Assembly: GCA_016927935.1 (NCBI GenBank)
Contig: JAFGLS010000239.1
Span: 4,390-68,389 of the forward strand
Source: Syntrophaceae bacterium
Lineage (GTDB): Bacteria; Desulfobacterota; Syntrophia; Syntrophales; Smithellaceae
Reading direction: 5' to 3'
Length of the DNA: 64,000 nucleotides
Positions 1 to 64,000 of this stretch are shown here, one piece after another. Below the pieces are notes generated by a model. It made no database searches and was not told the origin of the DNA. It worked only from the letters and a program-made list of their open reading frames with translations. Each line of letters starts with the position of its first letter. Positions within the stretch are counted from its first letter, which is position 1. A program made the position numbers and the translations under genes.

Positions 1-51
1 GCGATAGTATTGCACCCAAAAAATTGAGCCTCGTTTGTAGACGCTACCCAT
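1..51 (-). CDS. Tyrosine integrase, N-terminus only (runs off the window)
   Basis: Manual translation MGSVYKRGSIFWVQYYR after a strong AGGAGGTG RBS; typical arm-binding N-terminus of phage/island integrases. Confidence 0.75.
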   Translation of the reverse strand, partial: MGSVYKRGSIFWVQYYR

Positions 52-69
52 GACATTTCACCTCCTTTC

Positions 70-270
70 TTATTTTATTTTTTTTCGCCTTGAGGCCTCT
101 TTTGTTTCAACTTCAAGACCTTTCAAGGCAAGATTTAAAAATACAGGAATTGACCTTGTTCCTGTTTCCCAACGGCAAACGGTTATCACTGATACGCCTA
201 AAGCCTTTGCAAGCTTCGCCTGTGAATAATCGTTTTGCCTCCGCCACTTCTTTAAATCATCTCTTGTCAT
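70..270 (-). CDS. XRE-family HTH transcriptional regulator
   Basis: LKKWRRQNDYSQAKLAKALGVSVITVCRWETG is an HTH_3 pattern. Confidence 0.9.
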   Translation of the reverse strand: MTRDDLKKWRRQNDYSQAKLAKALGVSVITVCRWETGTRSIPVFLNLALKGLEVETKEASRRKKIK

Positions 271-276
271 GGGTAT

Positions 277-306
277 ATATTAACCATTGGTTAATGTCTT
301 TGTCAA
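277..306 (-). promoter_or_regulatory. Sigma70 promoter (TTGACA-18-TAATAT) with a palindromic operator, probably giving a leaderless XRE-integrase mRNA
   Basis: TTGACA at 306-301, TAATAT at 282-277, and a perfect inverted repeat ATTAACCA-T-TGGTTAAT at 279-295; ATG at 270 has no RBS. Confidence 0.6.
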
Positions 307-316
307 GGGGTATTTA

Positions 317-553
317 TTAATAAATTGACCTAGTCTTATTTTTATTAATCCATTCGTTCATATCCTGAATGTCAACCAATATCCGCTTGCCGTCTTTTAC
401 ATAGGGCATTTTGCCCGCCCAGAGCATTTCCCGCACTGCGCAGACTGTCCGGCCTAGATAAAAGGCACTTTCTTTTATGGAATAAAGCCTCTTTATTAGC
501 TGGCGTTGTGGACTATCAAACCGTTGCGCCTTTATATCTTGTTGATTTGTCAT
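317..553 (-). CDS. Excisionase-like HTH_17 DNA-binding protein
   Basis: RLYSIKESAFYLGRTVCAVREMLWAGKMPYVKDGKRILVD fits the MerR-like excisionase fold. Confidence 0.8.
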   Translation of the reverse strand: MTNQQDIKAQRFDSPQRQLIKRLYSIKESAFYLGRTVCAVREMLWAGKMPYVKDGKRILVDIQDMNEWINKNKTRSIY

Positions 554-584
554 ATCGTTTTTATGCCCTGTGCTTGTGTTGTGT

Positions 585-830
585 CTACTTTTTAGATTTG
601 CTTTTACTTAATCGCCTGACCATATCATCAATAAGAATATCGGGCAGTTCACCGCCCCTTAGGTGTTCGCCGCTTCCGCCATTTGAAAGTATCGAAACAA
701 CTGTTGACGCAAGGTTACCGGATTTGTAGCCGCCATTTAATAACTTTCGGTGCATTGCCTCCAGTGTTTCTGGGGTTTGATTGATTCCCAAACTTGCTTC
801 AATTTTTGTTACTCGGTCTTTCTGATTCAT
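585..830 (-). CDS. Hypothetical protein, paralog of 1081-1368
   Basis: ORF in the co-oriented operon; N-terminus similar to 1081-1368. Confidence 0.65.
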   Translation of the reverse strand: MNQKDRVTKIEASLGINQTPETLEAMHRKLLNGGYKSGNLASTVVSILSNGGSGEHLRGGELPDILIDDMVRRLSKSKSKK

Positions 831-1036
831 TTTGATATTTTCTCCTTTATAAGTTTTTCAAGTTCTTCAATTCTTTTTTCAAGATCACTGCCTTCAATCG
901 CCCTCATAAGGATTGAAGTCATGTAAGTTAAACTCCGGGCAAGGTTAGCCTCAATCTTTCCGGCTTCAGTGCGGTTTATTAATCCGGCAAGGTATCGCCT
1001 TAAATCCTGCGTTGTGTTTAATCGTCTTTCCGGCAC
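827..1036 (-). CDS. Hypothetical helical protein of integrative elements
   Basis: GTG start with GGAG RBS; overlaps its neighbour by 4 nt; ends in an LEKRIEELEK coiled coil. Confidence 0.7.
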   Translation of the reverse strand: MPERRLNTTQDLRRYLAGLINRTEAGKIEANLARSLTYMTSILMRAIEGSDLEKRIEELEKLIKEKISK

Positions 1037-1080
1037 GTTTTATAATCTCCTTTTTCGTCAATATTTCTTGCTTAGAGGCC

Positions 1081-1368
1081 TTATTTTATTAGGCTTTGCC
1101 TGTTACCCCTCCCACCCGCTTTCTTTTTCTTAAATTCGTTGTCGAGTTTTACAAGATACTTTATAAGTTCCATAGGCACACCCGAATTTTTTAAATCCTC
1201 GCAAGGATTAGGACTATTCGCTATTACAACCACTAACGACATCAATGAGTTATTATATTCCCCTCTTATTAGTTTTTTATACATCTCTTCCACTGTTTCC
1301 GGCTCTTTGTTCACGCCAAGCCGTTCTTCCAATTTGTCCACTCTCTGCAAAATGTTCATTCGATTCAC
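1081..1368 (-). CDS. Hypothetical protein, paralog of 585-830
   Basis: ORF coupled to the helicase stop; RVDKLEERLG..PETVEEMYKKL resembles 585-830. Confidence 0.65.
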   Translation of the reverse strand: MNRMNILQRVDKLEERLGVNKEPETVEEMYKKLIRGEYNNSLMSLVVVIANSPNPCEDLKNSGVPMELIKYLVKLDNEFKKKKAGGRGNRQSLIK

Positions 1369-2213
1369 CTCTCAATTTTATTCTTGCCAATTACCTCATA
1401 TAAAAGGCCTTGCCTCTTTTCTAAATTGATAACGCGTTCTATTACTCCTGTTCGCCGGTGAAAGTCGACTCTAGCCCTTGCCGTGTTTTCTCCATCGTTC
1501 GGAGTTCGTTTAATCATGATAACGCAATCCGATTCCTGGGCAATAAAAGAAGAATCCCTTAAATCCTTATGACTGATTTCTTCGCCGGTGTTCTTGCCAA
1601 CATGACATAAAAGGAAAATTGCAAAGTCATTATCCACTGCAAAGCGTTTGATCCGGCGAACAATAGTTCCAATATCAAGGCTCGGATTCTTCACCCGCGC
1701 CATGTCAATCAAATAGTGCAAGTGATCGATGAAGAATATCCGGCAGTGGTACTTAAAGAAGGCTTCTAAACTCCGTTCCATAAACCAGGAAAAGTCTTGC
1801 GCCTTGTTTTGTCGTGGCAGATAAAAGAGTGGTAGCTCTGGGAATTGCGCCAGGAATTGTCTTGCCGGGACTTCATAAGAAAACCAGCAAACATATTCTT
1901 TCTGTTTGAAGAAATTAACAGTGAGTGTTTGCGCCAATAACGTCTTGCCATGTTTAGTCTGCCCACTTATGACAATGAGTTCACCGTCTTGAAATCCGTC
2001 ACAGGCACTATCAAGTGTCGGAATGTTCGCTTTAACCGATATGTAAGGCCTTTTTTTAGCCGCCTGAAGCGTGTCATTCAGTTCATATGATGTTACGATC
2101 TTGTCATCATCACAGTAATGCTCAAACCAATCGATTGAATCAAGACAAAGGTTCGAGTGTTTCCAAATCTTGTCTGAGTTCTTTAAGTTTGTCATTTGCT
2201 TGCTCCATCTCAA
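1365..2213 (-). CDS. DnaB-like replicative helicase, C-terminal ATPase domain (start may be 2195)
   Basis: IPTLD..GFQDGELIVISGQTKHGKT (Walker A), FSYE, FFIDHLH, DLRDSSFIAQESD motifs. Confidence 0.88.
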   Translation of the reverse strand: MRWSKQMTNLKNSDKIWKHSNLCLDSIDWFEHYCDDDKIVTSYELNDTLQAAKKRPYISVKANIPTLDSACDGFQDGELIVISGQTKHGKTLLAQTLTVNFFKQKEYVCWFSYEVPARQFLAQFPELPLFYLPRQNKAQDFSWFMERSLEAFFKYHCRIFFIDHLHYLIDMARVKNPSLDIGTIVRRIKRFAVDNDFAIFLLCHVGKNTGEEISHKDLRDSSFIAQESDCVIMIKRTPNDGENTARARVDFHRRTGVIERVINLEKRQGLLYEVIGKNKIER

Positions 2214-2373
2214 TTTCTGAGTAATTAATAAAAAAGTTAGACAATTGTTTTATGCCATCATTTTCCGTTCGTTCCATAAACCTCTTAAAAAATCCTATTT
2301 CATCGGCATAGAATCTTATATTATCGAGTTCGCATTGTATAAGAACCTCATGCCAGGTTTGACTAATTACCAT
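2140..2373 (-). CDS. Hypothetical protein between initiator and helicase
   Basis: ORF overlapping both neighbours. Confidence 0.5.
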   Translation of the reverse strand: MVISQTWHEVLIQCELDNIRFYADEIGFFKRFMERTENDGIKQLSNFFINYSEIEMEQANDKLKELRQDLETLEPLS

Positions 2374-3029
2374 GACGGTTTTTGCTCCTGGGTAACATCA
2401 TCTTCCCATGATCCCTTATTGAGCCAGGTTGTCGGATGTTTCCATTCCGGCCGGAAAGCACCATTGGCATTTTTTCGCCATGCTTTTTGATCTTCAATTG
2501 CAGTAAGAAGAACATCAAGGGGTGGGCGTGTTCCGTTTAATTTGTTCCATGCTCTATAAGCGGCCTGTTTATCTTTACGGTTAGGGTATGCAGAGTAGAA
2601 TTTTAAAAAATCATCGCTATAAATAGTATTCTTCTGTTCTTTTGTTCTTGTATGTTGCCCTTTGTTTGTCAGTGGTTTGTCGTTTAGTGTGTCGTTTTCG
2701 GAATTGTCACTTTGATAAATAGGCCAATTCACAATTGAAATAATAGAAAATTTGTTTGTCGTTTTGATTGTCAAATTTTCAACTTTTCGCAAAAAGTCAA
2801 TTATCGTGCGAATAGATCGAATTGAAAGGCCTGTTTCTTCTTTGGCCTTTTTCAGACCAAATATAAATTGACCTGGCATTAAGTGAACAGACTGCAAACC
2901 GATGACCGCGTTATATTCCTTGTGCGTTGCCTTCAAGAGGCAATATGACCAAAAAGCCCAAAGTTTATGATTCTTGATCCATCCTGCATCAAGCGATTTG
3001 CGCCATAATTTTACGTAGCCTTTATTCAT
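2367..3029 (-). CDS. Phage-type replication initiator
   Basis: GYVKLWRK...WSYCLLKA N-terminal winged helix and F..FY.AYP.R..K..A....W.HP.TWLN..WEDD C-terminus; lies upstream of the helicase. Confidence 0.85.
   Translation of the reverse strand: MNKGYVKLWRKSLDAGWIKNHKLWAFWSYCLLKATHKEYNAVIGLQSVHLMPGQFIFGLKKAKEETGLSIRSIRTIIDFLRKVENLTIKTTNKFSIISIVNWPIYQSDNSENDTLNDKPLTNKGQHTRTKEQKNTIYSDDFLKFYSAYPNRKDKQAAYRAWNKLNGTRPPLDVLLTAIEDQKAWRKNANGAFRPEWKHPTTWLNKGSWEDDVTQEQKPSW
2660..2775. repeat. Putative iterons (element origin) inside the initiator gene
   Basis: Clusters of TGTC/TGTCGTTT motifs about 11-15 bp apart, next to an AT-rich tract. Confidence 0.45.
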
Positions 3030-3063
3030 GTTCTAAGCCCTATGTTACCCCTCATAATTTGTT

Positions 3064-3213
3064 TTATATCGCTGGAACACTATCTACGGCCTTTTCCTGA
3101 GCAAAAGAAGGCACGTTTAAACTTTTCTCTAGTTGTTCAATTTCTTCTTCCGTTATCTCGATCAGTTGCCGCTTGAGAAATATTTTTCTCTCGATGATTT
3201 CTCGTTCTGTCAT
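3064..3213 (-). CDS. Small hypothetical protein (49 aa, not in ORF track)
   Basis: Manual translation MTEREIIERKIFLKRQLIEITEEEIEQLEKSLNVPSFAQEKAVDSVPAI; fills the gap in the operon. Confidence 0.5.
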   Translation of the reverse strand: MTEREIIERKIFLKRQLIEITEEEIEQLEKSLNVPSFAQEKAVDSVPAI

Positions 3214-3221
3214 TGATTCTT

Positions 3222-3416
3222 TCATGGCTCGACCTCGTTATATTGTTTCTCGATCCATGCAAGTACGTCACCCGGATTGAAGCGCAAATATTTTCCGATT
3301 CTGACACGCGGGATTGTGTCTTTGCCGGTCTGCATGGTGCGAAAGTAAAGCCATGACGGTTTGACCTTCAGCCGATCAGCCATTTCTTCGATTGTTAAAA
3401 GTTCCTGATTTTCCAT
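3222..3416 (-). CDS. Excisionase/AlpA-like HTH_17 protein
   Basis: LLTIEEMADRLKVKPSWLY...IPRVRIGKYLRF motif; GGAGG RBS. Confidence 0.85.
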   Translation of the reverse strand: MENQELLTIEEMADRLKVKPSWLYFRTMQTGKDTIPRVRIGKYLRFNPGDVLAWIEKQYNEVEP

Positions 3417-3452
3417 TCATAAACCTCCTATAAATTTTATTTCATATAAAAC

Positions 3453-3481
3453 AAAAGCCATGACCGTTTAAGATCATGGCT
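3453..3481 (-). terminator. Rho-independent terminator
   Basis: AGCCATGA/TCATGGCT stem followed by a U-tract on the minus strand. Confidence 0.55.
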
Positions 3482-3550
3482 CTATGATAGAGGAATATGA
3501 AAAAATGTCAAAAATAGTGAGTAATATTTTATAGTTATGTAATAGATTAA

Positions 3551-4228
3551 TTACTCTATTTCACTTAGTTGCTCTATTACGATAAGCTCTGCAAATTCCT
3601 TAGCTTTATTCATTGGATGCCCTTCCTTGATAAGTCGTTTATATTCTTTCTTATATAATAATTCCCTTTTGTCTTTATCTTTCCTTTTTTTTGCCGCGTT
3701 TCTTGATCTTTGGGTTCTTTCTGCTTGTATATCTTTTGGTGTATGATTTTTCTTAGTGCATATAGAACAATATTTTTGATACTTATATAACTTTGATTGA
3801 TAAAAATACTTTTTACAATCATTACATTTTTTTATTTTGCGCAGATACTTTTCTGAATGTAGCAAAAACTTAATAAAGGTTGAAATAATATCTATTAGCC
3901 AAACAGGATAGTTAAGAAGAAAGGCTTTTCGTAACGATAACTCATTAATTTCATTATTCTCGATAAGTCGACCACTTTCAACACGGTATTTCTTAATTAT
4001 ATTATTTCCAATTTCTATAAAATGATCTAACTCTTTTGATTTAGATAGTTTGCCTTTATTAATTATTATATTTTCTAAAATATGTTTTAGCTTTTTTTGT
4101 GATTCCTTGATTGCTTTTCGCTCTTGCATTTTAATTGAAGCACTGAAGGGGTGATTATCTATAAGATTAGGTTTTACCAATACGCTATATTCATTATTCG
4201 CAAATTTCAAAACATCTTTTATGTCCAT
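3551..4228 (-). CDS. Hypothetical protein with a CGNR-like Cys4 zinc finger
   Basis: IKKCNDCKKYF...QKYCSIC followed by a basic helix. Confidence 0.65.
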   Translation of the reverse strand: MDIKDVLKFANNEYSVLVKPNLIDNHPFSASIKMQERKAIKESQKKLKHILENIIINKGKLSKSKELDHFIEIGNNIIKKYRVESGRLIENNEINELSLRKAFLLNYPVWLIDIISTFIKFLLHSEKYLRKIKKCNDCKKYFYQSKLYKYQKYCSICTKKNHTPKDIQAERTQRSRNAAKKRKDKDKRELLYKKEYKRLIKEGHPMNKAKEFAELIVIEQLSEIE

Positions 4229-4243
4229 TGCCTATCCCTCTCT

Positions 4244-4318
4244 AAGCTCCCCTTTGGTTTATCCGGGGAAGCGGGAAGGGGAATCTCCCGCTTATCGTCT
4301 GGCCTGACTATCCCCGGT
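4244..4318 (-). promoter_or_regulatory. GC-rich structured 5' leader; a partially deleted copy is at 9723-9772
   Basis: CCGGGGA/TCCCCGG outer stem and AAGCGGGA/TCCCGCTT inner stem; the sequence is duplicated. Confidence 0.45.
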
Positions 4319-4382
4319 TTGTTTGTGTAAAGCATACAAGCAAACATTGCTGAACTGCAATTAAAAATATTTTTAAAACTGG

Positions 4383-4420
4383 TAATCTTCCATTTTCTAT
4401 TTTGCCTTTTTATGATAACC
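4383..4420 (+). repeat. Recombination-site-like repeat, degenerate copy E
   Basis: TTTTCTATTTTGCCTTTTTATG(A/C)TAA shared with copy D at 7884-7940. Confidence 0.65.
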
Positions 4421-4461
4421 ATCTGCCGAAAAAAATTTAAGAAAAGGGGAATGTCTGGTTA

Positions 4462-4650
4462 ATGAAAATGGGGAAAAAGAATTTTGAACTTGATAAAGCC
4501 GAGTTATTAATTTTATGTCAGGCCTTAAACATTCTAAAAATCGAGGTAGAAGACGCTAACCGTAGGTCAGCTAAACATAAACCTAGAAAAGATATTACAC
4601 CGATTATTAATCTTACTACAAAAATAAAAGAACAGTTAAATGCTATATAA
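4462..4650 (+). CDS. Hypothetical protein
   Basis: 62-aa ORF between two repeat sites. Confidence 0.55.
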   Translation: MKMGKKNFELDKAELLILCQALNILKIEVEDANRRSAKHKPRKDITPIINLTTKIKEQLNAI

Positions 4651-4704
4651 AAAATATGTAGTAAATCAGAAAAGTGGAGCAGGTAAAAACACTATATCGG
4701 TTGC

Positions 4705-4770
4705 AACTTACAACCCGTAATCCACAGTTCTAAAATCTTCATTTTTATGCTAAGTTTGAACCTGAAATCT
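4705..4770 (+). repeat. Recombination-site-like repeat, copy A
   Basis: CTTACAACCCGTAA...AGTTCTAAAAT-cttcattt-TTATGCTAAGT-TTGAACCTGAAAT. Confidence 0.85.
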
Positions 4771-4832
4771 TTTAAAACTCATTAAAAATTTTATATAGGA
4801 ATTAATAGCCTATCACGGAAAATTATTAACTT

Positions 4833-5393
4833 ATGGTTTTCAAAATGTCGAATTTTTTAAAAAAGATGTTAGATGTTTTGGGCGGCTTATTTTTAATAAT
4901 AACAGGCTCAATAATATTTCTTCTCTATTTCTGTCTTAGAAACATAGCAGATAATGCTTTTATATCTTTATCGACATTTCTCTTTACTTTTTGTATGGGT
5001 TTAGGAGGAATAATTTTAGGAATAAGACGCATTTGTTTAGTTTTTGTATTTCTGTGGCAGAATTCAATCGCCATAAATAATGAATTAATCAATCAACAAG
5101 AAAAGCCTCAAAGAAAAAATGTATTATTAAGAATTGTTTTTGGTATTTTGTGGTTTATCCCCATTCATTTAGTCACTAATATAATGATTGGTGGCGTTGT
5201 CTGTGTGATAATTTTCAGTATGATAGCTGCTACATCTATGCATAGTTCTGGAGCTGTTTTTGATGCTGGATTAAAAGCATCTATTAACTTTTTTCGATAT
5301 TACGGATTTATTATCTTTGTCATACAATTTCTTCTAACCTTATTTTTATCTTTCTTTGGTGTATTACCAGGAACGAGTAAATTTAAAAGATAA
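4833..5393 (+). CDS. Hypothetical multi-pass membrane protein
   Basis: About four hydrophobic segments. Confidence 0.7.
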   Translation: MVFKMSNFLKKMLDVLGGLFLIITGSIIFLLYFCLRNIADNAFISLSTFLFTFCMGLGGIILGIRRICLVFVFLWQNSIAINNELINQQEKPQRKNVLLRIVFGILWFIPIHLVTNIMIGGVVCVIIFSMIAATSMHSSGAVFDAGLKASINFFRYYGFIIFVIQFLLTLFLSFFGVLPGTSKFKR

Positions 5394-5461
5394 AAGACAT
5401 AACTGGAACATTAATGGTCTATTTTTAAAGAAAATTCAATCATCTTTAACTTAAATAAAAT

Positions 5462-6052
5462 ATGTCAAAAGAAACCTTTATAGGAAAAGTTTTTGTTTTC
5501 CGAATTTTAAGTATTGGGTGTTTATTTAGCACAATTCTATTTCTCATACCCAATATTGGATTTGCACCTTTTGGTGAATTGAGCATATATATTTTACCAA
5601 TTCTTTTTATCTTTGGAGCTTTTATCTGTTGGAAAATACCGCCTTCGACAATTGAGGTTGACGAATCAGGCATAAAAAGACTTAACAATGCTACGGGTTG
5701 GATGTCAAAACTTCTGCGGCTCAACTCAGAATGTCAGTGGAACTGGATAGAGTCTGTTTCTACTATCCGAAGCTCAAAAGTTCATTACTACACAACTATC
5801 CTCAATGTTTCCAAAACTGTTCCTTATAAATCCAAATATCTTGTGTCAATCGAATCAAATTTTTTTAAAGATTATATATCGATTTTAAAAATAATAAGAA
5901 CCAAAGCTCCACAAGCTAATTTTGACGAGACTACAGAGTTGATTTTAAAAGGTCAAATAGACATACGTCCTATCAGACCGTTTTTTGTATATTTCTTAAT
6001 TATTTTTGGTTTAATAATATTTATCTATCTATTTTTTTGTAGCAAAAGTTAA
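5462..6052 (+). CDS. Hypothetical membrane protein (2 TM, PH-like soluble domain, C-terminal TM)
   Basis: Hydrophobic N-terminus, IEVDESGI..W.WIESV pattern. Confidence 0.7.
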   Translation: MSKETFIGKVFVFRILSIGCLFSTILFLIPNIGFAPFGELSIYILPILFIFGAFICWKIPPSTIEVDESGIKRLNNATGWMSKLLRLNSECQWNWIESVSTIRSSKVHYYTTILNVSKTVPYKSKYLVSIESNFFKDYISILKIIRTKAPQANFDETTELILKGQIDIRPIRPFFVYFLIIFGLIIFIYLFFCSKS

Positions 6053-6111
6053 CCAGTTAATGCAGTCAATAGCTTTGCTACTACGGGGCTTTAATGTTTA
6101 GTTTCTTTACC

Positions 6112-6178
6112 ACCTTACAACCCGTAAGTCACAGTTCTAATAATCTCAATTCTATGCTAACTTTGAACCCGAAGTCTT
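6112..6178 (+). repeat. Recombination-site-like repeat, copy B
   Basis: CTTACAACCCGTAAG...AGTTCTAATAA-tctcaatt-CTATGCTAACT-TTGAACCCGAAG. Confidence 0.85.
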
Positions 6179-6285
6179 CAACTTTTCAATCTGTAAAAAT
6201 AAAAATTCCTATTTAAAAATATTGACTAATTATTGTCACATATAATATAATTAAGACAATCCCTAATGAAAATAATGGTGAAATT

Positions 6286-6426
6286 ATGGACATCAAAGTT
6301 CCAGAGACGGTTTTGTCTTTAACAACAAAATGTGGAAATAATTTCTCGTGTCTGAAATCAAATAAGCATGAGAAACCCATTATGTGTGAAGTTGTTTATA
6401 AAAACGGGGAAAACATTCTTTATTGA
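6286..6426 (+). pseudogene. Probable 3'-truncated small Cys-rich protein gene
   Basis: MDIKVPETVLSLTTKCGNNFSCL...MCEV..NGENILY* resembles, from memory, the N-half of a deltaproteobacterial small Cys-rich family and stops early. Confidence 0.4.
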
Positions 6427-6436
6427 TTTTTAATAT

Positions 6437-6814
6437 ATGAAAAAAGAAAAAACATACAATATTTTATCATCTGTAAACGATAATGTGCTTGAGGTTATCA
6501 TAAAAGGAGATATTTCGAGTCTTAATAGCCACCAAACAATGTTGAACGAAATGCTTGACATAGAAAAGTCAGCAAACGTAAATAAGCAGTTGGTAGATAT
6601 CCGAAAGCTCAAGGGTCGTCTTACAACGATAGAATTATATAGTCTTGTCAGAGATTATCCGGCAGATAGACCCAGAATGATAATTGCCCTTGTGGATACT
6701 CCAGAATACGCCGAAACGGCATCATTTCATGAAACTACTGCATTCAATGCGGCTATAAAATTGAAATGGTTTACCGATATCGACAAAGCAAGAGAATGGC
6801 TCAAGGGCAAATAA
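6437..6814 (+). CDS. STAS/SEC14 (SpoIIAA-like) domain protein
   Basis: LVDIRKL...IALVD...F.ET.A.N....KWFTDIDKAREWL signature. Confidence 0.75.
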   Translation: MKKEKTYNILSSVNDNVLEVIIKGDISSLNSHQTMLNEMLDIEKSANVNKQLVDIRKLKGRLTTIELYSLVRDYPADRPRMIIALVDTPEYAETASFHETTAFNAAIKLKWFTDIDKAREWLKGK

Positions 6815-6883
6815 AGAGTTAATCTGTCAATTTGTCAGACCTCTATATTTCAATCTCAAATTTTCATTTTTAACGACTCTAAA

Positions 6884-6925
6884 ATACTGCACCTTTGTAG
6901 TTGGATAATCCTCAGTTTCTAATAT
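6884..6925 (+). repeat. 20-bp repeat (copy at 9615-9634) joined to half-site F (15-bp repeat with 7884-7898)
   Basis: ATACTGCACCTTTGTAGTTG followed by GATAATCCTCAGTTT. Confidence 0.8.
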
Positions 6926-6990
6926 ATTTAACACCAATAAAATTCTATAATACCCAATCCCCAAAAGACCTCATAAACAGGAGGTGTCCT

Positions 6991-7830
6991 ATGTTTACAA
7001 ACGAAGCTATAACTACTTTTAAGAATTATCTTCAATCAAATAGAAAAAAGAAAACCATCGAAAGCTATAATATTCTGTTTGAAAAATTTGGTTCTATTTA
7101 TGCTCACAGACCTCTTGAGGATATAAGCCCTGATGAGATTTTTCAATTTCTTGAAGATACAACAAGAAATCTTTCCAAGACAACTCGCAGACTTAGGTAT
7201 TCTCAGATAAAAGCATTTTATAACTTTATTATCGAAGGAAATTCTCTTAATATGAGTAATCCCTGTAATACACCGCTGCTAAACAAAACTTTCAGAATAC
7301 CGAAAAACTCACCCAGAAAGATCCTCGAACGAGAAACAATAGAAGAAATGATATATAATACAAAAAGTTATCGAGATCGGTTGATATTGGAACTTCAATC
7401 TAAATGTGGATTGAGAATCGGCGAACTGTTGAAACTTGAGGTATCAGATATTTCCGAAAGAACAATTACTCTGAGGGAACCAAAATCAGGCAAAGAAGTA
7501 GAAAAAGCTTACATGCCTGAAAACATATCAAGAAAACTATCTGAATACATATTAGAAAATAAGATTCAAGGAAACGAGCGTATTTTCCCTATATCTTATT
7601 CAACAGCCAGATCAATTATCAGAGGACTTGGAGCTAAGCTGAAAGTGAATGTTGCACCACATGACCTCAGGCGATATTCGGCAACTTTTGCCAGCAGAAA
7701 TGGTGTTCCTTTAGAAGTGGTATCAAAAGTAATATTGAGGCATCAGGACTTGAAGACTACACAGGTGTATTTAGGAAGGATCAGTGATTCAGAGGCAATA
7801 AGATGGATGGATATTCTCCACGAGAAATAG
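6991..7830 (+). CDS. Tyrosine recombinase (XerC/D-like, 279 aa)
   Basis: GGAGGT RBS before ATG 6991; catalytic residues GLRIGE, PKSG, HDLRR, LRH, TTQVY intact. Confidence 0.93.
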   Translation: MFTNEAITTFKNYLQSNRKKKTIESYNILFEKFGSIYAHRPLEDISPDEIFQFLEDTTRNLSKTTRRLRYSQIKAFYNFIIEGNSLNMSNPCNTPLLNKTFRIPKNSPRKILERETIEEMIYNTKSYRDRLILELQSKCGLRIGELLKLEVSDISERTITLREPKSGKEVEKAYMPENISRKLSEYILENKIQGNERIFPISYSTARSIIRGLGAKLKVNVAPHDLRRYSATFASRNGVPLEVVSKVILRHQDLKTTQVYLGRISDSEAIRWMDILHEK

Positions 7831-7883
7831 AATAAAAAACTAAAAATGAAGAGGTCTTTGGGGTATAAATATTTAGTCTTCCT

Positions 7884-7940
7884 GATAATCCTCAGTTTTC
7901 TATTTTGCCTTTTTATGCTAATTTTCAACTTGAAATCTTC
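7884..7940 (+). repeat. Recombination-site-like repeat, copy D
   Basis: TAATCCTC-AGTTTTCTATT-ttgccttt-TTATGCTAATT-TTCAACTTGAAATCTT. Confidence 0.75.
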
Positions 7941-8025
7941 GGAGTTTGTATTATTTGTAATGACCAAATGGACAATATTTTAAATCAAAAATGGCATAAA
8001 ATTGACGACAATATGAACGATATAA

Positions 8026-8769
8026 TTGAAGAGAATGAATAATAATGTAATCAGAACATCAAGTCTGATGTGGCTCCGTGTTTTACTACTTACGCCAATG
8101 GCCGTTATTGGCGGTTTTATAGGCCAGATTGCTTTCGACCTGATCAACACAAACCCATCAACTTATGGTAAATTGAATAGTTTTTTAATTGACATTATTA
8201 TTCAGCCGATTGTGCATGATTTTTGGCATGCCTTTGGTATTTCTATAGCATTGCTCAGATGGGTTTTTGGCTCTGGTGCTTTGGCATTGAGTATCTCTTT
8301 TTATTTGCGAGTTTCCGCAAAAAAGTTATTTGGTATGTTCTTGGCTGGCTGCTTTTTAGGATTCATAGGTTTTCTTCTGGTAGGCTTTTTATTAGAAGTT
8401 GTTCCGATGGAAGTATATCGTTGGCTTGCTGTTCCATATACTGTCGAAAGAGTTATGCCACCTATGATTATATGTTTTTTAATAGGGCTTATCTTAAAAG
8501 AAACTCGCTCCTTTAGTTGGAAATTTGCACTTGCAGGTTTCTTAGGCGGTCTGTTAGGCACCAAGCTCATTATATTTTCATCTATGGAACTGTATCAAAT
8601 AATAGATACAATGCTAATAAATATAGGGCTGCAACATGTTAATGCTATGCGGCTAATAGAAACTTTTTTCATCATGCTCTTTACTAATTTCCTATGTCTC
8701 AGTTTTTTAAATGAATCACTACGTTACAAGGAAATTAAAGCAACAAAAGGTAACGGGGGCAGGTCTTGA
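8026..8769 (+). CDS. Hypothetical multi-pass membrane protein
   Basis: About 6-7 Gly-rich hydrophobic helices. Confidence 0.7.
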   Translation: MKRMNNNVIRTSSLMWLRVLLLTPMAVIGGFIGQIAFDLINTNPSTYGKLNSFLIDIIIQPIVHDFWHAFGISIALLRWVFGSGALALSISFYLRVSAKKLFGMFLAGCFLGFIGFLLVGFLLEVVPMEVYRWLAVPYTVERVMPPMIICFLIGLILKETRSFSWKFALAGFLGGLLGTKLIIFSSMELYQIIDTMLINIGLQHVNAMRLIETFFIMLFTNFLCLSFLNESLRYKEIKATKGNGGRS

Positions 8770-8805
8770 AATATCAGTTTGTATTGTCAGACTTGATAAT
8801 TGTTC

Positions 8806-8870
8806 AACCTTACAACCCGTAAGTCTCAGTTTTCATAAATCCGATTTTATGCTAACTTTGAACCTATAAT
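8806..8870 (+). repeat. Recombination-site-like repeat, copy C
   Basis: CTTACAACCCGTAAG...AGTTTTCATAA-atccgatt-TTATGCTAACT-TTGAACC. Confidence 0.85.
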
Positions 8871-8944
8871 CAAAAAAATATTTTACGCTATAATGTTGAG
8901 TAATTTTTACCATAAACTGACCATAGTCAAAATTTAGTAAACAT

Positions 8945-9535
8945 ATGGCTTTTGATTTTTTAAGAAAAACAAAACGTAAAGAGATTATGTCTGCACCTCA
9001 TTGGCTAAAGATAGAACCCATGGGATGGGAAATGCCGATGATTATCATTATCATTCTTTATTCCATCGCGACTGCTTTATTTGCAATGTTTATCGTGGGT
9101 TTTCTTAATTATCCGCCTGCGACTAGTTGGACAAAAATTATAGTCGGTTGTATTTTTGGTTGTGGAATCTATGCAGCCGCGTTAATAGGAATTGGATATA
9201 TTTCTAAAAAAAAACCACTAATATTGACGGAGAGAGGCATAATAGGACCATATTTTATAGCTATAAAGTGGAATGATATTAAAAGTTATAAATGGGAAAC
9301 GTTTAAAGGACCTACAAGAATGGCAAATGCACCAAAAGGTGGAGGTATAAGTTTATTTATAAGAGATGAAAGAGTAATACCGCATTACGTTGACAGATTT
9401 GGGCATACAGTATTTGCTAATATGGGTTATTTTTTTAACCAGGATCAAATCACAAAAACTGATGAAATTTTTCAGAGATTAGGAATAGGAAAAATAAAGA
9501 TGGAGGAAATGTTAGGCTTAATAGATATTAAATAA
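8945..9535 (+). CDS. Hypothetical membrane protein (2 TM plus PH-like domain)
   Basis: Two TM helices, then LILTERGI...IKWNDIKSY. Confidence 0.7.
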   Translation: MAFDFLRKTKRKEIMSAPHWLKIEPMGWEMPMIIIIILYSIATALFAMFIVGFLNYPPATSWTKIIVGCIFGCGIYAAALIGIGYISKKKPLILTERGIIGPYFIAIKWNDIKSYKWETFKGPTRMANAPKGGGISLFIRDERVIPHYVDRFGHTVFANMGYFFNQDQITKTDEIFQRLGIGKIKMEEMLGLIDIK

Positions 9536-9564
9536 CCTTCTGGTAATAGTTTTGCCCGGTCGGT

Positions 9565-9592
9565 TATATCATTGCAACTTTGAACCTGAAAT
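9565..9592 (+). repeat. Collapsed/hybrid site G
   Basis: TATATC-A-TTGCAACTT (left flank of copy A) joined directly to TGAACCTGAAAT (right box of copy A). Confidence 0.7.
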
Positions 9593-9614
9593 TCGCAATG
9601 TTGACATCCACAAT

Positions 9615-9634
9615 ATACTGCACCTTTGTAGTTG
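9615..9634 (+). repeat. Second copy of the 20-bp direct repeat
   Basis: Identical to 6884-6903. Confidence 0.85.
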
Positions 9635-9913
9635 AAAGAAATAGGTAACTACTAACCTTCTTTGTGCAATTCAATTACATTATTGTTTGTTGCCGCGTCT
9701 ATGATCTGTCCGGCCAATGTTGAAGCTCCCCTGTATTAATCCGGGGAAACTCCCGCTTAACGTCTGGCCTGAATATTAAAAAATAAGAATATTTATCTCT
9801 AAAAGAGAATTTGATATTTTCTCTATAAGGGTGTAAAAAAAATTAATCATAAAATTCAAAAAACAGGTATTATTTATCATATCTAGCTTATTGCGTATTA
9901 AGGACAATAACCA

Positions 9914-10762
9914 ATGGAAGGTGCAATTTTTACAATTTTTATAATCGCGCTTGCTATATTGGGTTTTAGATGGTTGGTGAAAAAAAATGAAGAAATCGAT
10001 CGCCAAAATAAGGCAATAGCACTTGCAAAAATTAATAAAGAAAAAGAAGAACAAAGACAAAGAGAAAGACAAAATCAAATAGCAAAAGATCAAGCCGCAA
10101 AAGCTGAAACGGAAGAACAAGAAAGAAACAAAGATCTTTTTAAAAGGAATAAAGATCTTATTGATAAGTTTCTACAAATTGCAGAACGGAAGATTTCAAT
10201 AATTGATGAATATGGTGATGAGAACTGGGAGGTTTTACCTTCCGAAATTTTGACTTGTTTGAAAAAAATAGCACAACGTGAAAAAAAGGATATAAATTTA
10301 AAAAAAGATGATTTTTGGTGGCCAAAGCAATATAAATGGTTAAAACAAGAATTAGAAATTTCTTTTCGTTCATATCATGCAAAACAAAAAAATAATTCAA
10401 CAAAGAACGATAATTTAAGTGAAATGAGTGGTACGGAGTTTGAGTCATGGGTTGTTAAAATATTAAAAGAAAATGGGTTTGATGATGTTAGAGGGACTCC
10501 AACGACTGGTGATCAGGGTGCTGACATTATAGCATATAAAGGGGAAAGGCATATTGTTATTCAAGCAAAAAGGCATAAAGGTTCAGTTGGAAATAAAGCG
10601 GTGCAAGAAGTGATAGGTGCTTTGCAATATTATGGAGGAAATGAAGGTTGGGTAATTACAAATTCTACATTCACTCAGTCTGCAATAGCTCTTGCTCAAA
10701 AAAGCAATATTAGACTCATTGATGGTCGAGCCTTAAAATATATTGAGGATTTTGTATTTTGA
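9914..10762 (+). CDS. Mrr-family (type IV) restriction endonuclease with N-terminal membrane anchor
   Basis: MSGTEFE...GDQGADII....IVIQAKRH...VG..AVQE...VITNS.FT..A...A Mrr_cat motif; N-terminal TM and coiled coil. Confidence 0.88.
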   Translation: MEGAIFTIFIIALAILGFRWLVKKNEEIDRQNKAIALAKINKEKEEQRQRERQNQIAKDQAAKAETEEQERNKDLFKRNKDLIDKFLQIAERKISIIDEYGDENWEVLPSEILTCLKKIAQREKKDINLKKDDFWWPKQYKWLKQELEISFRSYHAKQKNNSTKNDNLSEMSGTEFESWVVKILKENGFDDVRGTPTTGDQGADIIAYKGERHIVIQAKRHKGSVGNKAVQEVIGALQYYGGNEGWVITNSTFTQSAIALAQKSNIRLIDGRALKYIEDFVF

Positions 10763-10811
10763 TTGTCTAATAAGGAACTAACATTAAGAAATAAACTAAA
10801 AAGGCAATAAT

Positions 10812-11054
10812 ATGGAATTTAATAGCAAACAAAAAATGGTTTTATACATTGTAATAGTGATTATAGTAATTATGTTTCTTTTTCCACCTTGGCGTTCTGT
10901 AGGTGATATTCATTATAATTGGGGTTATAAGCCTTTCTTAACTAATGATCCTTACGGTGAAGTTAATATATTAAGATTAATTGTTCAATGGATTGGAACT
11001 CTGATTATTGGAGGAATTGCCTTTTTATTAGTGGCTGATAAGAAAAAGAAATAA
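10812..11054 (+). CDS. Small membrane protein
   Basis: Two TM helices and an FPPW motif. Confidence 0.7.
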   Translation: MEFNSKQKMVLYIVIVIIVIMFLFPPWRSVGDIHYNWGYKPFLTNDPYGEVNILRLIVQWIGTLIIGGIAFLLVADKKKK

Positions 11055-11102
11055 AAATTCCAAACAGAAGAAAAGCTATATCCCAATTTATGAGGCAATA
11101 TA

Positions 11103-11906
11103 ATGAGAATCAGACTTGGTAGAGTTTCTTTAATATACATAATTATAATCTATCCTATTTTATTATTTATTTTTGTTAATTCACTCCAATATACTCAGGG
11201 CGATTTTTATTTTTCATTTAAAAATTTATTTAATCTTGAACTAGGTATAAACAAATATAAATTTGATCTATTCATTTCTCTTTTAATGATAACCAGTATA
11301 ATAATCGCACTTTATCAATGGATATACAATATTGATCTCAGATATAAGACAGACATAAATGGTCTTCTTGAAGATATACACCATAATTATAATCTTGCAG
11401 ACGATATTTATTATAAGATTGATAAGAAAATATTTTTCTCAAAAATATATAAAATTCTTAATGAAAAAAGAGGTGTTTATGTCTATCCTAATCCAGATAC
11501 TAATGCTATAGATAAAAATTTCTTTGCTGATTGTATTGTAGGGAAACCCTATGATTACCCTTTTACTTTCTTACATCCAATGCGAGATTCTTTTATAGAA
11601 CATAGCATTACATCAGATAATATATTTAGCCTTAAGCAAAAAAGAATATTTCTAAACTTAAGGCATTTAAGATATTCCATATATCGATTTAATCACAATA
11701 TAAATAACTTTAATTTATCTTCTGATAAAAAAAGATCTTTTTATGAAGTAAGAGAAGAATACTATGTATGGGTTCTTTTCAGACTTTCTTTTATCCTTGT
11801 TGATTTAATTGTGAATACACCAGAAAAATATTTTATCGATAAAGATTACGTAAGAGAAATTAAAGGTTATATAATGGGAACTTTAAATATTATGGAAAAA
11901 GAATAA
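11103..11906 (+). CDS. Hypothetical membrane-anchored protein
   Basis: Long AT-rich ORF with two N-terminal TM helices. Confidence 0.65.
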   Translation: MRIRLGRVSLIYIIIIYPILLFIFVNSLQYTQGDFYFSFKNLFNLELGINKYKFDLFISLLMITSIIIALYQWIYNIDLRYKTDINGLLEDIHHNYNLADDIYYKIDKKIFFSKIYKILNEKRGVYVYPNPDTNAIDKNFFADCIVGKPYDYPFTFLHPMRDSFIEHSITSDNIFSLKQKRIFLNLRHLRYSIYRFNHNINNFNLSSDKKRSFYEVREEYYVWVLFRLSFILVDLIVNTPEKYFIDKDYVREIKGYIMGTLNIMEKE

Positions 11907-11918
11907 TAGGAAGGAAAT

Positions 11919-12500
11919 ATGGATTATAACAATATAATTTTAAATATAATTGGATGGTTCATTGCCCTTTCTGGATGGGGTACTGTTATATACAATCATG
12001 TTACAAGCACTCCAAAAATAAAGGGACGTTTGCTTAATGTTATGAGGGGTTCTATTAATAACATATCTGCATTTATAACCTATGCTTATTTAATAAATGT
12101 CCGAAAGAACACTATTAATATGCTTGATTATGAAATGGAAATAAAAGTTGATGATAGGTGGATTCGTCTTAATAGAGTTTATGGTATACATAATATTCAA
12201 ACCCCAGAATTTTTTGCACCAGATAGGAGTAAAATAGAAATAACAGGTTTTTCAAACAATTTGATTTATAGAAAAAATGCACCTGTTGAATACGGCAAAC
12301 CACTACATGGTTGGATTATTTTTACTGGAGATAAAGAAATACAGAATAAAGATATTTGTGTTTATAAACTAACGTGTGTAGATGCTTACAATAAACGCCA
12401 TACATTTGAATCAAAACCTGACGAATTTATAAATCTTTTTCTTCTTCAGGATATAGCAGATATTAAAAACATACCTGAATCAGCAAAAAAGCAACAATAA
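11919..12500 (+). CDS. Hypothetical protein with N-terminal TM helix
   Basis: ORF with AGGA RBS. Confidence 0.7.
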   Translation: MDYNNIILNIIGWFIALSGWGTVIYNHVTSTPKIKGRLLNVMRGSINNISAFITYAYLINVRKNTINMLDYEMEIKVDDRWIRLNRVYGIHNIQTPEFFAPDRSKIEITGFSNNLIYRKNAPVEYGKPLHGWIIFTGDKEIQNKDICVYKLTCVDAYNKRHTFESKPDEFINLFLLQDIADIKNIPESAKKQQ

Positions 12501-12532
12501 AAAGGATTGAATCAGATAAACATTATACTATA

Positions 12533-12597
12533 CTGTGCTTATTATTGTGCTTAACAACCAAGATAATATGCCGACACTAGCTGACTGTAGCTGACAT
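12533..12597. promoter_or_regulatory. Putative integrase arm-type and Xis binding sites of attR
   Basis: TGTGCTTA x2 (12-bp period) and GC(C/T)GAC x3 (10-bp period), 90-150 bp from the att core. Confidence 0.5.
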
Positions 12598-12636
12598 TAA
12601 GTTTTTTTGATTTGTTCAGGAATAATAAAGATAAAA

Positions 12637-12677
12637 AAAGAAAAACGGGTGGTTATGATTCCACCCGTCTTTCCTTT
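12637..12677. terminator. Hairpin or bidirectional terminator inside the element end
   Basis: ACGGGTGG/CCACCCGT stem with A- and T-rich flanks. Confidence 0.55.
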
Positions 12678-12683
12678 GTTTTA

Positions 12684-12727
12684 GTCTGCAAAACCGTTAT
12701 TCCCCGGTTCAAGTCCGGGTGCCTCCA
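12684..12727 (+). pseudogene. attR: displaced 3' fragment of tRNA-Cys(GCA) with a 3-nt acceptor-stem deletion
   Basis: GT-CTGCAAA-ACCGT anticodon arm, CCCGG-TTCAAGT-CCGGG T-arm, then TGCC-T-CCA; no 5' half. Confidence 0.85.
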
Positions 12728-12735
12728 ATTAAAAT

Positions 12736-12779
12736 AAGAGGTTGCAAGTCATTCAAAACTTGCAACCTCTTTTCTTTTG
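12736..12779 (+). terminator. Rho-independent terminator after the tRNA fragment
   Basis: AAGAGGTTGCAAGT/ACTTGCAACCTCTT 14-bp stem plus T-tract. Confidence 0.85.
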
Positions 12780-13030
12780 TATGGCTTTTATATAAAATAT
12801 ATTTATGAAGTATTTATCTTAATTATTTTTCCTGTAAAATTAGCTCATTCATACGGATTTTCAATTAGTTGTGATTAAAATTATATTGAAATGTAATTTT
12901 TTTTCATATATTACACGAAAATCTAACAATTTTTTATTATATTTATTTGTCCATTTTGCTGTTTTATGATATATTAAAACAAACAGTAATTAAAATAACG
13001 GATATTTAATATAATAAAGGGGGCTATGCT

Positions 13031-13201
13031 ATGGAATATAACGTCATTGGTATAATTGTCCTTTTGCTGTTGGTGATAGTACTGGTAATGCAAATTCAAA
13101 TGAGTACACTTAGCAAAAAAATGGAGGAAAAAGAGGAAAGCATCCTTAAAAAGGTTGATGAATTGCTAAAAGAAAAATCTAAGGAACCTAAAAAAACATA
13201 A
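13031..13201 (+). CDS. Small single-TM protein (56 aa, not in ORF track)
   Basis: MEYNVIGIIVLLLLVIVLVMQIQMSTLSKKMEEKEE... with a G-rich RBS. Confidence 0.6.
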   Translation: MEYNVIGIIVLLLLVIVLVMQIQMSTLSKKMEEKEESILKKVDELLKEKSKEPKKT

Positions 13202-13629
13202 CAGACAAATCCGGATTTTTTGCATATATGAAGGATGTTCCTGATATCTGTATGACATGTTATAAATCTTTCAAGATTCTGAATTGACGATCTTTTCATC
13301 TAAGTTAAATGCTGAAACAAGCATTTAAATATGTATCCTGAGCATAATTAAATCTTTAAACTATAAATTGTCAAATTGTGTTCCTTTATTGAAAATTTAA
13401 GCTTATAGGTAATTCAATAAGTGGGCCTTGGCGAAAAGGTTTTTCTCGCCCCTTTTTGTTTTACCAATGATATTAAGCACTTATAGTTTGCCGCCTGCAA
13501 TGAATATAAAAATTTTCACATTTTTTTATCTCGTAGTCACAATCAATTTTAATATGTATTGTTTATTGACTAATGGTTTGAATAATGGTAATATACTTTT
13601 CTCTTATGGAAAGGCAAACTAAAAATAAA

Positions 13630-14115
13630 ATGTTTAAAGTGGGAGATTTGGCTGTGTATCCGGCTCATGGTGTAGGAGTCATTGAAGCCATTGAAAATAA
13701 AGAAGTAATGGGTAAAAAGCAATCCTTCTACGTCATGAAAATAATGGGAAACGGAATGAGAATAATGATTCCTACAATGAGCGTTAAAGCAGTCGGATTA
13801 CGTGAAATAATTTTAGAAAAAGAAATACCTAAGGTATATGAAATTCTGCGTAATAAAGACGTTACGATAGATAAACAAACCTGGAATAAGCGCTACAGAG
13901 AATATTTGGAAAGAATAAAAACAGGCTCTGTATTTGAAATCGCCAGTGTTCTGCGAGATTTATTTATTTTGAAAAGTGATAAAAATCTTTCTTTCGGTGA
14001 AAGAAAGATGATGGATACAGCAAAAAACTTACTGGTAAAAGAATTATCCGTAGCCACCAACGCACAGGAATCTGAAGTCGAACACAATTTACAAAAAATT
14101 TTTACAGTCCAGTAA
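13630..14115 (+). CDS. carD: CarD family transcriptional regulator
   Basis: MFKVGDLAVYPAHGVGVI...WNKRYR signature. Confidence 0.95.
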   Translation: MFKVGDLAVYPAHGVGVIEAIENKEVMGKKQSFYVMKIMGNGMRIMIPTMSVKAVGLREIILEKEIPKVYEILRNKDVTIDKQTWNKRYREYLERIKTGSVFEIASVLRDLFILKSDKNLSFGERKMMDTAKNLLVKELSVATNAQESEVEHNLQKIFTVQ

Positions 14116-14288
14116 TCCAAATCACTTTGCATTCTTAATCCAGCTCTTTGAAAATTTAATAACGGCAGATTACTTTTCCTTGTTTAAAGGAAACCGTAAA
14201 TTTTGCCTCCAAAATATTTTAAATTTTCATTTTTTGTTGAAGGAAACATTAATTTATAAAATTTTCATACATTTTACACAGAAAGGAG

Positions 14289-15287
14289 GTGAAACGGTTG
14301 ATAATTAGAATTATCTTAATTTTAGCATGTTCCATCAGCGGTTATTTCATAGCTTATTTCACTTACTCGGATTCTCTTTGGTTTTTTAAATTAATAGCCG
14401 GCTTTATTGGATTATTAATTGCATTAATAGTGATAAAAATTGAACAGGACGTTCGAAAATTATCTTTAAAAGTTATTGTCGGCGGCGTGGCCGGAATGAT
14501 AATCGGTCTTTTGATTGCTTTGATATTCAGTTTTGGTTTGAACTTTGTAAGTAAAATAAGGGAAAATGAACAGGCTGTCCCTTGGATTTATTTGCTGATC
14601 ACCGGAATATTCAGTTACCTCGGTCTTTTTTTAGGTTCAAAAAAAATAGAAGAAATTAATTTTACCCGCTTTGATTCTAAAACTACCCATGATTATCGTA
14701 TCCTGGATACAAGTGTAATTATTGAAGGACGAATCGCTGATATTTGCGACAGCGGATTCATAGAGGGAGATCTGATTGTTCCCCGTTTTGTTTTGAATGA
14801 ATTACAGCTTGTGGCCGATTCCTCAGACTCGATGAAACGATTAAGGGGAAGACGAGGACTTGACGTTCTCAATCATTTGCAGAAAAGCTCAAATGTCCAT
14901 ATTGAAATAATTGAACAGGATTTTCCGAAGATCAAAGGAGTAGATGGAAAACTTGTTGCTTTGGCCAAGGAATTAAATGCCAAGCTGATAACGAATGATT
15001 ATAATTTGAATAAGGTAGCCGAACTTCAGGGAATTCGGGTACTGAACATCAATGAGCTGGCTAATGCCATGAAACCTGTTGTGCTTCCCGGTGAGCAGAT
15101 GACTGTCAAAATAGTTCGTGAAGGAAAGGAAGCGGGACAGGGTGTTGCTTATCTTGATGACGGAACTATGATTATAGTGGACAATGCTCAGAAATTAATT
15201 AACATGAACGTTAAAGTTATAGTGACAAGTGTTCTGCAAACAACGGCGGGACGAATGATTTTTTCTGAATTGAAAGAAGTTGCCTGA
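14289..15287 (+). CDS. PIN/TRAM domain membrane protein (YacL family)
   Basis: [33 protein letters not shown] motifs. Confidence 0.93.
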
Positions 15288-15296
15288 AGCGAATTT

Positions 15297-15334
15297 AAAA
15301 AAAGCCCGGGAAATTATTTTCCCGGGCTTTTTTT
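15297..15334 (+). terminator. Rho-independent terminator
   Basis: GCCCGGGAAA/TTTCCCGGGC stem with A- and T-tracts. Confidence 0.85.
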
Positions 15335-15397
15335 ATGACTGTTCCATTTTTAATTCAAAAATGCTATCAAATTGCTGAAAATCATAGGATGTGATTA

Positions 15398-16570
15398 ATG
15401 AAAACAGTAGCTATAATTCCCGCAGCAGGAGCAGGAAAAAGATTAAAATCTCACATAGCCAAGCAATATCTTTTGCTGAATTCAGTACCTGTTTTAGTTC
15501 ATACACTCAAGGTATTTCAAGAATCAAAAGAAATAGATGAAATTATCATAGCTTTGCCGCTGGAGGATTTGATTTATATACGTCAAGAGTTATTGGAGAA
15601 ATACGGCTTGACAAAAATTACCAATACTGTTGCCGGGGGAAAAGAAAGACAGGATTCTGTAAGAAATTGTTTAATGGTCATTGAGGGGAAATGTGACTTA
15701 GTGGTTATTCACGATGCTGTGCGTCCGTTTGTTACGGAAGAATTAATCAAATCGGTTGTTGATGCCGCCAAAGTCACAGGAGCATCTGTGGCCGGAACAA
15801 GGATTAAAGACACGATAAAAGAAATAAAAAAAGACAATATGGTTTCAACTACAGTGCCGCGTCATAATATATGGTTAACACAAACGCCTCAGGCATTTAA
15901 GTTTAAACTTTTGAATGAAGCATATAAAATCGCCTATGATGAAAATTTTTATGGAACCGACGACGCTTCCCTGGTAGAAAAAATGGGGAAAAAAGTAAAA
16001 ATGGTTGAAGGCTCTTCCGAAAATATTAAGATTACAACCAAGGAAGATATGCTGATAGCGGAGGCTCTTATGAAAATGAGAAACAAAGCCGTTACGCGCA
16101 GTGGCATTGGCTATGACAGCCACAGATTAGTTTCCGGAAGAAAACTTATTTTAGGTGGTGTGAAGATTCCTTTTGACAAAGGATTGGACGGACATTCTGA
16201 TGCAGATGTTCTTATTCACGCTGTTTGCGATGCTTTATTAGGCGCTTCCGGTATTAAAGACATTGGCAGGCATTTTCCGGATAATGACCCTGAATTTAAA
16301 GATATATCCAGTATGATAATTCTGGAGAAGGTAAACGAAATAATTGCGGCACAGGGATTTTCTGTCAATAACGTTGATGCTACGGTAGTCATGGAGAAGC
16401 CCCGGCTTGCGCCTTATGCCGCTAAAATGATTTCCAATATTGCCCGTGTCCTGAATATTCCTGAAAGTTGTGTCAACGTTAAAGCCAAAACAAATGAAGG
16501 GATGGGTTTTGTCGGCAGAAATGAAGGTGTGGCAGTTTTTGCTATAGTTACCATTGCGGAAAGGAAATAA
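15398..16570 (+). CDS. ispDF: Bifunctional IspD/IspF
   Basis: AAGAGKR..K, HDAVRP, QTPQ (IspD); GIGYDSH, GHSDADV (IspF). Confidence 0.95.
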   Translation: MKTVAIIPAAGAGKRLKSHIAKQYLLLNSVPVLVHTLKVFQESKEIDEIIIALPLEDLIYIRQELLEKYGLTKITNTVAGGKERQDSVRNCLMVIEGKCDLVVIHDAVRPFVTEELIKSVVDAAKVTGASVAGTRIKDTIKEIKKDNMVSTTVPRHNIWLTQTPQAFKFKLLNEAYKIAYDENFYGTDDASLVEKMGKKVKMVEGSSENIKITTKEDMLIAEALMKMRNKAVTRSGIGYDSHRLVSGRKLILGGVKIPFDKGLDGHSDADVLIHAVCDALLGASGIKDIGRHFPDNDPEFKDISSMIILEKVNEIIAAQGFSVNNVDATVVMEKPRLAPYAAKMISNIARVLNIPESCVNVKAKTNEGMGFVGRNEGVAVFAIVTIAERK

Positions 16571-18012
16571 TGATGGCATCGAAGCCCAGGATGAGATTTG
16601 CGCCTTCTCCCACAGGAGAATTGCACGTAGGAAACGCGCGCACGGCTTTGTTTAACTGGCTGTTTGCCCGTCATCACGGCGGCTCTTTTATTTTGCGCAT
16701 TGAAGATACGGATGAATCACGCAGTGCTCTTTCTTACCAGATGAACCTGTTTAATGATTTGGACTGGATGGGGCTGGATTGGGATGAAGGTCCGCAGAAA
16801 AACGGATCATACGGTCCTTATAAACAGAGTGAACGGCTGGATATTTACAAAAACCATCTGCAGAAACTAATAGACAATGATCAGGTTTATCCATGCTATT
16901 GTAGTGAGGACGAACTAGAAGAAGAGCGTCAGAATATGATTCTAAGTAAGCGAATGCCGAGATATTCAGGAAAATGTAGAAATCTTACAAAAGACGAAAA
17001 AAAACTCAGAGAAAAAGAAGGCAGAAAACCTTCATATCGCTTTAAGATTCAGTCACAAACTATTGATTATAAAGATTTAATACGTGGTTTGATTAAATTT
17101 GAAGCAGATGCAATAGGTGATTTCATCATCGTCCGTTCCAATGGAATGCCGGCCTACAATTTTGCTGTTGTGATTGATGATCACCTAATGAATATTAGCC
17201 ATGTCATTAGAGGTGAAGATCATCTTTCCAATACTGCACTGCAGATTATGCTCTATCGGGCTTTTGGATTTGAACCGCCCCTATTCGCTCATCATTCGTT
17301 GATTCTGGGCAAAGACCGGGCAAAATTGAGCAAACGGCATGGGTCTGTTTCCATAGATGAATTCCGCAAAAAAGGATTTTTACCGGAGGCGCTGATTAAT
17401 TATTTGGGGCTTCTGGGAAGTTCTTTTACCGATGGAAGAGAGGTATTGTCCCGTGAAGAAATGATTGTCGATTTCGCGCTGGAACGTGCTTCCCGAAGCG
17501 GTGCCATATTTGATGAAGAAAAACTGCGCTGGTTAAACGCAATCTATATCAGAAACTGTAAAACCAATGATTTGGTCGGGCGTATTAAACCATTTTTGGA
17601 GCAGTCGGGTTTTAAAAAAGAAATTATAAAATCGGAATGGTTCAAGAAAGTCATTGATCTTGTCAAGACTGATTTAATCACGCTTGCTGATGTTGAAAAT
17701 CACATCAACATGTTTTTTGATGATAAATATATACTTTCTGTTGAGGCTAAAGAAATTCTGCACAATGATAAAGCGCTTAAAGTTGTAAAAGCTTTTGCAG
17801 GATACCTGAATAACAATGAAGCCGAACCGCAAAATCTTTATATTGGGGCCATTAAATACGTCAGAGAAAAAACAGGCGCTAAGAGCAAGGAATTGTTTGT
17901 ACCCATTCGCGCGGTCCTAACCGGTAAAATTCAGGGTCCGGAACTGGAGAAAGTATTCACTATACTGGGGAAGTATGAAGCTTTAAAAAGGCTGAATTCC
18001 TTTATAGTCTAA
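16570..18012 (+). CDS. gltX: Glutamate--tRNA ligase
   Basis: RFAPSPTG.LHVG, IRGEDH, KLSKR motifs. Confidence 0.95.
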   Translation: MMASKPRMRFAPSPTGELHVGNARTALFNWLFARHHGGSFILRIEDTDESRSALSYQMNLFNDLDWMGLDWDEGPQKNGSYGPYKQSERLDIYKNHLQKLIDNDQVYPCYCSEDELEEERQNMILSKRMPRYSGKCRNLTKDEKKLREKEGRKPSYRFKIQSQTIDYKDLIRGLIKFEADAIGDFIIVRSNGMPAYNFAVVIDDHLMNISHVIRGEDHLSNTALQIMLYRAFGFEPPLFAHHSLILGKDRAKLSKRHGSVSIDEFRKKGFLPEALINYLGLLGSSFTDGREVLSREEMIVDFALERASRSGAIFDEEKLRWLNAIYIRNCKTNDLVGRIKPFLEQSGFKKEIIKSEWFKKVIDLVKTDLITLADVENHINMFFDDKYILSVEAKEILHNDKALKVVKAFAGYLNNNEAEPQNLYIGAIKYVREKTGAKSKELFVPIRAVLTGKIQGPELEKVFTILGKYEALKRLNSFIV

Positions 18013-18055
18013 TCGCGTAAAATAATTCTTTATAGCTATTATTTGCCGAAAAAAT

Positions 18056-18448
18056 TTATCTCGCTTTTCTTTTGTGTTTATATAACGCTAATACATAAAA
18101 TATAATGTTTATTAAAATGACCACTGCGCCAAGTATATGCTGGATATTAATGGTCAGATTTTCCGGGTATATTACAGGCAGCAAGTGCCGGACGATAAAA
18201 TCACCGGAGTATGTGCTTTTTCCCGCAAGGTTGAGAAAATAATTTTCCATGGGGGTTAAGGGGCAAATCCAGCCAAACAGTTCTATTGCCGCTCCCCAAA
18301 TTGCCGCGGGAAGATGCACGAAAGCAATCAGCGGCCAGCGTATAACCAGTAAACCGCCGCCGACAACAAAGACTATAAACAGGAAATGCGCTGCAACAGT
18401 AATATCTGCCAGTAGATTATACACAGTTACCCTCAGGGTATCAGACAC
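18056..18448 (-). CDS. DUF2784 family membrane protein
   Basis: LAD....HF.F..FV..GG...HLP...WICPLT..E motif. Confidence 0.85.
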   Translation of the reverse strand: MSDTLRVTVYNLLADITVAAHFLFIVFVVGGGLLVIRWPLIAFVHLPAAIWGAAIELFGWICPLTPMENYFLNLAGKSTYSGDFIVRHLLPVIYPENLTINIQHILGAVVILINIIFYVLALYKHKRKAR

Positions 18449-18479
18449 ATTATTACTCTTTTAAAAACAAAACGGACAA

Positions 18480-19583
18480 TTACTTCGGGAGCCAACCGAT
18501 ACCTTTGGCGTGCAGGCTCTGAATGTAGAGTTTGTCGGCTGTTTCCGTTACTCCTGTGGTTTCCGGGTAGGTACCGCTCGGATCCTGCAAATCAGCAACC
18601 ACTTTGCCTTTTTCCGTAAAAGCAAAAACGTGGCCGTATGGTTTGGGCACAGGCCATAAAAAATGAGGCAGGCGTGCGGTCAGCTTGCGCAGGAAAGGAG
18701 TAGTAGTTATGGTCATTTTATCTAAAGCGGGGCTGCGTGGTTTTACAAGTCCCACCCATATTTTACCGTCTGTCCCACGCATGAGGTTGTCAGGATAGCC
18801 GGGCAAATTTTCAAAGAAAATTTTAGCTGATTCGTTGGGAGAAGAAATATTCAGATCTCTGGCATGCACAGAAATTTTCCAGATGCGATATTTTCCGGTT
18901 TCATTGACGAAAAGCCACTGTTCATCTGTGCTCAGAGCTACACCGTTAGCAAAACTGAATCCTTTGGCTACAATGCGGGTTTTCTTTATTGCCGGATCAT
19001 ATTCTAAAATACGTCCTGTTGATTGCTGCTCCATTATATCCAGCATACTGGCTTCAAATGTTCCTCCCCAGTCTTTGGGAGCGAAGCGTGTTGTCGCGTC
19101 ACTGAAATAAACTTTACCTGATTTGGCGATTGCCACCGCATCAGCAAAGCGTATGGGGTCTCCATTAACTTCATTGCTCAGCACGGTTACTTTTTTATCC
19201 GGACTGATGGAAATAAGACCGTTATCAACATCGGCTGCAATCATGTTGCCCCGAGAGTCGAAATCAAAACCCAGGACACGCCCGCTGGTTTTTGCAAACA
19301 CTTCCTGATTGGTGCCGTCCTGATTCATTCGTAGAATTTTGCGACTGGCCACGGTAGTGTAGAGTTTGCCATCAAGGCCTATAGCAATCTGTTCTGGTCC
19401 TTCTTCATTTCCCAAGGAAATGATTTTAAGGCTAGCTAGCCGTGTATTTACGGCATGAGGTCCTGTGTATCCGGTCGATACGGGCGGAATCCATTGAACG
19501 GGTTTTATAGGCACCGGCCAGAGAGTCAAATAAGCAATCAGCAAAACAGATATTACAATGATTGCACCCAGGATTTTTTTCAT
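18480..19583 (-). CDS. SMP-30/gluconolactonase/strictosidine synthase-like protein
   Basis: GPE, YFSDA, FANGVALS, NLPGYPDN motifs. Confidence 0.9.
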   Translation of the reverse strand: MKKILGAIIVISVLLIAYLTLWPVPIKPVQWIPPVSTGYTGPHAVNTRLASLKIISLGNEEGPEQIAIGLDGKLYTTVASRKILRMNQDGTNQEVFAKTSGRVLGFDFDSRGNMIAADVDNGLISISPDKKVTVLSNEVNGDPIRFADAVAIAKSGKVYFSDATTRFAPKDWGGTFEASMLDIMEQQSTGRILEYDPAIKKTRIVAKGFSFANGVALSTDEQWLFVNETGKYRIWKISVHARDLNISSPNESAKIFFENLPGYPDNLMRGTDGKIWVGLVKPRSPALDKMTITTTPFLRKLTARLPHFLWPVPKPYGHVFAFTEKGKVVADLQDPSGTYPETTGVTETADKLYIQSLHAKGIGWLPK

Positions 19584-19600
19584 AAATATTTCTCCTTATC

Positions 19601-21172
19601 CTAGAGCGGTATATTGTTATGTTTCTTTGAAAGTATGATTTCCTTTTTATCTTTAAGTGCTTCCAGCAGAGCAATAACTTTTTTTCTTGTATCATGCGGT
19701 GAGATAATTTCTTCAATGATGCCCAGAGAAGCCGCAAAATATGGATTGTTGAATTTTTCTTCATAGGCGGCGGCAAGCTCATCTCTTTTAGCCGCTGGGT
19801 TTTTGGCCGAGGAAATATCACCGCGATAAATTATATTGCATGCCCCTTCCGCGCCCATAACGGCAATTTCAGCTGTAGGCCAGGCCATTACATAATCGGC
19901 ACCCAGTTGCTTGCTGCACATACCGATATAAGCTCCGCCGTATGCTTTACGGGTAATAACTGTTATTTTCGGTACAGTCGCTTCCGAATAGGCATGGAGG
20001 AGCTTCGCTCCATGGCGGATAATTCCCGCCCATTCCTGATTGGTGCCCGGCATGTAGCCGGGGACATCCATGATGGTCAAAAGGGGAATATTGAAAGCGT
20101 CACAAAAACGGATGAAACGTGACGCTTTATCCGAAGCGTTTACATCCAGAACACCGGCGGCAAAGCGGGGATTATTGGCAATGACCCCTACAGGTTTACC
20201 CATGATACGGATAAACGCGATGATGATATTCTGTGCCCATAGTTCGGAAAGTTCAAACATCCCGCTATTGTCAGCTATGGATTTGATAATTTTTTTCATA
20301 TCGTAAGCACGGTTGCCTTTATCCGGAATAATCGAGTCCAGTTCCTTGCAAATTCTTTCCGTGCTGTCCGTGCAATCGGACAAGGGCAGAGGAGAATGAC
20401 AACTATCCGGCAAGTAGGATAGGAGTTGTTTTATTTTTTCCAGGCAGTCAGCGTCGCTTTCCGTGACGAAATGGCAGACGCCGCTTTTCGTGGCATGCGC
20501 GATAGCGCCGCCCAGTTCGTCGTGAGTCACTTCTTCGCCGATTACCACCTTGATGACGTCCGGTCCGGTAATGTACATAAAACTGCTTCCCTTGACCATA
20601 AAGACCCAGTCGGCGAGGGCAGGGGAATAAACAGCGCCACCCGCTGTCGGCCCCATAATGGCTGTTATCTGCGGGATATAACCGGAGCCGATTGTGTTGC
20701 GATAAAAAATTCCTCCGTAACCTTCCAGCGAAGGAACGCCTTCCTGGATGCGTGCTCCGCCGGAGTCGTTGAGCGCGATAAAAGGCTTTTGCGCGGTGAT
20801 AGCCATGTCCATAACCTTCCATATTTTTTTCGCGTGCATTTCGCCCAAAGAACCGCCAGAAGAAGTAAAGTCCTGCGCCGCTACGAAAACAACGCGCCCG
20901 TTTACATTGCCAAAGCCGGTAATGACGCCATCAGCGGGTATTTCCTTTTTATCCAGACCGAAGAGAGTGGAACGATGTTCAACAAATAGCTGAACTTCCT
21001 GAAATGTTCCCTTATCGAAAAACAAATCAAGTCTTTCACGGGCGGTGAGTTTCTTGGAGTCATGCTGCTTTTTGATTTGTTTTTCGCCACCCATTAACTT
21101 TAGAGACTTGCTTCTTTTTTTAAAGTCTTCAATTTTTCCCTGAGTTGTATTTTTTTGTAAATCGTCACTCAT
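19601..21172 (-). CDS. Acyl-CoA carboxylase/decarboxylase carboxyltransferase subunit
   Basis: LTARER, DSGGARIQEG, GGAVYSPA, DVPGY.PG, KKH.NIPL motifs. Confidence 0.93.
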   Translation of the reverse strand: MSDDLQKNTTQGKIEDFKKRSKSLKLMGGEKQIKKQHDSKKLTARERLDLFFDKGTFQEVQLFVEHRSTLFGLDKKEIPADGVITGFGNVNGRVVFVAAQDFTSSGGSLGEMHAKKIWKVMDMAITAQKPFIALNDSGGARIQEGVPSLEGYGGIFYRNTIGSGYIPQITAIMGPTAGGAVYSPALADWVFMVKGSSFMYITGPDVIKVVIGEEVTHDELGGAIAHATKSGVCHFVTESDADCLEKIKQLLSYLPDSCHSPLPLSDCTDSTERICKELDSIIPDKGNRAYDMKKIIKSIADNSGMFELSELWAQNIIIAFIRIMGKPVGVIANNPRFAAGVLDVNASDKASRFIRFCDAFNIPLLTIMDVPGYMPGTNQEWAGIIRHGAKLLHAYSEATVPKITVITRKAYGGAYIGMCSKQLGADYVMAWPTAEIAVMGAEGACNIIYRGDISSAKNPAAKRDELAAAYEEKFNNPYFAASLGIIEEIISPHDTRKKVIALLEALKDKKEIILSKKHNNIPL

Positions 21173-21200
21173 AAATTTTCTCCATTTATAACCTTATTAT

Positions 21201-21476
21201 TGTCATTATCCGGCTTGACCGGATAATCCAGTTTTTCAAATGTCAAGAGTAAAGATTTGACCCCACTATCCCCATCCCCCCACTATCCCCACTATCTTTG
21301 ATCTATCCCCTCTTTTATAAGCTTTGCAAAATCTATTTGGGCAACAGGCTGTTGAAATGTCAGTTTTTTTATGCATTCTTTATTTCTTTTTTATCCGTTT
21401 TTTAATTCGATTTCTTTGTTTTCTGGATGTCCCCGTATCGAGTACGGGGCAGGCTCATCTCTGCAACGGCATGACA
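21201..21476. repeat. REP-like inverted pair enclosing a second REP-like end and short tandem repeats
   Basis: TGTCATTATCCGG..CCGGATAATCCAG ... CTGGAT...ATGACA; internal AAGATTTGACCCC plus CCACTATC x3. Confidence 0.6.
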
Positions 21477-21654
21477 AAAAGTTGTGATTAATATCTATAA
21501 GTTTCGAGCATACTAGCTTTTTTAATAAAAACAGGCAAGAAGAAATCATCATCCATTCACATTCATGATTGACATAAAAAAGCGGTTTTCTTATACTCTT
21601 TTCAAAGAAAGATATATTTTTATCAAATGATTAACGTTTATTCTGGAGGCTATT

Positions 21655-23757
21655 GTGGAAAAATTTTTCTATCCGGAATCCATCGGCATCATCGGATTGT
21701 CTTCGAAGCAAAATAATATTCCCCGTCTCGTTCTGGAGAATCTGATTCGCTGGGGATACAAGGGGCGAATTTTCGGTATCAACCCCCGCTCAACAGACTC
21801 CCATGTGGACGGAATCAAGATGTACAAGGATGTTGCTGAATTGCCGGTAGTTCCGGATCTTGTTTACATACTTATTCCCGCCAAACTTATTCCTGATGTC
21901 ATCGAATCCTGCGGCAAGTTCGGCGTCAAAAGGCTGGCTATACCATCCGGAGGATTTAATGAATTAAGTGATGATGGAGAAAAGCTTTCCGAACTGGTTT
22001 TACAGAAAGCCAGAAAGTACGGCATTCGGTTCGTCGGACCAAACAGTGTTACTGTAGCCAACACAGCCAACGGATTGTGTCTGCCTTTTGTGCCTTCTTA
22101 CAGTCCGCCCAAGGGCGGTCTTTCGATAATTTCGCAAAGCGGCGGAGTCGGCCTTATGCTCTGGAATTTGATAACTGATGAAAATGTCGGCATGGCTAAA
22201 TTCGCCAGCATCGGCAATAAACTGGATTTGGATGAGGTGGATTTTCTGGAATATTTCGGCCGCGATCCGGAAACAAAGGTCATCGGTATATATTTGGAAA
22301 GCATACCGCGAGGAGACCGGCTCATTGAAGCCGCGTCGCGTATAGACAAACCGGTGATTATTCTGAAAGCCAACACAACATCGGCGGGCAGAAAAGCGGC
22401 AATGAGTCACACAGCCGCTCTGGCCAATGATGAGGATATCATTAATACTGCTTTTGAATGGGCGGGCATCACCCGTATTTATAGTTTTAATGATTTTATT
22501 TCCATGGCCAAGGCGTTTTCGCTGCCGCCGCTCAAGGGAAAACGGCTGATGGTTATGTCACCGGCAGGCGGATTCGCGGTTATGACGGCGGACCTCTGCG
22601 AAGAAGCGGGTTTTGAGTTTGCCGACCCGGGTGCCGCTTTTTATGATGAGTTGAAAAGTTCTTGCAATGCCGGCGTCATCAATTTTTCCAATCCCCTCGA
22701 TTTGGGCGACATCTATGACATGAACGCCTATCCGCAAATTTTATTTTCCATCATGCACAATGAAAACGTTGATGGTGCGGTGTTTGTCACACAGTGGCCG
22801 GAATCGCCACGCGGCGATGATATATTTTATAAGATGTTTCACACGGACCTTTCCAAGGAGGTTGCGGGAACGATTCTTTCATCAGGCAAGCCTCTGGGAA
22901 TATGTCTGTTCGGCCTTTCCGCGACCATCTCCCGGATAAAGCATAATCTGGATTTTCCGATTTTCAATAATCCCGGCGAAATGATTCACGCTTTGAGGAA
23001 GCAATATGATTTCTATTTCCTTAAGGCGCAGGGTAAGCCCATATATAAGCTGCCGGGAGGAGTTGATATCAAAGCCGCGAAGAACTGGATAAAGAAAAAT
23101 ACCGGAGTAAGAGGAGAGGATTCTCTTGAACTGCTTAATCACTTCGGCATTGCCGTTGCCGAATCCACGGTCGCCAAAAATGAAGAAGAAGCCGTAGCGG
23201 CGGCGGAGCGTATCGGTTATCCCGTGGTTATGAAGGTTGTTTCTCCCGACGCGATTCATAAATCCGAAGCGGGCGGCGTAATCACCGGCATTGGGAATAA
23301 CAAAAGTGTGCGCGGCTCTTTTAAAAAAATCCGGGAGAATCTCGTCCGCTTTAAAGCCGGAGCCGATTTTCAGGGTGTTCGCGTTATGAAACAGGCAGGT
23401 GAGGGTTATGACATGTTCATCGGTGGAAAGTTCGATGAATCATTCGGTCCTGTTGTCTTTTTCGGTTACGGCGGCATTTATATCGAAGTCTTCCATGATA
23501 CAGCCAACGTTTTGTGCCCATCAGACAAACGGGAGATCGAAGAAAAGGTGCGTAAGCTGAAATCGTATAAGATTCTACAGGGCGCAAGAGGGAAGGGCGC
23601 CGGTGATATTGCGGGTTATGTTGACATGATTGAACGGGTGACCCATCTCCTTCATGAATTCCCCCAAATTCATGAGTTGGATATAAATCCTGTCCGGGTT
23701 CTTGACGACGGTTCCGGTGTTATGGCACTGGACGCTAGGGTGAAAATTGAAGCCTGA
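21655..23757 (+). CDS. ADP-forming acetate/acyl-CoA ligase (fused alpha-beta)
   Basis: CoA-binding domain, GPN, SQSGG, SHT phospho-His, NPLD, ATP-grasp HKSEAGGV...DINP. Confidence 0.92.
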   Translation: MEKFFYPESIGIIGLSSKQNNIPRLVLENLIRWGYKGRIFGINPRSTDSHVDGIKMYKDVAELPVVPDLVYILIPAKLIPDVIESCGKFGVKRLAIPSGGFNELSDDGEKLSELVLQKARKYGIRFVGPNSVTVANTANGLCLPFVPSYSPPKGGLSIISQSGGVGLMLWNLITDENVGMAKFASIGNKLDLDEVDFLEYFGRDPETKVIGIYLESIPRGDRLIEAASRIDKPVIILKANTTSAGRKAAMSHTAALANDEDIINTAFEWAGITRIYSFNDFISMAKAFSLPPLKGKRLMVMSPAGGFAVMTADLCEEAGFEFADPGAAFYDELKSSCNAGVINFSNPLDLGDIYDMNAYPQILFSIMHNENVDGAVFVTQWPESPRGDDIFYKMFHTDLSKEVAGTILSSGKPLGICLFGLSATISRIKHNLDFPIFNNPGEMIHALRKQYDFYFLKAQGKPIYKLPGGVDIKAAKNWIKKNTGVRGEDSLELLNHFGIAVAESTVAKNEEEAVAAAERIGYPVVMKVVSPDAIHKSEAGGVITGIGNNKSVRGSFKKIRENLVRFKAGADFQGVRVMKQAGEGYDMFIGGKFDESFGPVVFFGYGGIYIEVFHDTANVLCPSDKREIEEKVRKLKSYKILQGARGKGAGDIAGYVDMIERVTHLLHEFPQIHELDINPVRVLDDGSGVMALDARVKIEA

Positions 23758-23811
23758 TTCTTATTTTAAAAATAAAACAAAGAAATTCTAACACGAAATA
23801 GATGTATAAAT

Positions 23812-24549
23812 ATGCGCAATTTTAAGATGACTATAGAGTATGACGGTTCTGCATATTGCGGCTGGCAAAGACAGGAAAATGGCATATCCATTCAACAGTT
23901 GCTCGAAGAAGCGATTGAAGTTATCACCGGGCAGAAGGTATCGGTAATCGGTTCAGGAAGGACGGATGCCGGGGTGCATGCCTTGAATCAGGTGGGAAGT
24001 TTTAAGTGTTCCACAAAATTACCGGTCAATAAAATATTCATGGGCATAAACAGTGTGTTGCCTGAAGATATTGTGGTTAAAAAGCTGGAAGAGGTCGGAG
24101 ATGATTTTCACGCCCTGCGTGATGTCAAAAGCAAGATTTATGTATATAAAATTTGCAATCAGCGCCTTCGTCCGGCGTTGGGGCGAAATTACTTCTGGCA
24201 TGTTAGGTTTCCTCTCGATATCGGAAAAATGAAAAAAGCGGCGAAATATTTGCTCGGCACACACGATTTTTCCTGTTTTTGCGCGACTGGAACGAATGTT
24301 AAAGACCGCGTACGGACTATTGTGGATATAGAAATAAAAACTGGCAATGACGGGCTTATTGAAATAAAAGTGGAATCTCAAGGATTTCTCAAGTACATGG
24401 TTAGAAATATCATCGGCACTTTAGTGGAAGTTGGCCAAGGTAAACGAAAACCTGAGGAAATGAAGCTAATTATTGAATCTAAAAACAGAAATATAGCCGG
24501 CGTAACCGCTCCGGCCTGCGGTTTATTCTTGAAGGAGGTTAAGTACTAA
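23812..24549 (+). CDS. truA: tRNA pseudouridine(38-40) synthase
   Basis: YDGS..GWQ.Q, GRTDAGVHA, FL..MVR motifs. Confidence 0.96.
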   Translation: MRNFKMTIEYDGSAYCGWQRQENGISIQQLLEEAIEVITGQKVSVIGSGRTDAGVHALNQVGSFKCSTKLPVNKIFMGINSVLPEDIVVKKLEEVGDDFHALRDVKSKIYVYKICNQRLRPALGRNYFWHVRFPLDIGKMKKAAKYLLGTHDFSCFCATGTNVKDRVRTIVDIEIKTGNDGLIEIKVESQGFLKYMVRNIIGTLVEVGQGKRKPEEMKLIIESKNRNIAGVTAPACGLFLKEVKY

Positions 24550-24551
24550 AA

Positions 24552-25433
24552 TTGAAAATATTGCTTTTGGGACATAAGGGGATGCTGGGCCGCGACCTTC
24601 TTGCAAAACTTTCCGGGAATCATGAAATTATCGGAATGGATAAAGAAGAAATTAATATTGTTTCCAAAAATGAATGTAAAAAGGCGATTAAAGAAACAGC
24701 TCCGGATATAGTCATAAATGCCGCCGCTTTTACCAATGTTGACGGATGTGAAACTGCCGGAAAAGAGTGCTTTGCCGTGAATGCGAGGGCTGTAAAAAAT
24801 ATTGCCGAGGCCTGCAGGACAAATAAAATCAAGATAATTCATTTCAGTACGGACTACGTTTTCGACGGTAAAGCCGGAAAGCCTTACAAAGAGGATGATG
24901 AATGCAATCCGATGAACGTTTATGGCGAATCAAAACTGGCCGGTGAGAACTATCTGCGATCTATATCGGATAATTATCTTCTGATCCGCACTTCCTGGTT
25001 ATATGGATTAAAGGGGAAAAATTTTGTCGGGTCTATTCTGGAAAAAGCCAAAGCAAAAAATGCTGTTAATTATACGATACCGGTTGTGGATGATCAGGTT
25101 GGTTCTCCCACTTACACAAAAGACCTGGCAGAGGCGGTAGGGTTGCTCATTGAAAAAAAAGCTCATGGAATTTTTCATGTGACCAACCGCGGAGGCTGCA
25201 GTTGGCATCAATTTGCAGTAAAAATTTTGAAAGAATCAGGTTTTAACGATATTGTAGTAAAATCTGTTAAATCCGATCAGCTGAAAAGGCCGGCCAGGCG
25301 TCCTTCATACAGTATTTTGAGCATGCAGAAATTTGTCCAAACCACCGGAAAAACCATGCGGCCGTGGCAAGAGGCGCTGCAGGATTATCTGAAAAGTTGC
25401 AAAATTTCTGGAACAGACAAAGGAGATGCTTAA
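24552..25433 (+). CDS. rfbD: dTDP-4-dehydrorhamnose reductase
   Basis: G..GMLG, STDYVFDG, YG.SK, DQVGSPT motifs. Confidence 0.93.
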   Translation: MKILLLGHKGMLGRDLLAKLSGNHEIIGMDKEEINIVSKNECKKAIKETAPDIVINAAAFTNVDGCETAGKECFAVNARAVKNIAEACRTNKIKIIHFSTDYVFDGKAGKPYKEDDECNPMNVYGESKLAGENYLRSISDNYLLIRTSWLYGLKGKNFVGSILEKAKAKNAVNYTIPVVDDQVGSPTYTKDLAEAVGLLIEKKAHGIFHVTNRGGCSWHQFAVKILKESGFNDIVVKSVKSDQLKRPARRPSYSILSMQKFVQTTGKTMRPWQEALQDYLKSCKISGTDKGDA

Positions 25434-25571
25434 TTCTTTTTTAAATCACGCAAACTGGATACCTCTGAAAGCGGTATCAGGACGGTTTTTTTAGTGCTTT
25501 ATGCCAAAGTATAGAAAACGTACCTCTATTTAATTTAATAAACACTATTTTTTACAAGAACGGTAAGACTT

Positions 25572-26594
25572 ATGCCGGAAAAAGAAGAAAATAAACAAGC
25601 ATCTCCGGAAATATACATGCCTCGCCTGCAGATGGTTGTTCGCTATATATTGGTGACTATGACAGCGGTGTATTTAAATCTGAGTCCAATTCCACCGCTT
25701 TTTTTAACATTAACTCAGGTGAATCTAATCATTGCCGGTTATTGCATATTCCATATTTTTTGGTGGTTATATTATAAGAAGCGTGAAGCAAACATGATCC
25801 TGATTCGCGCGGGCGCGTGGACGGACACTTTGGCGGCGGCCATGGCACTGATGTTTGATCCCTATATAATACCTCCTACGGCGGGATTGCTCGTTATTGC
25901 CACTCTAGGAAACGGTATTCAGCATGGATTGCGCATTTTTATTGAATGTATGGTTGGAGCATTTATTCTTGGCTCAATAGCGATAGTTTATCATTTCATT
26001 CTTATAAAAAGCCCGCCTCCATATAACCTTTATTTATTTGTCATTTTGCTCAACGTTGCCGTATTTTATGCGTATCTGCTCGTCCATCGTCTGGAGAAAA
26101 TGAAAATGGAGGCAATCATAAACAGTGAACGCGACGCGCTGACGGGCATACTGAACAGACGGGCTTTTAGGAGATCTGCCGAATATCTGCTTCTGCTTAC
26201 CGAGAGGACGCATATGCCCCTGGTATTCATATTCGCTGATTTGGATAGATTCAAGCAAGTCAATGATCAGTTTGGTCACGATATGGGTGACAAGGTCCTC
26301 CAGTGTTTTTCCCAAATTGCCAAATCGAGACTTCGAAAAAACGATATAATCGCGAGATACGGCGGCGATGAATTTGTCATGATTCTCACGGACACATCCA
26401 TTAATAATGCGGAGCCTGTTATGAATAGGATTAAAGGTGAATTCAATGAATGGGCACTTAAAAACGGATTGCCTGTCGGTGTCAGTTTCGGAATGGGAAC
26501 ACCGAATAAAGATGAAAATAACCTTGATGATGTCCTGCGCAGAATTGATGCTGCATTGTACGACGCGAAAAGAAAAACCGGACATGTAAGATAG
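25572..26594 (+). CDS. Membrane-bound diguanylate cyclase
   Basis: N-terminal TMs; DALTG..NRR, RKND I-site, RYGGDEF. Confidence 0.92.
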   Translation: MPEKEENKQASPEIYMPRLQMVVRYILVTMTAVYLNLSPIPPLFLTLTQVNLIIAGYCIFHIFWWLYYKKREANMILIRAGAWTDTLAAAMALMFDPYIIPPTAGLLVIATLGNGIQHGLRIFIECMVGAFILGSIAIVYHFILIKSPPPYNLYLFVILLNVAVFYAYLLVHRLEKMKMEAIINSERDALTGILNRRAFRRSAEYLLLLTERTHMPLVFIFADLDRFKQVNDQFGHDMGDKVLQCFSQIAKSRLRKNDIIARYGGDEFVMILTDTSINNAEPVMNRIKGEFNEWALKNGLPVGVSFGMGTPNKDENNLDDVLRRIDAALYDAKRKTGHVR

Positions 26595-26618
26595 ACATTA
26601 ATGAAGTACTATTAAGAT

Positions 26619-27548
26619 ATGAATAAAGAGATAGTTATTAATTTGAATGAGCTGGATAAATATTTACAGAAAATTAATTTGGTTTTTCCTACAGAAAATG
26701 TACTTAATCAAAAAATTGATATCGAAAGTGTTTTAAATTACTACCGTAATAGCAGCGTTGTATATAGTTTCATCCATTCCTATAAAGGATCTTATCATCT
26801 GGCGCTGAACTACGACGGCATCTTTAATAAACAAGGATTTTTTGCTCAGTTAAATGAAATCATAGAATTGATAAATTTATCTAATGTAAAAAATGTATTG
26901 GAATTGGGATGCGGCAAGGGCTTCAATTCCGTATTTCTGGCAAAAAAATTACCTCAAATTGAATTTTCAGGAATTGACATAAGCGAAAAGAATTTGAAAA
27001 TTGCTAAAAGTAAATCAAATCGTATTCAAAATTTGTATCTTACTTATGGAGACTTTCAGAAACTGGATTTTGAAGATTCTTCATTTGATTTAATTTTCGA
27101 TGTGGAAGCAATCTGTCACGGCAGTGACGCGCGGCAGGTTTTATCTGAAGTTTTCAGAGTTCTTAAGAAGGGTGGGCAATTTGTCGTTTATGACGGATTC
27201 AGGCAAAATGGGTTTGAAAGCCTGCCTGATAATTTAGTTGAAGCAGCCGTAATTGTGGAAAAATCAATGTCTGTGAACAGTTTCGAAGAAATTGATTCCT
27301 GGCTGGAAATGGCCGGTCATGTGGGATTTAAGGTAAAACTTAAAAAAGACTTGTCCCAATATGTCAAGCCTAATCTGGCTAAGCTTCAACTTTTGGCGAG
27401 AAAATATTTTGAATTTCCTTTTCTGGCAAAATTATTTGTCAGAATTTTCCGTAAGTATACAATGCTGAACTGCATAGCGGTTCTCTTGCTGCCTTTTACC
27501 ATGTATAATAAAGCTCACTGTTATTATAAAATAATACTTGAAAAATAG
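26619..27548 (+). CDS. Class I SAM-dependent methyltransferase
   Basis: VLELGCGKG, FEDSSFD, RVLKKGG motifs. Confidence 0.9.
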   Translation: MNKEIVINLNELDKYLQKINLVFPTENVLNQKIDIESVLNYYRNSSVVYSFIHSYKGSYHLALNYDGIFNKQGFFAQLNEIIELINLSNVKNVLELGCGKGFNSVFLAKKLPQIEFSGIDISEKNLKIAKSKSNRIQNLYLTYGDFQKLDFEDSSFDLIFDVEAICHGSDARQVLSEVFRVLKKGGQFVVYDGFRQNGFESLPDNLVEAAVIVEKSMSVNSFEEIDSWLEMAGHVGFKVKLKKDLSQYVKPNLAKLQLLARKYFEFPFLAKLFVRIFRKYTMLNCIAVLLLPFTMYNKAHCYYKIILEK

Positions 27549-27683
27549 AAGCTATGCGGACGTTCTGTTTCTTTATTTAATTAAGCTCTCAAATTAAGTA
27601 TTTATTCTTATTTTTTCATTTTTCATTTTATGATATATATAATAAAAAAACTAAGATCATCTTTCCTCTATAGATAATAAGTT

Positions 27684-27974
27684 ATGAAAGTAAATCTCAC
27701 CAATCAGGAAATTGTTAAATTTGCTTATATTACCAAGGAAATAATAGGATACGCATGGGGGAAAACTCTGTCTAATGCTCAGACAAATTGCTATATAGAG
27801 TGCTATTATACAGTGATAGATCTTCTTAAAAGCATAAAAAAAGAATACCTGAAGAAGCATTCTGAGCTTTCTGATTTTTTCCTCAAAGGTAGAAGGCTGA
27901 TAAACGAAAATGATCAGCTGAAATGGGAAAAAGAATGGAAAAAAGAATGGGAAGCTGAACATAAAAATGCTTAA
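27684..27974 (+). CDS. Hypothetical protein
   Basis: 96-aa ORF, co-oriented with neighbours. Confidence 0.55.
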   Translation: MKVNLTNQEIVKFAYITKEIIGYAWGKTLSNAQTNCYIECYYTVIDLLKSIKKEYLKKHSELSDFFLKGRRLINENDQLKWEKEWKKEWEAEHKNA

Positions 27975-28100
27975 AAAAACAGGTTCAAAGTTTAAACTGC
28001 TTTTACTTTCATTAATTCAATATATTATAAACAATAATAGTTGAAAATGATAAAATTTTAACTTAAAATGCGTCAAACTTTTCGGGGGGAGGTCACATTC

Positions 28101-29201
28101 ATGAAAAAATTATTAGTATGCGTCGTTGTGTTGGTTGTAATTGCCTTTGCTATCTTTTACTATTTCAAATATATGAGACCGGCCGCAACTCCATCGGCTG
28201 CGGGCACATCTATTGTTGAGCAAACCGTAAAACCTAAAGTATCGTGGATACCTTCAACAGGATACCCCTATATGGTGCTCAAAAACGTGAAATTCAGATT
28301 TCAGGAGGATATATATGTCAATATACATAATATGGTGTCGACAACCGAGACCATCAAACCATACAAATACGTGGATATGAACAATGTGAATTCTTTCGCC
28401 ATTAAAGTAATCAGCGGGCAGGTGTCAATAGACCCCTCAGTTATGGATGCAATCTTCAGCAAATTAATTTTTAATTATGATGGCGCACCTCTAAAAGAGG
28501 TTAAAATGTCAACAACCGAAATGGAAGTTGACGGCAAGAAGGTGGGAATGCTCAAAGTAAAGGGATGGATGAAACTGGACGCGTCGCTTCCTTTTGAACT
28601 GATGGGAATGCGCGAAATAAACGGATTGAAAAAACTAGCGGCGTGGTTCCCCTTTGAGATGACGTCCAGGGTAGGACTGGATAAATCAACAAACAGGCTG
28701 GCGATAGAAGCGGAAAAAGTAAAGTCTCTCGGTTTTCCGTTTGTCAAGGGCCTTATGGATTTGTCCAGGGTTAAACTGGAACAAGTTTTACCGATCAAGC
28801 CTGGAATAGGTTTATCAATAGTAAAAAACACAATGTATGTTGACACCCTCGGCATCATGCCACCGCCGAAACAAATAGCCAATGTCCTTGATGTTCAAAT
28901 TAACACCAAAAATAACTGCATTGATGTAAAAGTTGGCGAAGAGAAACCAGCAAGAGTCAATTATTCATTGCTTGTTCCCGATGCAAAAAACTATATATAC
29001 ATGTTCAACGGCATGGTTATCTTCGGAAAGATGCTCGCTGCTGATGGAAAAACCCAGATGATTGACAACAATCCTTCAGATTTTTTTGATTTTTATCTGA
29101 ACAGGTATATCTTTCAACTGAGCAAGAGTGTTATAAAAATGACGGAAGACGCTTCTCAAATTGTTTATATGCCTGATTATCAATCTGTTGTTAGTAAATG
29201 A
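28101..29201 (+). CDS. Exported or membrane-anchored hypothetical protein
   Basis: GGAGGT RBS before ATG 28101; N-terminal signal/TM. Confidence 0.8.
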   Translation: MKKLLVCVVVLVVIAFAIFYYFKYMRPAATPSAAGTSIVEQTVKPKVSWIPSTGYPYMVLKNVKFRFQEDIYVNIHNMVSTTETIKPYKYVDMNNVNSFAIKVISGQVSIDPSVMDAIFSKLIFNYDGAPLKEVKMSTTEMEVDGKKVGMLKVKGWMKLDASLPFELMGMREINGLKKLAAWFPFEMTSRVGLDKSTNRLAIEAEKVKSLGFPFVKGLMDLSRVKLEQVLPIKPGIGLSIVKNTMYVDTLGIMPPPKQIANVLDVQINTKNNCIDVKVGEEKPARVNYSLLVPDAKNYIYMFNGMVIFGKMLAADGKTQMIDNNPSDFFDFYLNRYIFQLSKSVIKMTEDASQIVYMPDYQSVVSK

Positions 29202-29436
29202 AGGTTGATAAGAAGTATTAAATAGATGTTCATAAAAATCCTTAAATCGTCAGTCTTTGACTAATACTCAGGCTTTTAATCTGCAATTGGTGTAATTTGC
29301 CCGCCGCATTTTGTGGTAAAAGTGATCTTGACATTCAAAATCATTCTTCCCTTATTTTAATAAGGCATGTATAATTAAAACAAAAAAATAGTCCCGCAAA
29401 CGTTCACAGCAAAAGCAGTTTAATGCCAAGATAAAA

Positions 29437-30903
29437 GTGAATGAAATGATAAGCAAAACCAAATCATCAATTACTTCCAAGACTCGCAAAAAGATGGAAG
29501 AGGAGCTGAAAAAAAGCGAGGAAAGGTACCATCTTCTTGCCGACCATATGAAAGACTATGTATGGCTGATGGATCTGAACTTAAAGATGACATATATCAG
29601 CCCGTCTGTGGAGAAGTTACTGGGATACACTCTCGAAGAACTTAGTCAACTCACGATGGATAAACTCCTCACGGCAACATCTTTTCAGAAGGCAATGGAA
29701 GTTTTTCTAATAGAGATGGAGAAGGCATCGACAACTCCTTCTGAAAAGCGTCTTCTGGAAATAGAATGCCTCCGTAAAAACGGCAGTGCCGTATGGATTG
29801 AAGCCATGTACAGCTTCATCATGGATGAGAATGGCAAACCTTTATCCATACTGGGCGAAGGCAGAGACATTACCGAACGCAAAAGGGTGGAAGAAGAGCT
29901 GAAAAAAAGTGAAGAAAAATACCGTCTGCTGGCAGACAATATAACAGAAAATGTATGGCTCATGGATTTAAACTCAAAAAAAATGATCTATTACAGCCCG
30001 TCTGTGGAGAAAATGTATGGATATACGATGGATGAGTTTAAAAATCTTTCTTTGAGGAAAATCCTCACTCCGGAATCTTTTCAGAAAATGGTGGATGCAT
30101 TTATGAGGGAAATGCCCAAAGCGTTGTCAACTGTGCCGCCTGATGTCCATAAATACTCATTAGAACTGCAAGCCCGCCACAAGGACGGTCATCTGGTGTG
30201 GATTGAAAGCACCTCCAGTTTCATACGGGATGAAAATGGTAACCCTACATTGGTAATTGGTGAAACCAGAGACATTACCGAGCGCAGGCAGGCGGAAGAG
30301 GAACTGCAACGAACCCTCGAAAATCTCAGAAAATCTTATAGCGTATTAATTAAGGTCTTAATATCTGCCGTAGAGATGAGAGACCCCTATACAGCTGGTC
30401 ATCAGGTGAGGTCTGCGGACATTGCCCGGAGAATTGCTTTGGAAATGGGCTTGTCCAATGAAAAAATTGATGGAATCCGTATGGCAGGTTCCATTCATGA
30501 CATCGGGAAATTATCCGTTCCGGGAGAAATATTAGCCAAACCTACCAAATTAACAAACCTTGAATTTTCTCTGATAAAGGGACATGCTCAGAGCGGATAC
30601 GACATGCTGAAGGATATTGAATCACCCTGGCCTTTGGCGGATATAGTTTACCAGCACCACGAAAGAATGGACGGGTCAGGTTATCCAAAAAATCTGAAGG
30701 GAAATGAAATTATACTGGAGGCGCGCATTATGGCCGTTGCAGATGTGGTGGAGGCCATGTCTTCCCATCGTCCTTATCGCGCGGCACTGGGCGTTGAAGC
30801 AGCTCTTCAGGAAATCGAGAAAAACAAGGGAATCCTTTATGATGATGATGTGGCTGAGGCCTGTTTGAGATTATTTAGAGAAAAACACTATAAGCTTACA
30901 TAA
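29437..30903 (+). CDS. PAS-PAS-HD-GYP c-di-GMP phosphodiesterase
   Basis: Two PAS/PAC repeats (RDITER), HDIGK, HHERMDGSGYP. Confidence 0.93.
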   Translation: MNEMISKTKSSITSKTRKKMEEELKKSEERYHLLADHMKDYVWLMDLNLKMTYISPSVEKLLGYTLEELSQLTMDKLLTATSFQKAMEVFLIEMEKASTTPSEKRLLEIECLRKNGSAVWIEAMYSFIMDENGKPLSILGEGRDITERKRVEEELKKSEEKYRLLADNITENVWLMDLNSKKMIYYSPSVEKMYGYTMDEFKNLSLRKILTPESFQKMVDAFMREMPKALSTVPPDVHKYSLELQARHKDGHLVWIESTSSFIRDENGNPTLVIGETRDITERRQAEEELQRTLENLRKSYSVLIKVLISAVEMRDPYTAGHQVRSADIARRIALEMGLSNEKIDGIRMAGSIHDIGKLSVPGEILAKPTKLTNLEFSLIKGHAQSGYDMLKDIESPWPLADIVYQHHERMDGSGYPKNLKGNEIILEARIMAVADVVEAMSSHRPYRAALGVEAALQEIEKNKGILYDDDVAEACLRLFREKHYKLT

Positions 30904-30934
30904 AATACCTCCAATTTCAATAAACCGGGTCTAA

Positions 30935-32839
30935 TTAAGGACGGCCGTGTTTGGCTTTTGATTTAATTTTTGTATACTGTTCACGTAAAGTGATGTGATC
31001 CATATCTTCCATATCTTCCGCTCTCTTCACCCAGTCTTCGAATTGAATATCAACGCCGAAAATTCCTATCATTTCATCTTGATCATTAACAATAGGTGCG
31101 GAGACTGTGAAGCACAAAATACCGGTCATCTTGGAAATAAAGAAGTCGGAAACAAAAACCTTGCCTGTACGCAGCGGATTTATAAACCATTGCCTGTCAG
31201 ACTGGTCTGTTCCAACTCCATAGTTTTCATATTTGACACGGTCGGCAATGTTTGTGATATTTTTGGTAGTTTTTCGACCATTCATATCAACCACATAGGC
31301 AAATTGGATGGATGGATGTTCGTCGACAACACTCTGCATAAGTGGTTCCTGATCTTCTGGATTCATGCTCCTCATCAAAGGATTTTCAATAATCTGATTG
31401 ACTGCGGCGACGGCTGCTTTCTCAGCCATATATTTTATTTTTTCCAATTCCGACATAAAGTATTCCGGAAGATGCAGACGGACTTTCTTTTCCATTTCTT
31501 CCGGAGAAATGTAAGTTATTCTTCCGGCTTCGTACTGTTCCATGACCCATTTATGAATTTTAGAAACTGCCGGATGCCGTTTGTCCACAATTTTGTTGCC
31601 TTCCAGGTTAAAACGTTGATTAATCCAGAAAGCAATACCGGCGTTGCCGGATTTGTCGGTAATAGTTGTGGTAATCGGTCGGTTTAAAATCTTTCTGGTG
31701 TCGAATATATTGTAAATTTCTTCGCATTTAATGAGACCATCGGCGTGAACACCGGCACTGGTCACATTGAATCCCGAACCGACAAAGGGATAATTATGCG
31801 GTATCTTTACTCCGATTTCCTTTTCAAAATATTCGGCAATATCAGTAATTACTGTCGTATCAATTCCTTTTGTTCCTTTAAGCGCGATATATTCAAAAAT
31901 CAAACCTTCAATAGGTGGATTTCCTGTTCTTTCACCCAGTCCCAGAAGCGTGGAATTGGCCGCGCTGCAACCATAAAGCCAGGCGGTTGTGGCGTTGATC
32001 ATGGCTTTATGAAAATCGTTATGACCATGCCATTCCAGAAGATGGCCGGGAACGCCGGCGTCATAAATGAAGGCATGGATGAGCTTGCCCACGCTACGGG
32101 GCAGGGAAGCATTTGGATAGGTAACACCGTATCCCATAGTGTCGCAGAGTCTGATTTTTACATCAATGCCGCTTTCTTCCATTAATTTCATCAGTTCCTG
32201 TGCGAAGGGAATGCAAAAACCATAAACATCGGCGCGGGTAATATCTTCAAAATGACAGCGGGGGACTATGCCTAAATCAAGAACAGATTTAACTATGCTC
32301 AGATAATCATTCATTGCCTGGCTTCGTTTTTTGTTCAGCTTAAGAAAAATATGATAATCGGAAACAGAGGTGAGCAGGCCTGTTTCCTTTAATCCTAATT
32401 CCTTAACCAGAGGAATATCTTCTTTTGCTGCTCTTATCCAGCCTGTGATTTCCGGATAACGCAGTCCCAGATCCAGACATTTTTTCACGGCTTCTTTGTC
32501 TTTTTTACTGTAGAGAAAAAATTCCGTTTGACGAATAACTCCGTTGGGGCCGCCAAGCCTGCTAAGGAGTTGAAAAATTTTAAAAATTTGTTCCACCGTG
32601 TAAGGCGGCCGTGACTGCTGGCCGTCGCGAAAAGTTGTGTCGGTGATAAAAATTTCTTTTGCCGGGTGCATCGGAACAGTTTTTTTGTCAAAAGAAATTT
32701 TGCATACATCGCTGTAGGGAAATATTTCCTTGTAAAGGTTTGGCTTATCCACCTCTTTTAATTTAAATTTTTTAATCTGTTTACGCCTGGAGGCGTTCAA
32801 TTTTTTTTCATTTTTGGATTTTGCCATCACGTACTCCAA
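30935..32839 (-). CDS. Re-citrate synthase-like DRE-TIM enzyme with C-terminal Cache/PDC domain
   Basis: PNLY..IFPY, ITDTTFRDGQQ, HGHNDF, GERTGN; C-terminal R.WF..P...G..VS....S..TG..C.TVSAP. Confidence 0.85.
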   Translation of the reverse strand: MEYVMAKSKNEKKLNASRRKQIKKFKLKEVDKPNLYKEIFPYSDVCKISFDKKTVPMHPAKEIFITDTTFRDGQQSRPPYTVEQIFKIFQLLSRLGGPNGVIRQTEFFLYSKKDKEAVKKCLDLGLRYPEITGWIRAAKEDIPLVKELGLKETGLLTSVSDYHIFLKLNKKRSQAMNDYLSIVKSVLDLGIVPRCHFEDITRADVYGFCIPFAQELMKLMEESGIDVKIRLCDTMGYGVTYPNASLPRSVGKLIHAFIYDAGVPGHLLEWHGHNDFHKAMINATTAWLYGCSAANSTLLGLGERTGNPPIEGLIFEYIALKGTKGIDTTVITDIAEYFEKEIGVKIPHNYPFVGSGFNVTSAGVHADGLIKCEEIYNIFDTRKILNRPITTTITDKSGNAGIAFWINQRFNLEGNKIVDKRHPAVSKIHKWVMEQYEAGRITYISPEEMEKKVRLHLPEYFMSELEKIKYMAEKAAVAAVNQIIENPLMRSMNPEDQEPLMQSVVDEHPSIQFAYVVDMNGRKTTKNITNIADRVKYENYGVGTDQSDRQWFINPLRTGKVFVSDFFISKMTGILCFTVSAPIVNDQDEMIGIFGVDIQFEDWVKRAEDMEDMDHITLREQYTKIKSKAKHGRP

Positions 32840-32850
32840 TATCTTAAAGA

Positions 32851-34623
32851 TTAAACGATTTTCAACGATAATTCCATCAACTGCTCGATACTTACTCTCG
32901 AAGGTGCGTCTGACATCAGGTCGGATGCTTTTTGTGTTTTCGGGAAAGCAATGACATCCCTAATGGATTCCGCATGGGTCATTAACATGACTAACCGATC
33001 CAATCCGAAAGCTATGCCGCCATGAGGAGGAGCGCCGTATTCCAAAGCGTCCAAAAGAAACCCGAATTTGAAGCGGGCATCCTCATCAGATAAGCCGAGG
33101 GCGGAAAATGCCTGCGTCTGTATATCTTTGCGGTGAATACGAATGCTGCCGCCGCCTATTTCAGAGCCGTTGAGAACCAGATCATAAGCGCGTGCCCGGA
33201 CTTTGCCGGGATTGCCGGCAAGCAGCGGCAAATCTTCCAGAAAAGGAGATGTGAAAGGATGATGAGTGGAGACAAAACGTTTTTCCGTTTCGGAATATTC
33301 CATCAGCGGAAATTCTGTAATCCAGACAAAAGCCAGCGCTTCGGGATCGATTAAATTCAGCTTCTTTGCCAGATGTATTCTTAAATTGCCCAGTGAATCG
33401 TTAACGATGCGGGGCTTGTCAGCTACAAAGAAAATTATATCGCTTTCTTTAGCGTTCATGGCACGGTTTATTTGTTCTACTTCCGCGGGCTTCAGGAATT
33501 TATAAACAGGCGATGTCCAGTCGGAGGCGTTGACTTTTGCCCATGCTAATCCTTTGGCACCGTATACTGCGACATAATCTTTTAATCCGTCCAGGTCTTT
33601 GCGGGATAGACCGTCAGCCTGTTCTATTTTAATGGCTTTGATGATTCCGCCAGATGCGGCAACTTCACCAAAGAGCTTGTAACCGGACTTTTTAACTATG
33701 GGGGTCAAGTCAACCAGTTCCATGCCGAAACGGACATCGGGGCTATCTTTACCGTAACGGTTTATTGCATCTTGATAAGTAAGCCGGGGTAAGGGCAGCT
33801 TAATTTCCCGCCCCAGACAATCCTTAAATATTGCCGCCATTAATCCTTCCATTATCTGCATGATTTCATCTTCGGTAATAAAGGACATCTCCACATCAAT
33901 TTGCGTGAATTCAGGTTGGCGATCAGCACGTAAATCTTCGTCACGGAAACATTTCACGATTTGGTAGTAGCGGTCAAAACCGGAAACCATCAGTAGTTGC
34001 TTGAATATCTGGGGCGATTGCGGCAGCGCGTAAAACATTCCTTTGTAAATTCTGCTGGGAACAAGATAATCACGTGCGCCTTCCGGAGTACTTTTCCCGA
34101 GAAAAGGAGTTTCCACTTCAATAAAACCGTTTTGTTCAAAGTAACGGCGGGCGGAGGCGGCAAGACGGCTCCTTAAGAATAAATTCTGCTGGATTACCGG
34201 ACGGCGCAGATCCAGATAGCGGTATTTGAGCCGCACATTTTCCGAAATTTCTTCATCATCAGGAGAAAAAGGAGGTGTCTTGGATTCATTCATTATTTCC
34301 AGCTCTGAAACTATTACCTCAATTTCACCGGTTTTCAGCGCCGGGTTTTTCATACCATCGGGTCTTTTGCGCACTTTTCCCCTAACGGCAAGGACAAATT
34401 CGCTGCGAATTTTGTGCGCTTCTCCATGAACATTTTCTCCGGCATCAGGGTTGAAAACCACCTGTACAATTCCTTCGCGGTCACGCAAATCCACAAAAAT
34501 AACGCCGCCGTGATCGCGCCGGCGATGAACCCAACCCATAAGTACAACTTCCTGTCCGATATGAGAAATATTCACGCTTCCGCAGTAATGGGTTCTTTTG
34601 TCTTTCGTTAAGAAATCAGCCAA
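32851..34623 (-). CDS. aspS: Aspartate--tRNA ligase
   Basis: [35 protein letters not shown] motifs. Confidence 0.97.
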
Positions 34624-34630
34624 AGCTTTT

Positions 34631-35893
34631 TTACCTTTCTTTAAGAATTTGAATTATTGAATCGGACAATCCATCAATGCTAATTTTCTGCTGGTTCTTT
34701 GTCTGCATATTTCTTAATAAAGCCTGTCTTTCATCAATTTCCTTGTCGCCGAGAATGAGAGTAAAGTAACTGTTCAGTTTGTCCGCACGTTTCAATTGAG
34801 ACTTCAGACTTTTATCAGAATAATCCATTTCCGCGGATATTCCGGCGTACCGCAGTTCGTTGGTCAAGCCAAAGGCAATTTTTTGTGCTTGATTGCCCAG
34901 TGCGGCAATAAATAAATCGGTATTAAAATTATCTTTTCCTTCTTTAGGCAGACAGGCTATAAGTCTTTCCAATCCAACGGCAAATCCGATTCCGGGAACC
35001 TCCGGTCCGCCGAGAAAACTTACCAGGCCATTATATCTTCCTCCGCCGGCGACAGCGTTTTGTGCGCCCAAAGCGTTCGTTTTTACTTCAAACGCGGTTC
35101 TGGTGTAGTAATCAAGTCCACGAACCATCCGGGGATTAATGCTAAAAGATATATGTAAATCATCGAGAAAGGATTTTACCTGTTCAAAATGATTTTCACA
35201 GTCAGAACATAGAAAATCAAGAATATTTGGCGAATTGGCGATAATTTCGCCGCAGGTTTGAACTTTGCAGTCAAAAACCCGCAGGGGGTTGGTATTTGTC
35301 CGCCTGCGGCAGTCTGGACAAAGATTTTCTTCTCTTCCTTTCAAAAAATTAATGATTGCCCTGGAAAATGCAGGCCGGCAGGAAGAGCAACCCAGGGAAT
35401 TGATTTCCAATTGTAAATTTTTTAATCCGGCGCTGGCTAAAAAATGCATCAGCATGGAAATTATTTCAGCATCAGATTGTGGATGTTCTTCACCTAAAAG
35501 TTCGGCATTAATTTGATTAAATTGACGGAAACGTCCTTTCTGCGGCCTTTCCCGCCGGAACATCGGACCGATAGTGAAAAGCTTGGTTATTTGTTCGGCA
35601 GCGTAAATGTTATGTTCAATAAAAGCGCGGATGATTGAAGCAGTGGCTTCCGGCCGCAGGGTCAAGCATTCGTTGTTTCTATCGGCGAAAGTGTACATTT
35701 CCTTTTCAACAATATCCGTTGTTTCCCCGATGCTCCGCTGGAAAAGTTCTGTCTTTTCCATAATCGGAACGCGGATTTCCCGAAAACCGAAAGAGTTAAA
35801 AACGCGGCGGGCAATGGACTCAGCTTTCCAAAATAAAAGAGCTTCATCACTCAGAATGTCTTTAAAGCCTTTAATTGCCGTAATTTTTTCCAT
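34631..35893 (-). CDS. hisS: Histidine--tRNA ligase
   Basis: [27 protein letters not shown] motifs. Confidence 0.97.
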
Positions 35894-35917
35894 AATTTAT
35901 TCGTGAGACTCAAATTT

Positions 35918-36085
35918 TAATGAGACCCAAGTTTCAGAAACAAAGTGCACTGAAACTTGTAAGTCGAATTATCCCGCGTGCGAAGCATAGCGGGGCAATA
36001 TAACAATCCCGCTGAAAGCGGAGGGTAATGAGACCCAATCTTCAGAAACAGCGTGTGCTGAAGCTTGTGTGTCGAATTATCCTGC
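35918..36085. repeat. Two tandem copies of a ~60-bp hairpin repeat (TAATGAGACCCAA...GTCGAATTATCC)
   Basis: Copies at 35918 and 36026; a third at 52572. Confidence 0.85.
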
Positions 36086-36379
36086 CTAAGCATGGATATA
36101 ATACCCTGGCCCTTTGGGCGTAAATTAGGGTCCAGTCCCGATAGCAATCGGGATTGCCTTGGGGTTCATTCCCGTGATGACCATCATTCAAAGCGATTTT
36201 CTCTAACATAATCAGTTGTTCTTCGCAATGGGAAAAAAGTTCATAACGACTTATTTTCAAATTGCCGATTTGCGTATGGCGATATTGCCTTTAGTGAAAT
36301 CTTATCATTGTATTTTGCTGATTTTCTAAGAAGTTATACAAATTAGGAAACGATATCTTTTTCTGTAATTTGATGTGTA

Positions 36380-39169
36380 TTAGATAAGCTGATGCCGAAT
36401 GTGATCGCTCTGAAGGGTGAAATAGAAAGTCGCGCCGTGACCGGGTTTCCCTTCCGCCCAGACTTTACCATTATGACGGTGAATAATGCGTTTAATTATA
36501 GCCAAACCTATTCCAGTGCCGGGGTATTCATCCACGCTGTGCAGTCGCTGAAAAGGTGAGAACAGTTTATTGGCGTACTCCATGTCAAAGCCGACTCCGT
36601 TATCCCGAATGAAATATACTTTTTCATTATCTATTTTTGTTGAGCCAAATTCTATCCTGGCTTTTTCTTGTTTTCCCGTGAATTTCCAGGCGTTGTCCAG
36701 CAGGTTTTCCAGGACGATGCGTATTAATCTCGGATCCGCCATATCCTGCAGAGACTCGGCAATGATGATGTCGGCATGCCGGTTGGGTTGGGATTTCCAC
36801 AGTTCATCCATGATGGATTGGGCCATACCGGAGAGATTGACTTTTATGACATCCATTTCCGTTCTGGTTATTTTGAAGAGTTTCAGCATGTCTTCGATGA
36901 GTTCCGCCATGTTTTTGGTTGCTTTTCTGATTCTTTGAAGATGGCTTTGGGCGCGCGGGTCAAGTTTGTCTTCATAATCTTCCATTAAAGCAAGGCCAAA
37001 ACCTTCAATTGTTCTTAACGGTGCCCTCAGGTCGTGAGAAACCGAATAGGAAAAAGCTTCCAGTTCGGTAGTCCGTTCACGCACTCGCTGTTCAAGTGAT
37101 TCATTTAGTATGCGGATTTCTTCCTCCGCCTTTTTTCGTTCACTGATGTCAATTCCTATGCCGACGGCACATGGTTTCCCTTCATAAATCAATTTTGTTC
37201 CGGTAAACAAATAAGGTCTTGTAGTTCCGTTTTTAGAAACAAAATGAGCTTCAAACAAAACATATTTTCCATCAAAAACCTTTTCCAATGCTCTTTGCCC
37301 GACACTTATTTCAGATTTCAAGACAACGTCAAATGGAGTCATACTAGCCAATTCATTGTCCGAATAACCAGAGATTTCCCGGAAGTTTTTATTCCATTTA
37401 ATGAACAAACCATCGGTGCCAATAACATAGAACAATCCCGGCAGCACATCCATAATTGCCTGATTAAAGTTGCGTTCATGCAGTATAGCTTCCTCCGCCT
37501 TTTTATGTTTGAAGATGTCCGTATGTAATCCTATAAGTCCGATAATCTTGCCACTTTCATCTTTTATTGCATCTGCAAGCAACAGAACAGGGAATTTTCT
37601 GCCGCTTTTTGATGTCATGTCCAACTCTCCATACCACGAATCTCCTCTCATGATTGTATCGAACACTTCGCGAGCGATTTCTTTGCTTGCATAAATGTGT
37701 GGGCCCCCTCCCAAAGACTCAAGTTCTTCCGGTGTGTATCCAAAAAGTTCGGAAAAAGCCTTATTATGATAGAAGTGATGAGCTTCCGGATCGGACATTC
37801 CAATGGCTTCACTTGTGCTTTCCACCGCCTTTTTGATCAGTATAAGGGCCTTTTCCGCCTTCTTGCGCTCGGAAATGTCGCGGATGAAAACCAGCGAACT
37901 TTCCCGATTCTGGTAAATGAAAGGCACTCCGGATACTTCAAAGTCAACAGCAGTTCCGTCGAGTTTTAAATATCTCTGTTCAGTTAATGGAATAGCGGTT
38001 CTGTTCTCATCCAAAAGGCGCATGCGTTCACCAACCGTTTCTTTCGAATCGGGATGTATCCTATCCATTACAGGTTGATCTATAAGCTGGGAGACAGAAT
38101 GAGCGCCGAATAACCTAAGTGTTGCATTATTGACGTAAACAAAATTGCGGCCGGTCCTTATAAAAATAGCATCGGGAGCATTTTCCGCCAGCAGACGAAA
38201 ATTGGTTTCGCTTTTCTTCAATTCCTCATGTATTTTCTTAGGCTCTGTTACATCATGAATTATGGAATGAAGCACATCCTTACCGTTCATTTCTGTTTTA
38301 CTGGAATAAACATCTACATCTCTAATGGAGCCGTCAGCACGGCGATGACGGAAATCGAAATGAAATTTTTCCTGAGTTAGCGCTTTTTTCATTTCTTGTT
38401 TGACTTCCTCAGGTGGAAGAATATTAATTTGCCATATTTTCATTTTCTTGATTTCATTGCGAGTCCAGCCATAGAAATTAGCAGCCGCTTGATTAGCGTC
38501 GAGAATCATGCCTGTTTCAGGATCAATTATCAGTTTGATGGCTGAATGCTCTTCGAATAGTTTTCTGTAATTCTCGCGGCTTTTCCAGAGTTCTTCTTCC
38601 ATTTGCTTGCGTTCAGTGATGTCCTGGGCAATGCTTAAAAGGTATCGATTTTTATGTATGTCAATGAATTGAATAGAGAAAATCATGGTCAGAATATCAC
38701 CGTTTTTCCTTCTGACCATGATTTCAGTTCCTTTGGATTTTCCTGTCATCTTTAATTCGTTGATTATTTTTTCCCGGTCTTTCGGATTGGTCCACATGTT
38801 TAGGTCAAACGATGATTTACCGATGGCTTCCTTGCGGGAATAACCTGTCAGACGGATAAAAGCTTTGTTAACATCGATAAACTTTGACGTGGCAAAATCT
38901 GTGATGGCCATAGCATTGGGATTAAGTTGAAAAGTAAGCGGGAATTTTTTTTGGTATTCGGAAAGATTATTATTCGTCAGTTTTCGCTTGCTGATGTTAC
39001 TTTTTTTGCCTGTTATCGGCTGGACAGAAATTTTTCCGGAAAAAGGAAATTCCCGTACAGGTTTATTTTTACCTTTCTCTTTTTTTCCCTTTGGAGGTAA
39101 AAATATTTTAGGGGATGTGGTTTTAGCCCGCTTTTTTTTTGCGGATGTGATTTTTGTTTTGTTCTTCAT
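36380..39169 (-). CDS. Multi-PAS cytoplasmic sensor histidine kinase
   Basis: About five PAS domains; FSYSVSHDLRAPL, NLLDNAWKF, DNGVGF, GTGIGL. Confidence 0.93.
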   Translation of the reverse strand: MKNKTKITSAKKKRAKTTSPKIFLPPKGKKEKGKNKPVREFPFSGKISVQPITGKKSNISKRKLTNNNLSEYQKKFPLTFQLNPNAMAITDFATSKFIDVNKAFIRLTGYSRKEAIGKSSFDLNMWTNPKDREKIINELKMTGKSKGTEIMVRRKNGDILTMIFSIQFIDIHKNRYLLSIAQDITERKQMEEELWKSRENYRKLFEEHSAIKLIIDPETGMILDANQAAANFYGWTRNEIKKMKIWQINILPPEEVKQEMKKALTQEKFHFDFRHRRADGSIRDVDVYSSKTEMNGKDVLHSIIHDVTEPKKIHEELKKSETNFRLLAENAPDAIFIRTGRNFVYVNNATLRLFGAHSVSQLIDQPVMDRIHPDSKETVGERMRLLDENRTAIPLTEQRYLKLDGTAVDFEVSGVPFIYQNRESSLVFIRDISERKKAEKALILIKKAVESTSEAIGMSDPEAHHFYHNKAFSELFGYTPEELESLGGGPHIYASKEIAREVFDTIMRGDSWYGELDMTSKSGRKFPVLLLADAIKDESGKIIGLIGLHTDIFKHKKAEEAILHERNFNQAIMDVLPGLFYVIGTDGLFIKWNKNFREISGYSDNELASMTPFDVVLKSEISVGQRALEKVFDGKYVLFEAHFVSKNGTTRPYLFTGTKLIYEGKPCAVGIGIDISERKKAEEEIRILNESLEQRVRERTTELEAFSYSVSHDLRAPLRTIEGFGLALMEDYEDKLDPRAQSHLQRIRKATKNMAELIEDMLKLFKITRTEMDVIKVNLSGMAQSIMDELWKSQPNRHADIIIAESLQDMADPRLIRIVLENLLDNAWKFTGKQEKARIEFGSTKIDNEKVYFIRDNGVGFDMEYANKLFSPFQRLHSVDEYPGTGIGLAIIKRIIHRHNGKVWAEGKPGHGATFYFTLQSDHIRHQLI

Positions 39170-39285
39170 AGAGTGCTTTCCGTTAAGAATCGGCGAAATT
39201 GTTCTGAAAATAATATGATTTCCCGTATTTGGGAATTATAAACTCAAAACATTTAAAGTCAATATATTTGAATCAGAAATTACCC

Positions 39286-41766
39286 TCAATATCCACTACG
39301 CACAAATGTATTGATAAGAAGATTTTTTCCGTTTGTCTTAAAAGTTACCGCACCATCTTCATTTGTGCGAAAAATCTTCACACCCGCATTCCTGTATCGT
39401 TGGAGAACTGACGGGTGAGGGTGCCTGAACATATTTGATTCCCCGGCACTTACAACAGCATAACGGCAGGCAACGGCTTTAATGAATTCATTGCTGCTGG
39501 AGTGATTGGACCCGTGATGAGGGACCACCAACACGTCACTTTTTAAATCGGCACCGGATTTAATGAGTTTTTTTTCAATGGCGGCTGAAATATCGCCCGG
39601 TATAAGAAAGCTCATTTTCCCGAAAGTTATCTTTAAAACCACGGACGAATTATTCACATCACCATCAGAAAGATTTTTAATTTTTTTAAAGTAATTATTA
39701 TCCGGCCATAATACCTTAACTCTGACACCGTTAATTATTTTTGGGGGTAATTTATTGGAAATTAAAAAAACTTTTATATTATTGAGTTTGATGGTTTCTC
39801 TCCATTGAGGATAAACATCTGAATCAACGTGTAAAATATTTTTCCATACTTGACTAACTTTAAAATTATTTAAAATGTAAATCAGCCCCAGTAAATGATC
39901 GGGATCAGGGTGACTGAGCACAGCGGTAGAAATTTTACTTATTCTCATTTTGTACAGGAAAGGAGCGACTACACATTTTCCTACATCAAAAGAACAATTC
40001 AAGAAACCACCACCGTCAATAAGCATGTTTTCCCCTTTGGGAAACTGTACTAAAGTAGAATTCCCCTGTCCCACATCAATAATTGTAATTTGTAAGTCAG
40101 ATGATAATTTGTCTTTGAATATAAAGTAAGTTATATCCGCTGCGAAAAACAAAACCACAAAAATCAATAAATATTTTATTGCTGTAAATCGGAATGGAGA
40201 AAATTCATCTTTTATATTTCTTTTTTTCTTTTCATCAATCAATCGAATAACAAGAAAGATTAATAAATAAAAGGCAGCTATTTCGATCATATTAGGTTTA
40301 ATCAAAGATATGGATGAGAAGGGGAGGGCCGCCAATTTGCTTATTATAGTTATTGATACTTGTGTAAAAAAGGTAGCCAGTTGAACAAAAAAACCGGAAA
40401 TCACCGGGGAGAAAGAGAAGAGGATAAAAAACATAGATACGGCAAGCGTAAGAGTTCCCAAAAGAGGAACCGCAATAATATTGGCAATGATTGCCACACA
40501 AGATACGCGGTGAAAGTAGTAAATTATTAAAGGAAGGGTTCCTATAGTTGCCGCAATGCATACAATAATAGTCAGGTATGTATATCGGATAATGCTTTGT
40601 ATCCAAAAAGGAAGAATAGAAATCTTTTCCGGGAGAGAATTGCTAAAACGAGGAACTATAAAAATTATAGCCAGAACGGACATGAAAGAAAGTTGGAAAG
40701 AAATATCAAAGAGAGCCTCGGGAGAAATAACCAGGATAATCAAACCGGCAAGTGCCAGGGTATTATAAAGATCATTTTGTTTCCCAAAGAGAAGAGCTGA
40801 CAAAAAGATAAATGCCATAAGTGTCGCCCGCATTACAGGAATTCCCATCCCCGCAATTAATGCATAAATAACTATAATTAAAAACGCGGCAGTTACGGCC
40901 AGTTTTATTATATTGAATTTGAGCATCAAATATTCGGACGATTTTAAAATAAGAAAAATTAATAAAAAAAATGTCGCCCCTACCATTCCAATATGCAGGC
41001 CGGAGATGGAAAGTATGTGTGAAATTCCTGTTTTATTAAAAATGTCCCGCACATCAGGAGGAATTTCATTCTTATTGCCGAGAGTCATTGCTTCAATTAT
41101 TTCCTTCTCCGGCGAAAGAGAGTTTTTTTGAATTAATTGCTTTAAGTAAATTCTAAAGGATTCTAATTTCAATCTTATGATATGAGCGGCATTTTTTCTG
41201 AGAAGAATAATTTCCGAACTGTCTTTGATATAACCGGAAACGTAAATTCCCTGAAGATTCATGAAGCGCTCATAGTTAAAACATCCGGGATTCTGGAAAT
41301 TATTTATTTTCTTTAATGATGAGCGAAAACGAACAAAATCACCGTACTGAAAATCCAGGTTGTTTGGAATTGTCAAACGTATGGTTCCTGATGTTGGAAT
41401 ATATGATGTATCTTGCCTAATGCGTATACATTGCAATATTAAAACATTTTTATCCGGATAGGAGATGGATGGTTCGATGACAATGCCTTCTATAGAAATC
41501 TTGCCTTGGTCAATGTAGTTTATTACATTTTGTTCGTTTTTCAGAAAAAAGTTTTGTTTCTGTATATTGAAAAAGCCCAAGAGAAAAATAAAACTGATTA
41601 GAAAAATAAATCCGGTTGTAATCCATTTCTTCCTAATACTCAGTAAAACGAACAGAACAATTAAAGTGGAGGCAATTAACATTATGCAAGACGAGACTGT
41701 GAAATAACTGCCGACAACGATACCTGCCGTCAATGAAATTAAAATATAGATTAATGGCCTATGCAT
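39286..41766 (-). CDS. comEC: DNA internalization competence protein ComEC/Rec2
   Basis: G.SH...ISGLH, SFQLSF, DVGQG, SHPDPDH, PHHGS, HPH motifs. Confidence 0.95.
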   Translation of the reverse strand: MHRPLIYILISLTAGIVVGSYFTVSSCIMLIASTLIVLFVLLSIRKKWITTGFIFLISFIFLLGFFNIQKQNFFLKNEQNVINYIDQGKISIEGIVIEPSISYPDKNVLILQCIRIRQDTSYIPTSGTIRLTIPNNLDFQYGDFVRFRSSLKKINNFQNPGCFNYERFMNLQGIYVSGYIKDSSEIILLRKNAAHIIRLKLESFRIYLKQLIQKNSLSPEKEIIEAMTLGNKNEIPPDVRDIFNKTGISHILSISGLHIGMVGATFFLLIFLILKSSEYLMLKFNIIKLAVTAAFLIIVIYALIAGMGIPVMRATLMAFIFLSALLFGKQNDLYNTLALAGLIILVISPEALFDISFQLSFMSVLAIIFIVPRFSNSLPEKISILPFWIQSIIRYTYLTIIVCIAATIGTLPLIIYYFHRVSCVAIIANIIAVPLLGTLTLAVSMFFILFSFSPVISGFFVQLATFFTQVSITIISKLAALPFSSISLIKPNMIEIAAFYLLIFLVIRLIDEKKKRNIKDEFSPFRFTAIKYLLIFVVLFFAADITYFIFKDKLSSDLQITIIDVGQGNSTLVQFPKGENMLIDGGGFLNCSFDVGKCVVAPFLYKMRISKISTAVLSHPDPDHLLGLIYILNNFKVSQVWKNILHVDSDVYPQWRETIKLNNIKVFLISNKLPPKIINGVRVKVLWPDNNYFKKIKNLSDGDVNNSSVVLKITFGKMSFLIPGDISAAIEKKLIKSGADLKSDVLVVPHHGSNHSSSNEFIKAVACRYAVVSAGESNMFRHPHPSVLQRYRNAGVKIFRTNEDGAVTFKTNGKNLLINTFVRSGY

Positions 41767-41866
41767 TTTATTTATTGAGTGTATAACCTAATTTTTTAAT
41801 TTTATTAGCCAAAACTTTCAAAATATTATAATATAAAAAAAATAAGCTTTCTTATAAAAAGGAGCA

Positions 41867-43552
41867 ATGATGTCTGCGGTTACTGAAGATATTTTGTCAA
41901 AAGAAAAAAATACGCGACGTATCTTTTATCTGACCATATCAAGAATTATCTTAGTAACAATTATTCTGACTATAACTGTTTATATTGATATAAGAAAAGA
42001 TTTATTTGCAATATCAGATATAATTCTCAGCTTTTTTTATATTATAGTTGCCATAATTTATTTGTTTTCAGTCATTTATGCTTTTCTTTATAAATTAAAA
42101 GTCAATTACAAGAAAAACATATATTTGCAGGTAACAGTAGATCTCATTATGGTTACCTTTCTTATATTAATGTTTGGAAACACGCAGATTGATTTTTCTC
42201 TTTTTTACACACTCATAATAGTTTATTCCACAATCTTTCTTGGTCGCAAGGGAAGTATATTTATCGCTTCGATTGCCAGTATATTATATGGTCTTTTTCT
42301 CAATATCGAAGTTTATAATTTAATGCCATCTTTTCCTATTGTTCACTATGATCGCAATCTCCATACCGCTGATGCCCTTACTAATCTTATAGTGCGTATC
42401 ACGTCTTTTTATTTTGTAGCTTTTTTGGCAAGTTTTATAGTGGAGCAGGAAAAGAAGACGGCATCCTTATTGGAAGAGAAAGAATCGGAATTTAATCAGT
42501 TGGATTTGCTTTTCCGCAGTATTGTTGAGTCGGTTTACACAGGAGTTATGACTGTTAATTTAAATAACATAATAAAGACTTTTAATAAAGCTGCGGAAGA
42601 GATTACCGGATTTTCACGTTTGAAAATCGAAAACAGAAAGATTGATGAATATTTTCCGGAGTTTCTGCCTTTTTTAAAAGAAGAAGTCATTGAAGAACAA
42701 AGTAAAACAAGAATAGAAATTGTAACGAAAGGAAAAAAAGGCAATAAGATTAATTTAGGATTGTCGATATCGCCTCTGAAAGGAAAAAGCGAAAATCAAA
42801 TCGGATATATTTTAATTTTTCAAGACATAACTCAAATCAAGCAAATGGAAAAGGCTCTCGAACAAAGCAGGCACATGGCACTGATTGGGGAAATGGCGTC
42901 CGGTTGGATTCATGAGGTAAGAAATCCGTTGGCTGCAATAACCGGTTCCGTAGAGCTTTTAAAAAAAGGATTAGCCCTGGAAGGTACTAATAAACGCCTT
43001 ATGGAAATAATTTTGCGCAGTAAAGACCAGATTGAAAATTTTACCCGCGATTTTTTATTACTGGCGCGTCCCGTTACAAAATCAAATGAATTGGTCGATA
43101 TGAAAAAAGTTGTTGAAGAGGTCATAGAACAAGTGAAATTTAATGAAGAGTGGACAGATGAAATAAAAATCGAAAAGGCGATTTCAGATAATGTTCAAGT
43201 CTATGCGAATAAAGAACATGTGTGGCAAATTATAAGCAACATTATTTTAAATTCCATTCAGGCTATGGAAAAAGGAGGAGTTTTGTCTGTTGCAACTCAA
43301 ACTATTAAAAAAGATGATGGAAACGAATATGCTGAAATAAAAATATCGGATACCGGATGCGGTATAAAGGAAGATGATTTTAATAAGATATTCGATCCAT
43401 TTTTCACAAACAAATCTAAAGGCATAGGATTGGGGTTGTCTATTGTTAACCATATTATTGATGGATATAAGGGAAAAATTAAAATAGAAAGCACGGTAAA
43501 TAGGGGAACAACTTGCCGGGTATGGTTCCCTGTAAAAAAAGAAGCAATGTAA
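41867..43552 (+). CDS. PilS-like membrane sensor histidine kinase
   Basis: Six TMs, PAS, HEVRNPL, HATPase domain. Confidence 0.88.
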   Translation: MMSAVTEDILSKEKNTRRIFYLTISRIILVTIILTITVYIDIRKDLFAISDIILSFFYIIVAIIYLFSVIYAFLYKLKVNYKKNIYLQVTVDLIMVTFLILMFGNTQIDFSLFYTLIIVYSTIFLGRKGSIFIASIASILYGLFLNIEVYNLMPSFPIVHYDRNLHTADALTNLIVRITSFYFVAFLASFIVEQEKKTASLLEEKESEFNQLDLLFRSIVESVYTGVMTVNLNNIIKTFNKAAEEITGFSRLKIENRKIDEYFPEFLPFLKEEVIEEQSKTRIEIVTKGKKGNKINLGLSISPLKGKSENQIGYILIFQDITQIKQMEKALEQSRHMALIGEMASGWIHEVRNPLAAITGSVELLKKGLALEGTNKRLMEIILRSKDQIENFTRDFLLLARPVTKSNELVDMKKVVEEVIEQVKFNEEWTDEIKIEKAISDNVQVYANKEHVWQIISNIILNSIQAMEKGGVLSVATQTIKKDDGNEYAEIKISDTGCGIKEDDFNKIFDPFFTNKSKGIGLGLSIVNHIIDGYKGKIKIESTVNRGTTCRVWFPVKKEAM

Positions 43553-43580
43553 GAATTATTGTCATTAATGGGGGAATAAT

Positions 43581-44945
43581 ATGGCGAAAATTTTAGTCGT
43601 TGATGATGATCCGGGGGTAAGGGAACTGACGGAAATAATGCTTCAACAGGAAGGCCATAAGGTAAGCAGCGCATCAGAGCCTATTAAAGCGATTGACTTA
43701 TGCTGCAAGACAGATTTCGATTTGATTATCACAGACTTAAAAATGCCTAAAATGGATGGGATTGAATTTCTCAAAAAAATTAAAGACCAAAGACCGGAAG
43801 CAACAGTCATTCTTATAACGGCTTTTGCTTCTCCGGAAACAGCTTTAAGCGCCATGAAAGAAGATGCTTATGATTATGTGGAAAAAGGAAAGGATTGGCA
43901 GGATGAACTTAAAAAAATTGTGCGTTCAGCCCTCCAGAAAAAGGGGTTAGATGCAAATATTAATCCTGAAGAAGAAAATGGAGAAGTTTCGCCTTCGGTA
44001 AATGAATTTTGTGGAATGCTCAGCATAAACAGGGAAATGTTTAAGATATTCGAGACGATAAAAAAAGTTGCCGATACTTCGACAAATATTCTGATCTTGG
44101 GAGAAAGCGGAACAGGCAAAGAACTTGTGGCCAGAGCTATTCATGAAAATTCTTCACGTTCAAAGATGCCTTTCGTAGCCATCAACAGCGGTGGAATACC
44201 GGAGAATCTTCTGGAAAGCGAACTTTTCGGATATATGAAGGGTTCCTTTACCGGAGCTTACGCTGACAGACAAGGATTTTTTGAGATGGCGAAAGGAGGA
44301 ACAATATTTTTTGATGAAATAGGCGAATTGTCACCGTCTTTACAGGTCAAGCTCTTGAGGGTTGTGCAGGAAAAAACATTCCGGCGCATAGGTGGGGCGG
44401 AAGATATTAAGGTTGATGTACGAATAATTTCAGCGACAAATAAGAATTTGCAGGAAAGAGTGAAAAATGGAGAATTTCGTGAAGACCTTTATTACCGTTT
44501 GAATGTCATACCTATTTATATACCTCCATTGAGGGAGAGAAGAGAGGATATTCCTCTGCTTATAAACATTTTTATAGAAAAGTACTCGCAATTGCTGGAT
44601 AAGGAAATAAGAAATATTTCTTCTTACGCGATGGAATTATTGATGAATTATGATTTTCCGGGAAACATTCGCGAATTGCAAAATATTATTGAACGCGGTG
44701 TTGCCATGGAAAGTTCCAATATAATCCTTCCGGAGAGCTTGACAATCGGTATTCCCAAATTTGATATTGATATTTCTGACAGCGGAATAGATCTGAATGC
44801 TGAACTGGACAAAATCGAAAAATTGCTGATCGAAAAAGCTTTGCAGAAAACAAAAGGCTCAAAAAAGAAAGCGGCGGAGTTATTGAAGATTACTTTTGAT
44901 TCATTACGACACAGGATCGAAAAACTTGATATTGATAAGAATTAA
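43581..44945 (+). CDS. PilR-like sigma54-dependent response regulator
   Basis: REC domain, GESGTGKE, GSFTGA, FREDLYYRL, Fis-type HTH. Confidence 0.92.
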   Translation: MAKILVVDDDPGVRELTEIMLQQEGHKVSSASEPIKAIDLCCKTDFDLIITDLKMPKMDGIEFLKKIKDQRPEATVILITAFASPETALSAMKEDAYDYVEKGKDWQDELKKIVRSALQKKGLDANINPEEENGEVSPSVNEFCGMLSINREMFKIFETIKKVADTSTNILILGESGTGKELVARAIHENSSRSKMPFVAINSGGIPENLLESELFGYMKGSFTGAYADRQGFFEMAKGGTIFFDEIGELSPSLQVKLLRVVQEKTFRRIGGAEDIKVDVRIISATNKNLQERVKNGEFREDLYYRLNVIPIYIPPLRERREDIPLLINIFIEKYSQLLDKEIRNISSYAMELLMNYDFPGNIRELQNIIERGVAMESSNIILPESLTIGIPKFDIDISDSGIDLNAELDKIEKLLIEKALQKTKGSKKKAAELLKITFDSLRHRIEKLDIDKN

Positions 44946-45139
44946 TTAGACCCGGATTTCAGAAGTGCATAACCTAAATATCCTAAAGGGCACTATAGGG
45001 GCACTGAAGTTTTATAGCCAAATTATTTAGGCTGTTGGAAATTATCCCGCACAGCGGTATAATATATTCATAAGTTTCTTTTTACTTGACTTTTTGATGA
45101 TATTTACTCTATATGCATCTGACAAAAGGTAACAGGAAA

Positions 45140-45223
45140 ATGCTGGAAAATATTTCTTTAAAAAGGGCAGTATTCTTTTATTTTTTTAGTTTTATTAATA
45201 GGGTCTGCCAAAGAGATTCATGA
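45140..45223 (+). CDS. Putative Phe-rich attenuator leader peptide (27 aa)
   Basis: MLENISLKRAVFFYFFSFINRVCQRDS, with 5 Phe and 1 Tyr in 7 codons, ending 18 nt before a terminator. Confidence 0.7.
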   Translation: MLENISLKRAVFFYFFSFINRVCQRDS

Positions 45224-45276
45224 CCATTAACAGGGGAAATGAACCGTGGGCAGATAAAATCCCACGGTTTTTTTTT
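45203..45276 (+). promoter_or_regulatory. Transcription attenuator (antiterminator and terminator)
   Basis: Terminator AACCGTGGG/CCCACGGTT plus T9; GTCTGCC (45203-45209) can pair with GGCAGAT (45249-45255). Confidence 0.75.
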
Positions 45277-45332
45277 GCCACTGAGATGGCATTTTAAAAT
45301 TAAAAATAAATAAAAAGGGGAGGAAAATTCAA

Positions 45333-46541
45333 ATGAAAAGTAAAATTTTGATTTTAATTTTGTCAGTTGTTTTTTTGATGGGGGGAACGGGCAGTTTACA
45401 AGCCAAAACTATCAAGGTTGGAGCTGCTATTAATCTTACAGGCCCTGCGTCAACATGGGGGCAGTTTCATGAAAAAGGTCAACGTGATTATTTCCGTTAT
45501 GTGAATGAAGTAAAGGGTGGTGTTTATGGCAACAAGATTAAAATGATTACTGTTGATACAGCCTACAAAGTGCCCGAAGCAATTGCCGCTGTGAAAAAAT
45601 TTGTTTTACAGGATAATGTTGATATTATCGCAACGTGGAGTGCGGGTGAAGGTTTAGCTGCCAAACCAATAATTCAGGAATATAAAGTGCCGACTATCAA
45701 TTATTCAACCAGTTGGGAAATTTTGGAGAAGCCGGTCGATTATATATATCTTCCTTTCGGAAGTTACAAAATGGATTGTCACGCCATATTGGAATATATT
45801 AAAGCTATTCATAAAGGCAAGGAAGCCCCCAAAGTTGGTCTTTTAACATACAACAACGCTTATGGTCGTTCTATTCATGCTCCGAGCAAAGAATACGCTA
45901 AGCAACTTGGCATAAATCTGGTGGCAGTAGAAGAATTTCCAGCTAAAACAGTTGATCTAAACACGGAACTTCTTCGTCTGCAAAAAGCCGGCGCCGAATA
46001 TGTATTTATGCAGATGCTGCCTTCTGCTATAATTACCGCTTTTAAAAGCGCTGATCGTATAAATTACACCCCGGTTTTTCTGGGAACATGGACATCAACT
46101 GATCCTGATTTTTTCAAAATGGGCAAAGGCTTGATTCGCGACCGCCTGATTATGCAATTTCCAGGCGGATTGCCTTCAGATAAAGATTCCAGTGGCATCA
46201 AAGTGATGCAGGAATTGTGGAAAAGATACAAGACAGTCAATTCTTTTGATGCTTCTTACTGGGAAGGTGTTGTTGTCGGCATGATTATGGAACGCGCCTT
46301 CAAGCGTGCCTATGAAATGAGTAAGAATAAAAATATTAATCCGCAAACTGTAAATGCCGCGCTGGAATCATTCAAAAATGAAGATTTCGGCGGTTTGGTG
46401 CCTTCAATAACATATACTAAAGACGATCATGGAGCGTCTTTCACCGCGCGAATGGTTAAGGTTAAAGAAGATGGGACTTATATTCCACTAACGAATTTCT
46501 ATATTCCAGGTAAAGACAAAATAAAATTATTGAATATGTAG
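45333..46541 (+). CDS. ABC transporter substrate-binding protein (LivK/HAAT family)
   Basis: Signal peptide; IKVG...LTGP...G...N..GGV.G type I PBP pattern. Confidence 0.92.
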   Translation: MKSKILILILSVVFLMGGTGSLQAKTIKVGAAINLTGPASTWGQFHEKGQRDYFRYVNEVKGGVYGNKIKMITVDTAYKVPEAIAAVKKFVLQDNVDIIATWSAGEGLAAKPIIQEYKVPTINYSTSWEILEKPVDYIYLPFGSYKMDCHAILEYIKAIHKGKEAPKVGLLTYNNAYGRSIHAPSKEYAKQLGINLVAVEEFPAKTVDLNTELLRLQKAGAEYVFMQMLPSAIITAFKSADRINYTPVFLGTWTSTDPDFFKMGKGLIRDRLIMQFPGGLPSDKDSSGIKVMQELWKRYKTVNSFDASYWEGVVVGMIMERAFKRAYEMSKNKNINPQTVNAALESFKNEDFGGLVPSITYTKDDHGASFTARMVKVKEDGTYIPLTNFYIPGKDKIKLLNM

Positions 46542-46551
46542 AGGCATGTAA

Positions 46552-46673
46552 ACCCCGTTAGAAAGTGTTCAACCTTCCAACGGGTAGGCGAACAAGGGGT
46601 ATTACTCTTCCGTGTTCTCTGAAAAAGGAAGACTCATTATAACGCTGCTTACAGCGGGGCTTTCTAACGGGGT
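46552..46673. mobile_element. MITE-like element with 14-bp terminal inverted repeats
   Basis: ACCCCGTTAGAAAG ... CTTTCTAACGGGGT, non-coding, intergenic. Confidence 0.7.
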
Positions 46674-46701
46674 AAAGTCAAGATATTATGAAGAGGTTTT
46701 G

Positions 46702-47529
46702 ATGAAGGCTTTTCGCAGCCGGCCCTCCATCATGATTAACCGGCGGGATGAAGATAAAAAAGCTGAGCTGGAAATTTGTAATTTAAGATTAAGTTTTGGC
46801 GGAGTTGTTGCCGTAAAGGATGTTGACCTCGAGGTTCATACCGGCGAGTTGATGGCCATTATCGGCCCGAACGGAGCGGGCAAAACGAGTCTTCTTAATT
46901 GTATAACAGGTTTTTACAGGGCTCAGCAGGGTAAAATAACATTCAACGGAAAAGACATAACAAATTTGCCTACCCATGAACTGGTCGGTGTGGGTATCGG
47001 AAGAACATTTCAGAACATAGAGTTGTTCCCGGGCATGACTGTTCTGGCTAATATGACACTGGCCAGGCACATCCATTGCCAATACAGTTTTATCAAGTCC
47101 TTCTTTTTTTCCGGTTCCGTCAGGGAAGAAGAAATTCGTCACCGACAGATTCTTGAAGAAATAATAGATTTTCTGGAAATGCAGTCCATCAGAAAAAAGA
47201 CCGTTGGCTCGCTGCCGTACGGGATGATGAAAAGAGTGGAATTTGGCCGGGCCCTGGCTCTGGAGCCCAGGCTGATGATTCTGGACGAGCCCTTTGCCGG
47301 AATGAATATGGAAGAAAAGGAGGATATGGTTCGCTTTCTGCTGGAACTTAATCAAAGATGGGGGCTCACGATAATTCTGGTCGAGCATGATATGTCCGTT
47401 GTTATGAGTATTTCCCAGAGAATAATGGTTTTGAATTTCGGAGAAAAAATAACAGAGGGTGCTGCTGAAGAGATTAGCGTTAATCCTGAAGTAATCAAGG
47501 CTTATTTGGGAGAAGCTGAAGCATTATAA
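46702..47529 (+). CDS. ABC transporter ATP-binding protein (LivG-like)
   Basis: GPNGAGKT, RTFQN, LDEP, EHDM, AYLG; start placed after the MITE. Confidence 0.92.
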   Translation: MKAFRSRPSIMINRRDEDKKAELEICNLRLSFGGVVAVKDVDLEVHTGELMAIIGPNGAGKTSLLNCITGFYRAQQGKITFNGKDITNLPTHELVGVGIGRTFQNIELFPGMTVLANMTLARHIHCQYSFIKSFFFSGSVREEEIRHRQILEEIIDFLEMQSIRKKTVGSLPYGMMKRVEFGRALALEPRLMILDEPFAGMNMEEKEDMVRFLLELNQRWGLTIILVEHDMSVVMSISQRIMVLNFGEKITEGAAEEISVNPEVIKAYLGEAEAL

Positions 47530-47544
47530 ATAAGGCGTTACATT

Positions 47545-49458
47545 TTGTATAAAGAAAATAGAAATAATATAACACTGCCTCAGTTGTTAATCGAAAATGC
47601 CGCTCTGTACGGTAATAGAAAAACGGCTATACGAGAAAAGGCATACGGCATATGGCAGAAATATAGTTGGGATGATTACTGCCGTTATGTGCGGAAAACG
47701 GCGGCAGGTTTTGCCTCGCTGAATCTTAAGCGTGGCGATAATGTCTGTATGATTGTTCATAATCATCCGGAGTGGCTTTTTGCGGAACTGGCAGCGCATG
47801 CCCTAGGCGCGACAACTCTTAATTTGTTTACCTCCTCTATTGCCGATGAACTGGCTTTTTCCATTAAACGTATTAATTCTCCCGTGGTTGTCGTTCAGGA
47901 TCAAGAACAGGTTGATAAACTTCTGGAGGCTAGAGAAAAGCTGTCCCAGACAAAAAAAGTTGTCTATATTGACCCGACAGGTATGACTTCATACGGTAAC
48001 GAGCCATGGCTGATCAGTTATGCCGAACTGCTTGAGATAGGCGAAAAATTTTTAAAAGAACATCCCGATTATATAGATGAAGAAATAAATAAAGGCCGTC
48101 CTGAAGATACCGCTGTCATGATTCAGACATCAGGAACAACCGGCGTTCCAAAACTGGCCATGTTATCGCACCGTAATCTTATTAATATGGCGGTACAATG
48201 GCTGGAGGAAACAAAAATAGAACCGGAAGAAAACTGGCTGTCCATGTCCCCTCCGGCGTGGATTGTTGATCAGATGTGGGGAATGGGAGTTGCTTTGAAA
48301 AGCGCTATGGTGATGAATTTTCCGGAAACAGCAGAAACTGTTCTGGAGGACTTCCGGGACATAGGTCCTTCAATGATTATTACCGCTTCACGTTTTTGGG
48401 AGGATATGGCCTCCCGCATACGCGTAAAAATATCCGATGCCGGCTGGGTGAAAAAGAAACTTTTTTATCTGGGTGAGAAAATCGGCAAATCCGTTGTAGA
48501 AAAGCAATCGAATAAACAGCCCATTCCGTTATTCCAGAGGGCTTTATATAAAACAATGTCCGTGTCCGTTTACAAGCCGCTTTTGGACCGAATAGGATGT
48601 GCTCATTTTCGCAGTGCCTTTACCGGAGGGCATCCTATCAGCCCCGATGTAATCCTTTTTTTCCGGGCTATCGGCCTTAATCTGAAGCAATGTTATGGAC
48701 TGACTGAGGCATGCGGTATATTTCAAATACAACCGGATGACAAGGTCAAACTGGAAACTGTCGGCAAACCTCTGCCGCTCACTGAAGTGACCATAGCTGA
48801 GGATCAGGAAGTGCTGGTTAAATCCGAGTCTAATTTTTACGGATACTATGACGATTATCAGTCAACTCAGAACGCATTTGAAAAAGGATGGCTGAAAACA
48901 GGCGATGCGGGGTACATTGACAGCGACGGGCATTTGCTCATAATCGGTCGTAAGGAAGATATTATCCGCAATAAAAGCGGCGAGGCTTTTTCACCCGACT
49001 TTATTGAAACACGTCTTAAATTTAGCCCGTATATTAAGGAAGCGGTTACTTTCGGCGAAGCTCGCCCTTACATTACCGCTATGATTAATATTGATATGGG
49101 TAATGTCGGCAACTGGGCTGAGGAAAGAATGATTCCATACACGACTTACATGGATTTGTCCCAACAATCGGCGGTGGAGGAATTGATTTTAAAGGAAATT
49201 ATCAGGGTCAACGAACAGCTTCCCGAAGTAATGAAAATTAAGAAATTTGTTCTTCTTTATAAACTTCTTGACGCGGATGATGAAGAACTGACACGCACGG
49301 GCAAGGTACGCCGCCGATTTGTTTACGGCTTATATATAAAGATTATTGAAGGGATGTACAGCGACCAGAAGAATATTGAGGTTACCGGTAAAGTCAAGTA
49401 CCGCGACGGAAGGGTAGGCGAAATAGAAACAACTATCAATATTATCAATGTGAGCTAA
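47545..49458 (+). CDS. Long-chain acyl-CoA synthetase-like AMP-binding protein
   Basis: TSGTTGVPK, YGLTE, TGDAG, ELTRTGKVRR motifs. Confidence 0.92.
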   Translation: MYKENRNNITLPQLLIENAALYGNRKTAIREKAYGIWQKYSWDDYCRYVRKTAAGFASLNLKRGDNVCMIVHNHPEWLFAELAAHALGATTLNLFTSSIADELAFSIKRINSPVVVVQDQEQVDKLLEAREKLSQTKKVVYIDPTGMTSYGNEPWLISYAELLEIGEKFLKEHPDYIDEEINKGRPEDTAVMIQTSGTTGVPKLAMLSHRNLINMAVQWLEETKIEPEENWLSMSPPAWIVDQMWGMGVALKSAMVMNFPETAETVLEDFRDIGPSMIITASRFWEDMASRIRVKISDAGWVKKKLFYLGEKIGKSVVEKQSNKQPIPLFQRALYKTMSVSVYKPLLDRIGCAHFRSAFTGGHPISPDVILFFRAIGLNLKQCYGLTEACGIFQIQPDDKVKLETVGKPLPLTEVTIAEDQEVLVKSESNFYGYYDDYQSTQNAFEKGWLKTGDAGYIDSDGHLLIIGRKEDIIRNKSGEAFSPDFIETRLKFSPYIKEAVTFGEARPYITAMINIDMGNVGNWAEERMIPYTTYMDLSQQSAVEELILKEIIRVNEQLPEVMKIKKFVLLYKLLDADDEELTRTGKVRRRFVYGLYIKIIEGMYSDQKNIEVTGKVKYRDGRVGEIETTINIINVS

Positions 49459-49481
49459 TAATGGTCTCATAAATTGCATTG

Positions 49482-49569
49482 GTCATGCCGGCGAAGGCCG
49501 GCATCCAGAAATAATTTAAACTGGTTCCCGGCCTTCGTAACCTGAAGGTCATCTACGACCGGAGAAGAC
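49482..49569. repeat. REP-like inverted pair
   Basis: GTCATGCCGGCGAAGGCCGGCATCCAG ... CTGGTTCCCGGCCTTCG...GAC. Confidence 0.65.
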
Positions 49570-49590
49570 GACTGACAAAGGAAATGATAC

Positions 49591-50469
49591 ATGGAATTTT
49601 TTCTGCAATTATTGGTTAACGGTGTTTGTGTGGGGGTGCTCTACGGCATTTCCGCGATGGGTTTTGTCATGATTTTTAAATCATCAAGCGTTTTAAATTT
49701 TGCTCACGGGGAACTTCTGGCGTTGGGGGCATTCTTTTTCCTTTCGCTGGTGACTTGGGCGCAACTGCCGGTTTATGTCGCTTTTGTTCTGACCATGATC
49801 GGCTGTTTTATTCTTGGTTTTCTCATCGAGAGATTTTTCCTGCGTCCGTTAATCGGTGAAAAACTTATCTTTGTCATCATGCTTACAGTGGGATTAGCGG
49901 CAATGTTCAAAGGAATGATTCTGCTGATCTGGGGCGGGAATCTGCATACCTATCCGGAATTCCTGCCGCAGACAATGGGAATACAATTCGGTCCCATCTA
50001 TGTGGCGCCCGTCTATTCGGCCACGTTGATTATCAGTGTTATTTTTCTTGTGCTTTTTGGGTTGTTTTTCAAAAAATCCGCGCAGGGCATTTATATGCGC
50101 TCCGTTGCCGATAATCAAAAAGCAGCTCTTTCTCTGGGAGTTCATGTACGGCGCGTGTTTGCTCTTTCCTGGGCTATTGCCGCGCTTGTTGCCTGCATGA
50201 GCGGTATTGTTCTGGGAATTATTAATGGAGTCAATGTTCATGATTTGAGCTCTATCGGGCTGAAGGTGTTTCCGGTAGTTATTTTAGGAGGTCTGGACAG
50301 CGTCGGCGGCGCGATTATCGGCGGGATTATCATTGGACTTCTGGAGACATTCACAGGAGGTTATCTGTCACCGTCATTACGGGATGTTGTACCCTATATT
50401 GTTTTAGTATTTATTTTAATGGTCAAGCCTTATGGTTTATTCGGCCTGGTGGAAATTGAAAGGGTTTAG
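49591..50469 (+). CDS. ABC transporter permease (LivH-like)
   Basis: LNFAHG, VILGG.DS, KPYGLFG motifs. Confidence 0.93.
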   Translation: MEFFLQLLVNGVCVGVLYGISAMGFVMIFKSSSVLNFAHGELLALGAFFFLSLVTWAQLPVYVAFVLTMIGCFILGFLIERFFLRPLIGEKLIFVIMLTVGLAAMFKGMILLIWGGNLHTYPEFLPQTMGIQFGPIYVAPVYSATLIISVIFLVLFGLFFKKSAQGIYMRSVADNQKAALSLGVHVRRVFALSWAIAALVACMSGIVLGIINGVNVHDLSSIGLKVFPVVILGGLDSVGGAIIGGIIIGLLETFTGGYLSPSLRDVVPYIVLVFILMVKPYGLFGLVEIERV

Positions 50470-50479
50470 ATAAACAAAA

Positions 50480-51550
50480 ATGAGAAAATTTACTTTTCAC
50501 CCCTGCGGTAATTACCGGGAGAATTATGAGCAGGAATTAAATATTTTCGAGACTGATTTCGGCAGATTATCGCTTTGTGTTTTTCTGGCATTGCTTTTCC
50601 TTGTGACTCCATTTGTTTTCAGCTCTTACATGCTCTACATTGTCAATACAATAGGCATCGCGGCGATTGCCGCCATCGGCTTGAATATTCTTATCGGTTA
50701 CACAGGCCAGATTTCTTTGGGGCATGGAGCTTTCTTTGGTGTGGGCGCTTACGCAGCGGCCGTTCTTGCGACAAGACTTGATGTTGGTTTTTACATTGCC
50801 ATTCCTGCTGCCGGAATCATTACCGCGCTTGTCGGCATGATTTTCGGCATTCCATCGGGCAGATTAAAGGGACTATATCTGACAATCGCGACTCTGGCCG
50901 GACAATTTATTATTGAATACGTTTTAATTCAGTGGGAGAGCCTCACCAAAGGCACAATGGGTATTACTTTACCTTCACCGGAAATTTTTGGCTGGAAGAT
51001 ATCCGGAGATAAAGCTTTCTTCTTTCTGATTTTTATCAGCCTTGTCTGCATGACGTGGTTTGCGGTAAATATCATCCGCAGTAAGTACGGTCGGGCTTTT
51101 ATCGCTATTCGTGACAATGACCGTGCCGCTGAAGGGATGGGAATTCCGATTTTTAAATACAAACTATTGTCCTTTGGCATCAGTTCATTTTATGCCGGTT
51201 TTGCCGGAGCTCTCTGGGCTTATTACATGGTCAGCATCACGACGGAACCTTTCAATCTCGGACTTTCTGTTGAATATATTGCCATGGTTATTATAGGCGG
51301 AATGGGTAATATTCCGGGAGCTATTTTGGGGGCAACATTCATTACACTGCTCAACGAGTTGCTGAGATTTGTAACGGGCATATTAATGAATGTTCCCGCG
51401 ATTGCCGGCTGGGGATTGAATATGGCACCGCTGAGGGAATTTGTTTTTGGTCTGGCGATTGTTCTATTTATTTTGATTGAGCCGAAGGGACTTGCGGAAA
51501 TATGGCGAATTATCCGTTCGAGTTTCCGGCTTTGGCCGTTCTCGTATTAG
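50480..51550 (+). CDS. ABC transporter permease (LivM-like)
   Basis: GYTGQISLGH.AF, YL.IATL, AIRDN, EPKGL motifs. Confidence 0.93.
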   Translation: MRKFTFHPCGNYRENYEQELNIFETDFGRLSLCVFLALLFLVTPFVFSSYMLYIVNTIGIAAIAAIGLNILIGYTGQISLGHGAFFGVGAYAAAVLATRLDVGFYIAIPAAGIITALVGMIFGIPSGRLKGLYLTIATLAGQFIIEYVLIQWESLTKGTMGITLPSPEIFGWKISGDKAFFFLIFISLVCMTWFAVNIIRSKYGRAFIAIRDNDRAAEGMGIPIFKYKLLSFGISSFYAGFAGALWAYYMVSITTEPFNLGLSVEYIAMVIIGGMGNIPGAILGATFITLLNELLRFVTGILMNVPAIAGWGLNMAPLREFVFGLAIVLFILIEPKGLAEIWRIIRSSFRLWPFSY

Positions 51551-51658
51551 AAAATCTTGCTATTTGCTGAAAGCAAATGCTTAGATTTTCTTATCCCGCA
51601 AAGCGAAGCAACGCGGGGTTAGAAAATTAGAAGGTGTTTCAAGAAACTCATAAAAACA

Positions 51659-51751
51659 TGTCATTTCGAAGCGAAAGCGAGAAATCTTTATATTTTTTAA
51701 AATAAGATATCTCCCCAGTATAGCTGGACTATAGCCGTGGTCGATATGACA
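51659..51751. repeat. REP-like inverted pair
   Basis: TGTCATTTCGA..GAGAAATCT ... AGATATCTC..TCGATATGACA. Confidence 0.65.
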
Positions 51752-51773
51752 AAACTAGATATTAGGACAAGAA

Positions 51774-52574
51774 ATGGGTGACATACTCTTACATTTAAAT
51801 AATATATCTGTTGTTTATTCAGATGTTATACAAGTTCTTAAAGGTGTTTCTTTAAGTGTAGAGAAGGGTCATATCGTGTCTCTTTTAGGCAGTAACGGTG
51901 CCGGAAAAACAACCACGCTTAAAGCTATATCAGGATTACTCAAACCGGAAAACGGAAAAGTAATCGAGGGAACAATTATTTACAACGGCGTCAATATCCA
52001 GAATCAGGCGCCGGAATTTATTACTCGTCAAGGCATTATTCAGGTTCTGGAAGGCAGGCAGCCATTCAAATACCTTACTGTTGAAGAAAACCTTCGTGTG
52101 GGCACAGCTACAAGATTCGGCAAACCCTATAAACAAGATTTAGAGCTTGTATATAATTATTTTCCCGCGCTATTGAAAAGAAGAAAAGCTCTTGCAGGAT
52201 ATTGTAGCGGAGGTGAATTGCAGATGCTGGTTATAGGCCGTGCATTAATGGCGCATCCTCAACTTCTGTTGCTTGATGAACCTTCGCTTGGTCTGGCGCC
52301 GCTGGTTGTGCAGGAAATATTCCGCATCATCAGAAAGATTAATGAAGAACATGCAACGACGATTGTTCTAGTTGAGCAAAACGCTCGGATGGCGTTACAG
52401 GTTGCCCATTACGGCTATGTCATGGAAAACGGCAAAATAATGATGGAAGGCACGTCCAAAGAATTATCCGATAATCCGGACATCAAAGAATTTTATTTAG
52501 GTATGGCAGCATCGGGTGAGGTAAAGTCATACAAAGATGTGAAATCGTATCGACGCCGCAAGCGCTGGCTGTAA
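51774..52574 (+). CDS. ABC transporter ATP-binding protein (LivF-like)
   Basis: GSNGAGKTT, SGGELQML, DEPSLGLAP, EQNA motifs. Confidence 0.93.
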   Translation: MGDILLHLNNISVVYSDVIQVLKGVSLSVEKGHIVSLLGSNGAGKTTTLKAISGLLKPENGKVIEGTIIYNGVNIQNQAPEFITRQGIIQVLEGRQPFKYLTVEENLRVGTATRFGKPYKQDLELVYNYFPALLKRRKALAGYCSGGELQMLVIGRALMAHPQLLLLDEPSLGLAPLVVQEIFRIIRKINEEHATTIVLVEQNARMALQVAHYGYVMENGKIMMEGTSKELSDNPDIKEFYLGMAASGEVKSYKDVKSYRRRKRWL

Positions 52575-52650
52575 TGAGACCCAAGCTTCAGAAACAAAGT
52601 GCACTGAATCTTGCTGGTCGAATTATCCCCGAAGCGCAGCGAAGTGGGAT
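52572..52650. repeat. Third copy of the TAATGAGACCC hairpin repeat
   Basis: Near-identical to 35918-35977; starts at the stop codon of the LivF-like gene. Confidence 0.85.
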
Positions 52651-52704
52651 GAGTACCTTAAAAGAAACTTTGACTGCATTAATTATAGACATAAGTGAAT
52701 TGAA

Positions 52705-53169
52705 ATGGACCTTTTGAAAGAACTGAAAAAACTAATTCAGAAAATGGATAAGGCTGGAATAGATTACGCTTTATGCGGGGGATTGGCTATCGCCATTTAT
52801 GCCAAGCCCCGTGCGACTCTTGATATTGATATTATGGTGCAGCCGAATGATTTTCAAGAAACAAAAAAAGCAGTGAAAGAACTTGGCTATACGATGGCTT
52901 CTGCGATAATGGAATTTAATGATGGCACCGTCAAGCTTCAACGATTAAGCAAAGTCGATAAAGTGACCGGTGAATATTTTATTTTGGATTTACTTATTGT
53001 AACCCCTGAAATAAAAAAAGCTTGGGAGGATCGCGCCACAATAGAATGGGAAGGATGCCCTCTCAAGGTAGTATCTCCAGAAGGTCTGATTTTACTGAAA
53101 TCTCTACGCAACAGCGGTCAGGACAAGGACGATATTGAATATCTGAGGAGTCTGGAAAATGAAGATTGA
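52705..53169 (+). CDS. Nucleotidyltransferase-superfamily protein (AbiEii/MenT-like)
   Basis: YAL.GGLA...PRATLDIDI...LILLK....QD..DI motif. Confidence 0.8.
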   Translation: MDLLKELKKLIQKMDKAGIDYALCGGLAIAIYAKPRATLDIDIMVQPNDFQETKKAVKELGYTMASAIMEFNDGTVKLQRLSKVDKVTGEYFILDLLIVTPEIKKAWEDRATIEWEGCPLKVVSPEGLILLKSLRNSGQDKDDIEYLRSLENED

Positions 53170-53332
53170 TATGAGTCCGGAAGCCGTTGGACATCGTCTA
53201 AAAACTGTTAATGAATTGAGACGTGTGTGTCTTTCTCTGGCTAATTCCAGCGCAGGAAGGGAAGTAATAAAAAAAAATTCGAAAAACAAGACAGTTCAAA
53301 GAACATTGTCTGCTCTTGGTAGCAAAAAATAA
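53159..53332 (+). CDS. Small protein coupled to the nucleotidyltransferase (57 aa, not in ORF track)
   Basis: MKIDMSPEAVGHRLKTVNELRRVCLSLA...; GAGGAG RBS; 11-nt overlap with the upstream gene. Confidence 0.65.
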   Translation: MKIDMSPEAVGHRLKTVNELRRVCLSLANSSAGREVIKKNSKNKTVQRTLSALGSKK

Positions 53333-53346
53333 TTCAAAGGAAATGT

Positions 53347-54600
53347 ATGATTAACTTATTTGATAAAAAAGAATCGTGGGGGAAGAGAAAAAGAAAAAGC
53401 CAGCAGGATAAGGCGCTGGTGGAAATGGTGAAGCTTGGTTATGAGAAGTCAGCGCGAGTCAAGCAAATGCTTGATGATGCCGGTATCAATCCTGGAGAAA
53501 TTAAATCGAGGGAAGATTTGGAGTGTCTGCCGGTTACGTCGCGGGAAAAATTAGTGGATATGGAAATGCAACAGCCGCCTTATGCCGGTTTGGAAAATCC
53601 GGATGTTGTAATTGATAGAATTTTTACTTCTCCCGGTCCGGTTTATGAGCCGCATTTATCAGAAACTGATTATTTATGGGCGAGGGCTTTTTTTGCCGCG
53701 GGTATCGGTCCGAAAGATGTGGCGCTAAATGCTTTTTTATATCATCTAGTTGCTGCCGGACTTACTTTCCATAATGGCTTACGCAGGGTCGGTGCTACGG
53801 TTGTTCCTTCTGGAACTTCGTCATCACAGGTACAGGTTCAGTTAATCAAAGATTTGAAGGTTACCGCTTATGTCGGCACACCAAGCTTTTTGAAATCAAT
53901 AATTGATAAATCAAAAGAATTGGGGTTCGATTTTAAGAAAGATTTTCTGGTGAAGAAAGCCTGCTTTGCCGCCGAGCCGCTTTTGCCGGATTTGCGCCGT
54001 TCTTTTGAAAAGGATTACGGCATTGATACTTATCAGATGTACGGAGCGACGGAAGTTGGAGATGTCGCCTATGAATGCTCACAAAAAAAAGGATGGCATA
54101 TCTGCGAAGAAACGATAGTAGAAATCGTTGATCCGGCAACAGGGAAAAATGTTCCCGAAGGAGAAATGGGTGAAGTTGTGGTTACCAGACTTAACGATAT
54201 TTTCTTTTTACTGCGTTTTGGTACCGGAGATTTATCTCGTATAATTACGGAAACCTGTCCCTGTGGACGCACATCATACCGTTTGGCAGGAATTGCGGGC
54301 AGGGTAGGGGAAGCCATAAAAGTCCGCGGTTTATTTATTGCTCCCAGCCAGATCAAAATGTTTCAGGCAAAATTCAATAATCTTCCGCTTCAGGCCGTTG
54401 TCAGCCGCACCGGTCATGAAGATGTTTTGAAATTGCGAATTGAAAAAATATCGCCCGAAATTGGCAGTGCTTCCTGGGAAGAAAATTTCAAGAAAGTATT
54501 CCGTGAAATCTGCACAGTGGGAATAAATAACGTGGAATATCTTAATGCAGGTGAAATCAAACCTGAGGAGAAACTGATTGTTGATCAAAGGGGGTACTAG
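53347..54600 (+). CDS. Phenylacetate--CoA ligase family protein
   Basis: TSPGP, YVGTPS, YGATE, RFGTGDLS, CPCGRT motifs. Confidence 0.85.
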   Translation: MINLFDKKESWGKRKRKSQQDKALVEMVKLGYEKSARVKQMLDDAGINPGEIKSREDLECLPVTSREKLVDMEMQQPPYAGLENPDVVIDRIFTSPGPVYEPHLSETDYLWARAFFAAGIGPKDVALNAFLYHLVAAGLTFHNGLRRVGATVVPSGTSSSQVQVQLIKDLKVTAYVGTPSFLKSIIDKSKELGFDFKKDFLVKKACFAAEPLLPDLRRSFEKDYGIDTYQMYGATEVGDVAYECSQKKGWHICEETIVEIVDPATGKNVPEGEMGEVVVTRLNDIFFLLRFGTGDLSRIITETCPCGRTSYRLAGIAGRVGEAIKVRGLFIAPSQIKMFQAKFNNLPLQAVVSRTGHEDVLKLRIEKISPEIGSASWEENFKKVFREICTVGINNVEYLNAGEIKPEEKLIVDQRGY

Positions 54601-54943
54601 ATTTTGCCATTTCTACTTTTCCCAGAATATACGCGTCAATGATAGAGATAATCCAAAGAGAAATTATAAGAAATAAAAGCAAAAAGAGATAATAAAAATC
54701 CAGAGCTTTTACGGATTCAATTGCCAGTTGAACAATAGAGCTGAAAGTAACAGTCCCCTTTTTGAACGGCGAAACTTTTAAAATTGCTATTGTAGTTTGA
54801 ATTACAGACCATAGAATAGATAAAATCCCGGCCATCGTGGCTGTGATTATACACAATCCTCTTGTATATTTTTTCAGAAAAATCTCTCCCCATCCGGGGA
54901 ACAGAAGAGCGTTAAATAAAGCCCCCTTGACAGCTATATTCAT
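54557..54943 (-). CDS. Hypothetical membrane protein
   Basis: ALLFPGWG...RG ... W..SIIDAY pattern. Confidence 0.75.
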   Translation of the reverse strand: MNIAVKGALFNALLFPGWGEIFLKKYTRGLCIITATMAGILSILWSVIQTTIAILKVSPFKKGTVTFSSIVQLAIESVKALDFYYLFLLLFLIISLWIISIIDAYILGKVEMAKSSTPFDQQSVSPQV

Positions 54944-54970
54944 ATGTTTATCGTATCCTCCGTTGCTTTT

Positions 54971-56710
54971 TTAAGAAATAATATTTACGTCTTTAATTTT
55001 TAACTGAATTTCGTCCGAACCGTTCCAGTTGTTGATCTGCGGTGTGAAGACCAAATCGAGATTTGCGCCGTTGAGAAAAGACTGATACTTGCCCATATTG
55101 AACCATATGGAATCAAGAGACGTGCCATTGCCTTTGACATACATTTTAAGGTGATTATTGCCTACTATAATCGGAGAGGAGGCTTTAACATTGCGGGCCA
55201 GAAGTAATGGTTCCGGATTCTTGCTGCCAAAGGGAGCGAGAATTTCCATTTGTGCAAGCAGATTTTTGCTTATATCTTCTATAGGACATTCCGTATCAAT
55301 TGTTATTTGAGAAGAAATCTCGGAAAGATCAGAAATGTTGCCTATTATTTTGTCCAGGAGAGTAGTAAATTTACCAATGTTTTCTTCTTTGATGGAAATG
55401 CCGGCGGCATGAAAATGTCCGCCAAAAGAAAGCAAAAGATGCTCACATTGCTGAATTCCCTTGTAAATGTTGAAACCCGAAACACTGCGTCCTGAACCTT
55501 TTCCTACACCGTTTTGCAGGCTGATGATAAAAGTAGGACGGTTGAAAAGTTCGACAAGCCGCGAAGCGACAATACCAATTATTCCCGGATGCCATTTATC
55601 GGAAGCGTAGACCAGAGAGTTCATTTTTTCGATGGAAGTATCACTCCCTATGGTTTCCAGTATGTCACTGAGGATTTTCTTTTCCATTGATTGCCTTTGA
55701 CGATTGTAGGAATCAAGTTTTTCGGCAAGTACCCTTGCTTCTGCCGGATCATTCGAAAGCAGTAATTTAACCGCTTCATAAGGAGAGCCAACTCGTCCTG
55801 CGGCGTTTATACGGGGTATAAGTGAAAAAGACGCTTTAGAAGAATCAATGTTTTGATTATCAACTCCGCTTACTTCTTTCAGCGCTTTAATTCCGGGACG
55901 TTGACCTTCGGTGATTAGTTCCAGCCCTATTTTTGTGAAAATTCTGTTTTCGTCAGTAAGAGGAACGATATCACCAATGGTTCCCAAAGCTACTATATCC
56001 AGATATTCTTTTAAGTTAGGGTGATTATTATTTTTCCAAAAACCTTCTTTATTAAGAGACCCGCGCAATGCGATAAGAAAGTTAAAGGCTATGCCTACGC
56101 CGGCAAGACCTTTAAAGGGGAAATCACAATCTTCACGATAGGGATTTATTGAGGCTAAGGAGTTAGGCAACGCGCTGGACACTTCATGATGATCAAGGAC
56201 AATAGTATCAATTCCGATTGATTGAGCGTATGCTATTTCATTCAGATCAGAAATTCCGCAGTCAACCGTTATAATCAGGCTGATATTTTCTTTTTTGAAT
56301 TTATCAATGGCCGGAATCTTCAAGCCATATCCTTCCTGAACCCTGTCGGGAATGTAATAATCAATAAGAGGGGTTATTTCTTTTATGAATTTGAACAGGA
56401 TGACAACTGAAGTTATTCCGTCGGCGTCATAATCACCATAAATGATAATTTTTTCTTTATTGTGAACCGCCTTTAATAGACGGGCTACAGCCTTTCTTAT
56501 GTCTTTCATCAGAAAAGGGCTGTGTAAATCGTTTAAGGAAGGATAGAGATATCGGCGCGCTTCTTCAATATTGAGAATGCCTCTCTTAACAAGAATTTGC
56601 GAAATAACCGGATGAATGCCAAATTCTTTGCTTAAAGATTCTTCAGTTTTTTTGTCGCCAGATGCCTCAATTTTCCATTTTGATACAGGTAATTGTTTCT
56701 TTTCTATCAT
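54971..56710 (-). CDS. recJ: Single-stranded-DNA-specific exonuclease
   Basis: YGDYDADG, TVDCG, DHH, PRINAAGR, GSGRS, GGH motifs. Confidence 0.96.
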   Translation of the reverse strand: MIEKKQLPVSKWKIEASGDKKTEESLSKEFGIHPVISQILVKRGILNIEEARRYLYPSLNDLHSPFLMKDIRKAVARLLKAVHNKEKIIIYGDYDADGITSVVILFKFIKEITPLIDYYIPDRVQEGYGLKIPAIDKFKKENISLIITVDCGISDLNEIAYAQSIGIDTIVLDHHEVSSALPNSLASINPYREDCDFPFKGLAGVGIAFNFLIALRGSLNKEGFWKNNNHPNLKEYLDIVALGTIGDIVPLTDENRIFTKIGLELITEGQRPGIKALKEVSGVDNQNIDSSKASFSLIPRINAAGRVGSPYEAVKLLLSNDPAEARVLAEKLDSYNRQRQSMEKKILSDILETIGSDTSIEKMNSLVYASDKWHPGIIGIVASRLVELFNRPTFIISLQNGVGKGSGRSVSGFNIYKGIQQCEHLLLSFGGHFHAAGISIKEENIGKFTTLLDKIIGNISDLSEISSQITIDTECPIEDISKNLLAQMEILAPFGSKNPEPLLLARNVKASSPIIVGNNHLKMYVKGNGTSLDSIWFNMGKYQSFLNGANLDLVFTPQINNWNGSDEIQLKIKDVNIIS

Positions 56711-56775
56711 TTTAATACTTTCGTATATTAATCATTCTTCATAATATCAATGCCATTGTTAGTGTTAAGTATTCG

Positions 56776-58695
56776 CTATTTTTTTTCAAAAATTAAGTTT
56801 TTTATCGATGTTTCGTGCTTCTGGAGTTCCAGGGCATATTTTTTAAAATTATCAAGTTTATCCAAATATATCGTCTGATCCTCATTTTTTGATTCCAGGC
56901 TAATCTGAAATGTTGATTTCTTAAAGCTGTATTTTTCTTTTCTTAAGCGGAAAGATTTTTCAAAAATATAGTCTTTAGGCAATCTTTTTATTTTAAAACC
57001 CGCGGGGAATTTATAGGAACTGTTTTCAATGGCATATACTGATTGTGCAATGCTTATGGGGTATTTTCTGTCAGACGCGGCTGTTATGTCCCTGTAAGAA
57101 TCTAAAGGAAGAATGTTCGACAGGACCATTGTTTCTTCATCCAATACTTGCGCCAGGTTTTTGACGGTACCGGAAAGTTTAATTGTAAAAGGAGACCTTG
57201 TTTCAGTAAAACTGCCCAAATGAAGATCCTTGACCTCAATACCCCTATTTTCAAAAATTTTTTTTCTCTGCTCCGGCGGAGCGTATTTGAAAGTATATCT
57301 GATAGATTCAGCGGCTTTTCCGAAGAATTCATAAGTATAATCGATATCAGCGTTTCCTTCACTGTTGATGTTATATTTTATATCTGACCGGTAATAATCT
57401 TTTTTATTATTTAGCGCCGGAGTTGTAACAAAGCGGTACGAACCATCTTCATTCATCAGAAAAACTTTAGTGGGAAGCGTAAAAGGCGGCGAATCATACG
57501 AAGCAACCTCGTTTGTTGCATCCAGCCAAAAAAACTTGTCCTTGTCTTTGAGAGGAACAGCGGCAATGATATGATTAAAATTGTTTAATGAAGGAATGGA
57601 GTCATCAAAATATTTACCATTGGCAGGGACAAGAACCGGCATTGCTTTAATGCCGGCGATTCTGAGCATAGTAAGAAGAAGAACAGTTTTATCTTTGCAG
57701 TCGCCGTAACGCTTTTCGAATATCTCAAAAGCTACATGAGGCTTGTGGGTGTAAGGTCCCAACAGAACCGCTATATATCTGATATTTTGAGATACAAAAT
57801 TAAAAATGGCGTTTATTTTATCTTCTTCGGTTTTCTTGTCTGCAATAAGCTTTTTTGTGAAACTTAATAGTTCATCGTTTGCTTTAATTTGTTCTTTGAT
57901 AAGATTTATATACCATTTGGAAATCAAATCCCATCTGTTAAGTGTCCAAAAAGATATTTGAGAAAAAGTATTGCGGTCAAGCAGAGAAGGCATGCGTGAT
58001 TCAGGAATTATTTCCTTTTCCTTGGAATTTATGAAAATGTACTTTTTCTTGTTACCCAATGAGGTAATTTGAGGGGTAATATTAGTTTTAAATTTTTTAT
58101 ATTTTAACTCAGTATTTGCAGGCAGAATTATTTCCAGAATGTCTTCTTCTATGGGGAAAAGATTTTGACAGAAAAAGATATCCGCATAGTCCATGGATAA
58201 AACAGGTTTTAAATTTTCTATTTCATAGGCAATTTCAATAATACAGCCATCCTCTACCGCGGGCATGGTAAATCTCTTGACTTTTATATCGGTATAGAAA
58301 TCATAACCGGCGTATTCCGATGAATCATAAATGTCATTACTCTTGAGCGCTATGATTTTCCCGTCAGGTTTGATAGTATTGGCAAAAAGAATTTTTACTT
58401 TTTGATATCCCTCTCTATAAGAAATTGATTTTGAGGCGAAATTTCGGCCGCGTTCATTGAATATCTTGATACGGTCTAAATTTCTGATTATACTGGTACC
58501 GTCTTCATAAAGTTCTACATAGCTATAAGAATACAACAGGTCTGCCCCGGCGTTGGGATGTTCTTCAGCTTTTGGAGTTTTATTTAAGAATAAATTTACA
58601 TCACCCTCAGATATACTTCTGATATTGGGATTGACAGCGGAACAGGATAAAACCAGCAATGACAATAAAATTAAGACGGTTCTGACAATTCGCAT
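56776..58695 (-). CDS. DUF3857/transglutaminase-domain lipoprotein
   Basis: Lipobox-like LSC; RYGDCKDK, FNHII, WLDAT catalytic triad. Confidence 0.88.
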   Translation of the reverse strand: MRIVRTVLILLSLLVLSCSAVNPNIRSISEGDVNLFLNKTPKAEEHPNAGADLLYSYSYVELYEDGTSIIRNLDRIKIFNERGRNFASKSISYREGYQKVKILFANTIKPDGKIIALKSNDIYDSSEYAGYDFYTDIKVKRFTMPAVEDGCIIEIAYEIENLKPVLSMDYADIFFCQNLFPIEEDILEIILPANTELKYKKFKTNITPQITSLGNKKKYIFINSKEKEIIPESRMPSLLDRNTFSQISFWTLNRWDLISKWYINLIKEQIKANDELLSFTKKLIADKKTEEDKINAIFNFVSQNIRYIAVLLGPYTHKPHVAFEIFEKRYGDCKDKTVLLLTMLRIAGIKAMPVLVPANGKYFDDSIPSLNNFNHIIAAVPLKDKDKFFWLDATNEVASYDSPPFTLPTKVFLMNEDGSYRFVTTPALNNKKDYYRSDIKYNINSEGNADIDYTYEFFGKAAESIRYTFKYAPPEQRKKIFENRGIEVKDLHLGSFTETRSPFTIKLSGTVKNLAQVLDEETMVLSNILPLDSYRDITAASDRKYPISIAQSVYAIENSSYKFPAGFKIKRLPKDYIFEKSFRLRKEKYSFKKSTFQISLESKNEDQTIYLDKLDNFKKYALELQKHETSIKNLIFEKK

Positions 58696-58759
58696 AAATT
58701 ATCCTTGCTTTTTTTTTAATCATACAGTCTTTATCTTATTGCGTCAAATTATAAAAAAG

Positions 58760-58978
58760 ATGATAAAAAAATATTTTCAAATAGACCGAAAATATATAGC
58801 AATTGTTCAATTTATAATTGAAGGTTATGAGGGCATGGCCACTGTTTCTACAATAGATTCCAGAAAAGCAGCGATAAAAATCTCAGTAATGTCCGATTAT
58901 ATTTCGGATATTTGCGGATTGCTGGAATATTTGAAAGATAAATACTCAATGAAGGAAATATTTGATTATTCAGAATAA
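58760..58978 (+). CDS. DUF4911 family protein
   Basis: IDRK.I...FIIEGYEGMATVSTID; start moved to ATG 58760. Confidence 0.8.
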   Translation: MIKKYFQIDRKYIAIVQFIIEGYEGMATVSTIDSRKAAIKISVMSDYISDICGLLEYLKDKYSMKEIFDYSE

Positions 58979-58996
58979 TAAACGGTAATATTAGCA

Positions 58997-59791
58997 ATGT
59001 TCATGCTGACCCACACATATTTTTTACAGAAGGTTTTAGAATCGGTTGGTTTAAAGGACATAGAACCTGATATTTACGTATATAATATTGCCCCTGATTT
59101 ATTGGCTATCCATCCCTTGATAACACCGGCTCAAACACATAACCTGCAAAGATCTTTTAAAATACCCGATCAATACCCGAAATCAACTTATGTAATATAT
59201 CATCTTTTCATTGATGACCTTTCGCATTTTGGATACATTTCTTCCAATTTTCAGGAAAAAATTTACCTAAATTCTCAAGGTTATTCCTACAAAAAAGGCA
59301 ATCAGCTGGTACAGTCCATTCTGGATTTATACAGAACGATAGAAAAAGAGATTTCATTCAGAGATGCGGTTTATCAATCGCATTTGATTATTGAAATGAC
59401 TTATGACCTGGTTATTTCAAATCAAATAAATTCATTTAAAACCATAGATGTGCTCGTGGAGGCGATAAAGTATACGGCAAAAAATAAAATGAATGAGTTT
59501 TTGAAAACGATTAATTGGTTATATGGATTGGAAGACAAGAAAATTAACGAAGTAATGAAAAAAGCTTTATTCTTGATAACAAAAGAATCTATGGAAGGAT
59601 TAATGAATATGGAAGGACGAATCAATCTTTATATAGATAAATTTGGCTTTAAGAGTAATGAACGATTATTCTATGTTGGCTTAAAGGATTTGTTTCAACG
59701 GGCGATGGATTTAATTGACGATGACGAACTGTTTTTTATAGAAACTACAAAGGTTATGAAAAATTACAAAATATTTCCCTTCATCAAATAG
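58997..59791 (+). CDS. Hypothetical protein, possibly zinc-dependent phospholipase C-like fold
   Basis: TH near the N-terminus, APD, HLFIDD..H, H..IE motifs. Confidence 0.6.
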
Positions 59792-59981
59792 CTTTCTTCA
59801 CAAATCCGGAACGAATACAGCGGGTGCAAACCTTTAATCTCTTCACGGATCCGGTTTTCTCGTCAATGCAGCGTATATTTTGCAGGTTGGGATACCATAC
59901 CGCTTTTTTCTTATTATTAGCGTGGCTGACTTTATTACCTATTGCGGGTTTTTTGCCGCATACTTCACAGATGCGAGACAT
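59784..59981 (-). CDS. rpmB: 50S ribosomal protein L28
   Basis: [10 protein letters not shown]....GN.VSHANNK....PNLQ. Confidence 0.97.
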
Positions 59982-60245
59982 TTTAAAAATCCTCCTGATA
60001 CCAATTTGTTTGGTATAATACCAAGTAAGCTTTCAAAGATTCATATTTTAATGTTTAAAAGCAACTTGGTATAAAAATGTGCGTCGTTACTAAACCATAA
60101 GGCGGCATTTTGCAAGCATTTTTTCATTAATAATTAAAATTAAGGAATTTAACCCCTTACTAATGTTTGAAAATGATTTTCTCCGGTAAATGTAGAGAAA
60201 GAAAGAATATATTTTTAAATGGTTGATATTATAAGTTTTTGTAAA

Positions 60246-61679
60246 TTACTTCATTTTAACGCCAACACGTGCCACGGCATTCATTCCGGAAATAATTTCA
60301 CCCTCTAAACCGGCATCTACAAGCAATGAAGCTCCGGACAAATAAGTGTTTCTGAATCTGGTTTTGTTGTTTTTCGCGGCAAAGCCGGTGATAAAAGCAT
60401 TGCGTAAATGATATTTGGGATTAACGACATCCCGTTGTTTCCTGGAAATATTGATGGATTCTTCTATATCGAAAAATTCAATATTTTCCTTTAGGAAGGT
60501 GAGAAAATATTCCAGACGACCGATAATTGAGTCGGCAGTTTGTTTTAAATTATCTCTTGTCCAGATATCTTGATTATCCGGGAGAAAAACAGTGGCCGTT
60601 AAAGGAATTTTTGATACAGTATCAATTTTTTCATTTTGGGATTCGCTTGATTCCAGAATGATGAGATTATCATCATATATATCTTTATTGACGTCACTAA
60701 TTACAAGGACATGCCTGGCCAATTTTTCAGGAATGCATTTCGGGTTAACTCCCAGATGAATCGTGAAGGGGTAATGGGAGATTTTAGACGGCCGGATAAA
60801 ATCACCGAAACTGAATTTCTTCTTGTGCTCAAATACCAGACGCATGTTCTGCCATTTTGTGCTGACAATCAAATTATGCGCCTCAATCTTCGATGCATTT
60901 CCTTCTTTATCCATGTAAATAACTTCGATTACTTTTCCCTTTTTAACGGACAGCACTTCGTAGTTTTTCAGATATAAACCATCAGCTGTCTCTACTTTGT
61001 TTATCAGGGAATCAATAAATGCCTTTTTGCCGTGTGAAAAACTGTAAAAGCCGCGTAGGGGAGCGCAGTACAAAAAATCAGAAAAGAATGAACATTGATT
61101 ATTCCTTTTGAAAGAGAGCAGAGCTTGTTGTACTTCGATAACTTTATGGAAAGAGGCATTTCGCGACATAAGCTTTTTTAATTTTAAATTATTAAGTTTA
61201 CTCTTTATTAAATAAGGAATTAGATTAATGTAGTCAATGTATTCCTTGAATTTTTTCGGCTGAATAAAAGGATGTTCATGGAGCCATTTTTCAGCGACTT
61301 CCGAGTTTTCTTCAGCATTGTCATAATAGGATTTAATTTCTTTAGCTAAGTCAGGAAATTCACGGGCATGTTCCTGAATAATTGCTTCCTTGTCTTTGGA
61401 AAAATCAAGTCTGTTTTCAGGAAGAATTATCTGATAAACGGGATTTAACAAATTGCTTTCCAGAGAAACATTTAAATCCTTCAAGAGCAGGGAAACAATT
61501 TGTTTTTCTCCGAGGCCGACAAAAGGAGTCGTATCTGTATTAAAAAAGAGGTTGCCCATGATGCAGATACTTTCCAGTGCGTTTTCCGCTATCAGTGCTG
61601 TTTTTATACCTTTGGAAGAAGCTACTGCCGCGGCCACATACGAGGAAGGATCATTACCTATAACAATAAGACCGTACAT
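60246..61679 (-). CDS. Phytoene dehydrogenase-like FAD-fold protein with degenerate dinucleotide motif
   Basis: LIVIGNDPSSYVAA N-terminus; T...N.YL.G....G.G.EG...SG C-terminus. Confidence 0.65.
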   Translation of the reverse strand: MYGLIVIGNDPSSYVAAAVASSKGIKTALIAENALESICIMGNLFFNTDTTPFVGLGEKQIVSLLLKDLNVSLESNLLNPVYQIILPENRLDFSKDKEAIIQEHAREFPDLAKEIKSYYDNAEENSEVAEKWLHEHPFIQPKKFKEYIDYINLIPYLIKSKLNNLKLKKLMSRNASFHKVIEVQQALLSFKRNNQCSFFSDFLYCAPLRGFYSFSHGKKAFIDSLINKVETADGLYLKNYEVLSVKKGKVIEVIYMDKEGNASKIEAHNLIVSTKWQNMRLVFEHKKKFSFGDFIRPSKISHYPFTIHLGVNPKCIPEKLARHVLVISDVNKDIYDDNLIILESSESQNEKIDTVSKIPLTATVFLPDNQDIWTRDNLKQTADSIIGRLEYFLTFLKENIEFFDIEESINISRKQRDVVNPKYHLRNAFITGFAAKNNKTRFRNTYLSGASLLVDAGLEGEIISGMNAVARVGVKMK

Positions 61680-61764
61680 TGATTATTTCATACCTTCATA
61701 AGTAAAAATAAAAATTTTAGAAATTATCCTGCGTACCCGTGATACCGGAGAAGATATTACCTTT

Positions 61765-62379
61765 TCAGTTTTTAATAAATACTTTTCTTCCTTTGACAGA
61801 TAGTTTGCCATCGGCAAAAAGCTGGATTGCCCGCGGATAAATCTTGTGTTCTTCCTTTAATATTCTTGCCGCCAGAGTTTCTTCCGTGTCGTCGTCGAGA
61901 ACAGGCACCGCGCTTTGAATTATTATCGGTCCTGTATCCACTCCTTCATCAACAAAATGGACGGTACAACCGGAGACTTTCACGCCGTATTCCACGGCCT
62001 GTCTTTGTCCGTGAAGTCCGGGAAAAGATGGAAGAAGAGCGGGATGTATATTCAATATCTTTTGAGGAAAAGCTTTCAGAAAAGTTGGAGAAATAATTCG
62101 CATGAAACCGGCCAGAATAACCAGTTCCACGCCATTATCTTTTAATGATTTTATCAATTTCACGTCAAAATCTTCTTTGTTTTTAAAGTCATTGCTTTTT
62201 AAAACAATAAAAGGAATATTGTGTTTTTTCGCCCTGCTGATTCCATAAGCCTCGGGATTGTTGCTGATAACAATTTTAATGACAGCCTTGAGGGAACCAT
62301 TTTCAATATGGTCGATAATTGATTGCATGTTGGAGCCGTTTCCGGAAATCAAAACTCCCAGTTTCAATAAATCAGACAT
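61765..62379 (-). CDS. purN: Phosphoribosylglycinamide formyltransferase
   Basis: ISGNGSN, LAGFMRI, NIHPALLP, DTGPII; start at MSDLLK. Confidence 0.96.
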   Translation of the reverse strand: MSDLLKLGVLISGNGSNMQSIIDHIENGSLKAVIKIVISNNPEAYGISRAKKHNIPFIVLKSNDFKNKEDFDVKLIKSLKDNGVELVILAGFMRIISPTFLKAFPQKILNIHPALLPSFPGLHGQRQAVEYGVKVSGCTVHFVDEGVDTGPIIIQSAVPVLDDDTEETLAARILKEEHKIYPRAIQLFADGKLSVKGRKVFIKN

Positions 62380-62523
62380 TTTTTTAACCCCGATAAATGG
62401 GATAAGCCCCGCATACATGCGGGATAAGTGCGTTAATGATTTTATTACATAAAATAAAATCAAGCTTACTAATGCGTTAACGAAATTATTTTCTGTAAAG
62501 AGCAGAAAATAATTTCTAACTTA

Positions 62524-63573
62524 CTAACCTTCAGAAATAAAAACCTGTTCTTGGCTGTCTTCTTTCTTCTCTATAAAGCCGATTTGATACGCTTTCTCGC
62601 CCAGAATTTTTAGATGCTCGGTAACAGCCTGGCTCTCTTTTTGCGCGACAATAATCATCATTCCGATACCCATGTTGAACACACGGAACATTTCTCTCTC
62701 CTCAACATTGCCTGTTTCCTTGATAACTTTAAATATAGGCGGTATGTCCCAGCTTCCTTTGTTTATAACCGAACGGCAGGATTGTGGAATGATTCTGGGA
62801 ATGTTGTCATAAAATCCGCCTCCGGTAATATGGACAAGTCCTTTTATATTAAAATTTTTAAAAAGATTCAGCAGAGGCTTGGCATAAATTCTGGTTGGCT
62901 CCAGCATTTCCAACCCGATAGTTTTTTCCAAACCGGCAACCTTGTCATTGATGCTTAATTTTCCTTTTTCCAGAAGAACTTTTCGGGCTAAAGAAAATCC
63001 GTTGCTGTGGAGTCCGCTGGAAGCAAGCCCGATAATTCTGTCATTGACGCTTATCGTGGAACCGGTAATTAGTTTTTCTGATTCCACAACACCGACGCAA
63101 AAACCGGCAAGATCATATTCCCCTGGTTTGTAAAAACCCGGCATTTCCGCTGTTTCACCGCCTAAGAGAGTGCATCCGGCTTGACGACATCCTTCGGTAA
63201 TTCCTTCTATTACTTTAACGCTTTTTTCCACCTCTATTTTACCCGTGGCAAAATAGTCGAGAAAAAACAGAGGCTCCGCCCCCTGAACAAGAACGTCATT
63301 TGCCGACATGGCGACAAGGTCAATGCCGACAGTATCATGTTTATCCAGCATTTGGGCAATGCGCAGCTTGGTGCCGACACCGTCTGTGGAAGAAACCAGC
63401 ATCGGATTTTTCAAATTATCTAAATTCAAGCGAAAAAGTCCGCCAAAACCGCCGATACCGGCGACAACCTCTTTGCGCGCGGTCGTTTTTATTGTGGATT
63501 TGATGCGTTCTACAAATTCATTGGCGGTGTCGATATCAACTCCCGCGTCCTTATATGTGATGTTATCTGTCAT
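62524..63573 (-). CDS. purM: Phosphoribosylformylglycinamidine cyclo-ligase
   Basis: YKDAGVD, TDGVGTK, GGETAEMPG, HSNGFSL, FNMGIG motifs. Confidence 0.97.
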   Translation of the reverse strand: MTDNITYKDAGVDIDTANEFVERIKSTIKTTARKEVVAGIGGFGGLFRLNLDNLKNPMLVSSTDGVGTKLRIAQMLDKHDTVGIDLVAMSANDVLVQGAEPLFFLDYFATGKIEVEKSVKVIEGITEGCRQAGCTLLGGETAEMPGFYKPGEYDLAGFCVGVVESEKLITGSTISVNDRIIGLASSGLHSNGFSLARKVLLEKGKLSINDKVAGLEKTIGLEMLEPTRIYAKPLLNLFKNFNIKGLVHITGGGFYDNIPRIIPQSCRSVINKGSWDIPPIFKVIKETGNVEEREMFRVFNMGIGMMIIVAQKESQAVTEHLKILGEKAYQIGFIEKKEDSQEQVFISEG

Positions 63574-63780
63574 CTTTACTCCTATGAATTTATTTATTTT
63601 AATATTGACGTGGAACTGGTTTTTTATCTAACGTAATTCAATTTTTAAGTCAATCATTCCTTGCGCAAATAAAATATATTTGTTAACAAAAGCCATAAAT
63701 TAATGGAAATTATTTGGCAAGTTGGTGCCTGTCCTATTTAAGAGGATTAGGTTTGCTGAATTTACGATGTGGAGACACAA

Positions 63781-64000
63781 ATGGATTCACAAAAAGAAAT
63801 TCTGCAAAAGATAGAACAGCCTTTGAATTTCGCGTCCAAAGATAATTACAAAAACCTTTCACACATAAAAGATTTGGGCAAATTTCTTTTAAATCTTCTG
63901 CCCACATTAAAGACTTCTTCACTGATGCCGGACAATAAGGATTTCAATAAACTTATAGATGAAATATTGGAAATATTTTCTGATTATGACCGGCAGAAGC
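63781..64000 (+). CDS. recG: Probable RecG helicase N-terminus (partial)
   Basis: Open frame MDSQKEILQKIEQPLNFASKDNYKNLSHIKDL... to the window end, GGAG RBS; resembles the deltaproteobacterial RecG N-extension from memory; no helicase motifs in the window. Confidence 0.55.
   Translation, partial: MDSQKEILQKIEQPLNFASKDNYKNLSHIKDLGKFLLNLLPTLKTSSLMPDNKDFNKLIDEILEIFSDYDRQK

What the first reader, a model, noticed from the sequence alone, without database searches (positions are those of the whole stretch)
4383..9634. Candidate integron-like cassette array using dif-like, non-attC sites and a Xer-like recombinase
Seen: a conserved site separates co-oriented blocks of one or two genes. Full copies are at 4705, 6112 and 8806, near-full at 7884, and partial at 4383, 6904 and 9565. 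Each full copy has a fixed layout: CTTACAACCCGTAA, then (19 bp from its start) a 30-bp core AGTT(C/T)NNNNNN-N8-(T/C)TATGCTAA(C/G/T)T, then TTGAACC(T/C)-. In copy C the core arms are inverted repeats matching at 9 of 11 positions. The 8-bp spacer differs in A, B, C and D. An intact 279-aa tyrosine recombinase sits mid-array. Known: 11-bp arms with a TTATGNTAA right arm resemble Xer dif/cer/pdif sites. The enzyme appears to lack the IntI-specific insertion, and the sites lack attC R''/R' (RYYYAAC/GTTRRRY) ends. Inference: a gene-capture or shuffling system nested in a tRNA island.
Basis: partly seen in the sequence, partly recalled or inferred. Interest (0 to 1): 0.85.

Follow-up and report, generated by a model that had tools for sequence, protein, structure and literature searches.

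The report
Non-integron gene-cassette array with Xer-like recombinase
The repeated sites are real and mark the edges of small gene cassettes, but they belong to a much larger family of about 70-base boundary repeats spread through this bacterial order, which seems to work like an integron while using a different enzyme and a different kind of site.

Summary
Four full or near-full copies and three partial copies lie at the stated coordinates, far beyond chance. An intact 279-aa Xer-like tyrosine recombinase (rec) sits among them.

The sites are not special to this locus and are not dif-like in any conserved sense. A sequence model built from 17 copies finds 43 copies across this genome. It also hits 106 of 116 genomes of the family and 53 of 151 sampled genomes of the order.

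Elsewhere the copies form co-oriented arrays with one gene per unit, including in genomes that lack rec. They do not fold, and the host dif candidate lies on another contig.

The link to rec is real. In 37 of 71 non-duplicate rec loci a site follows the gene, and 30 of these start 99-114 nt after it. Diverged rec copies share only a module of about 1.09 kb. The same cassettes occur in different places and in different species, at higher identity than a neighbouring core gene.

Best reading, at 0.5: a recombinase-linked cassette system that is not an integron. No catalysis, excised circle or transcription start was shown.

The parts
4250..4318 (-). int-alpA RNA motif, left of the array, directly upstream of the island's DUF6076-like and AlpA-like genes
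   Evidence: Rfam RF02996, 37.9 bits against a gathering score of 35.8
4379..4418 (+). First boundary site (E), partial. It has a GGTAATC box and then the same middle part as site D
   Evidence: 88% identical to 7882-7921 (family D2)
4462..4650 (+). Cassette 1 ORF, 62 aa, no Pfam match
4704..4771 (+). Boundary site A. A TTACAACCCGTAAT block stands where other sites carry CTTCCTG, followed by a variable middle and then ATGCTAAGTTTGAACCTGAAAT
   Evidence: model R1 46.1 bits
4833..5393 (+). Cassette 2 ORF, 186 aa, hydrophobic, no Pfam match
5462..6052 (+). Cassette 2 second ORF, 196 aa, no Pfam match
6111..6178 (+). Boundary site B
   Evidence: R1 41.4 bits
6437..6814 (+). Cassette 3 ORF, 125 aa, no Pfam match
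6848..6903 (+). 'End box' copy 1, ending in CTTTGTAGTTG. This is the left edge of the recombinase module
   Evidence: 75% identical to 9579-9634 (D4); homologous boxes precede rec in other loci
6904..6922 (+). GATAATCCTCAGTTT box, a direct repeat of the one at 7884
   Evidence: read
6959..6972 (+). Left arm of an inverted repeat (CCCCAAAAGACCTC) just after a TATAAT at 6946-6951. It pairs with 7851-7863
   Evidence: read; conserved in 10 genome loci and in the consensus of 70 loci
6991..7830 (+). Xer-like tyrosine recombinase (rec), 279 aa, intact
   Evidence: Pfam Phage_integrase 1e-20 plus SAM_1. Best NCBIfam match is archaeal XerA, 122.6 bits, below its cutoff of 220. Alignment to PDB 5hxy
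7851..7863 (+). Right arm of the inverted repeat (GAGGTCTTTGGGG)
7872..7939 (+). Boundary site D. It is the only copy here with the canonical heptamer CTTCCTG (7878-7884)
   Evidence: R1 48 bits
8026..8769 (+). Cassette ORF, 247 aa, hydrophobic, no Pfam match
8806..8873 (+). Boundary site C
8945..9535 (+). Last cassette ORF, 196 aa, no Pfam match
9565..9634 (+). Partial site G plus 'end box' copy 2 (9579-9634). This is the right end of the array
   Evidence: D4
9743..9776 (-). Second, shortened copy of the int-alpA motif, to the right of the array
   Evidence: 91% identical to 4278-4311 (D7)
12684..12723 (+). attR of the surrounding tRNA-Cys island: a 40-nt repeat of the tRNA 3' part
   Evidence: tRNA and integrase at contig C65:3250-4440

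Best explanation
Window 4379-9634 is one array of a gene-cassette system that is not an integron and is found across this order. Source names on close rec homologs read Syntrophales, Smithellaceae and Syntrophaceae.

Each unit is one or two genes. It is preceded by a boundary site of about 70 nt, always in the same direction. The usual site has an invariant heptamer CTTCCTG, a variable stretch of about 30 nt, and then the block ATGCTA-NN-TTTCAA-N-C-N-GTAAT. In sites A, B and C of this window a second copy of that block replaces the heptamer. A unit often ends in an 'end box' that finishes in TTTGTAGG.

The small Xer-like recombinase is itself a module of about 1.09 kb. It sits between an end box and a heptamer.

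Shown here:
- the site family and its arrays;
- the fixed geometry of rec and site;
- module and cassette edges that coincide with the heptamer and the end box;
- the same cassettes in different contexts and species.

Inferred, not shown:
- that rec catalyses excision and integration of units at these boxes, with the invariant heptamer and/or the adjacent G(T/A)AATCC box as the crossover region;
- that arrays without rec are left-over or trans-served arrays, comparable to integron arrays that lack an integrase;
- that the middle of the site may also carry an outward promoter.
For: Site family and arrays
- Model R1, built from 17 sites, hits 43 places in this genome at E<=0.05.
- For the 32 best of these hits (E<0.001) examined, no large ORF overlaps the site. 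The downstream gene is co-oriented in 27 of 31 and the upstream gene in 24 of 30.
- In 14 regions that I chose because they were rich in hits, from 8 other genomes, R1 gives 60 hits at E<=0.1. Within each array the hits lie on one strand, 0.4-1.8 kb apart, mostly with a single ORF between them.

Cargo
- Cargo is heterogeneous: methyltransferases, amidase, GmrSD, OYE, glyoxalase, aldo-keto reductase, nitronate monooxygenase, LuxR, and many with no Pfam match.

Link to rec
- 77 of 85 R1 hits in 80 metagenomic rec loci lie on the rec strand. The best 67 all do.
- 37 of 71 non-duplicate rec loci carry heptamer plus block after rec. 30 of these 37 start at +99..+114.
- Pairs of rec loci that are 85-98% identical share only the module. 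Right ends of homology cluster at +111..+120, which is the end of CTTCCTG. Left ends often fall at -123..-140, which is TTTGTA|GGTGC.
- One 1086-nt contig, L074, runs from the left module edge (GTAGGTGC) to a variant heptamer, with 10 further bases beyond it, so it is almost exactly the module.

Mobility
- A cassette of about 1 kb with a reversed LuxR-type gene occurs in three contexts: just after rec (L061), just before rec (L072), and in an array of a genome without rec (L196). In all three, homology starts right after the heptamer.
- A second cassette is 90% identical between L199 and L075.
- A 229-aa cassette is 92-93% identical in two other species, whose copies of the neighbouring core gene are 79-80% identical and lie on other contigs.
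- A unit made of a site plus a reversed 185-aa ORF is multi-copy across the genus.

The heptamer as a recombination point
- An unrelated 2.1-kb element with two tyrosine recombinases is flanked by CTTCCTG on both sides in 8 loci. A ninth locus holds only its left end, also at CTTCCTG.

Association at order level
- 14 of 22 genomes with rec have sites, against 39 of 129 genomes without rec. This is my count, and related genomes are not independent.
Against: - No recombination was observed. The one run holding this DNA is kept only as contigs and gave only 24-56-nt spurious pieces.
- Contigs of about 1.1 kb that carry rec show no terminal overlap, so there is no sign of circles.
- The richest arrays are in genomes without any rec match at E<=1e-10. 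These are G039, G044, G045-G048 and G058, several of them in 2-9 contigs.
- The sites have no conserved dyad of the 11-6/8-11 kind expected for a Xer core.
- Only 40 of 114 full sites have an upstream second block and only 18 of 114 have an end box, against 13 and 6 in control windows. The unit architecture is therefore not uniform.
- At one hypervariable chromosomal hotspot, the variable DNA of 19 relatives carries almost no sites: 1 clear hit.
- Some shared cassettes begin inside or after the site rather than at the heptamer.
- No cargo of this window was found in any other locus I held.
- Sites A, B and C of the window lack the heptamer.
Confidence: 0.5

Rival explanations
1. The 70-nt element is mainly a regulatory unit: a promoter plus operator boxes of a large accessory regulon. 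It is kept upstream of many unrelated genes. Mobile elements such as rec, the two-recombinase element and a group II intron merely use it as a safe, abundant target. Shuffling comes from ordinary homologous recombination between these repeats.
For: - The conservation pattern is fixed blocks at fixed spacing with variable sequence between them.
- Sites are intergenic. The downstream gene is co-oriented in 27 of 31 cases and starts 5-250 nt after the site.
- My own reading of the genus consensus gives TTTTCA, 17 bp, then TGcTAGgTT, which is like a -35 box plus an extended -10 box.
- Arrays persist in genomes without rec.
- One site (L028:2784) runs straight into a ribosome-binding site and start codon.
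Against: - The consensus promoter scan finds no excess in the region: 26 sites found against 25.6 expected. It does not call the sites.
- Orthologs of flanking genes in relatives lack the site. For the left gene, 0 of 9 loci have it. For the amidase, 1 of 7.
- Cassettes with reversed genes (246 aa and 185 aa) carry the site at the same end, so the site is not the promoter of those genes.
- The site sits at a fixed +99..+114 after rec across homologs 59-81% identical to the query.
- Homology edges fall right at the heptamer.
Confidence: 0.2
2. rec is a selfish, minimal insertion element of about 1.09 kb. It inserts between an end box and a heptamer. The short fillers at junctions without rec are its internally deleted, MITE-like remains. 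On this view rec does not move the gene cassettes.
For: - Diverged rec copies share only the module, with recurrent ends.
- Many rec-bearing metagenome contigs are only about 1.1 kb long.
- Junctions without rec begin with GGTG and end with CTTCCTG. The junction at L028 3961-4070 is homologous to the 3' flank of rec.
- 1-3 copies per genome, some broken: G011, G037, G069, G007, G003.
Against: - No duplicated core is seen at both ends. The left edge CTTTGTA and the right edge CTTCCTG match at only 4 of 7 positions, read.
- No circle or empty-site pair was found.
- This model does not explain why whole gene cassettes share the same edges or move between species.
- It does not explain why most sites have no end box.
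Confidence: 0.15
3. One reading: the sites are dif-like (pdif- or IMEX-type) substrates, handled by a Xer-type reaction on 11-bp arms around an 8-bp spacer, possibly with the host XerC and XerD.
For: - Copy C has 9 of 11 arm symmetry, and TTATGCTAA resembles the XerD arm. It matches the TTATGTAAACC arm of the Syntrophus dif at 8 of 11 positions (dif read from passages of PMC2731167).
- rec is Xer-like.
Against: - In 78 aligned sites the left arm and spacer are not conserved. Only A-T-x-C-x-A of the right arm is.
- Spacers differ between copies. On recalled knowledge, that blocks complete strand exchange between them by a classical tyrosine recombinase.
- The host dif candidate is single, has a 6-bp spacer and lies on contig C52.
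- All sites are direct repeats. The pairs of opposite orientation reported for pdif modules (recalled) are absent.
- rec is below the XerC, XerD and XerA family cutoffs.
Confidence: 0.05

Closest known systems
Integrons, and attC arrays that lack an integrase (CALINs)
   Same: Arrays of mostly promoter-proximal, co-oriented, single-gene cassettes with very mixed and often unknown functions. A tyrosine recombinase gene is attached to an array. Arrays also exist without the recombinase. Cassettes are shared between species. Group II introns target the boundary elements here, and I recall the same for attC sites.
   Different: The recombinase is not IntI (TIGR02249 52.4 bits against a cutoff of 265) and has no extra domain relative to XerA. 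The sites have no hairpin potential and no R''/R' ends. No attI-like single entry point was seen. There are many small arrays per genome. The recombinase gene lies inside the array as a module, in the same direction as the cassettes. The site may carry its own promoter.
Acinetobacter pdif modules and Xer-dependent integrative elements (IMEX). I saw search listings and abstracts only; the details are recalled
   Same: Short modules of accessory genes bounded by recombination sites that are used by Xer-family enzymes.
   Different: Those use the host XerC/XerD on true 11-6-11 dif-like sites, and pdif modules have sites in alternating orientation. Here the sites are direct repeats of about 70 nt with no conserved dyad, and the enzyme is a separate small recombinase carried in the array.
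Mycoplasma Xer1 vsp/vpma-type surface-protein switching loci (recalled, not searched)
   Same: A Xer-like recombinase lies next to a cluster of genes that each carry a conserved upstream region holding the recombination site. Many cargo proteins here are membrane or secreted proteins.
   Different: Those systems invert DNA between oppositely oriented genes of one family. Here the genes are unrelated, co-oriented and dispersed genome-wide, so exchange would delete or insert rather than invert.
Insertion sequences with MITE-like derivatives, and IS elements that target intergenic repeats (recalled)
   Same: A 1.09-kb one-gene module with recurrent ends and short remnants lacking rec. A second element inserts precisely at the heptamer.
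   Different: A tyrosine recombinase takes the place of a DDE or HUH transposase. The rec module has no terminal inverted repeats at its outer ends and no target duplication. The repeats bound gene cassettes.

Membership tests
Integron | IntI-type integrase (reaches the family model cutoff; IntI-specific extra domain) | tested here: not met
   TIGR02249 52.4 bits against a cutoff of 265. NF011946 19.9 bits against 435. Colinear alignment to XerA without an insertion
Integron | attC sites: imperfect inverted repeats that fold as single-strand hairpins with R''/R' ends | tested here: not met
   RNAalifold gives no consensus structure for 24 copies from this genome or for the 17 model copies, on either strand. 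Mean z is +0.14 and +0.26
Integron | Array of co-oriented cassettes with diverse cargo next to the integrase | tested here: met
Xer/dif chromosome-dimer resolution | XerC, XerD or XerA equivalog | tested here: not met
   XerA model 122.6 bits against a cutoff of 220. XerD 71.7 against 329.6. XerC 68.6 against 335
Xer/dif chromosome-dimer resolution | Single 28-bp site of 11-6-11 form per replicon | tested here: not met
   43 sites in the genome. No conserved dyad. A separate dif candidate lies on C52
pdif modules | Modules bounded by dif-like sites of opposite orientation and served by host XerCD (recalled definition) | tested here: not met
   All sites in an array lie on one strand
REP/BIME-type intergenic repeats | Palindromic units able to form hairpins | tested here: not met
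IS/MITE pair | Autonomous copy and short derivatives sharing both ends, with a target duplication | tested here: inconclusive
   Recurrent module ends and remnants lacking rec. No duplicated target and no empty site were found
int-alpA RNA (Rfam RF02996), a flanking feature only | Reaches the Rfam gathering score | tested here: met
   37.9 bits against 35.8 at 4250-4318, minus strand

The most novel reading that the evidence does not exclude
Syntrophales carry a second, integron-independent gene-cassette system. Hundreds of single-gene units, each with a double-stranded boundary site of about 70 nt (invariant CTTCCTG plus a 22-nt block) and possibly its own promoter, would be excised and inserted by a small, cassette-borne, XerA-like recombinase. 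They would be stored in many small arrays around the chromosome and on integrative islands, and exchanged between species.
Probability: 0.4. Interest if true: 0.9.

Novelty: new variant of a known kind. Interest (0 to 1): 0.75.

Why it matters
Integrons are, to my knowledge, the only well-understood platform that stores and reshuffles single-gene cassettes. They depend on one enzyme clade (IntI) and on folded attC sites.

A cassette system built on a different tyrosine recombinase and unstructured double-stranded sites would show that this architecture evolved more than once. It would also explain part of the very low gene-order conservation seen in these syntrophic bacteria. Finally, it would offer a compact pair of a 279-aa recombinase and a short site for experimental use.

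The case is directly testable, because the enzyme, the candidate sites and natural arrays with and without the enzyme are now defined.

Five literature searches found no description of it. I also searched passages of a 2026 Smithellaceae comparative-genomics paper (PMC13685792) for six terms. 'Recombinase', 'integrase', 'cassette', 'transposase' and 'intergenic' gave no hit, and the 4 hits for 'repeat' were unrelated uses such as 'repeatedly'.

Tried and rejected
- Reads. One run holds the stretch, but only as Logan contigs. Laying it gave 15 short pieces of 24-56 nt and one 'joint' (4396 to 9836) with only 22 letters on its shorter side. I treat that joint as spurious. It says nothing about circles, for or against.
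- Circularity of five rec contigs of about 1.1 kb, plus three other short ones: no terminal overlap of 15 nt or more in 8 of 8.
- Hairpin or RNA-structure reading of the site: rejected.
- tRNA in the window: none. The tRNA lies upstream on the contig.
- Consensus promoter scan: no excess over shuffles, so it was uninformative.
- Shared cargo between this window and 18 other loci: none apart from rec.
- Synteny tests around two dispersed sites. Neighbouring genes are not syntenic between species, so presence or absence at exact site edges could not be read there.
- The hypervariable hotspot on contig C4 (gap from 66 nt to about 11.5 kb across the genus) is not generally filled with site-bounded units in relatives. 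I do not use it as support.
- The pair L075/L076 (99.9% identical over 7249 nt) diverges at a ribosome-binding site 235 nt after a site, not at a site. This is unexplained and may be a deletion or an assembly join.
Supplements of papers were not opened.

Full report
**What is in the window**

The window is part of contig C65 of a 3.38-Mb, 239-contig genome that is 91% complete.
- A 68-nt direct-repeat family lies at 4704, 6111, 7872 and 8806.
- A 40-nt relative at 4379 is 88% identical to the 7882 copy.
- A 56-nt pair lies at 6848-6903 and 9579-9634.

The left 14-mer has 3 matches against 0.03 expected. No shuffle reaches either count.

Between the repeats lie co-oriented ORFs of 62, 186, 196, 125, 247 and 196 aa without Pfam matches, and a 279-aa tyrosine recombinase.

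The array sits in a low-GC stretch of 25-34%, against 40-45% elsewhere. This stretch is an integrative island.
- tRNA-Cys and a 396-aa integrase lie just upstream of the window.
- A 40-nt repeat of the tRNA 3' part lies at 12684-12723.
- Two direct copies of the int-alpA RNA motif bracket the array.

**The enzyme**

Its best family match is the archaeal XerA model at 122.6 bits, below that model's cutoff of 220. XerD and XerC follow at about 70 bits. Integron-integrase models score 52 and 20 bits, far below their cutoffs.

It aligns end to end with XerA structures without any inserted domain. The Arg, Lys, His-x-x-Arg, His and Tyr motifs are in place. It is therefore Xer-like and not a member of any named Xer or IntI family.

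It is abundant in public data: 1764 clusters at E<=1e-20, at least 120 of them 71-81% identical. Where sources name them, the names are Syntrophales, Smithellaceae or Syntrophaceae.

**The sites are a large family, not a private feature**

Homologs of rec that are 72-81% identical occur in 9 other genomes of the 116 in the family. Around them the same layout recurs: CTTCCTG, then about 30 variable bases, then a block like ACATTTCAAnCnGTAAT at a fixed offset of 43-44.

I built a sequence-only model (R1) from 17 such sites. It gave these results:
- 43 hits in the window's own genome at E<=0.05;
- hits in 53 of 151 sampled genomes of the order at E<=1e-6, in 18 of 24 families.

For the 32 best hits in this genome (E<0.001), no large ORF overlaps the site. 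The downstream gene is co-oriented in 27 of 31 cases and the upstream gene in 24 of 30.

Across 78 aligned sites the conserved columns are the heptamer, (T/A)A after it, and ATgCtA..TTtCAA.c.GtAAT.

The sites do not fold. There is no consensus structure, and z is about 0 on both strands.

A 28-bp sequence four mismatches from the published Syntrophus dif occurs once, on contig C52. The 'dif-like' label therefore does not hold.

**Arrays elsewhere**

I picked 14 regions for their dense hits, in 8 other genomes. R1 finds 60 sites there at E<=0.1, arranged as runs of 3-7 sites on one strand, 0.4-1.8 kb apart. Between them lies usually a single ORF, nearly always co-oriented. Two clear exceptions are a 246-aa LuxR-type gene and a 185-aa gene.

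Functions are mixed, and include:
- a TRL-like lipoprotein;
- nitronate monooxygenase;
- DUF3047;
- a PEMT-like methyltransferase;
- glyoxalase;
- an aldo-keto reductase with an Fe-S domain;
- many proteins with no match (for this genome).

Several of these genomes have no rec match at E<=1e-10. They include assemblies of 2-9 contigs.

**The link to rec**

In 80 metagenomic rec loci, 77 of 85 R1 hits lie on the rec strand, and the best 67 all do.

After dropping duplicates, 37 of 71 rec loci have heptamer plus block after rec. 30 of these 37 begin 99-114 nt after the last codon, with the mode at 107-108. In the window the distance is 51.

A 13-nt inverted repeat brackets the ORF in nearly all loci.

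Pairs of rec loci that are 85-98% identical share nothing but the module.
- The right ends of homology cluster at +111..+120, which is the end of the heptamer.
- Many left ends fall at -123..-140, which is TTTGTA|GGTGC. Other left ends fall at -58, -78/-85, -175 and -231.

One 1086-nt contig runs from the left module edge to a variant heptamer, with 10 more bases beyond it, so it is almost exactly the module.

At the level of the order, 14 of 22 genomes with rec have sites, against 39 of 129 without. This is my count. Related genomes are not independent, and R1 was trained partly on sites next to rec.

**Evidence that units move**

- A 1-kb unit (site, reversed LuxR-type gene, end box) lies just after rec in L061, just before rec in L072, and in an array of a genome without rec (L196). 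In all three, homology starts immediately after the heptamer. In L196 and L072 it runs to TTTGTAGGTG; in L061 it ends three bases earlier, at TTTGTA.
- A small unit is 90% identical between L199 and L075.
- The NHL/ankyrin segment of L028 lies 3 kb after rec there, but 3.7 kb before rec in L061.
- A 229-aa unit of one genome is 92-93% identical in two other species. Their copies of the adjacent core gene are 79-80% identical and lie on other contigs.
- A unit of site plus a reversed 185-aa ORF is multi-copy across the genus and is usually flanked by sites.
- Sites are not kept at orthologous genes in relatives: 0 of 9 and 1 of 7 loci.

**How the window's own sites fit**

Only site D has the heptamer. 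In A, B and C its place is taken by TTACAACCCGTAA(T/G), which is a copy of the 22-nt block type. The sequence then continues as after a heptamer, with TCC(A/T)CAGTT.

In the related array L028, the same two boxes are 95-160 nt apart. They are about 1.2 kb apart when rec lies between them.

A, B and C therefore look like junctions from which the rec-type filler is missing. This is what a deletion between the two G(T/A)AATCC boxes would leave. That is inference only.

The 15-nt direct repeat on either side of rec (6904 and 7884) fits the same idea.

**The heptamer is used by another recombinase element**

A 2.1-kb element with two tyrosine-recombinase genes and inverted ends is flanked by CTTCCTG on both sides in 8 loci, and on the one side available in a ninth (L207). 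The sequence after the right-hand copy often continues as a normal site.

Inverted arms around a 7-bp core is the classical layout of a tyrosine-recombinase attachment site (recalled).

A group II intron lies directly after TTGTAGG of the end box in L076 and L029 (with my reading).

**What remains open**

No reaction was seen, whether as reads, circles or empty sites. Arrays thrive without rec.

The unit architecture is not uniform. An upstream block occurs in 40 of 114 full sites and an end box in 18 of 114.

A promoter role for the middle of the site is plausible but untested.

I therefore put 0.5 on a rec-driven cassette system, 0.2 on a mainly regulatory repeat that mobile elements exploit, 0.15 on rec as a selfish mini-element only, and 0.05 on the dif/Xer reading.

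**Known or new**

Five full-text searches and one targeted reading found no description of such a system. Supplements and subscription journals were not covered.

It works like an integron but fails both defining tests for one. I file it as a new variant of the cassette-platform kind.

Noticed in passing
L026:2896-5016; also L029/L070, L204-L209 and L022: A 2.1-kb element encoding two tyrosine recombinases (383 and 297 aa), with inverted ends CTATACGTACC / GGTTCGTATAG. It is flanked by CTTCCTG on both sides in 8 loci, and on the one side available in L207. It has 5 copies in genome G096.
   Followed up: partly
L076:8276-8406 and L029:6872-7681: Group II intron domains (Rfam). The intron begins right after TTGTAGG of an end box. 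In L029 the sequence after the intron resumes with TGCATTATGCAG, which is the start of the rec module.
   Followed up: partly
window 4250-4318 and about 9715-9776: Two direct copies of the int-alpA RNA motif bracket the array. The second copy is shortened and has no gene downstream on its strand.
   Followed up: no
contig C65:3167-4440 and window 12684-12723: A tRNA-Gly/tRNA-Cys pair, a 396-aa integrase, and a 40-nt tRNA-Cys repeat define an integrative island of about 13.8 kb. It also carries AlpA-like, helicase-like and Mrr-like (9914-10762) genes.
   Followed up: partly
window 6959-6972 and 7851-7863: A 13-nt inverted repeat brackets the recombinase ORF. The left arm starts a few bases after a TATAAT box, so it would lie at the mRNA 5' end. 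It is conserved across homologs 59-81% identical to the query, and its role is unknown.
   Followed up: partly
G000:C4:5525-15570 (L038): A hypervariable hotspot between two conserved genes. The gap ranges from 66 nt (G043, G046) to about 11.5 kb (G023) across the genus.
   Followed up: partly
G000:C21:18985-19126, and L190:1-620: Two further abundant repeat families of the genus, about 120-140 nt and about 610 nt long. Each has many copies per genome.
   Followed up: no
G000:C52, around position 338, minus strand: A single 28-bp sequence four mismatches from the published Syntrophus aciditrophicus dif. It is the likely chromosomal dif of this organism.
   Followed up: no
L190:2119-2884 and its copies in L213-L217: A unit of one site plus a reversed 185-aa ORF without a Pfam match is multi-copy (at least 5 copies in G039) and 74-78% identical across the genus.
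   Followed up: partly
L075 against L076, position 7249: Two contigs that are 99.9% identical over 7.2 kb diverge exactly at a ribosome-binding site. One continues into an ORF and the other into what looks like the middle of a gene.
   Followed up: no

Follow-up and report, generated by a model that had tools for sequence, protein, structure and literature searches.

What a short, phenylalanine-rich open reading frame followed by a strong terminator is doing directly in front of an ABC-importer operon, which homology alone would label 'branched-chain amino acid transport', is the question raised by this locus. The locus lies in the 64,000-nucleotide stretch of Syntrophaceae DNA that was analysed as a whole (hereafter, the window). 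We put the probability at about 0.85 that the element is a ribosome-mediated leader-peptide transcription attenuator sensing charged tRNA-Phe, and this attenuator most likely switches on the transporter and CoA-ligase operon when the Smithella-like anaerobe is low on phenylalanine. The codon content of the leader would thereby tie a poorly understood ABC-importer and CoA-ligase operon of syntrophic anaerobes to the supply of phenylalanine.

The binding protein encoded by the first structural gene has as its closest solved relative 3lkb (E 5e-31), which carries the annotation of a probable branched-chain amino-acid binding protein. Judged by its sequence, the importer is of the same superfamily as LivJHMGF but is left without a branched-chain equivalog assignment, and every component misses its curated Liv cut-off: the binding protein (56 vs 477), the LivG-like (255 vs 362) and LivF-like (217 vs 441) ATPases, and the LivH-like (115 vs 379) and LivM-like (135 vs 366) permeases. 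The PaaK-family gene, with which the operon probably ends, is likewise a family relative only, which does not reach the curated PaaK model (209 bits vs 700, 179 vs 646). Where the large ligase would stand, 10 of 10 other genomes of the order have an ORF of 642–681 aa, judged by size alone, and an AMP-binding ORF of 414–449 aa comes after the LivF-like gene in 7 of these 10, abutting it in five and standing behind small inserted ORFs in two. The genome itself encodes the phenylalanine pathway (pheA), so the operon would be a supplement and not the sole source of phenylalanine, and with two CoA ligases in addition, the physiological sense of a phenylalanine control is not self-evident.

The features of the leader are collected in Table 1. 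Transcription would start near position 45121. The TTGACT box that the earlier note had placed at about 45086 is present, and TTGAC recurs in 67/67 related loci that have enough upstream sequence for this count, mostly 115–121 nt 5' of the pairing segment termed region 2; the surroundings of the −10 box, CTCTATAT, are kept in Smithella-like loci. The −10 box of the leader promoter is imperfect. A scanner for consensus promoters and terminators has neither this promoter nor the terminator T1 among its matches, owing to the final G of the −10 box and to the 10-nt loop of T1, which is longer than the scanner's limit of 8. One scanner match, TTGGAA-17-TATAAT (45035–45063), was considered as the main promoter and rejected; it lies in a variable insert that is absent from most relatives.

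The 27-codon ORF with the residues FFYFFSF, which had also been pointed out earlier, is likewise there, with five phenylalanine codons and one tyrosine codon within the seven-codon run and a TGA stop that starts at 45221. Among all ATG-initiated ORFs of 10–45 codons on both strands of the window, the leader frame alone holds at least five phenylalanines in seven residues; the screen counted it twice because it has two nested ATG starts. Its proper annotation is that of a leader peptide.

Around this ORF, the RNA offers three alternative pairings. Region 1 is a near-copy of region 3 and ends 2 nt before the first phenylalanine codon; its duplex with region 2 has an energy of −11.9 kcal/mol in the window, with 2/200 shuffles as good, and the 1:2 hairpin comes to −11.4 kcal/mol. 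Region 2 begins 8 nt past the last phenylalanine codon, and the stop codon begins 11 nt past region 2. The second partner of region 2 lies within region 3: GTCTGCC (45203–45209) is complementary to GGCAGAT (45249–45255) over seven pairs, one of them G-U, and the inner helix that extends this pairing overlaps the first two bases of the T1 5' arm. T1 follows the leader ORF and lies 56 nt before the ATG of the first structural gene at 45333, while the hairpin behind it does not qualify as a terminator in the window's clade. The pairings 1:2, 2:3 and 3:4 are mutually exclusive and are placed so that a stall at the regulatory codons would free segment 2. The earlier note had described the GTCTGCC/GGCAGAT pairing, the TTCAT/ATGAA inner helix and a strong terminator at 45242–45276, and had seen in them the geometry of pheL/pheM-type attenuation; all of these elements were recovered, the sequence hallmarks of that geometry are present, and region 1, which that note lacked, completes them.

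Table 1 Features of the leader, the operon and the upstream genes (positions in the window)
Feature	Position	Strand	Remarks
PAS histidine kinase	41867–43552		upstream
Sigma-54-type response regulator	43581–44945		upstream
−35 box, TTGACT	45086–45091	+	T-rich stretch just 5'; read in sequence
−10 box, TATATG	45110–45115	+	18-nt spacer from −35 box
Shine-Dalgarno-like AAAAGGT, purine-rich	45124–45130	+	AAGAGGT in relatives; precedes leader ORF
Leader ORF, MLENISLKRAVFFYFFSFINRVCQRDS, 27 codons, stop TGA	45140–45223	+	read in sequence
Region 1, GGGCAG	45165–45170	+	complementary to region 2; directly 5' of first Phe codon
Regulatory codon run TTC TTT TAT TTT TTT AGT TTT (F F Y F F S F)	45173–45193	+	
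Region 2, GGTCTGCC	45202–45209	+	within leader ORF; alternative partner: region 1 or region 3
Inner helix TTCAT (45217–45221) / ATGAA (45239–45243)	45217–45243	+	antiterminator extension
Intrinsic terminator T1	45242–45276	+	9-bp stem 45242–45250/45261–45269, 10-nt loop, nine T
Region 3, GGGCAGAT	45248–45255	+	pairs with region 2 (antiterminator), or with region 4 via its first three G (terminator)
Weak second hairpin, TGCCA/TGGCA then TTTT	45276–45295	+	site of a strong second terminator in distant relatives
Periplasmic binding protein (Peripla_BP_6), first structural gene	45333–46541	+	E 5e-52
LivG-like ATPase, 637-aa AMP-binding ligase, two permeases, LivF-like ATPase, in this order	46612–52574	+	
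PaaK-family (phenylacetate-CoA-ligase-like) gene, 417 aa	53347–54600	+	after a 154-aa nucleotidyltransferase-like ORF

Compared with shuffled sequences, folding of the leader has a z-score of −2.97, and the unconstrained minimum free energy fold of 45121–45278 consists of the 1:2 hairpin and T1. T1 alone comes to −13.6 to −13.9 kcal/mol. Folding of both conformers had been proposed in the earlier note: the antiterminator with its inner helix comes to −17.7 kcal/mol (fold of 45198–45259, both helices), and the equilibrium fold of 45198–45278 favours the terminator, at −23.5 kcal/mol with pairs to the U-run counted. Moreover, the direct overlap of the 2:3 helix with the T1 stem is two bases only, with two more via the inner helix. 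Given this small overlap and the preference of the equilibrium fold, read-through must be a kinetic choice made during transcription.

Conservation was followed through relatives of the binding protein from Smithella and other Syntrophales assemblies, of which the best 80 of 162 confirmed relatives were kept; these loci are related to one another, so that the counts do not represent independent cases. A small ORF with at least four phenylalanines in nine residues lies within 600 nt upstream in 72/80 of these best loci, and four of the remaining eight had too little upstream sequence. The segment GGTCTGCC with GGGCAGA 30–42 nt behind it, up to one mismatch being allowed in either, is present in 71/80 of them; a search within 80 nt gave 72/80, one of which (L056, spacing 4) is spurious. 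After removal of this locus and of three with short upstream sequence (L041, L065 and L067), 68 loci and the window made up the 69 leaders analysed.

Frame and phenylalanine codons in orthologous upstream regions, which the earlier note had suggested comparing, are both conserved: in 69/69 leaders the ORF is in frame through the phenylalanine run and region 2 (GTC TGC C), and each leader holds 3–8 phenylalanine codons (median 6). These codons vary synonymously (349 TTT vs 76 TTC). The N-termini of the leader peptides vary freely and their length is not conserved; start codons in relatives were chosen by a Shine-Dalgarno heuristic, and some may be wrong. The stop codon comes 2, 11 or 17 nt past region 2 in 12, 55 and 2 of the 69 leaders, respectively. 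Region 2 itself, GTCTGCC, varies hardly if at all, and this extends to its third codon positions. With TTT and TTC exchanged freely and GTCTGCC fixed even at third positions, the constraint on the phenylalanine run is at the level of codons and that on region 2 at the level of RNA.

The stems differ in how they are supported. Over the alignment of leaders (A1; 69 sequences, 68 distinct), pairing of T1 reaches 95.2%, and three of its pairs show compensatory changes (41 cells), such as U-A to C-G in seven sequences, while control structures slid by 1–3 columns pair at 31–47% only. The 2:3 antiterminator pairing is possible in 95.0% of cells, against 22–51% when slid, but its changes are almost only wobble or one-sided, and two-sided changes are no more frequent than in shuffles (183/500). 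Covarying stems, which the earlier note had proposed to look for, were found for T1 and not for the antiterminator; since its segments are almost invariant, the 2:3 helix is supported by complementarity and position and not by covariation. The TCAT/ATGA part of the inner helix is kept in Smithella-like loci. The duplex of region 1 with region 2 has a median of −13.7 kcal/mol over the 69 leaders, GGCAG lies inside the best-pairing upstream segment in 45/69, and in 50/69 at most 10/200 mononucleotide shuffles are as good.

The element is not confined to this operon. We built a covariance model, R1, from it, under which the window leader scores 115 bits. R1 has matches in 135/151 genomes sampled from the order, covering 56/62 genera, and in 47/151 genomes sampled from the phylum; the scanned genomes are related, and these counts are not independent. 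A second full-length match lies in the own genome, on contig C36 (39 bits, E 9e-6). An exact pattern search of the same genome returned the leader itself only, and the sister copy needed the covariance model to be found. The sister leader, MDRKLNVNINFYGYWFYTYFTSVCPSLKED, is a 30-codon ORF with mixed phenylalanine, tyrosine and tryptophan codons, and it comes with its own TTGAC box, has the AGTCTGCCC segment in common with the window leader, and includes a terminator as well as another hairpin with a run of T. The genes behind it begin with an aldolase-like gene, DAHP synthase, aroB and chorismate mutase/prephenate dehydratase (pheA), and continue with aroD-aroE, aroA, shikimate kinase (aroK), chorismate synthase (aroC) and prephenate dehydrogenase (tyrA). 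A biosynthetic operon of this kind must be induced by starvation, and the scaffold is shared, so the logic of the window element would be that starvation gives read-through.

Other R1 matches that were inspected fall into groups by what their leaders encode. Mixed Phe/Tyr/Trp leaders stand before DAHP synthase (L147, L149, L150 and L151), before a DeoC-type aldolase (L121, L122, L123 and L125), before shikimate kinase (L127, and L120 by N-terminal sequence only) and before a binding protein (L148). Phe-rich leaders stand before another binding protein (L124) and, with six Phe and one Trp, before shikimate kinase (L126). Phe-only leaders precede stand-alone acyl-CoA ligases of about 516 aa (L142 and L144–L146), identified by NCBIfam in L142 and L144 and by Pfam in L145 and L146. 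The sequence behind a further leader (L143) has the same N-terminus as these stand-alone ligases, but no ORF was called there. One RNA scaffold is re-used with differing codon content, either Phe only or a mixture of Phe, Tyr and Trp.

These observations suggest the following course of events at the window operon. Transcription would start from the sigma-70-type promoter formed by TTGACT and TATATG, and the leader ORF would be translated at once. When phenylalanine is plentiful, the ribosome would run to the TGA and cover region 2. With the stop codon in the A site, region 2 is 12–19 nt upstream of it and falls within the usual ribosome footprint, so it would be covered and T1 would form. Once the ribosome has departed, region 2 would pair with region 1; either way region 3 stays free, T1 forms, and transcription would end about 155 nt from its start. 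When charged tRNA-Phe is scarce, the ribosome would stall on the first phenylalanine codons, masking region 1 and not region 2. Region 2, about 29 nt downstream of the stall, could then pair with region 3 through GGCAGAT, joined by TTCAT/ATGAA, while the 3' arm of T1 has yet to be transcribed; T1 would be blocked, and the polymerase would continue into the binding-protein gene and the remaining operon. Without any translation, the 1:2 hairpin would form and T1 would form again. From these sequence features we infer that the ribosome stalls, in which direction the switch acts and what it serves in the cell, namely the uptake of phenylalanine or of an aryl acid as its precursor.

The conservation around region 2 may also be read at the level of the peptide. 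The residues V-C-L/P past the phenylalanine run are conserved, 12/69 leaders end two bases past region 2 (10 with V-C-P-stop and 2 with V-C-L-stop), and a catabolic role, to which an abundant substrate would be a fitting inducer, is conceivable for an operon with CoA ligases. The leader might accordingly act as a nascent-peptide or general translation sensor (cf. the TnaC, erm and bmr leaders), not specific to tRNA-Phe charging, in which the C-terminal part (..VCL..S-stop; ..VCP-stop in relatives) arrests the ribosome on free phenylalanine, on another ligand or upon slowed translation. However, the conservation of V-C-L/P is one of nucleotides, synonymous sites included, and it coincides with the pairing region 2, while the number of phenylalanine codons (3–8) and the spacers vary. 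In addition, the same RNA core occurs with Tyr, Trp and mixed leaders before genes of aromatic biosynthesis, where only starvation sensing is sensible. We therefore consider such a sensor improbable compared with attenuation by charged tRNA-Phe.

A hydrophobic peptide whose core is conserved across the order could instead be a genuine small protein, for example an accessory subunit of the transporter, encoded by a gene with its own terminator and flanked by complementarities that are incidental. Against this, neither N-terminus nor length is conserved, the core amounts to little beyond a variable number of phenylalanine codons, and conservation extends to region 2 as RNA and to three pairings that exclude one another; an accessory gene would be uncoupled from its operon by a terminator placed between them, and the sister elements place quite different aromatic peptides before biosynthetic genes. 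We hold a small-protein gene to be very unlikely.

Equally unlikely is that T1 only serves as the end of a separate short transcript or of the two-component genes upstream and that the operon has a separate promoter past T1, perhaps driven via the neighbouring sigma-54 activator: a sigma-54-type response regulator is directly upstream in 21/80 loci, but the 59/80 loci without an adjacent regulator keep the leader (both among the best 80 of 162), the 56 nt between T1 and the ATG hold no promoter-like site in the consensus scan, and no GG-N10-GC sigma-54 box is conserved in the 22 intergenic regions judged by eye. The sole GG-N10-GC match read by eye in the window (45035–45051) sits in the variable insert.

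With attenuation by charged tRNA-Phe as the preferred reading, the question turns to what the operon may be for. It may import an amino acid, in keeping with the branched-chain annotation of 3lkb, the closest solved relative of its binding protein. A tentative, rather doubtful reading is that of a phenylalanine-salvage regulon, in which shortage of phenylalanine leads to an aryl acid, e.g., phenylacetate, being imported, activated with CoA and converted to phenylpyruvate and then to phenylalanine. Here the 'Liv-type' ABC system would import the acid and the two CoA ligases of the operon would activate it, a step for which other Syntrophales would use the separately attenuated acyl-CoA ligase; the CoA ester would then be turned into phenylpyruvate by reductive carboxylation through an indolepyruvate-type ferredoxin oxidoreductase. 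A route from aryl acids to phenylalanine is known from older literature. Salvage is suggested by the two ligases in or at the operon, by the Phe-only leaders before stand-alone ligases, by the alpha subunit of indolepyruvate:ferredoxin oxidoreductase (IOR) that the genome encodes (722 bits, above the curated cut-off), and by the ligands of related binding proteins in Rhodopseudomonas palustris, where, according to the available part of the source, most binding proteins of the same COG bound aromatic, fatty or dicarboxylic acids and not Leu/Ile/Val (PMC3223731). If the salvage reading is true, the attenuator assigns a function to a widespread and uncharacterised class of ABC-plus-ligase operons.

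To our knowledge, no Liv-type ABC operon has been known to have a leader with Phe codons, and full-text literature searches found none. The element itself has no earlier description in the full-text literature searched, which did not extend to subscription-journal papers such as the 2004 survey of proteobacterial attenuators; the available part of PMC2965389 holds no report of it, and the searched terms have no match in PMC545781 and PMC4833913. At gathering thresholds Rfam gives no match, and a cmscan of 44800–45500 with E up to 10 returns seven chance-level matches and no leader family. At the window leader, neither the known riboswitch aptamer and T-box models nor the Phe_leader covariance model has a match, the latter being the enterobacterial pheL RNA, which we take to be RF01859. 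The analysis thus adds an order-wide, apparently undescribed regulatory RNA family, one of aromatic amino-acid leader-peptide attenuators with a single RNA core, to a phylum in which classical attenuation is little documented.

Among known systems, the closest in design are the enterobacterial pheL-pheA and pheM-pheST leaders, in which a leader ORF with Phe codons, alternative hairpins and a terminator let low charged tRNA-Phe give read-through. The window element resembles them in its phenylalanine run within a short ORF, its 1:2, 2:3 and 3:4 hairpins and its intrinsic terminator. Unlike them, it belongs to the phylum Thermodesulfobacteriota, order Syntrophales, shares no homology of sequence or structure with them (no leader family in Rfam, with E allowed to reach 10), has an ABC importer and two CoA-ligase genes as its target instead of a biosynthetic enzyme or a tRNA synthetase, and holds an RNA core (GGTCTGCC / CCGTGGGCAGA) in common with the sister attenuators of the aro operon. 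With trpL and hisL it would share the ribosome-position logic, although those leaders concern other amino acids and have other sequences. The his leader is multi-stemmed, and the six-segment, two-terminator chain of distant relatives of the window element resembles it; these relatives have two complete terminators in tandem, compared with one in trpL and hisL. Attenuators and T-boxes have reportedly been predicted before amino-acid transporter genes, by Vitreschak et al. in 2004 and in the T-box literature, and the window element is like them in placing uptake genes under the tRNA-charging signal of biosynthesis. Ribosome-mediated attenuation of ABC transporter genes has a counterpart in bmrCD of Bacillus subtilis, where a leader ORF and a terminator likewise govern an ABC transporter operon; as described in the available part of the source, bmrCD encodes an exporter, and its signal is translation slowed by antibiotics instead of a single amino acid (PMC4191407). 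Taken together, the mechanism proposed here is ordinary, being that of textbook attenuation, and the novelty lies in the RNA family, in the taxon and in the operon under control.

A strong terminator-like second hairpin, followed by a T-run, lies 3' of T1 (the intrinsic terminator of the Phe-codon leader, 45242-45276) in 32 of 61 scored relatives, at upstream regions in the range L027-L080, a count that omits 8 further relatives in which the hairpin was missed by the search pattern and is visible by inspection. No member of the window's own clade was scored as carrying such a second terminator, and a weak hairpin is the sole remnant at this position. The 5' arm of the second hairpin, GGCCGTGG, pairs with the T1 3' arm at a median of -13.7 kcal/mol, and this duplex is better than 95% of shuffles in 19 of the 32 relatives. 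Since these two arms are complementary, a single, relayed antitermination decision could reach and govern both tandem terminators.

Leaders of the same family also precede other genes. In the window's own genome, a sister attenuator (loci L083 and L090; contig C36) encodes a mixed Phe/Tyr/Trp leader, MDRKLNVNINFYGYWFYTYFTSVCPSLKED, and has T-runs after both of its two hairpins. Downstream lies an aromatic amino-acid biosynthesis operon of ten genes, the first of which resembles an HMGL-type aldolase. Additionally, in each of five further Syntrophales genomes, one locus (L142-L146) has a Phe-rich leader upstream of a gene that stands alone and encodes an acyl-CoA ligase of about 516 aa.

Features of the leader and its surroundings
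Feature	Location	Strand	Remark
int-alpA RNA (Rfam RF02996)	window 4250-4318	-	37.9 bits, above the gathering score
PilS-like/PAS histidine kinase and AtoC/NtrC-type sigma-54 response regulator	window 41867-44945		directly upstream of leader
Variable insert with palindromic pieces	window 44946-45070		between regulator gene and leader promoter
Weak hairpin TGCCA/TGGCA	window 45276-45295		second-terminator position
Nucleotidyltransferase-like ORF (NTP_transf_5/DUF6036)	window 52705-53169		154 aa; separates LivF-like and PaaK-family genes
Sister attenuator	C36:28358-28510	-	

The nucleotidyltransferase-like ORF occupies the same junction at L128, another Syntrophales locus, while elsewhere this junction holds different small inserts (an HNH endonuclease at L129) or none. 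The int-alpA match near the window start may mark an integrated element.

On the 5' side, the histidine kinase/sigma-54 regulator pair adjoins the leader in 21 of the 80 loci (the best 80 of 162 relatives), and inspection by eye of 22 intergenic regions upstream of the importer operon revealed no conserved sigma-54 promoter. The palindromes of the variable insert include ATCCCGCACAGCGG, near 45046-45059, together with an inverted repeat, ATTTCAG...CTGAAGT. Intergenic regions of L001-L008 are free of such pieces, and the longer ones of L010, L016, and L017 contain similar pieces, in places in multiple copies. The insert resembles REP or MITE elements.
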